Part shown: positions 1 to 26,605 of the stretch, one piece after another
How the letters are laid out: the number at the start of each line of letters is the position of its first letter
Numbering within the stretch: position 1 is the first letter of the stretch
Source: Promethearchaeota archaeon
Lineage (GTDB): Archaea > Asgardarchaeota > Lokiarchaeia > Sigyniarchaeales > SOKP01
Length of the DNA: 26,605 nt
Assembly (NCBI GenBank): GCA_030603385.1
Contig: JAUVXW010000046.1
Coordinates: forward strand, 1 to 26,605
Reading direction: 5' to 3'
Translations under genes and position numbers: made by a program
Notes under the pieces: generated by a model
Told to the model about the DNA's origin: nothing
Databases searched by the model: none
Seen by the model: only the letters and a program-made list of their open reading frames with translations

Positions 1-542
1 GCTAATTTTGCATCTGGTGATTGTTTAATGTGTGAGGGTAACCAATTCAATCGGTCTTCATTTTTTTCTATATATGGATTTTTTTCTGCCATTATGTGGT
101 CAGTATACTTAGCTTGTTCCGGCATAGGGCCATACCCCGCCTTAACAGCCTCTTCTCTCATTGCCATTAACCATTCACCAGCATAATTATGAATTTCAGG
201 GATCTGACATTGTTGTACGCATGCCATACAAACAGAGCATTGATAAAAAATCTTCGTTAAGTTTTCACTCCATTTGAGTTTATCTGTACTTATAGCCCAT
301 GCCAGTAGATTTTTCCCACCTAAGTAATATGCTTCAAACTTCCCAAATTCTCCAGATGGACACACTCGCGACCAATTAGCATCTTTATAAACTGTCCTAC
401 AGGTCCCACATTTACCACATTGAAAAAATATCTCCTTATAATGCGTTAAATCCTGATGCCTTTGAAGCTTCTGGTTTTCATGAGTCAAAGTTATTTTAGA
501 AATCCCCATTCCAGATATATTTCTTACTCTTCTCTTAGACAT
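1..542 (-). CDS. HdrD/GlcF-like (Fe-S)-binding oxidoreductase subunit, 5' part only (runs off the window)
   Basis: Not in the ORF track. Hand translation from ATG at 542 gives MSKRRVRNISGMG...FQCGKCGTCR...VCPSG...YQCSVCMACVQQCQIP...NPYIEKNEDRLNWLP, open to position 1. Two 4Fe-4S cysteine clusters; starts 1 nt after the stop of the FAD oxidoreductase. Confidence 0.85.
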   Translation of the reverse strand, partial: MSKRRVRNISGMGISKITLTHENQKLQRHQDLTHYKEIFFQCGKCGTCRTVYKDANWSRVCPSGEFGKFEAYYLGGKNLLAWAISTDKLKWSENLTKIFYQCSVCMACVQQCQIPEIHNYAGEWLMAMREEAVKAGYGPMPEQAKYTDHIMAEKNPYIEKNEDRLNWLPSHIKQSPDAKL

Positions 543-543
543 A

Positions 544-1971
544 TTACTCTTCTCCTCTTCCTTGTCCTGGATTCATTATCTTATTTGGATCAAGAATCTG
601 CCTAATTTTTTCAATTAATTCACCTGTAGCGGGAAAGATTTTTTCTTTGTGTGTCTGATACGCCCATTTTGGTGATTTATACATTATCGCACCATCAATT
701 TTTTGAACCCCTTCGTGAATTTCTTTTAAAAGATTCCGTGCTCTTTCGATGTCATCAGGATCATTCTTATTAAAATTAATATTCGTTCGAGCAACACAAT
801 AATGCCCACCAAACATTATTCTACTATAAAATTGTGGAGGTTTATCATATTTTAAACAGATTTCCCTTGTTAAATTATAATAATTCACAATGTCTCTTGT
901 TGAGCAATAAGAGCCAATCCATTGACCACCACCACCTCTTGAGAAATTCCAGCAACCCCAAACCTGAGTTGGGGGAGTATCTATAGCCTCTACACCTTCT
1001 TCTCTTGACATAAGTTGTATATTGCCATTTTTACATATCTCTTTAATAGCTTCACATTGAGCTTCATGTTGCTTAGCAGTAAATGCTTGAGTTGCAATAA
1101 TCCCAATAAAATCTGGCATATTCTTTTCTATAGCATCTCTGGGTACATTCTTCTCATTTAAATTTTGGACTGATTGGCTCCAACCGAGATTAACTACAAC
1201 TATATCAGTAATTCCAAGACCCGCTTTCGCAAGTTTAAGCATTACAGGAATTCCATCATCCATTTTAAGTGTTGCACCCGTAAAAACCTCATTAAAAGGT
1301 AATCTTGGCCATAATTTAATAGCGGCTTTGGTTACGATCCCGGTTGTACCTTCCCAACCTATAAACAATCCGGCTAAATCTGGTAATGGTTGCCTACCAT
1401 ACCAATATTTAGAAATGCTACAAGAGCCTATTTTAACAAGTTCTCCCGATCCTAGTACTGCTTCTAAACCGTTTAGAAACTCAGCACCAGACCCACCAAT
1501 CATACCTAAATCAAACATCCCATAACATAGACATGCTGGAACCACCCCTGTACCTGGAGGTGACCATGTTATTCCCGCTCTTAGATCAGGATGATTTTTT
1601 TCGAGGTATCCTTGTAATTCTGCCCAGGTTATTCCTCCTTCAACCACAGCATACATATCATCTTCGTTTACTTCTAACACTCGATTTAGTCTTCTTAAAT
1701 CAACAACAATTCCTCCTTTTCTAGGAGTGGCAAGAGAGCCAAAATTTATACCAGAAACCCATGGAACAATAGGAATTTTATTAATATTCGCAATTTTGAC
1801 AATTTCCTGAACTTCCTCTGCAGTATTTGGCATAATTACACAATCGCATTTTCCTTCTGGCTCAGCTGTTATAAAATCATAATGGTATAGAAATTGCATT
1901 TCAGGTTGATCTGAAACATACCTTTCCCCAACAATTCCTGCTAATTCCGTAATAATTTCGTTGTTTATCAT
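544..1971 (-). CDS. FAD-binding oxidoreductase, GlcD/D-lactate dehydrogenase (VAO/PCMH) family
   Basis: P-x-T-x-EEVQEIVKIAN, GGIVVDLRRLNRVLEVN, GWEGTTGIVT and C-terminal LDPNKIMNPG motifs; GGTGA Shine-Dalgarno upstream. Confidence 0.9.
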   Translation of the reverse strand: MINNEIITELAGIVGERYVSDQPEMQFLYHYDFITAEPEGKCDCVIMPNTAEEVQEIVKIANINKIPIVPWVSGINFGSLATPRKGGIVVDLRRLNRVLEVNEDDMYAVVEGGITWAELQGYLEKNHPDLRAGITWSPPGTGVVPACLCYGMFDLGMIGGSGAEFLNGLEAVLGSGELVKIGSCSISKYWYGRQPLPDLAGLFIGWEGTTGIVTKAAIKLWPRLPFNEVFTGATLKMDDGIPVMLKLAKAGLGITDIVVVNLGWSQSVQNLNEKNVPRDAIEKNMPDFIGIIATQAFTAKQHEAQCEAIKEICKNGNIQLMSREEGVEAIDTPPTQVWGCWNFSRGGGGQWIGSYCSTRDIVNYYNLTREICLKYDKPPQFYSRIMFGGHYCVARTNINFNKNDPDDIERARNLLKEIHEGVQKIDGAIMYKSPKWAYQTHKEKIFPATGELIEKIRQILDPNKIMNPGQGRGEE

Positions 1972-1989
1972 TTTTATTCACCTTAAATT

Positions 1990-2024
1990 ATATTAAATCC
2001 TTTATATTATTTATAGATTAATTG
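1990..2024. repeat. 35-bp direct repeat copy A (imperfect extension to 1974)
   Basis: ATATTAAATCCTTTATATTATTTATAGATTAATTG is identical to 3786-3820 and includes the stop codon of the methyltransferase gene. Confidence 0.95.
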
Positions 2025-3084
2025 GAAACTTCCCATACTTTTTACATGTATTAATAAAAGTAATAATATTTTTTTCTGGAGTACCAGGTGCAAGGTCACA
2101 TGCGGGGCTTGCAATATATTTCCCATTCTCTCCTACTTCTGAAAGGCAATTTTTAGTGATATCTTCAACTTCTTGGGGTGTTCCTCTTAATAAACTAGTG
2201 GTAGATACGTTACCTGCTAAAATTATAAATTTTTTTCCAATTGATTTAAATGTCTCCTTTAGATCTACATCATCTACGCTTATAATGAGAGTCTTTGGAA
2301 TTTTAATCCATTGTTCTATTATGGGTTGAGTGTAACCACAGATATGAATAAAAATTCCCATTGTATTTAATTTTAGGTTTATCCTCTTTAAATAAGGAAC
2401 GCAAAACTCTTTAAAAAATTCTGGGGAAATAACCGTTGATGATGCAGTAGGTTCTGCGATACCAACAGAATCTAAACCATTTTCAATTTGGGCGTTACCA
2501 AATTCAATACAAACTTCAGATACTTTTTTCATTAATTTATGTACTAGGGTTGGTGACTTTTTCATTCCTCTCATCAAATTTTCAATTCCTACTACATTCG
2601 ATGCGGCTGTAAGGGGACCCTCGATGACACCACTATAAATAAAACCCTTTTTACTATATTTCTCTCGATATAGTTTAGCACAATCCAAAATAACGGGCAT
2701 TCGACCATCTTTTTTAGGATCTGGGATTTCTAATTCATCAACATCACTTAAAGAATTTATTGCAGGCTTGTTAGGCATAGGTAGGACTTCCTTTTCATAA
2801 TACAGCTTAGCCCCAAAGGATTCTGAAATAATATTCAAATCGACTAAACACGATAATAATTCCACCTTAAAGCGGTAATGAATGTCAACTTGCGATTTTA
2901 TTAAATGATTTGCATTTGACACTATTTCCTTAGCAGAAATCCCTGTTTTCTTAAAATATTCATTTACACTATATCCACCTGCTAATAATAACGTAGGAAC
3001 TGTGGATCCAGGAGTTGCAGTTAACCCTTTTGCAAATTCTTCCGATACCCCATACTTTTTTAATCCTTCTACAATTAAACTCAT
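2011..3084 (-). CDS. Uroporphyrinogen decarboxylase superfamily methyltransferase (MtaA/CmuA-like, MT2)
   Basis: IPDPKKDGRMP, GPLT, IAEPTAS, Zn-binding HICG plus SPACD, GNV motifs. Start placed at ATG 3084 after a GAGGAG SD (ORF track extends to TTG 3102). Confidence 0.85.
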   Translation of the reverse strand: MSLIVEGLKKYGVSEEFAKGLTATPGSTVPTLLLAGGYSVNEYFKKTGISAKEIVSNANHLIKSQVDIHYRFKVELLSCLVDLNIISESFGAKLYYEKEVLPMPNKPAINSLSDVDELEIPDPKKDGRMPVILDCAKLYREKYSKKGFIYSGVIEGPLTAASNVVGIENLMRGMKKSPTLVHKLMKKVSEVCIEFGNAQIENGLDSVGIAEPTASSTVISPEFFKEFCVPYLKRINLKLNTMGIFIHICGYTQPIIEQWIKIPKTLIISVDDVDLKETFKSIGKKFIILAGNVSTTSLLRGTPQEVEDITKNCLSEVGENGKYIASPACDLAPGTPEKNIITFINTCKKYGKFPINL

Positions 3085-3107
3085 TTGATCTCCTCTTTTC
3101 AATTGTT

Positions 3108-3746
3108 TTATTGTTTTAAAAAATATGTATTTAAAGTATTAACTGCTTCAATTGCATCTTTACAATAGAAATCAGCTCCAATTTCTTCCTTGAATTCTGG
3201 GTTGGTGGATGCACCACCAATCATTACTTTTACCTTGTTTCTAAATCCTTTTTCCTTAAGCTTTTCTATTATTAGACGCATTTCATCTAAAGTTGGAGAC
3301 ATTAAAGTTGATAAACATAAAATTTGTGCTTTAGATTTTTCAATTTCTTCTATGAAATTATTGGAATGGACATTTTTCCCCAGGTCAATCACATTATATC
3401 CAGATATAGAAAGAAATGTAGATACAATATTTTTACCAATTTCGTGAATATCACCTTTTACAACCCCAATCACAACTGTTGGTTTAACATTCTCTTTATT
3501 TTCTTTTAAATGAGGTGTGAAAATTTCGAATGCTGCATTAAGAGCATCAGCAGATAAGATTACTTCTGGAATGAAGTATTCATGATTTTCATATAATTTT
3601 CCAACTTTTTTCATCCCACTTAAGAGAGCAGAGAAGATCGTCTTTTGAATATCTAAATTTTTTTTAACAATTTCTTGAGCAATTTGTTTAGCATTTTCTT
3701 CATCACCCTCTATAACTGAATCTTCCAATTCTTTTAATAAATTCAT
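3108..3746 (-). CDS. Corrinoid (B12-binding) methyl-carrier protein, MtaC/MtbC-like
   Basis: Four-helix cap (GMKKVGKLYE..EYFIPE) followed by GDIHEIGKNIV (DxHxxG), S-x-L and IGGA motifs. Confidence 0.92.
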   Translation of the reverse strand: MNLLKELEDSVIEGDEENAKQIAQEIVKKNLDIQKTIFSALLSGMKKVGKLYENHEYFIPEVILSADALNAAFEIFTPHLKENKENVKPTVVIGVVKGDIHEIGKNIVSTFLSISGYNVIDLGKNVHSNNFIEEIEKSKAQILCLSTLMSPTLDEMRLIIEKLKEKGFRNKVKVMIGGASTNPEFKEEIGADFYCKDAIEAVNTLNTYFLKQ

Positions 3747-3785
3747 TTTGCTTCAGCTAAACTTCTATTATTCACCTTTTAAATA

Positions 3786-3820
3786 ATATTAAATCCTTTA
3801 TATTATTTATAGATTAATTG
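3786..3820. repeat. 35-bp direct repeat copy B (imperfect extension to 3768)
   Basis: Identical to 1990-2024; lies in the divergent intergenic region upstream of the corrinoid gene. Confidence 0.95.
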
Positions 3821-3842
3821 TATTTTCACATTAATTGATGGA

Positions 3843-4952
3843 ATGTTTGAAAAGTTGGACAAAGTAATAAAAGTATTTGGAGCAGCTTTAGATGCCACAG
3901 ATTTCCCTCTTAGTCTTCAAATTAAACAAAATTATCTAAATCAATTGGCTCAAAATCTCGTAATGGACCCTAATTTTTTAGATCCCTACGAAGGATTACT
4001 TTTATTTAGCCGTGTGTTGTCAAAAGATAAATATCTTAAAATAGGTAAATTTCCTATTGAATCCTGGCTGACGCCTAAACCAAATCTCGAAGATTTATCT
4101 TTAATGAATCAACTGGAATTTCAAAAATTTACCAATAAAGGCACTATTAGAGTTTATTCAGAGAGACTAGCTAACTATGTGAAAAATAGTATATTACCAG
4201 ATTTTCCTTTAATGATCGGAGTAGACCATTCTCTAACTGGGGGGGTCTTAAACGCATTATCTAATGAATTTGGACCGGAAGATTTACTTATCCTTATTTT
4301 TGATGCCCATTTTGATGGATTACCTGCTAACATATCATTGAATATAGCAAAATATATGAATGAGCATCCTGAAGAGACAAATCCCTTGATTTCAGAACAT
4401 ATTAATGCTGTTAATGAAAACGTAAATATTGTAGATACATACACATGTGCTTCCTTTTTGTTTTATTTAATGAAAGAAAAGGTTATATTACCTGAAAATC
4501 TGATAATTTTCGGGTGCCAGGATTATCCAGACATAAAATTTCGATCATTAGATGACCCCCGAATTGTAGAATTTGTCGAATTTTACAATGAAATGGAGCA
4601 GAAAGGTGTAAAATTTATCCCAAAATCTGATTCATCATCAATGATAAGAAATTTGTCAACAATCTTAAAAGAAACTGAAAAATCAAAAATCTATATTTCT
4701 TTTGATATAGATGTAGGTGCTTTAAGGGAAATAATTGCAACTCGGTTTAGGAATGCTATTGGAATCGATCAAACGACTATAATAAATGCTGCTAAAAGTA
4801 TAAAGAATGTAATAAATTCAAAAAAGATTGACTTAATAGGGTTAGATATAATGGAGATTGAAACTTATTTACTCAATAGAGTTTTTCCTAAATCAGGAAG
4901 AACAGATCAAACCATTAAGGTTATTGATAGTTTTTTAGATGTTTTCATATGA
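3843..4952 (+). CDS. Arginase/agmatinase (ureohydrolase) family protein
   Basis: GVDHS, DAHFD and SFDIDV metal-binding motifs and a DIME motif; substrate cannot be assigned. Confidence 0.8.
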   Translation: MFEKLDKVIKVFGAALDATDFPLSLQIKQNYLNQLAQNLVMDPNFLDPYEGLLLFSRVLSKDKYLKIGKFPIESWLTPKPNLEDLSLMNQLEFQKFTNKGTIRVYSERLANYVKNSILPDFPLMIGVDHSLTGGVLNALSNEFGPEDLLILIFDAHFDGLPANISLNIAKYMNEHPEETNPLISEHINAVNENVNIVDTYTCASFLFYLMKEKVILPENLIIFGCQDYPDIKFRSLDDPRIVEFVEFYNEMEQKGVKFIPKSDSSSMIRNLSTILKETEKSKIYISFDIDVGALREIIATRFRNAIGIDQTTIINAAKSIKNVINSKKIDLIGLDIMEIETYLLNRVFPKSGRTDQTIKVIDSFLDVFI

Positions 4953-4958
4953 AGAATA

Positions 4959-5630
4959 CTATGGTAAGACATTTCTGTTTTTCCCAATTGGGCATGATTC
5001 AATACAAACATTACACTCTATTACGGTATAATCAGAAAGATACCTTTTATGAGTTTCCAAATAAATATAGCATTTCTCCTTAACATATTTACCATTTATA
5101 AACGCATTTGCGGGACATGCTTCTATACAAATATTGCATCCCTTACAATACTTACTTTCAGTAATAGGTTCTCCACAAATAAGTGGGGCATTTGTGACCA
5201 AGGCTCTTAACCTTACTTGAGAGCCAAATCGATTAGTAATCAATAAGTTGTTTTTTCCAATTGGTCCTATTCCTCCTAACGCAGCTGCTTCCTTTAAGAA
5301 TAATCCAGGACTATATGAAATAACACGAGAATTAAAACCTTTCTTTAAAAGATATCTGCGAATTCGATGACAAAATTGTTCAACAACAGCGTCAGCAAAC
5401 TGATGGCTCCATACGCCCTCTCCCTCTTTATGGCTCCAAGCATCAAGTACAATATCATATAAGTGAAAACCAATAACTATTACTGTTTTCGGATCATCAA
5501 TAAAGGTATAAGGACGATTTTCTTCTGGATAACGCCCAAACAATAATGGATTGGCAAATCCTACAACGTCTACACCTATTTTTTTACAATATTCTTTAAT
5601 GTCTCTAGTTAGTTGCTGATCTCTTTCCAT
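4959..5630 (-). CDS. QueG-like (epoxyqueuosine reductase / reductive dehalogenase-like) 4Fe-4S protein
   Basis: GVDVVGFA, KEAAALGGIGPIGKNNLLITNRFGSQVRL, CKGCNICIEACP and CNVCIESCP motifs. Start chosen at ATG 5630 (MERDQ). Confidence 0.8.
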   Translation of the reverse strand: MERDQQLTRDIKEYCKKIGVDVVGFANPLLFGRYPEENRPYTFIDDPKTVIVIGFHLYDIVLDAWSHKEGEGVWSHQFADAVVEQFCHRIRRYLLKKGFNSRVISYSPGLFLKEAAALGGIGPIGKNNLLITNRFGSQVRLRALVTNAPLICGEPITESKYCKGCNICIEACPANAFINGKYVKEKCYIYLETHKRYLSDYTVIECNVCIESCPIGKNRNVLP

Positions 5631-5998
5631 AATATAATTCAATTTTTGATTTATTATTTTATAATTATAATTTATACTAATTAGTACTTGTGCCAATTTA
5701 CTTTTTTGCCATATTAGTTCCTAACTTGAGATAGCTAAATTGAATATAATTTAAAACATACTACTAATTATAGATTAACAACAAATTCAAAAATTTAGAC
5801 AATAAGAGTTAAACCACATCTATTTATTTTATTAACCATATATTTATTATAGAAACCAAATTTAATAGTTTAATATTATAATAAAATATTATTAAGGTTG
5901 ATTTATACAAGATTTATAACAGATATCAATCATTAATAATTAAAATATAATAGTAAAAATCCAAAAGTCTGACCTTAAACGGGGAAAGGTATTTAAGA

Positions 5999-6532
5999 AT
6001 GTATGATGCTACTTATAAGGTAGTAATTTTCGGCGATGCGGGTTGCGGTAAAACCACACTAACACAGAGATTCCTTACTAATTTATTTAAGTCAGATACA
6101 AAAATGACTATAGGCGTAGATTTTGAAGTAAAGAGTATGGATATTAACGGAAAAAAAGTAAAGCTTCAGATTTGGGATTTTGGTGGCGAAGAAAGGTTCA
6201 GGTTTTTATTGCCTACTTATGTTAGAGGTGCTAATGGTGCTCTTTTTATGTATGATGTAACGAATTATTCATCCTTAGCCCATATTGATGATTGGATGTT
6301 AGTTGTTCGAAAGGAGATTAAATCAGAACCAGACACATTTCCAATTATAGTCGTTGGTGGTAAGGCAGATCTTATAGATGATCGGGAAGTTACTGGTGAT
6401 GAGGGTATCAACATTGCAAAATCAAGGGGCGTAGATGGCTTTATAGAATGTAGCTCAAAATCGGGTGATAATGTTGAGGAAACTTTCGATGCTTTGACCC
6501 GCTTAATGATACAAAAATCAAAATTGCTTTGA
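5999..6532 (+). CDS. Rab-like small GTPase (Ras superfamily; Asgard eukaryotic signature protein)
   Basis: G1 GDAGCGKT, G2 TIGVDF, G3 WDFGGE, RF..L..Y.RGA, G4 GKAD, G5 CSSK. Confidence 0.93.
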   Translation: MYDATYKVVIFGDAGCGKTTLTQRFLTNLFKSDTKMTIGVDFEVKSMDINGKKVKLQIWDFGGEERFRFLLPTYVRGANGALFMYDVTNYSSLAHIDDWMLVVRKEIKSEPDTFPIIVVGGKADLIDDREVTGDEGINIAKSRGVDGFIECSSKSGDNVEETFDALTRLMIQKSKLL

Positions 6533-6591
6533 GAAAAATAAATTAAAAAATATTGAGAAATCTCTTTTTTAAAATAATATAGAAGTAATGT

Positions 6592-7530
6592 TTACAAATC
6601 TTCCTCTTGACTTTCTAAAGCTTCTTGTTGCTTTAGTCTTAAAGTTTTTCTTCGGTTAGATACCATTATTTGAAAATCTAAATCCTTCTTATATCCAACA
6701 GCGAATTTTAAAATATTTTCAATAATATATTCTTCGCTTGTTTCTCCCTTAATGTAGATTCCATCAAACATAGGTATTTCAGAATACTTTCCTACCAAAA
6801 TTTCTAACATTTCTTCAGGCAACACGTCAGATCTATCTTTAATTGCTACACTCATCAATTCTTCTAGTTTACCATACATTTCTCGTTTACTAAATTGACA
6901 AAGCACGCATTTAGAGCTTCGATTTTTGAAAATGTTTATAATAATTAACCCTATCAGAAATTTAAAATTTCTTATTAGAGTATTCTTATCTCCACTGTGA
7001 AATTTTGCAATATATTGGTCAACAAACTTTTCTGCCATGAAATACAAATCAGCAAAATACAATGCTCTCTCAAAATAAGCTGGAACAATACAAAATATTC
7101 TAGTGAACCAGAATGGCTTTATTCCTTTTGGGGGGTCCTCGTAGAAAATATAATAAACTATTCTACCATCTCTTTCTTTATATAGGGTAGATTCTTTTTT
7201 TAGCATATTCAAATAGGTTGAAATAGTTGATCGAGCGATTTCTTTAAAATATTTTTTATACTCTTGCTCAACCTCTCCAGTAGTAATCTTATTTTTCCCT
7301 TCTAAATAGAACTTTAATATTATTCCTAAAATTCTATTTTCATGGAGCCTTCCCGTTTTAATTTGCTGTTCTTCTGACTCATCTTCCCGAATATGATATA
7401 AATAGGCTATTTCTGGGGCAAATTCTTGAATTACTTTATCAATTATTAGAATTTCAGAATCTTGTATCTGAATGCTATCGAGTTTATCAGTTTTAATATT
7501 AAAATCTTTTATTTTAGAATTTTCCGACAA
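6592..7530 (-). CDS. Hypothetical protein with winged-HTH domain (putative transcriptional regulator)
   Basis: ITTGEVEQEY...IARSTISTYLNMLKKESTLYKERDGRIVYY resembles a wHTH recognition helix and wing; CxxC in the C-terminal half. Confidence 0.6.
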   Translation of the reverse strand: MSENSKIKDFNIKTDKLDSIQIQDSEILIIDKVIQEFAPEIAYLYHIREDESEEQQIKTGRLHENRILGIILKFYLEGKNKITTGEVEQEYKKYFKEIARSTISTYLNMLKKESTLYKERDGRIVYYIFYEDPPKGIKPFWFTRIFCIVPAYFERALYFADLYFMAEKFVDQYIAKFHSGDKNTLIRNFKFLIGLIIINIFKNRSSKCVLCQFSKREMYGKLEELMSVAIKDRSDVLPEEMLEILVGKYSEIPMFDGIYIKGETSEEYIIENILKFAVGYKKDLDFQIMVSNRRKTLRLKQQEALESQEEDL

Positions 7531-7770
7531 GCCTTGATTACTCTTTATTGTAAATTTATTTTTATCTATATCTCATTATTAAAAAAAATAATACTTCTTA
7601 ATAATAATTTATGTTCGTCTAAATTAGAACATTGTTTATTTATTTATGTTTCGACGAAAATCATCTATATTTTAAGATATAATGAGATATTTACTTTATT
7701 CATCTCCTTTTAACGAATTAATATTTCTGTTATATCTCAAGCAATAATGTACAAACACACCAATATATCA

Positions 7771-9543
7771 CTATTTCTTGTACATCGGATCTGCTTCTTG
7801 TAATGCACGTCTTTGCACTTTTCCTATGAAATTTTTAGGGAGATCACCCATTATTGAAATCGAATATGGGCATTTATATGGAGCCATATTATTTTTTGCC
7901 CATTCTTTTATGGATTGAGGTGATAAATCGCAATCTTCACGAATAGCAACCCAAGCTTTAACAATTTCACCAAATTCCTCGTGAGGTAAACCCGCAACAG
8001 CAGCTTCAGTAATATCAGGGTGCTTCATGAGAAGCTCTTCAACTTCCTTAGGGAAAACGGAATATCCTTTACATTTTATGACTTGCTTTTTTCGATCTCT
8101 GATTTCTACTGTACCATCTTCATTCATAAACCCAATATCTCCTGTTAAAAGCCAAATCTTACCATTATATTTTTTAAGTGTATCTACGGTTTCATCTGGT
8201 ATATCTAGATATCCACGCATTACTTGTGGACCAGTAATACATATCTCACCACTATTTTCTATACCAAATTTCGTGTCTTCTGGATTCCCAAGGCATATAG
8301 GTCCTTCAGAAAAATCATCAACAGGCCATATCCCCCATTCTGTACCTGGAAAGGGCATTCCTATGCTTCCAATGGGACTTTCACCAAATAAATTACCTAC
8401 ACTTACAGCTGGACTTGCCTCTGATAATCCATATCCTTCAACTATTCTTCCACCTGTACTCTCAACGAATTCATCTCGAACCTGTTTGTGTAGTGGACCT
8501 GCACTTGAAATACATAAAATTAACTTTCCCATTACTCCAGGGAATCTTCTTCTAAGATTTTTGAATTCTGCTAATCTTTTAAACAACATTTCTGTACCCG
8601 CATCTATCAACCCTTCTTCACATGGTAATCGCTCAATAACCTCACATAACTCGTTTTGGGAAGGAGGTGTTGGAAAGAGCATTATCCACCCCCCTATTGC
8701 CAAGGTTGTGTTCATAACTACTGTATGGGCGAAACTATGAAACAAAGGAAGTATTCCTATGTTTCCAATTTCCGGCCTTTCCCCTCCTAACCATAATTTA
8801 CATTGTTTTGCATTAGACACTACGTTAAAATGCGTCAAAACTGCAGCTTTAGGTAAACCAGTTGTACCCCCTGTCATAATATAAGTAGCAGGATGTGATC
8901 TAACATCAATTTTAACATCATCGAATTTCGGTTCTGTCTTTAAAAGATCATTAAACTTTATAGCACCTGGAAAATCTACCTTGCCAGTAGGAATTCTTTT
9001 TACAAATTTTCCAATTGCCTTTTTTACGCCTTTAATGTTCGTAAGATCAGCAAGATTGGTATAAACAATTGTTTTTATATTTGTATCATCTATGATTGGT
9101 TTTAAAAATTGTTCATACAGGGCATCTAATACAATTAACATTTTAGGCTTCGTTATATCAAGCTGATGCAAAATTTCAATTGGTTGATAAGTAGGGTTGA
9201 TTCCATTTGCAACTGCTCCTATTCTCGTAATAGCATAATATGCAATTATATATTGGACGCAATTAGGTAGATGCATTGCCACTACATCACCCCTTTTAAT
9301 CCCCAAATTATCCAATGATCTAGCTAAAGATTTAACATAATCTTGAAATTGTTTATAGGTGATCCATGTATCTAAGAACCATATAAAATTTTTTTCAGCA
9401 AATTTTTTTACTTGATCATCTAAAATTTCATTTATAGTCTTTTCTTCAAAGATTGTGTTATAAGGAACTCCTTCGGGCCACCATTTTTTAAACCACCGTT
9501 TGCCTTCGTCCACATAGAAGGGATCTGAAATATCTAACTCCAT
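7771..9543 (-). CDS. Long-chain fatty acid-CoA ligase (AMP-binding, FadD-like)
   Basis: YIMTGGTTGLPKA P-loop, EGYGLSE, TGDIG, DRKK, PKEVE and LPKNFIGKVQR motifs. Confidence 0.92.
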   Translation of the reverse strand: MELDISDPFYVDEGKRWFKKWWPEGVPYNTIFEEKTINEILDDQVKKFAEKNFIWFLDTWITYKQFQDYVKSLARSLDNLGIKRGDVVAMHLPNCVQYIIAYYAITRIGAVANGINPTYQPIEILHQLDITKPKMLIVLDALYEQFLKPIIDDTNIKTIVYTNLADLTNIKGVKKAIGKFVKRIPTGKVDFPGAIKFNDLLKTEPKFDDVKIDVRSHPATYIMTGGTTGLPKAAVLTHFNVVSNAKQCKLWLGGERPEIGNIGILPLFHSFAHTVVMNTTLAIGGWIMLFPTPPSQNELCEVIERLPCEEGLIDAGTEMLFKRLAEFKNLRRRFPGVMGKLILCISSAGPLHKQVRDEFVESTGGRIVEGYGLSEASPAVSVGNLFGESPIGSIGMPFPGTEWGIWPVDDFSEGPICLGNPEDTKFGIENSGEICITGPQVMRGYLDIPDETVDTLKKYNGKIWLLTGDIGFMNEDGTVEIRDRKKQVIKCKGYSVFPKEVEELLMKHPDITEAAVAGLPHEEFGEIVKAWVAIREDCDLSPQSIKEWAKNNMAPYKCPYSISIMGDLPKNFIGKVQRRALQEADPMYKK

Positions 9544-9678
9544 AATTTATTCACGTATATCAAAATATAATTTGTGTTTCTATGTGACTTAGTTTTCTCA
9601 TAATTTAAAATTTTTTAAGTGGTATAAAAAAAAGAATATAAAAAAAAAGAAAATTATTAAAAAAACTTCTATTAGATT

Positions 9679-11763
9679 TTAAAACCTACTATCCTTTCTT
9701 CTCTTGATTAGTACAGTAGCTACACCAACTAATCCAACACCAGCTATTAAAACAATCAATGCCCAGAACTCTTCAGATTGGAAGACCATGTAAACTGAAA
9801 AAGTAGGGTCGTGCCATATTCCACTTCCATCCTCAAATTTAGGATAACAAACTGCCCAAACCAAGACATTAAATTCCACTTGTACTCTTATGTCACTAGA
9901 ATAAGTACTAACTTCCCCACCACCCTCTACTGTATAAGTATCATGCTGCTCATGTTCCATTATCCATACTAAAATTGGAATCATACTGGTACTAGCTGGA
10001 TCTGTCAATCTAGCAGACTCACTCCCATATTCATAATCAGGACCAGCGATGTCAATAAATTCAAGTTCATCTTGTGCTTTAGTACCTAGATAATTGCCAA
10101 CCATTAATTTATGTTCAGTGCTGTTATAATGTTCCTCTTGTAAGAGCTCTTCTGGTTGATCAGGAATTTCACCCTCTGTTGCAATATCTAATTCAAAGTG
10201 TAATACTGTTGACACATATATAATAGCTAAATCTAGTCCTGCTATTGGTGAATTAGCTCCATAAGCCTCAGGATCATTCCAAGGAGCAAAAAATTGATCT
10301 AATTTCAGTAAGCCATGGGCAGCACCTACTTCTTTATCTACTCCTGGTTCAAAAGTAAAGCCAAAGTATATATATTCTAGATTTTCTTCTGGCGCATCAA
10401 TGTAAGAATATAAATCTATACCCAAAGGAACTGCAGTAATAGTTGTACCTGTTGCATTTAATCCCCAAGAAATACTCTTATTGTTAGGATTAATTGTAGG
10501 TTTTAGGAAATTAAAATTATCCACTGTTCCTAAAATTAATCGATGAGTGAGTTCTGTACTTTGAGGCACATCTATACTTTCACCATCGACTATTATTGGG
10601 GTGTAATTTGCAGAAATATCTTGACTATCGTCAATATCATTATATAAGAAAGCTCCTGCTAAGTGATGAGTGAATAAGTAAAATTCAATATTACATCCAT
10701 TGAAAGCATTTATGAAGGCTGCTTCTTGATTTCCTCCACCTGTTGCAGCATCTAGAATCGCTCCAACATCTATATGAATCTCAAAATTTTTAACCCATAA
10801 TTGAATTAAGTCAAATGAGAATTGAGTCCAAATGGTTTCTGCAATCTCTCCAAGAGTTGGTGTTAAAAGCCATTGCATATAATTGTCTTTTCTACCCTGC
10901 GCTGTAGTGTTCCATAAGTCTAATAATGCCATTCCATTGACCACATCATTTTCAATAGAATCATCAGTAGGATTCAAACTGCTATCATTACCGGTTATAT
11001 ACCAGCTTTTAGTAATATCAAATTCCGCACCAGGTGTGATAGTAAGTTTCTGCCAAGTAATAGGATTTAAAATGAATAATTCATCTCCAGTGAATATATC
11101 ATTTATATGAATTAAGAACCAAGTAAGTAATGAAACTCCTTCTTTTATTAGCTCTCTAGATAATTCTCTTTCAAGTACTTCTGTTTGAACCCAAACTTTT
11201 TTAAAGAAATTAATTAATTTATTAGCTGCTGTAATAAATGACCGATCGTTATCCCAAATTACTAAGGTTACTCCCGCCCCAACCTCCAGATTATAAGTAA
11301 ACTCGCCATTTTTTTCAACTACGCAATAAGCATGACCAATATCTGTATGTGACATTGATGTAAGTGTTTCTACTTCTGGCATATTCATGTATTCATGAGG
11401 AGCAAAATAAATATCTCTTATATCACCTTCATCGGCAAAATTATAGGTTCCCGTAAAATTTTCTGTATGACTAGCACTTAAAACAAAAACGTTATCTAAC
11501 ATTTCATGCTCAGAAAAGTCTAAACTTTGAAGAAATAGCAACTCAAATATGGATTCAAATATTTTACCCCCATATCCTAAATTTTGACCAAATAAGGCTC
11601 CAAAACCTCCCTGAAAACCTTCAAAAATACCGGCATCCACTTGGTCTAATTTGAAAACATCATCTGTAGTTATCTCCTGACCGTTAACCATGATCGGCAT
11701 TGAAGCGATAGAAACAAGAAGAATAGTAAAGATCATTAAAGATTTGGTATTAATACTTTTCAT
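9679..11763 (-). CDS. Large acidic secreted/cell-surface protein with signal peptide and C-terminal membrane anchor
   Basis: N-terminal K-containing then hydrophobic leader, D/E-rich body with several N-x-S/T sequons, C-terminal WHDPTF, TM helix and KRRK tail. Start at ATG 11763. Confidence 0.75.
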   Translation of the reverse strand: MKSINTKSLMIFTILLVSIASMPIMVNGQEITTDDVFKLDQVDAGIFEGFQGGFGALFGQNLGYGGKIFESIFELLFLQSLDFSEHEMLDNVFVLSASHTENFTGTYNFADEGDIRDIYFAPHEYMNMPEVETLTSMSHTDIGHAYCVVEKNGEFTYNLEVGAGVTLVIWDNDRSFITAANKLINFFKKVWVQTEVLERELSRELIKEGVSLLTWFLIHINDIFTGDELFILNPITWQKLTITPGAEFDITKSWYITGNDSSLNPTDDSIENDVVNGMALLDLWNTTAQGRKDNYMQWLLTPTLGEIAETIWTQFSFDLIQLWVKNFEIHIDVGAILDAATGGGNQEAAFINAFNGCNIEFYLFTHHLAGAFLYNDIDDSQDISANYTPIIVDGESIDVPQSTELTHRLILGTVDNFNFLKPTINPNNKSISWGLNATGTTITAVPLGIDLYSYIDAPEENLEYIYFGFTFEPGVDKEVGAAHGLLKLDQFFAPWNDPEAYGANSPIAGLDLAIIYVSTVLHFELDIATEGEIPDQPEELLQEEHYNSTEHKLMVGNYLGTKAQDELEFIDIAGPDYEYGSESARLTDPASTSMIPILVWIMEHEQHDTYTVEGGGEVSTYSSDIRVQVEFNVLVWAVCYPKFEDGSGIWHDPTFSVYMVFQSEEFWALIVLIAGVGLVGVATVLIKRRKDSRF

Positions 11764-11908
11764 ATTCAACACAAATTTTTTTCAAAAATTGTTTTTTTTT
11801 ATTAAGGTAATAAACATACTTCAGCTTTTTAAAAATTTATGTTCTAATATAATAGAATCTTTAAGGTTTAGAATTCTATTTGTTATTCAATAAAAGAAAT
11901 CTGCTATT

Positions 11909-12913
11909 TCAATCTAAACGTAGGAATGTATAAAAAAATACAAAAATATACAATGCTGCTGAAATTACCAGACTCCAAACTCTTAGTAATTGAGATAATT
12001 CTGAAGTAGTAAAAAGGACGTTAGAGCCAATAAATACAGCAGCAATAAAATATCCAAATAAATGGCTTTTAAAACTTTTAATTTTAGTTTTTCCTTGGAA
12101 AAAATTAACGATTGAAATAAAAATTATAATTACAAATCCAGCTATATAGAATAGATCAATTACTTCAAAATCTCCTATATCTAGAAATAGAAAAAATCCA
12201 AATAATATGACTTCGAGTACCCTAACATTCCAAAATTTTTGTTTTTTTGAAGGTTCTACAAATAATTGTTCATATTCAGATATTCCTGAGTTTAAAAAGA
12301 GTATAATAAGAGATCCAATAGCCAATGCTGTAAATAATGAATATGAAATAATATAAAGATATGGAAGTATAGGAACCCAAATAACGTTCCATAAGAAATC
12401 TGCCAATACAAGATATTCAGGTAAAACAACAAATGAGCAGAATATTGGAAGCAATGCAGCAATAGCCATCATTATCCATGTAGTAGTTGATATCTTAGTA
12501 TCTTCTTCCCATCTCTTTTTCCTGAAAGTGGTTAATCTCCAAGCAAAAGATGCAAAGCTTAGTATAGATATTAAAGGTGTAATTAATGGGAAAATAAATA
12601 TAAGAAGAATATATATTGCATTAATCCCATAGAAAAATTTTAATCTTGAAGGGACAACACTTATAGTTCTATCGAAATCATCTAAAGTATCTGCAAAACG
12701 TTTTGCAAACAAAATCAAAAAAAATAACCACGAGACACTAAAAACTGTTGGGCAGAGTATTTTTATTAGCACTACCTTAAGTGTAGCATCATTTGAAAAC
12801 CATAAACTAAAATCAGCAAAATTATAAATTAAAAAAATTGCAATTGGTACAAGGATTATCGATATTAAAATTGTCAATCGGCTTAATATTAGCCCTTTAA
12901 TCTCTTTTGGCAT
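11909..12913 (-). CDS. Multi-pass membrane protein, unknown function
   Basis: 334-aa ORF with about 10 hydrophobic segments. Confidence 0.75.
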   Translation of the reverse strand: MPKEIKGLILSRLTILISIILVPIAIFLIYNFADFSLWFSNDATLKVVLIKILCPTVFSVSWLFFLILFAKRFADTLDDFDRTISVVPSRLKFFYGINAIYILLIFIFPLITPLISILSFASFAWRLTTFRKKRWEEDTKISTTTWIMMAIAALLPIFCSFVVLPEYLVLADFLWNVIWVPILPYLYIISYSLFTALAIGSLIILFLNSGISEYEQLFVEPSKKQKFWNVRVLEVILFGFFLFLDIGDFEVIDLFYIAGFVIIIFISIVNFFQGKTKIKSFKSHLFGYFIAAVFIGSNVLFTTSELSQLLRVWSLVISAALYIFVFFYTFLRLD

Positions 12914-13066
12914 TATTTCTTCTATTACATTGAATTTTTTAATTAAAATTACATAGATTAACAGTTATTCTTATGTTTCTTAGAAATTAAAATATTATTT
13001 TTAATTATTTACTTTTTAAAGATTTCATTAATAATGAATAAAATAATTTAATTAAATCATTGATTA

Positions 13067-13801
13067 TTACCTTTTAGCACCACAATTCGTGCAAAACATA
13101 TCATCTGACGTCAATTTAGCCCCACAATTAGTACATGTTGTCTTGCCCATCATAACTGAACTTTCTATTGCTCTATTTACATCTGAAATTTCTGTGACTT
13201 CTTCTTTTCCTTTTGATTTCGCTTTGGACCCTTTAATTCCTCCTGGTTTATATTTTAGACTCCCAATAAACCCCCCAAAAACAGCCCCTACTAAGCACCC
13301 TTCCAAGATAGCTGTAAGCACTGCGACAAGATAGGGTAAATCCGTTAAGCCTATTAATACTCCATCTAATATCGCAGATCCTAGTGGCGTAACTAATGAT
13401 AAGACTAGATAGGCGATTGATAAAATAGTTGCATATCCAATCCCTATAGCAAGACTAGAATGGATCCCTCCTCTAGGTGAATGAGCAAAGATCCCGCTGG
13501 TAATAACGCAACATAAAATCCAAGGAACCGTGACAGCAATAATTAGCCCTATATTCTCTGGACGATAAAATATACACCAGTGAATAGGAAATAAGAAAAT
13601 GAGACCAAGTCCAATAAATGCTCCTGCTATGATCTCAACAAAAAGCCCAATATCGCCAAGCTTACCTGTAATAATGCCTAACGCATCATCAAGATTCTCA
13701 ATTAGGCCCCCTGTCAAACCTTCAGTCAGATTCAAGAACCTAAAAGAAATCCACGCCATTGGAATTAAACATAACATACCCGCACAACCACTACCTATCA
13801 C
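13067..13801 (-). CDS. Membrane protein with C-terminal zinc ribbon
   Basis: About five TM segments, a Lys-rich linker, then CTNCG...CTNCG. True start may be CTG at 13816. Confidence 0.8.
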   Translation of the reverse strand: MIGSGCAGMLCLIPMAWISFRFLNLTEGLTGGLIENLDDALGIITGKLGDIGLFVEIIAGAFIGLGLIFLFPIHWCIFYRPENIGLIIAVTVPWILCCVITSGIFAHSPRGGIHSSLAIGIGYATILSIAYLVLSLVTPLGSAILDGVLIGLTDLPYLVAVLTAILEGCLVGAVFGGFIGSLKYKPGGIKGSKAKSKGKEEVTEISDVNRAIESSVMMGKTTCTNCGAKLTSDDMFCTNCGAKR

Positions 13802-14035
13802 TCTTTTCCAACCCAGGCTTATCCCCTCATGTTTCCATAATTTTTAAAAATTATTTTTTTTGTTATAAGATTTTCAAAAAATTAATGAATATATATATTT
13901 TTGTTTTTATCTTAAGTTTTAAACACTAAAATATCCAAGTCATTAAAAAGCAAAATAGACGCTGTAGATGGTTATATCCTAATTTTTATAAAAGAAAATT
14001 AAGTCCCAAGTAAATAAATTCTGGTATAATCAAAC

Positions 14036-14063
14036 TTGATTCAAAATATTGATTCAAAATATT
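14036..14063. repeat. Short tandem duplication (13-bp unit, about 2.2 copies)
   Basis: TTGATTCAAAATA TTGATTCAAAATA TT in the intergenic region. Confidence 0.7.
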
Positions 14064-14104
14064 ATTAAAAAAATTATAAAAAATAATTAATAATAAGACT
14101 TAGT

Positions 14105-14794
14105 TTATTGAATTTTAATGATTCTCCCTTTATCCATTCGGATTGTTTTAGTTCCATACTGAGTTAAATCTCTATGTGTAACAAAAATAATAGTTGTCTC
14201 CATTTCTTTATTTATATTCTTTAAAAGCGCCATAACTTGTTTTTCTGATTCAGGGTCTAGATTTCCAGTAGCTTCATCTGCTAAGATAACCCTTGGTCTA
14301 TGAATAATTGCTCGAGCAATGCCACATCTCTGCTTCTCACCGCCAGACATCTGAGCAGGATAATGATCTTTACGATCAAGCAAATCAACATCCCTTAAGG
14401 CGGTAATTGCTCTATTTTCAATTTCTTTTTGGCGTAGCACTGTTGGCCATAAAACTGCTTCTACATTTTCAATAGCGGTTAATGTATTTACTAGATTAAA
14501 TTCTTGAAATACAAAGCCTATTTTTTGGCGTCTTAATCTACTTAATCTATCTTCTGTTGCTCTCGCGATATTTTCTCCATCAAATATTATCCTTCCCGAA
14601 TCAGGTAAATCTAAACCTGAAAGAACATTGAGAAGTGTCGACTTCCCACAACCAGTTGGACCTTGAACAATAACAAATTCACCAGATCTAATTTTCAAAT
14701 TAACATCTGCTAAAGCTCGAATAATAGCACCTGCTCTTCTATATTCTTTATTAACATCTACCGCTTCAATCATAACATCTTTATCTGCTGACAT
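14105..14794 (-). CDS. ABC transporter ATP-binding protein, LolD/MacB/FtsE family
   Basis: Walker A GPTGCGKST, IGFVFQEFNL, MSGGEKQR, LADEATGNLD, VTH. Confidence 0.93.
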   Translation of the reverse strand: MSADKDVMIEAVDVNKEYRRAGAIIRALADVNLKIRSGEFVIVQGPTGCGKSTLLNVLSGLDLPDSGRIIFDGENIARATEDRLSRLRRQKIGFVFQEFNLVNTLTAIENVEAVLWPTVLRQKEIENRAITALRDVDLLDRKDHYPAQMSGGEKQRCGIARAIIHRPRVILADEATGNLDPESEKQVMALLKNINKEMETTIIFVTHRDLTQYGTKTIRMDKGRIIKIQ

Positions 14795-14809
14795 TTTTCT
14801 TTAACCTCC

Positions 14810-15352
14810 CTACTCACCTACTTTTTTCAGTGCAATTATTGGTCGAACTTTAAGTACTTTTCTATATGCTAAAATAAAAGCTAAAATTTGGACAAAAATA
14901 AAAATCCCGCTTGTAATAATAACAGGAAGTAGATCCACTAGAATTACAATACTTACATTAAGACCTGTTTGGTTTACATATGCAATAATGGCAGCATAAT
15001 GGAACAAAGCCTCAATAACTATTAGAAAACCTATAAGAGTAGTAAAAAATATCATTCCAGAAACTAAAACTAAGATATTCTTGTTAGTAAAACCTATGCA
15101 TTTGAAGGTTGCCCAAACACGTCTTTTTCTTGAAACTATTATCCACGCATAGAGCAATGAAAGAAAAAGAGACGTTCCAAAGAATATAAAAACAAACATC
15201 CATGCTGCTTCTCCTAAGTCACCACTAAATCCAATATCTATAAATAGTGATGTTAGAAATATTAAAGTTGTATAAATCAGTGTGAATACCGTAAAAATCT
15301 TTTTTTCACGTAATGATAGGAGAATCGCTTTTCTCCACATTCTAAAAACCAA
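14810..15352 (-). CDS. FtsX/MacB-like ABC permease, minimal 4-TM form
   Basis: SRKRRVWATFKCIGFTNKNI matches the FtsX-type R..EIG.LKA.G motif; ends with ..P..AL; adjacent to the ATPase; GGTGA SD upstream. Confidence 0.75.
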   Translation of the reverse strand: MVFRMWRKAILLSLREKKIFTVFTLIYTTLIFLTSLFIDIGFSGDLGEAAWMFVFIFFGTSLFLSLLYAWIIVSRKRRVWATFKCIGFTNKNILVLVSGMIFFTTLIGFLIVIEALFHYAAIIAYVNQTGLNVSIVILVDLLPVIITSGIFIFVQILAFILAYRKVLKVRPIIALKKVGE

Positions 15353-15461
15353 TTTGTTTCACCGTTTTTTTTTTTTAATTTATTTTTAAATTATATTTAA
15401 ATTTATAATTGATTTTATTTATTTACTTATAACAATTTAATAATAAATATTTGGTTATAAT

Positions 15462-15863
15462 ATGAGTGAAATTGAAGGTATTATTGATAATTTTTTAGAC
15501 AAAGAACAAAACGTATTTGGTATTGGTATAATAAGTAAAGATGGGAGATTAATTACTCAAACTGAAAATTGGGATCTTTCTAATGATCTTGACGCATTAA
15601 ATGAATTACTCAACCAGAAATTGGAGCTTGGAGCAAAAGGAATCACTAATCTCACACTTCAAGGGATAAAATATATGATTGTAGAAAATACAGAGGAAAG
15701 AAAAATAGGTACAAATATTACCGGAAAAGGGCATATAATTATCTGTCCAATTCCAATTGGAGGAACAGGTGCGTTAATTACATATATCAACCCTCAAGTA
15801 GGTCCAAGAGATACTCTCTTTAATGTTCAAGAATTTGCTAAAAAATTTGAAAATAAGATTTAA
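15462..15863 (+). CDS. Lokiarchaeal profilin
   Basis: ITQTENW, QGIKYMIVENTEERKIGTNITGKGH and CPIPIGGTGALITY.NP..GPRD closely match Loki profilin as I recall it; 133 aa. Confidence 0.92.
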   Translation: MSEIEGIIDNFLDKEQNVFGIGIISKDGRLITQTENWDLSNDLDALNELLNQKLELGAKGITNLTLQGIKYMIVENTEERKIGTNITGKGHIIICPIPIGGTGALITYINPQVGPRDTLFNVQEFAKKFENKI

Positions 15864-15880
15864 ATCAATTTACTTTTTTA

Positions 15881-16978
15881 TTATTTGAGTGAATTCCAGT
15901 AATCTGCTAATAAATTTCTCAATGAATTTTTAATCTTGCTTATGTCTCCATTCTTAGCTTCAGTTGAAAATTTAATCTTTTCAAAAATTGGGGGTTCATA
16001 TTCTTCTCCTATAAGTGCCTTTAGAACAGTATAAACGCAATGTGGAAGACCTATGAGGCTATAACCACCTTCAAGGATGAAAACCAATTTACCTTCACAT
16101 ATCTTTTCAGCTATTTTCAATAATTTTTCAGTAAAATTATAGTATGAAATTGATGTTAATAGACCATTCCCAATAGGATCAGCAAAATACAAATCAAAAC
16201 CTGCGGCGATAATCATAATATCAGGAGTGAATTCGTTTAAAACTGGTTCTAAAATATCTAAGAATTCTAAAAAATCCTCATCAGATGTATTCATAGGTAT
16301 TGGAAAGTTAATACTCTTACCAAGACCCTCTCCCTCTCCCAATTCATCAATAAATCCAATATCTCCTTCCTCAAAATCAAACTCATGAACCGAAAAATAG
16401 AGAACACTGGGATCATCGTAAAAGTATTGAACTAAACCATCTCCAAAATGAGCATCAATATCAATAATTGCAATCTTTTTATTGTAGTGTAGTTTTTTTT
16501 TCAAATATATTATAGAATTTGCGATATTATTAAATATACAGAGTCCTGAGGCTTTTTCTTGTAATGCATGATGACCAGGTGGTCTAACAAGTGCAAAAGA
16601 TTGATTAACATCAGAATTCAATACACTTTTTATTGCTTGTATTGTTCCTCCAACTGCCTTTTTTGCTAACTCAAAAGTATCTTCTGTGATGAATATCTCA
16701 TCGCCCAATAATCCGTAACCCCTTTTTGAAAAATTTCTAACAGAATTAATATGGTATTTTGTATGTGCTAAACTTAATATTGATTCATCTACGGGAATGG
16801 GTTCAATTTTAATAACTCTTTCATTCATAAAAACCTTCTTTATTTCCAGAAATTTTAGAATTGTCTTAATTCGCAAGGGTGATTCATAAGAAAGAAATGT
16901 GGGATGTGGATATGGTGGCACATTTTTTGATGAAAAGTCGTCATCAGTTATTATTCCTATTCTACTATCTCCTGTCAT
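15881..16978 (-). CDS. Histone deacetylase family (Zn-dependent, class II/HDAH-like) protein
   Basis: ESPLRI, RPPGHHA, G.C.FNN, DIDAHFGDG, AGFD...DP and LEGGY motifs. Confidence 0.93.
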   Translation of the reverse strand: MTGDSRIGIITDDDFSSKNVPPYPHPTFLSYESPLRIKTILKFLEIKKVFMNERVIKIEPIPVDESILSLAHTKYHINSVRNFSKRGYGLLGDEIFITEDTFELAKKAVGGTIQAIKSVLNSDVNQSFALVRPPGHHALQEKASGLCIFNNIANSIIYLKKKLHYNKKIAIIDIDAHFGDGLVQYFYDDPSVLYFSVHEFDFEEGDIGFIDELGEGEGLGKSINFPIPMNTSDEDFLEFLDILEPVLNEFTPDIMIIAAGFDLYFADPIGNGLLTSISYYNFTEKLLKIAEKICEGKLVFILEGGYSLIGLPHCVYTVLKALIGEEYEPPIFEKIKFSTEAKNGDISKIKNSLRNLLADYWNSLK

Positions 16979-17078
16979 TTTAAAAATTAAAAATATTCTT
17001 TAATAGCTAAATTATTATAATTAAATTTACATACATATATTTTAAATAAATTTCAATTTTCATAGAATTGTTTTAATT

Positions 17079-19289
17079 ATGACAACAATAGAAATTTTTT
17101 ATACTATCTTACTAAATGCTCTCCCAATAATTATTTTAATTATTCCATTGTTCTTTATTTGGAAAAAAACTATAGGAAAATTATATTTTAGAATTGTAGG
17201 AGGAATTCTTATATTTTTTCTAATATATTGGGTCCTTCCAATAATATTTCAAGTAGGAGAGACTCCTGATGAGTTAATTGTGCCATCAGCAGAGGTAGGA
17301 AACGTTACCTACGGGGTTGGATATATTTTTGCACATTTTGGGTCGCTAATATCGATATTCCTTTCTTATCCTCTAATAACACTCCCTTTTATATTTTTTG
17401 TCGCCCCATTTATTTCCTTTCTAATTTCATGGAATAAACTGAGAAAAGAAGAAGGTCCAACAAAAACCAAATTGGAGGAATTAAGTTATGAAATCAAAGT
17501 TAGCCCAATAGAAAAAACAAAAAAAGAACTGTTAAGAAATAATTGGGCAAGAGAGAAGGAAATACTTAAACTAATGATTGTGCTTTTGCCAATATCACTC
17601 TACCTTTTACAAGTTATATTAGAAATTTCTGGCTTACATGATGAATCCGTAACAACTGGTGAAACAGCTTTAGGATGGTTTCTTGAAATCTTATTTGTGT
17701 ACTTAGCAACCTTTATTTTTAGCATAGAAATCTTATCTTCAAGCCAGATAGCATTGAAAGGTCGATACTTTGGTGAAAAGATAAGAGAACAGACTTATAA
17801 AAGCTTGTATACAATCGGGGCGCCGATGTCGATTTTTTCAATTATCCTATTTATAATACAATATCAAGCATCAATTGCGATTATAATTTACTTTTTTGCA
17901 TACTTTTTAATGGCATCAGTAATTTTCATCTTATTTCTCGATATCTTTGAACCAATTTCTATTTTTATATTTGCTAAATTGATAAACTGGTGGAAAAATA
18001 GAAAAAAGCAGAAGGTTGATCGTTCAAACTGTTATTATATGCTAATATTTGGAGCTCTAGCACTTGTTACTTATTTAATAATAAATTTGGCTCTAACTAA
18101 CTTTGGATATGCCTCTCTTTTTGGAGAACCAGGTTCAATTGAAGAGAGTTTAATATATGAAGCTGGAGAGTATACAACAACAGATCCCTCATTTTATCGT
18201 TCTTTAAAATATGATTTAATTATTATTTATGCGATTTTAACAACAGAGATCGTTTCAACAGTAATTTTAACTTTATTTCTCGTGTATGGATTAAAATTTA
18301 TAAAAAGCATTGGATTGGGCTTTATTGTCTATCTTCCATTTATAATAGTGCTTTCTCTTTTACTTGGGAGCTCTGTAAATTACTGGTTAACTGGGAAAAT
18401 TAGTTATACTCAAATCTTCGGAACTGGTTTTTATACATTAAGAACAGCAAGTTTGACAGCAAAATTACCCGCGTTTTTAAATGGGTTAGCAGCACCATAT
18501 TTGTATACACGTTATATTTTCAATGTCATAATATGGGGCTTACTCGTTTTTTATTTTAAGAAATCTTTTAAAACCAAGAATATACCTATTGGTGAAGAAC
18601 TAATCAAGAAAATTATATTCTCAAACATCACTGATTTTTTATCATTTGATACTTATGATAAGGGAGATGTATCCTATTTAATTTCCAAAGAAAAACAAAT
18701 TGGAATTAAAGAATTAGAACAAGAGCGTGAAGAAATAAAAGATCTCTTAAATAGCTTAGAAAATGATAAATTATTGGAAGAATTGAAGCCAAAAGATGAA
18801 AATGAGAAACGAAGATTTTATTTTACTTTAAGATATCTTTATCAAAACAATTTGATTAACATATGGAAACCAGAATTAAGTTATCTTTTTGAAAAAGCAG
18901 AAAAACAGGGCCTTTACATTATTTATGATGATGGGCGAGGAGTTTTCAACTATGCTTTTCGACATGATGAAATTCAAGACCCTGGTTTAGTGTCTGGTAT
19001 GTTCTCTGCCATTACCTCATTTGTAAAAGAAATGACTAAATCTACCGAGGTTTTGAAAAAAATAGACCATGGAGATATCACTATACTTTTAGAATATGGT
19101 GATAAAATATTTGGAGCACTTTTTATAAAAGGAACTCAGAGCTCTGAAGTGAGAGCACCGTTGAAAGATTTTGTTCAAAAATTTGAAGAGAAATACGGAG
19201 ACGTATTAAAAGATTGGACTGGAGCACTTGCTCATTTTAAAGATGATGAAAATAATAAACTTGTTGAAGATATTTTTAAAGAGGACTAA
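17079..19289 (+). CDS. Multi-pass membrane protein with C-terminal Asgard longin-like domain
   Basis: Roughly a dozen TM helices, then a cytoplasmic region ending in QDPGLVSGMFSAITSFVKEM...IDHGDITILLEYG...FVQKFEEKYGDVLKDWTG, a pattern typical of Asgard longin/roadblock-related domains. Confidence 0.75.
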   Translation: MTTIEIFYTILLNALPIIILIIPLFFIWKKTIGKLYFRIVGGILIFFLIYWVLPIIFQVGETPDELIVPSAEVGNVTYGVGYIFAHFGSLISIFLSYPLITLPFIFFVAPFISFLISWNKLRKEEGPTKTKLEELSYEIKVSPIEKTKKELLRNNWAREKEILKLMIVLLPISLYLLQVILEISGLHDESVTTGETALGWFLEILFVYLATFIFSIEILSSSQIALKGRYFGEKIREQTYKSLYTIGAPMSIFSIILFIIQYQASIAIIIYFFAYFLMASVIFILFLDIFEPISIFIFAKLINWWKNRKKQKVDRSNCYYMLIFGALALVTYLIINLALTNFGYASLFGEPGSIEESLIYEAGEYTTTDPSFYRSLKYDLIIIYAILTTEIVSTVILTLFLVYGLKFIKSIGLGFIVYLPFIIVLSLLLGSSVNYWLTGKISYTQIFGTGFYTLRTASLTAKLPAFLNGLAAPYLYTRYIFNVIIWGLLVFYFKKSFKTKNIPIGEELIKKIIFSNITDFLSFDTYDKGDVSYLISKEKQIGIKELEQEREEIKDLLNSLENDKLLEELKPKDENEKRRFYFTLRYLYQNNLINIWKPELSYLFEKAEKQGLYIIYDDGRGVFNYAFRHDEIQDPGLVSGMFSAITSFVKEMTKSTEVLKKIDHGDITILLEYGDKIFGALFIKGTQSSEVRAPLKDFVQKFEEKYGDVLKDWTGALAHFKDDENNKLVEDIFKED

Positions 19290-19308
19290 AAATACTTTTT
19301 TTTTAATA

Positions 19309-20094
19309 TTATTCTGGGATAGTAGCAACAGCGCGAACCCAACCTGCGCTAGCTCTTGCAATTTTTATAGGAAAACAATAGATTGTTGCACCAGTAGGAG
19401 GCACTTTTTCTAAATTGGTAAGCTTTTCCATCTGAAAATATCCTCTTTCAATACCCGCAAAATGCCCTTCCCAAATAATAGAAGGATCTTGATTTTGTTC
19501 CCATTTCTGAGTTGTGATCGAAAAAGGGGCATCCCAAGACCATGAATCTGTTCCAACAATATGAACTCCCTGCTTTATTATATGGATTGTAGCTTTTTTT
19601 CCAACACCTATTCCATGATGGACAAATTCTCTGGTTCCATAATATTGAGGAGCAGTAGTATGAATGCATAGAATTTCACCGCCCTTTAGTTTATAATCAG
19701 TTTCTTTCAATTTTTGGTTGACGTCTTCAGGAGTTAAGACATATCCATCATCATAATTGGTGCAGTCAAGAACAATAAGAGGACCTATACACCACTCTAG
19801 AGGAATCTCATCTATTGTCATTGCTTTTCTCTGTTCTGTTTCTCTGTCCTGAATGGGTGAAAAATGCCATGGTGAATCCATATGTGTCCCATTATGAGTA
19901 CTTAGAGTTATTCTCTCTGTTGCCCAACCTTTTCCATTAGGTAAATGTTTTTCTGGTACTAAATTAAAAATTCTTCCCATCTGGTCTGCTCCTTTAGTAT
20001 GATCATTGTATTCTATGTTTAGCTCAGTACGTTCTGGATCAAACAATAATTCATTAGGATTTATTAATGGTATTGATAAATCTATAAATTTCAT
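19309..20094 (-). CDS. Cyclase family protein (kynurenine formamidase-like metal hydrolase)
   Basis: IDLS, HNGTHMDSPWH (HxGTHxDxPxH), GTD, EKLTNL and RAVA motifs. Confidence 0.9.
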   Translation of the reverse strand: MKFIDLSIPLINPNELLFDPERTELNIEYNDHTKGADQMGRIFNLVPEKHLPNGKGWATERITLSTHNGTHMDSPWHFSPIQDRETEQRKAMTIDEIPLEWCIGPLIVLDCTNYDDGYVLTPEDVNQKLKETDYKLKGGEILCIHTTAPQYYGTREFVHHGIGVGKKATIHIIKQGVHIVGTDSWSWDAPFSITTQKWEQNQDPSIIWEGHFAGIERGYFQMEKLTNLEKVPPTGATIYCFPIKIARASAGWVRAVATIPE

Positions 20095-20148
20095 CTTTCT
20101 ACCCTCATTATCAAATTATACATAAATAAATTATATTTATTATTTAAT

Positions 20149-21009
20149 TCATAGGTTTAATAATTTAGCAGCATTTAAACCTAAAATTTTTTCAATCTCT
20201 TCATTAGTTAAAAAATCAATATTATCAAAATAATTCACAGCTATTTCTGTCATTTCAGGGCTATTACCATCTGAACCATAAAGGATTTTATGCACTCCTA
20301 TAATTTCATTTGCTCGAATTAGTAAATCTTTTAAACGAGATGGCATCATATAAGCCAAGTTACTTATGTCTAAGTATATATTAGGATATTGAGCTGCCAA
20401 TGCAATAGCGATATCAGTGAAAGGATATCCCATATGGGTGATTACGATTTTGGCTTTAGGGAATGAACTAGCAAATTCGTCAATATAAATTGGATTTGAG
20501 TAGGTTAATACGTTTCTTCTAGTTCCGGGAGGAGGATAACCGCAATGCATTACGATGGGAATCTTGAATTTTTGAGCAGCCTCTAATACGGGATAGATTA
20601 ATTGATCATTCAGCCTTTTTTTTCTGAATGTAAGCATTATTTTAAATCCTTTATAACCTTCCTCAACAATTGCTTTTCTTATTTCCTCTTTAGCATCAAT
20701 AGTGTCATCAGCTTTTTCAGGAGGATTATAGAAAGGAATGAAAATTTCAGGAGCATACTCAACCCATTTTTTAACTTCTTGATTCTCCTTCATATTTACG
20801 GGTAATAACACTACTTTATCAATGTTCGCGCTCTTAAAATGAAATATTGCTTTTTCCATTATATTAGAAGTCTCGATGGATTTTATTTTTTCAAGTTTCC
20901 TTTCCATTCTTTCATAAAATCCGTATCCTTTAAAAATTATTGAACCAGCTTCTAACATTTTTCTTGTGTTCATCGGTTGAAAAAGATGACAATGAAAATC
21001 GATTCTCAA
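20149..21009 (-). CDS. Amidohydrolase family protein (Amidohydro_2)
   Basis: IDFHCH, GFK, MHCG, THMGYP, NIYLDIS and LYGSD motifs. Confidence 0.88.
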   Translation of the reverse strand: MRIDFHCHLFQPMNTRKMLEAGSIIFKGYGFYERMERKLEKIKSIETSNIMEKAIFHFKSANIDKVVLLPVNMKENQEVKKWVEYAPEIFIPFYNPPEKADDTIDAKEEIRKAIVEEGYKGFKIMLTFRKKRLNDQLIYPVLEAAQKFKIPIVMHCGYPPPGTRRNVLTYSNPIYIDEFASSFPKAKIVITHMGYPFTDIAIALAAQYPNIYLDISNLAYMMPSRLKDLLIRANEIIGVHKILYGSDGNSPEMTEIAVNYFDNIDFLTNEEIEKILGLNAAKLLNL

Positions 21010-21112
21010 ATTCTCTCACTAAATTAGCTATTTAAATTATGATTAAACTCATGATTAATTTAATTAGAATATTATGAAAAACAAATTTGAATAAAGATAA
21101 TTTAGGTAATAT

Positions 21113-21574
21113 TTAATCCCTGAAGACAGTTCTAATACGATCTTCTATATTTAATCTTAGATCACCGAGGATTTCATCAACTAGGGGCTCAAATTTTTTA
21201 AAAAACTTGGGTGCTTTCGTAAAAATATCGTTAAGGGTATATTGTTTGAGAAAACGAGAAACTATTTGCTGTAAATGCTGTTTTACAAAATCATGATTTG
21301 TTCCTTTTTCAATAATAGCAAATGTTAATAATGGTTGAGGATTATTAATTTCTTTAGTTGTTATTTGAACTATTTCATAATAACAGATAATTTCGAAACT
21401 CGAAAGTGATATTACGTTAATCTCATCACCAAATACCTCACTAATGAAATCTTCTATTCCATTTAAAAATCGGTCACGTATATTATGATCTAAAATATTG
21501 TCAGAAGATGAATAATACTGGATCTCAACTAAATTTCTCATACCTAATTTAATCCCGATTTCTAAAACAGCCAT
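21113..21574 (-). CDS. Small Asgard longin-like domain protein
   Basis: FLNGIEDFISEVFG...FAII...VKQHLQQIVSRFLKQY...FKKFEPLVDEIL pattern resembles stand-alone longin-like proteins. Confidence 0.55.
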   Translation of the reverse strand: MAVLEIGIKLGMRNLVEIQYYSSSDNILDHNIRDRFLNGIEDFISEVFGDEINVISLSSFEIICYYEIVQITTKEINNPQPLLTFAIIEKGTNHDFVKQHLQQIVSRFLKQYTLNDIFTKAPKFFKKFEPLVDEILGDLRLNIEDRIRTVFRD

Positions 21575-21632
21575 TTCTCAAGATATAAAGTACAAATTTA
21601 ATTTCTCTATTACATTAATTGTGAGATCTTAA

Positions 21633-22379
21633 TTAACTCGCAGCGTAGAAGGGAAGAGTCGAGAGTTTATTCTGTATAGTTTTAAATGGATGCAAAACCA
21701 TTTTTTTGGTGAGTTCCAATGCATCCTTAGTATCTGAGTAAATGCTATAACATTCCATCGCCTCTCCAAACACAGCTTTTAACATTGCCTTCTTATTAAG
21801 GAGAGCATCCTTTGCGACATCTTTAGGCATATTACTCATTGTTTCTTTAAAAACTTTCTCTATAGCTGTTTTAACCTTCATTTTGGGCTTATCCTGTAGT
21901 TTTTTAACTACGCAATCCATATAGCCTTTATATTCACTTACATAATTAAACGTGTTTTCAACATAATCAACAACTTTTTGAGCGTCAATTTTATTCACAT
22001 CAAAACTTTGAAATACCTCTTCAATCCTTTCTTTCGCTTTTTCTACAAGTCCATCTTTAATTTCTTTAATTAGAACATCGACTGAACCGCCACTAGATAA
22101 AACTTCATTAGCCTTCTGTTCTAATCTTGAGAGTAGATTTTTTTCAATTTCTATTGGTGAAGATTGAGTGCTTTCATGAATCTCTTTTATTGCTTCGACT
22201 TGTTCCGAATCATATTTATTCACTATAAGATCTTCTGCAATTTCTTGCTGTAATTGATCTTCTTGTTGTTCTCCTGCCATGCATGAAGGACAAATTCCGT
22301 TATATGTATGTACCTCACCTATGTAGAGTGCAGTATTATATACCTTCTTACATTTCTCACAATGATTATATTTTACCAT
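21633..22379 (-). CDS. Hypothetical protein with N-terminal CxxC...CxxC zinc ribbon and helical body
   Basis: CEKC...CPSC followed by Q/E/K-rich predicted helices; no family recognised. Confidence 0.7.
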   Translation of the reverse strand: MVKYNHCEKCKKVYNTALYIGEVHTYNGICPSCMAGEQQEDQLQQEIAEDLIVNKYDSEQVEAIKEIHESTQSSPIEIEKNLLSRLEQKANEVLSSGGSVDVLIKEIKDGLVEKAKERIEEVFQSFDVNKIDAQKVVDYVENTFNYVSEYKGYMDCVVKKLQDKPKMKVKTAIEKVFKETMSNMPKDVAKDALLNKKAMLKAVFGEAMECYSIYSDTKDALELTKKMVLHPFKTIQNKLSTLPFYAAS

Positions 22380-22596
22380 AAATAATTCATACCTTGCTTT
22401 TTTTAAACAGAGCTCTTTTGTATTTACATCATTTGTTTAAATTTTCATTTCCCAAAAGAAAAATTCACATTTTTTTCTTTTAATCTTTCATAAGTTCATG
22501 TTTGTATTTTAACTAGTTTAATAGTATGATTAACTTAATATATATACTTTTTTACATCAATTCAGCTATATAAGCATTTAACCAATTAAGGGTTCT

Positions 22597-22618
22597 GAAA
22601 TCAGACTCTGAATTTACC
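22597..22618. repeat. 22-bp dispersed direct repeat, copy 1 (candidate recombination site)
   Basis: GAAATCAGACTCTGAATTTACC with palindromic core TCAGA-C-TCTGA. Confidence 0.97.
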
Positions 22619-22740
22619 TTTTCATCCCAAATTTCACTCAATTTCAACGAAATACATAGTTATGGGGAACCAAAATGGTTTTAACATATATATTTTAATG
22701 GTAAAGAGTTCTTCATCATTTTTATTAGAAAAATTATATG

Positions 22741-22784
22741 AAAAAGTAAGATTAAAAATAAAAAAGTAAGATTTATATTCTTAC
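22741..22784 (+). promoter_or_regulatory. Putative vapBC promoter/operator
   Basis: AAAAAGTAAGATT twice (22741, 22761); inverted repeat GTAAGA (22766-71) / TCTTAC (22779-84) flanks TATA-like TTTATAT (22772-78) about 32 nt before the antitoxin ATG. Confidence 0.6.
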
Positions 22785-22809
22785 ATCACTATTTTCTAAT
22801 TGAGAAGAA

Positions 22810-23049
22810 ATGGAAATAAAATATTGCAAAATATCAACAAAAGGACAGCTTACGATCCCTAAGGATTTTAGAGAAAAGCTTAAGCTTCATGAAGGGGATG
22901 AAGTAATCTTATACATTCAAGATGATGGTATAATAATCAAACCAAAAATAGTTCACTTAGGAATGCTTAGGGGCTTATTAAGAGATGAAATCGTCTTAGA
23001 CAAGGCAATTGATTTTATTCAATCCGAGAGGAAAAAATGGAGGATTTGA
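22810..23049 (+). CDS. vapB: AbrB/MazE/SpoVT-family antitoxin
   Basis: KISTKGQLTIPKDFREKLKLHEGDEV swapped-hairpin signature directly upstream of a PIN gene. Confidence 0.9.
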   Translation: MEIKYCKISTKGQLTIPKDFREKLKLHEGDEVILYIQDDGIIIKPKIVHLGMLRGLLRDEIVLDKAIDFIQSERKKWRI

Positions 23050-23050
23050 G

Positions 23051-23455
23051 TTGAAATCTTATATTGTTGATGCAGTGGCTTTCTTGGCTTTCTTAGCAGA
23101 TCAACTTCCTACAAAAGCAAACGATATATTTAAAAAAGCAGAGGAAAAACAAGCAAAACTCTTATTGCCTTCAATTGCTCTAGGAGAAATGCTCTATACA
23201 ATTTACAAAGGAAAGGATATCTTCGGAAAAAATGTACCTTTAGATAAAATTGATTTTCTATTTTTAATCTTAGAAGAGGGAGACATCCTGGAACTGGTTG
23301 ATTTAGACGTGAGAGCATGGCGTATATTTAATGGATTAACCATCCCTGAACTCCATGATAGGATGATAGTCACTTCTTTTATCTATCATAAAGCAACGGC
23401 AATCTTAACTAACGATGCTGAAATCGCAGAAGCAGTGCCAATAATTTGGGATTGA
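23051..23455 (+). CDS. vapC: PIN-domain toxin
   Basis: YIVDA, IALGE, ELHDRMI and ILTND acidic PIN motifs. Start placed at TTG 23051, 1 nt after the antitoxin stop. Confidence 0.88.
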   Translation: MKSYIVDAVAFLAFLADQLPTKANDIFKKAEEKQAKLLLPSIALGEMLYTIYKGKDIFGKNVPLDKIDFLFLILEEGDILELVDLDVRAWRIFNGLTIPELHDRMIVTSFIYHKATAILTNDAEIAEAVPIIWD

Positions 23456-23484
23456 GGAAATTTTTTTATTAAATTTTTCAAAGG

Positions 23485-23516
23485 AATTTTCATTGAAATC
23501 AGACTCTGAATTTACC
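23485..23516. repeat. Dispersed direct repeat, copy 2 (22-bp core 23495-23516 plus 10-bp left extension)
   Basis: AATTTTCATT-GAAATCAGACTCTGAATTTACC. Confidence 0.97.
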
Positions 23517-23601
23517 TTTCCATTCCAATTTCAAATGAATTTGGGACAAAATTTAAAAAGGCTCGAACCTTGTGTCTCTTAAAAAAAATAGAAATTAAAA
23601 A

Positions 23602-24000
23602 TTAGTCTAGATTTTCACCCAAGGCAGCCTTAGCTTTTTCTAAGTTGGTTACCCCGATTATAAGTCTGTTAAGCCCAGCAAAATAGATTAAATCAATATT
23701 AACACCAGCATTACCTATTTTTCGAGCTATTTTCCCACCTGTCCCTGGCTGTCCTAAGATATTTGTCCCTGGCTGTCCTGTCAGAACCAGTACTTCACGT
23801 ACAGCACTAACTTGATAACCAGCTTGTTCGAGTATGGAACGAGTCTTGGTCTCATCTTCTACTAAAATATGTATAAAGAATTCATCTTTTAAAGGAAATC
23901 CACATACTCCTTCCATATTGATACCATTTCTCCCAAGAGTCTCCCCCAGGTCTGCAAGCTTACCTGGAACGTTTTTCAAAATAACAGTTAAATCTATCAT
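23602..24000 (-). CDS. ACT-domain protein (two ACT repeats)
   Basis: LKNVPGKLADLGETLGRNGINM and QPGTGGKIARKIGNAGVNIDLIY. Confidence 0.88.
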   Translation of the reverse strand: MIDLTVILKNVPGKLADLGETLGRNGINMEGVCGFPLKDEFFIHILVEDETKTRSILEQAGYQVSAVREVLVLTGQPGTNILGQPGTGGKIARKIGNAGVNIDLIYFAGLNRLIIGVTNLEKAKAALGENLD

Positions 24001-24092
24001 TTTTTTCTCCTATTTTTGTTAACTTTTATTAATTTAAACCTTATTTCGAGACTACTAGATTTCTTCATTTTTAAATATTATCTAATGAAACT

Positions 24093-24190
24093 TCAATCAC
24101 TAATTAGCTCTTCAAATTCTTTTAAACCTCTAATATTATCAAATCTTTCATCTAAAATCGCCCGTTCAATATAACTTCTTTTTTAACTTT
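24093..24190 (-). pseudogene. 3' remnant of a probable TPR-protein gene
   Basis: 24179-24093 reads RSYIERAILDERFDNIRGLKEFEELISD-stop, resembling the TPR C-terminal capping motif (Y...A..D..FD.IR....F..LI); no in-frame start. Confidence 0.5.
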
Positions 24191-24224
24191 TTCGAAACAT
24201 ATTTTTTGTTTAGTCTTTTCATAG

Positions 24225-24256
24225 AATTTTCATCGAAATCAGACTCTGAATTTACC
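24225..24256. repeat. Dispersed direct repeat, copy 3 (core 24235-24256)
   Basis: AATTTTCATC-GAAATCAGACTCTGAATTTACC, 31/32 identical to copies 2 and 4. Confidence 0.97.
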
Positions 24257-24377
24257 ATTCGGGAATCTTAAACATATATTCTCATTAAAATACTTTGAAT
24301 TTAAATATCGAATCTCGGATATTCTTATGTTATAATCAAAATTATCAGAAGATTCGATTGAAACACATTACCTAAAT

Positions 24378-24614
24378 ATGTTTGTTTATTTTTCAGAATT
24401 TGATTTCAGTGAAATTTTTGAACCTCTAATCCCTTTTCTAAATGGATTTAACAACTTCTTTTATATGCTCTTCAAAAATGCAAATTATTTGTTCTTTTTT
24501 CTCTTTCTAATTATGAGTGTCCTTTTATTGATAAATGCAAGAGAAAGAGAATATGATGAAAAAGTTCATGGAAAAGAAGAATTGGTGAAAAAGCGTGGAA
24601 GAATATTTTCTTAA
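24378..24614 (+). CDS. Small membrane protein, possibly a 3'-truncated gene
   Basis: 78 aa: one TM helix and a charged loop ending KKRGRIFS-stop where another TM helix might be expected. Confidence 0.5.
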   Translation: MFVYFSEFDFSEIFEPLIPFLNGFNNFFYMLFKNANYLFFFLFLIMSVLLLINAREREYDEKVHGKEELVKKRGRIFS

Positions 24615-24791
24615 TGACAAAATTGCTTACACCCTGGATTTTTGTCTTTTAGTATAGGTACACTCTAATTTACTCCTCCCCCTATTGTATTTACGACCTT
24701 GTACTTAGGTCTCGTTGGCAGGAGCCACTTTTTAAATTATAAAAGTTTAAAATTCATGTATTATTTGAGAAATACTATAGAGGTTCGAAAA

Positions 24792-26201
24792 ATGACGAAT
24801 AACCTGACTAAATCAAAACATGATGACTTAGAGAAAGATTGGAAAAAGATCGCATTTGCAAGATTGTTTTTTATTTTATTTTCGAGTTTTTATATTATTG
24901 CTTTAATCTTGTGTTTTATTCCGGGTATTCCCGTATTCATTGTCGCTCCAATCATCATTATTACTACGGGATTCCTTTTTGTTACTATGGTGGGAGTTTC
25001 CCGCCTTCCAACAAAATCAGTAGAAGAAATTAAAAAGAGAAAATTTTTCAAATTAGGTTTTTTATTCAACTTTCTACTTTTAATTTATTTGGAATATATT
25101 TTCTTTCTTACTCTAAGCCAACATTACTATCCTGAGGCTTTTTTACTCCAACCAGTCTATTGTCTTCCTTTTATAGTTTCTTTATCTGGAACATTTCTAA
25201 AGAAAATATGGAAAAAAAGAATCATCGGATTTTATCTTGTTTGGTTATTTATAGGAGTTCCGTTTCTATTTTACGAATTTTCAATCAAAATAAATAGTAA
25301 AACGAATCCAAAATATACCTTTTGGTGTAAAGTTGACAATATACCTTCAAAACAAGAAACTATTGATATTTTTAATGAATTAGATATTGATCTTATAATT
25401 CCGGTAAATGTCGATGATTTCAATCAAACCCATAAGGATAAAATTCAAAATTTAATAGATAATGAAGTCAAAATTTATCTTAGTCTTGTTGGGTATATGG
25501 ATTTTCCTAATATTGACAACCATCAAAGTGTACTTGAAACCTATTATTATGTAAGAACTTTGGATTTTTTTAACAATTTGTCAGGATTTTATATTGACGC
25601 CGAGCCATATATGAGCACGTTTGACAAATTCATTGAATTAGAATGGTATGAGGTTATTCCATTTTTGGTAAGTAGGTTTCCTTCTATCAAAGAGATTGAA
25701 AATGCGACACTTGGATATCAAAAATTAATCAATGAAGTTCATAAAGACGATAAAACCATAGGAATTGTTAAAAATTTAGAATTTGGATGTTATATTGACA
25801 CGGCTTTTGGAAACATATATCATTTGAAATTAAATTGGGATTCGGAAATCTTTATGCATTATAGAATTTCTGCCGGCGGAGGATATAGAAGATTTACCGA
25901 TTTTGAAATGTATGATACAATTAGTTATTATGATGGCGAAGTAATGTTAGGAAGTTTTAAAAGTGGATATGAATGGAATGAAATTATTACCGACATAACA
26001 ATATGTAGCCATTTCAATGAAAAAAGAATTTATTTCTTTAGCTGGGGGGCATTTGAAGAAAAATTTGGTGTCGAAAGTTTAAGAGATCTAAAACCTTACG
26101 AATCTTATACGATTAAATACAATATGTGGGATGCAATTTGGAGATTTATTTATTATCACGGAATTGATTGGGGTAACATAATTGTTGGTTTTTTTGTATG
26201 A
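24792..26201 (+). CDS. Membrane-anchored protein: about 5 N-terminal TM helices plus putative TIM-barrel (glycoside hydrolase-like) domain
   Basis: Start at ATG 24792 (MTNNL) after a GAGGT SD; GFYIDAEPY resembles the DxE strand-4 motif of GH18-like barrels; hydrophobic C-terminus. Confidence 0.65.
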   Translation: MTNNLTKSKHDDLEKDWKKIAFARLFFILFSSFYIIALILCFIPGIPVFIVAPIIIITTGFLFVTMVGVSRLPTKSVEEIKKRKFFKLGFLFNFLLLIYLEYIFFLTLSQHYYPEAFLLQPVYCLPFIVSLSGTFLKKIWKKRIIGFYLVWLFIGVPFLFYEFSIKINSKTNPKYTFWCKVDNIPSKQETIDIFNELDIDLIIPVNVDDFNQTHKDKIQNLIDNEVKIYLSLVGYMDFPNIDNHQSVLETYYYVRTLDFFNNLSGFYIDAEPYMSTFDKFIELEWYEVIPFLVSRFPSIKEIENATLGYQKLINEVHKDDKTIGIVKNLEFGCYIDTAFGNIYHLKLNWDSEIFMHYRISAGGGYRRFTDFEMYDTISYYDGEVMLGSFKSGYEWNEIITDITICSHFNEKRIYFFSWGAFEEKFGVESLRDLKPYESYTIKYNMWDAIWRFIYYHGIDWGNIIVGFFV

Positions 26202-26294
26202 GATTTTTATATTTAATATTTTTATATCAGATTAAAATTATAATTGATTCTTAATACCTCTATAAAAAACCAGAGTTTTTGATAGCTATTTAAA

Positions 26295-26322
26295 ACATTA
26301 TAGAAACTATATTATGTTAAAT
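26295..26322 (+). other. dif-like 28-bp site (tentative)
   Basis: ACATTATAGAA-ACTATA-TTATGTTAAAT has the 11-6-11 layout, and its right arm equals the canonical XerD arm TTATGTTAAAT. Confidence 0.35.
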
Positions 26323-26368
26323 GCAATTTCATTATCACAATAATTTCGAATTTGATCTTTCTTCACTA

Positions 26369-26400
26369 AATTTTCATTGAAATCAGACTCTGAATTTACC
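26369..26400. repeat. Dispersed direct repeat, copy 4 (core 26379-26400)
   Basis: AATTTTCATT-GAAATCAGACTCTGAATTTACC, 32/32 identical to copy 2. Confidence 0.97.
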
Positions 26401-26605
26401 AATCATGTAGATCTATCGTTGGATATTATTAAAATTATTAAATAATACAAATTTAATATAAAGCAGTTTTTCAATTAATAAACTATTTTAATCAAATCTT
26501 TTAGACTAATTATTTTTTTAGCATATTTAATACCGATACTGTCGTCATATGATAATTCATTTTTAGCTGTATTTTGACGTTCAATTAAAATGGGAGATAT
26601 TTTAG

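Follow-up and report, generated by a model that had tools for sequence, protein, structure and literature searches.

The 22-bp repeat at the right end of the 26,605-nt stretch of Lokiarchaeia DNA analysed here (the window) is probably, at roughly 80%, the core of an att site of small integrative elements that occur in one Lokiarchaeia family, and the gene units between its copies would be deletion derivatives of such elements, as judged from sequence comparisons. In this part, the window comprises four sites and three complete units, which are non-autonomous and belong to a longer array. An earlier note, based on the window sequence alone, had proposed that repeated site-specific integration, by a recombinase encoded outside the window, had built up a gene-capture array. 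This proposal is supported by a cognate tyrosine recombinase that adjoins the site in relatives, not in the assembly itself, by exchange at the repeat and by continuation of the array. Gene capture stands, but one fixed integron-like platform does not, because the site appears to be the att of a mobile element and arrays are found at several places in each genome. The alternative of one-ended transposition is not needed, since the units are bounded by sites at both ends.

Such a system would be a concrete route for Lokiarchaeia to gain and reshuffle accessory genes, integron-like yet invisible to attC-based searches, and it offers an enzyme of 302 aa (the integrase) and a site of 47 bp as a compact pair for experiments. 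Neither the cassette-forming elements nor the exchange of giant-protein tips discussed below is described in the literature searched, which covered few subscription papers.

The repeat and the units of the window

The 22-mer starts at positions 22597, 23495, 24235 and 26379, with spacings of 898, 740 and 2144 between successive copies. All four copies are intergenic and on the plus strand and the first 22.5 kb of the window hold none, a renewed search having returned the same positions as the earlier note. By chance, 7e-9 copies would be expected in the window and 1e-6 in the genome, and the reversed-genome control gave no match. The repeat is therefore real, but the conserved unit is a site of about 47 bp (positions -19 to +28), of which copy 1 keeps the right part only. 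The site has an imperfect 13-14-13 layout, in which 13-bp inverted arms (10 of 13 complementary) enclose an asymmetric 14-bp spacer, and it contains several short dyads of the kind bound by RHH and wHTH proteins; the left dyad is indeed perfect in copies 2 and 4. Neither strand of the site forms a stable hairpin (fold z -0.7 to +0.8), AAC/GTT ends are absent from the consensus, Rfam has no match for the repeat and the viral contigs searched contain no exact copy. Lacking an attC fold or ends and an 11-6-11 layout, and with no Rfam match and no Cas1 found in this assembly, the motif is neither attC nor dif nor CRISPR, in line with the earlier note.

Left of copy 1 lies an accessory gene (21633..22379, minus strand) whose surroundings vary widely across the genus, with a site often adjoining it. 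Copy 1 itself (22596..22623, plus strand) is mismatched in its left 19 bp, and in contigs of three other samples the allele at this position is longer by about 81 bp and includes a complete left half. Unit 1 encodes the AbrB/MazE-type antitoxin VapB (22810..23049, plus strand; PF04014, E=2.3e-14) and the PIN-domain toxin VapC (23009..23455, plus strand; PIN, E=5e-7), whose homologs at 72-74% in relatives have no sites. Copy 2 (23474..23521, plus strand) has the full consensus and runs into a 68-nt leader remnant of the element's RHH-integrase operon (23517..23584, plus strand), 88-97% identical to intact elements. Unit 2 continues with a double ACT-domain gene (23602..24000, minus strand; ACT, E=1e-7), which has a paralog at 70% elsewhere in the genome, and a broken gene fragment (24016..24200, minus strand). 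Pfam thus agrees with the vapBC and ACT cargo named in the earlier note; of its TPR remnant only a broken frame was found, the TPR identity not being confirmed.

Copies 3 (24214..24261) and 4 (26358..26405) are both on the plus strand. The short ORF of unit 3 (78 aa; 24378..24614, plus strand) does belong to a membrane protein, but comparison with relatives makes it the truncated 5' portion of a membrane gene of 194 aa, which is intact after a site in two relatives. The 500-aa membrane protein of unit 3 (24699..26201, plus strand), formerly described as GH-like, matches no Pfam family; genome G061 has a copy of it at 97% identity with other surroundings. Unit 4 begins with the 3' end of a HAD-like gene (26456..26605, minus strand), 96% identical to a cassette gene in G002 and duplicated in this genome; because unit 4 sequence is duplicated, the assembly is broken at 26605. 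The array extends beyond this point, as had been guessed, through a 141-nt overlap of the genome's contig ends that is longer than the repeat. Homologs of the window cargo elsewhere are mostly not bounded by sites, so we infer the mobility of these units from that of other units.

Integrative elements in relatives and their probable decay

The recombinase looked for near the array was absent from the assembly itself but present beside the site in relatives. No integrase, RHH or helicase remnant was found in this assembly (94% complete), and none of the five tyrosine recombinases of the genome is near a site. Of the 14 loci in relatives with an integrase at least 65% identical and an intact 5' end, 13 have the site at a distance of exactly 621 nt upstream of this tyrosine recombinase. 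One 80%-identical integrase has lost its site, and the site was not found beside integrases of 53% identity or less. The intact element is 3.7-9 kb long and consists of a site, a gene for a 172-aa RHH-coiled coil-wHTH protein that starts about 80 nt downstream of it, an integrase of 302-307 aa, often a convergent helicase-like gene, cargo and a second site; whole elements lie between two sites at L208 (5.1 kb), L210 (3.7 kb), L207, L206, L239, L240 and L243. The predicted catalytic residues R151, K175, H242, R245, H268 and Y278 are all present in the integrase. Foldseek gave only weak wHTH matches for the RHH protein (E>0.05) and Pfam nothing above cut-off for the helicase-like genes; the Atlas places a 505-aa gene near phage SF2-helicase-like clusters (0.94-0.97), which is a lead only. 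No relaxase was seen on the elements, and among the contigs no circular form was seen, the whole-contig loci having no terminal repeats.

The repeat search that the earlier note had proposed for this genome and other Asgard assemblies revealed family-wide sites whose neighbours are always co-oriented. Sites are present in 51 of 53 same-genus genomes, against an integrase in only 7 of 54, and, within one family, in 95 of the 134 genomes sampled, so their range is the family, beyond the genus; a second genus shows this arrangement too, its site having diverged. Neighbouring sites are co-oriented in 165/165 pairs and inverted in none, the loci having been fetched in a targeted way and the pairs not being independent. 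Cargo orientation within units is mixed (130:121), 112 of the 165 units carry a single gene and unit length ranges from 277 to 8269 bp. Each genome has several loci, on both strands, with arrays at seven loci in the single-contig genome G006. Only 2 tRNAs were found in 32 loci, with no pattern and no single conserved target. A single integration into a naive target would not produce a full site at each end, yet several arrays are bounded in this way.

To the right of the site, leader remnants form a nested series from zero to full length (335 sites), and deletion intermediates range from whole elements to bare sites, including a deletion that fuses RHH to integrase (L226). Thirty unit pairs are common to different genomes at 79-97% with unrelated flanks. 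Relatives also show gain or loss of a unit at a single site (L129 vs L077) and a switch of linkage inside the site: polymorphisms left of -9 are linked to the left flank and those right of +24 to the right flank, and half-sites break near +1 to +10. The empty-site search against this genome gave one clean case only, since relatives are too diverged. Joints with sides near 30 nt in other samples' contigs were attributed to the repeat itself and left out of the evidence for excision.

The integrase would recombine att with att within the spacer between the two arms, so that circles with one att could insert at any resident att and accumulate head to tail. Integrated copies would then lose the RHH-integrase-helicase core by deletions starting at variable distances right of att, of which the intermediates give examples, and leave att, leader remnant and cargo. 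Enzyme-less units may still move where integrase is provided in trans by an intact element.

A different reading takes the site as the operator or promoter of the RHH-integrase operon, kept as a scar, with homologous recombination of the host, acting on the ~47-bp repeats, as the cause of unit shuffling. The position of the site ahead of the RHH start, its dyads and the lack of integrase in most genomes favour it, but we consider it unlikely, since the site also bounds the far end of elements, hundreds of conserved copies exist without the operon, half-sites break in one zone, the tips keep a strict reading-frame register with the site, and about 47 bp of imperfect identity is short for RadA-type recombination. 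The site may well be both operator and att. Less likely again is recombination by host XerA, as by XerCD for pdif modules, with the element integrase incidental. The host does carry a XerA-like gene (contig C26) and sites are retained in genomes without the element integrase, but the site lacks the 11-6-11 layout of dif (PMC8371274), is in fixed linkage with the element integrase and diverges together with it, and this enzyme shares only 17% identity with XerA. A REP/MITE-like dispersed repeat, or products of one-ended transposition, would fit the several loci on both strands, which the earlier note had named as evidence against an array, and the nested truncation of right flanks; this very improbable reading is already largely refuted by the invariable co-orientation of neighbours and by units conserved between genomes from site to site, and the repeat has no stable hairpin and is linked to a tyrosine recombinase, not a transposase. 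An assembly join of contigs sharing the repeat has practically no chance: arrays are frequently at contig ends, but others lie inside long contigs and in the single-contig genome, the contig-end overlap exceeds the repeat, contigs X2 and X3 of independent samples match unit 1 from site to site and contig X1, possibly from the source sample, bridges copy 3.

The site in giant-protein genes of relatives

In relatives, though nowhere in this window, the site also lies in frame inside genes for giant proteins of 9,000-14,000 aa; in one of 12,290 aa it falls at residue 11,497. Long frames running leftwards from the site number 22 in one frame and 0 and 1 in the other two. These genes have a conserved N-terminus and variable C-terminal domains; giant bodies are 82% identical up to the site, while the tips beyond it are 21% identical. 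The tips are variable and may be deaminase- or nuclease-like, and LRR genes follow several of them. One tip has a sub-threshold match (E=0.0045) to the toxin-deaminase family PF14424 and an Atlas score of 0.90 at low recognition, a PDB sequence search with the deaminase-like tip gave no match, and the nuclease-like motifs of other tips were seen by eye only. Pfam gave nothing above cut-off for the giant-protein bodies. The two giant genes of this genome have no site, nor do most sampled giant-gene loci (7/30 with a site, in short flanks).

Three tip types occur both fused to giant proteins and start-less on elements, where the start-less tip and a downstream partner gene sit just left of att. 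These matching tips imply tip exchange by integration, and it seems that toxin-like tips of 12,000-residue proteins are swapped at the site in relatives. With att in frame near the 3' end of the giant gene and start-less tips left of att, each integration event would equip the giant protein with another C-terminus and displace the previous tip further along the array; we infer both the recombination and the toxicity of the tips. We lean slightly towards a wider view in which the elements are couriers of toxin tip-plus-immunity modules that rewrite the C-termini of giant surface proteins through the in-frame att, and their enzyme-less derivatives serve ordinary genes across the family as a cassette system independent of integrons. 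If tip exchange is true, it suggests a role in inter-microbial conflict for the unexplained Asgard proteins of more than 10,000 aa.

Comparison with known systems

Like pdif modules moved by XerC/D, the Asgard units carry one or two genes, often toxin-antitoxin pairs, between short sites with the recombinase in trans. However, pdif pairs are usually inverted, whereas the Asgard sites are all direct, have no 11-6-11 layout and have a dedicated integrase. Their length sets the units apart from the short regular spacers of CRISPR.

Integrons and CALINs, including archaeal integrons, share tandem one-gene cassettes, co-oriented sites and a tyrosine recombinase, and the frequent lack of an enzyme in the arrays is CALIN-like (10.1101/2022.02.06.479319, Ghaly et al.; PMC9668308). 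Co-oriented sites with exchangeable cassettes are found in the Asgard arrays as well. In contrast to integrons, the Asgard site has no attC fold, no RYYYAAC/GTTRRRY ends and no attI/attC distinction, and cargo lies in both orientations with its own promoters. The Asgard integrase scores 49 bits against the IntI profile TIGR02249 (cut-off 265), has only 67 residues between K175 and H242, without the IntI insertion or any insertion relative to host XerA, and rides on a mobile unit of the array itself. The rAID-1 arrays of Bacteroidales (10.1101/471110) share a non-IntI tyrosine recombinase, repeat-punctuated genes and a tie to toxin conflict, but they hold co-directional orphan immunity genes behind a fixed recombinase, whereas the Asgard cargo is mixed and includes carrier-fusing tips.

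IMEs (PMC5704250) and Yucahu-i of Atabeyarchaeia (PMC11529989) are likewise small tyrosine-integrase elements or satellites that accrete in tandem, with att, integrase, a DNA-binding accessory gene and a helicase-like gene on a unit of 4-9 kb, and with non-autonomous derivatives. Unlike them, the Asgard elements have no tRNA or other single conserved target, lie at many loci, show no relaxase and decay family-wide to integron-like cassette arrays. An intact catalytic integrase between direct att repeats is found in relatives, not in the assembly itself.

In the R64 shufflon, Rci inverts segments between inverted sfx sites and so varies PilV. The Asgard sites are all direct repeats, so exchange would proceed by integration and excision of mobile units, not by inversion. 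The fixed in-frame junction, constant N-terminus, interchangeable tips and downstream partner genes are common to the shufflon, to the Rhs, CdiA and T6SS polymorphic toxins (PMC5361080) and to the Asgard system, in which the carrier is an archaeal protein of 9,000-14,000 aa. The V. cholerae study found no evidence for integrase-driven effector insertion in its own system (PMC5361080); tip exchange in Lokiarchaeia, if true, would be such integrase-driven displacement of a C-terminus.

The repeat, its array and its distribution

A search of the window places the 22-mer at 22597, 23495, 24235 and 26379, all on the plus strand and all between genes, as the earlier note had stated, whereas about 7e-9 copies would be expected by chance. 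The window is the complete contig C42, and the whole genome holds 15 copies, which form clusters of three, five and four at the ends of contigs C13, C19 and C42, each cluster co-oriented, together with three singles. One lone site (L003:8379; C26:53378) lies inside a heterodisulfide-reductase cluster, where its right flank is common to two relatives and its left flank is different.

The suggestion that the array continues past 26605 is confirmed at the contig ends. The end of C42 and the reversed start of C19 have 141 nt in common, as do the ends of C13 and C19, and both overlaps are part of a HAD-like gene, which is a cassette gene in one relative. The array therefore runs on into C13 or C19, so that its locus holds 7 to 12 sites. 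On the left, the flank is kept across the genus up to ~21574 and all beyond is variable. Positions 1-32000 of C19, a 41-kb contig, form a defence-rich island; both contig ends lead into the duplicated HAD-like gene, and C19 is either an insertion within the array or a circle. Among the units on C13, one (L001:11011-12159) bears a gene resembling tryptophanyl-tRNA synthetase; another copy lies on C46, and the two are 30% identical.

Comparison of 111 copies shows that conservation spans -19 to +28 relative to the core, a site of ~47 bp in which an asymmetric 14-bp spacer separates 13-bp inverted arms of imperfect complementarity (10/13 in copy 2); a folding test found no stable fold. The site occurs in 51 of 53 genomes of the genus, 36 of 42 of the sister genus and a small number of further genera within the family; none of the 19 genomes searched from other families has it. 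Matches in the sequence collection are Asgard MAGs, for the most part labelled Promethearchaeota. Adjacent sites are co-oriented in 165 of 165 pairs, cargo orientation is mixed (130:121) and the majority of units contain a single gene.

Other repeats are present in the genome. A 42-nt AT-rich palindromic direct repeat (window 1983-2024 and 3779-3820, 98% identical) surrounds a 1.8-kb two-gene block, with a weaker third copy near 5740. A second co-oriented repeat, unrelated to the site, has copies at 786, 2136, 5044 and 9264 of C43 (786-9264), which suggests a further array with a different site.

The element, its integrase and unit exchange

Many right flanks of the site are nested truncations of a single master sequence that leads to a ribosome-binding site and an ORF, and searching with this ORF recovered the intact element. 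Its order is site, 172-aa protein, overlapping 302-aa tyrosine recombinase, often a convergent 410-505-aa P-loop gene, cargo and second site. The 172-aa protein matches NikA-like RHH (E=9e-6), and its structure model predicts RHH helices, a coiled coil and a wHTH; it may govern direction or expression. The recombinase (PF00589, E=7e-23) has the full set of catalytic residues and is 17% identical to host XerA. The resemblance of the P-loop gene to phage SF2 helicases is a lead only. Linkage of site to intact integrase is fixed, the site lying exactly 621 nt upstream at 13 of 14 informative loci. The earlier note had proposed a recombinase encoded outside the window; the cognate integrase is indeed linked to the site in relatives (7 of 54 genus genomes carry it), and a search of the window's own assembly did not find it. 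Two near-identical ~200-aa tyrosine recombinases with the catalytic domain only are encoded there (C50:45715-46308 and C41:9869-10477). In another genus, L368 and L380 (G112:C31) have the same RHH-integrase layout behind a diverged site, with an identical final seven bases and an ORF leaving the site leftwards.

Deletion intermediates occur. In a sample of 335 sites, enriched for long master remnants, the master sequence is kept for <20 nt in 207, 20-79 nt in 85 and 80-619 nt in 31, and extends into or through the integrase in 12; at locus L226 the RHH start is fused to the integrase end. The remnants in the window's units are 18, 68, 4 and 0 nt, and these units are probably enzyme-less derivatives of the element.

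Units are exchanged at the site. Thirty site-to-site unit pairs are common to different genomes, 79-97% identical and with unrelated flanks to the left and right. L129 carries, bounded by two sites, a 1,083-bp unit that is absent from L077, which has one site and matching flanks; gain or loss at the repeat, which the earlier note had proposed to look for, is seen in relatives. Polymorphisms at -9 and leftward travel with the left flank and those at +24 and rightward with the right flank, and half-sites break mostly at +1 to +10, a result biased by the detection windows. Together these place the crossover within the core, the spacer being its likely position. The element integrase would carry out this exchange, acting in trans on units, and element or unit circles presumably occur.

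Copy 1 of the window is a right-half site, and three other samples appear to hold an allele, longer by ~81 bp, in which this site is full. Unit 3 is a composite. Homologs of the window's own cargo elsewhere mostly lack bounding sites, and therefore this cargo was drawn from the ordinary pool of accessory genes. In several arrays each end carries a full site, which speaks against the seeding of new loci by one integration into a naive target.

Giant genes and their variable tips

Read on its opposite strand, the site has a single open frame, which encodes a peptide starting KVNS, and long frames running leftwards number 22 in this frame versus 0 and 1 in the others. At ~11 loci, in relatives and not in the window, the site lies in frame within a large gene, where it separates a conserved body from a variable C-terminal tip; examples are residue 11,497 in a protein of 12,290 aa and an 11,803-aa open frame. 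Among these in-frame combinations, two bodies are 82% identical up to the site and their tips 21% identical. Three tip types each exist in two forms, fused to a body or lacking a start and lying next to a site of an array or element, and such a tip stands immediately left of the site in ~9 of 15 RHH-bearing elements. If a circle integrated at an in-gene site, the giant gene would gain the tip of the element and its previous tip would be displaced.

Many tips start with an S24/S26-like peptidase domain (best E=1.5e-6); one ends in a toxin-deaminase-like domain (weak match), others in nuclease-like motifs recognised by eye, and LRR genes follow several. This body-tip-LRR arrangement is the layout of polymorphic toxins, and the tips may be toxic. 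The site was found neither in this genome's two giant genes nor at most giant-gene loci sampled; the link between site and giant genes is therefore real, not universal, and tip delivery may be an ancestral role or a co-option. The two giant genes (C3:19347 onward, open frame 14,833 aa; C41:11349-38702, 9,117 aa) have nuclease-like ends, and the latter lies next to small ORFs and a 202-aa tyrosine recombinase.

Comparison with known systems

Tests for identity with dif, CRISPR and shufflon were each negative. The available parts of the literature on archaeal integrons, Atabeyarchaeia elements and archaeal tyrosine recombinases, and on rAID, giant genes and effector displacement, do not describe this system, and combined-topic searches found no description of it. 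The repeat-bounded array works like the cassette array of an integron, but the site does not pass as attC, and the integrase, scoring far under the IntI cut-off, does not pass as IntI; the earlier view that the site is neither attC nor dif thus holds. In its testable features, the Asgard element matches a tyrosine-recombinase integrative element.
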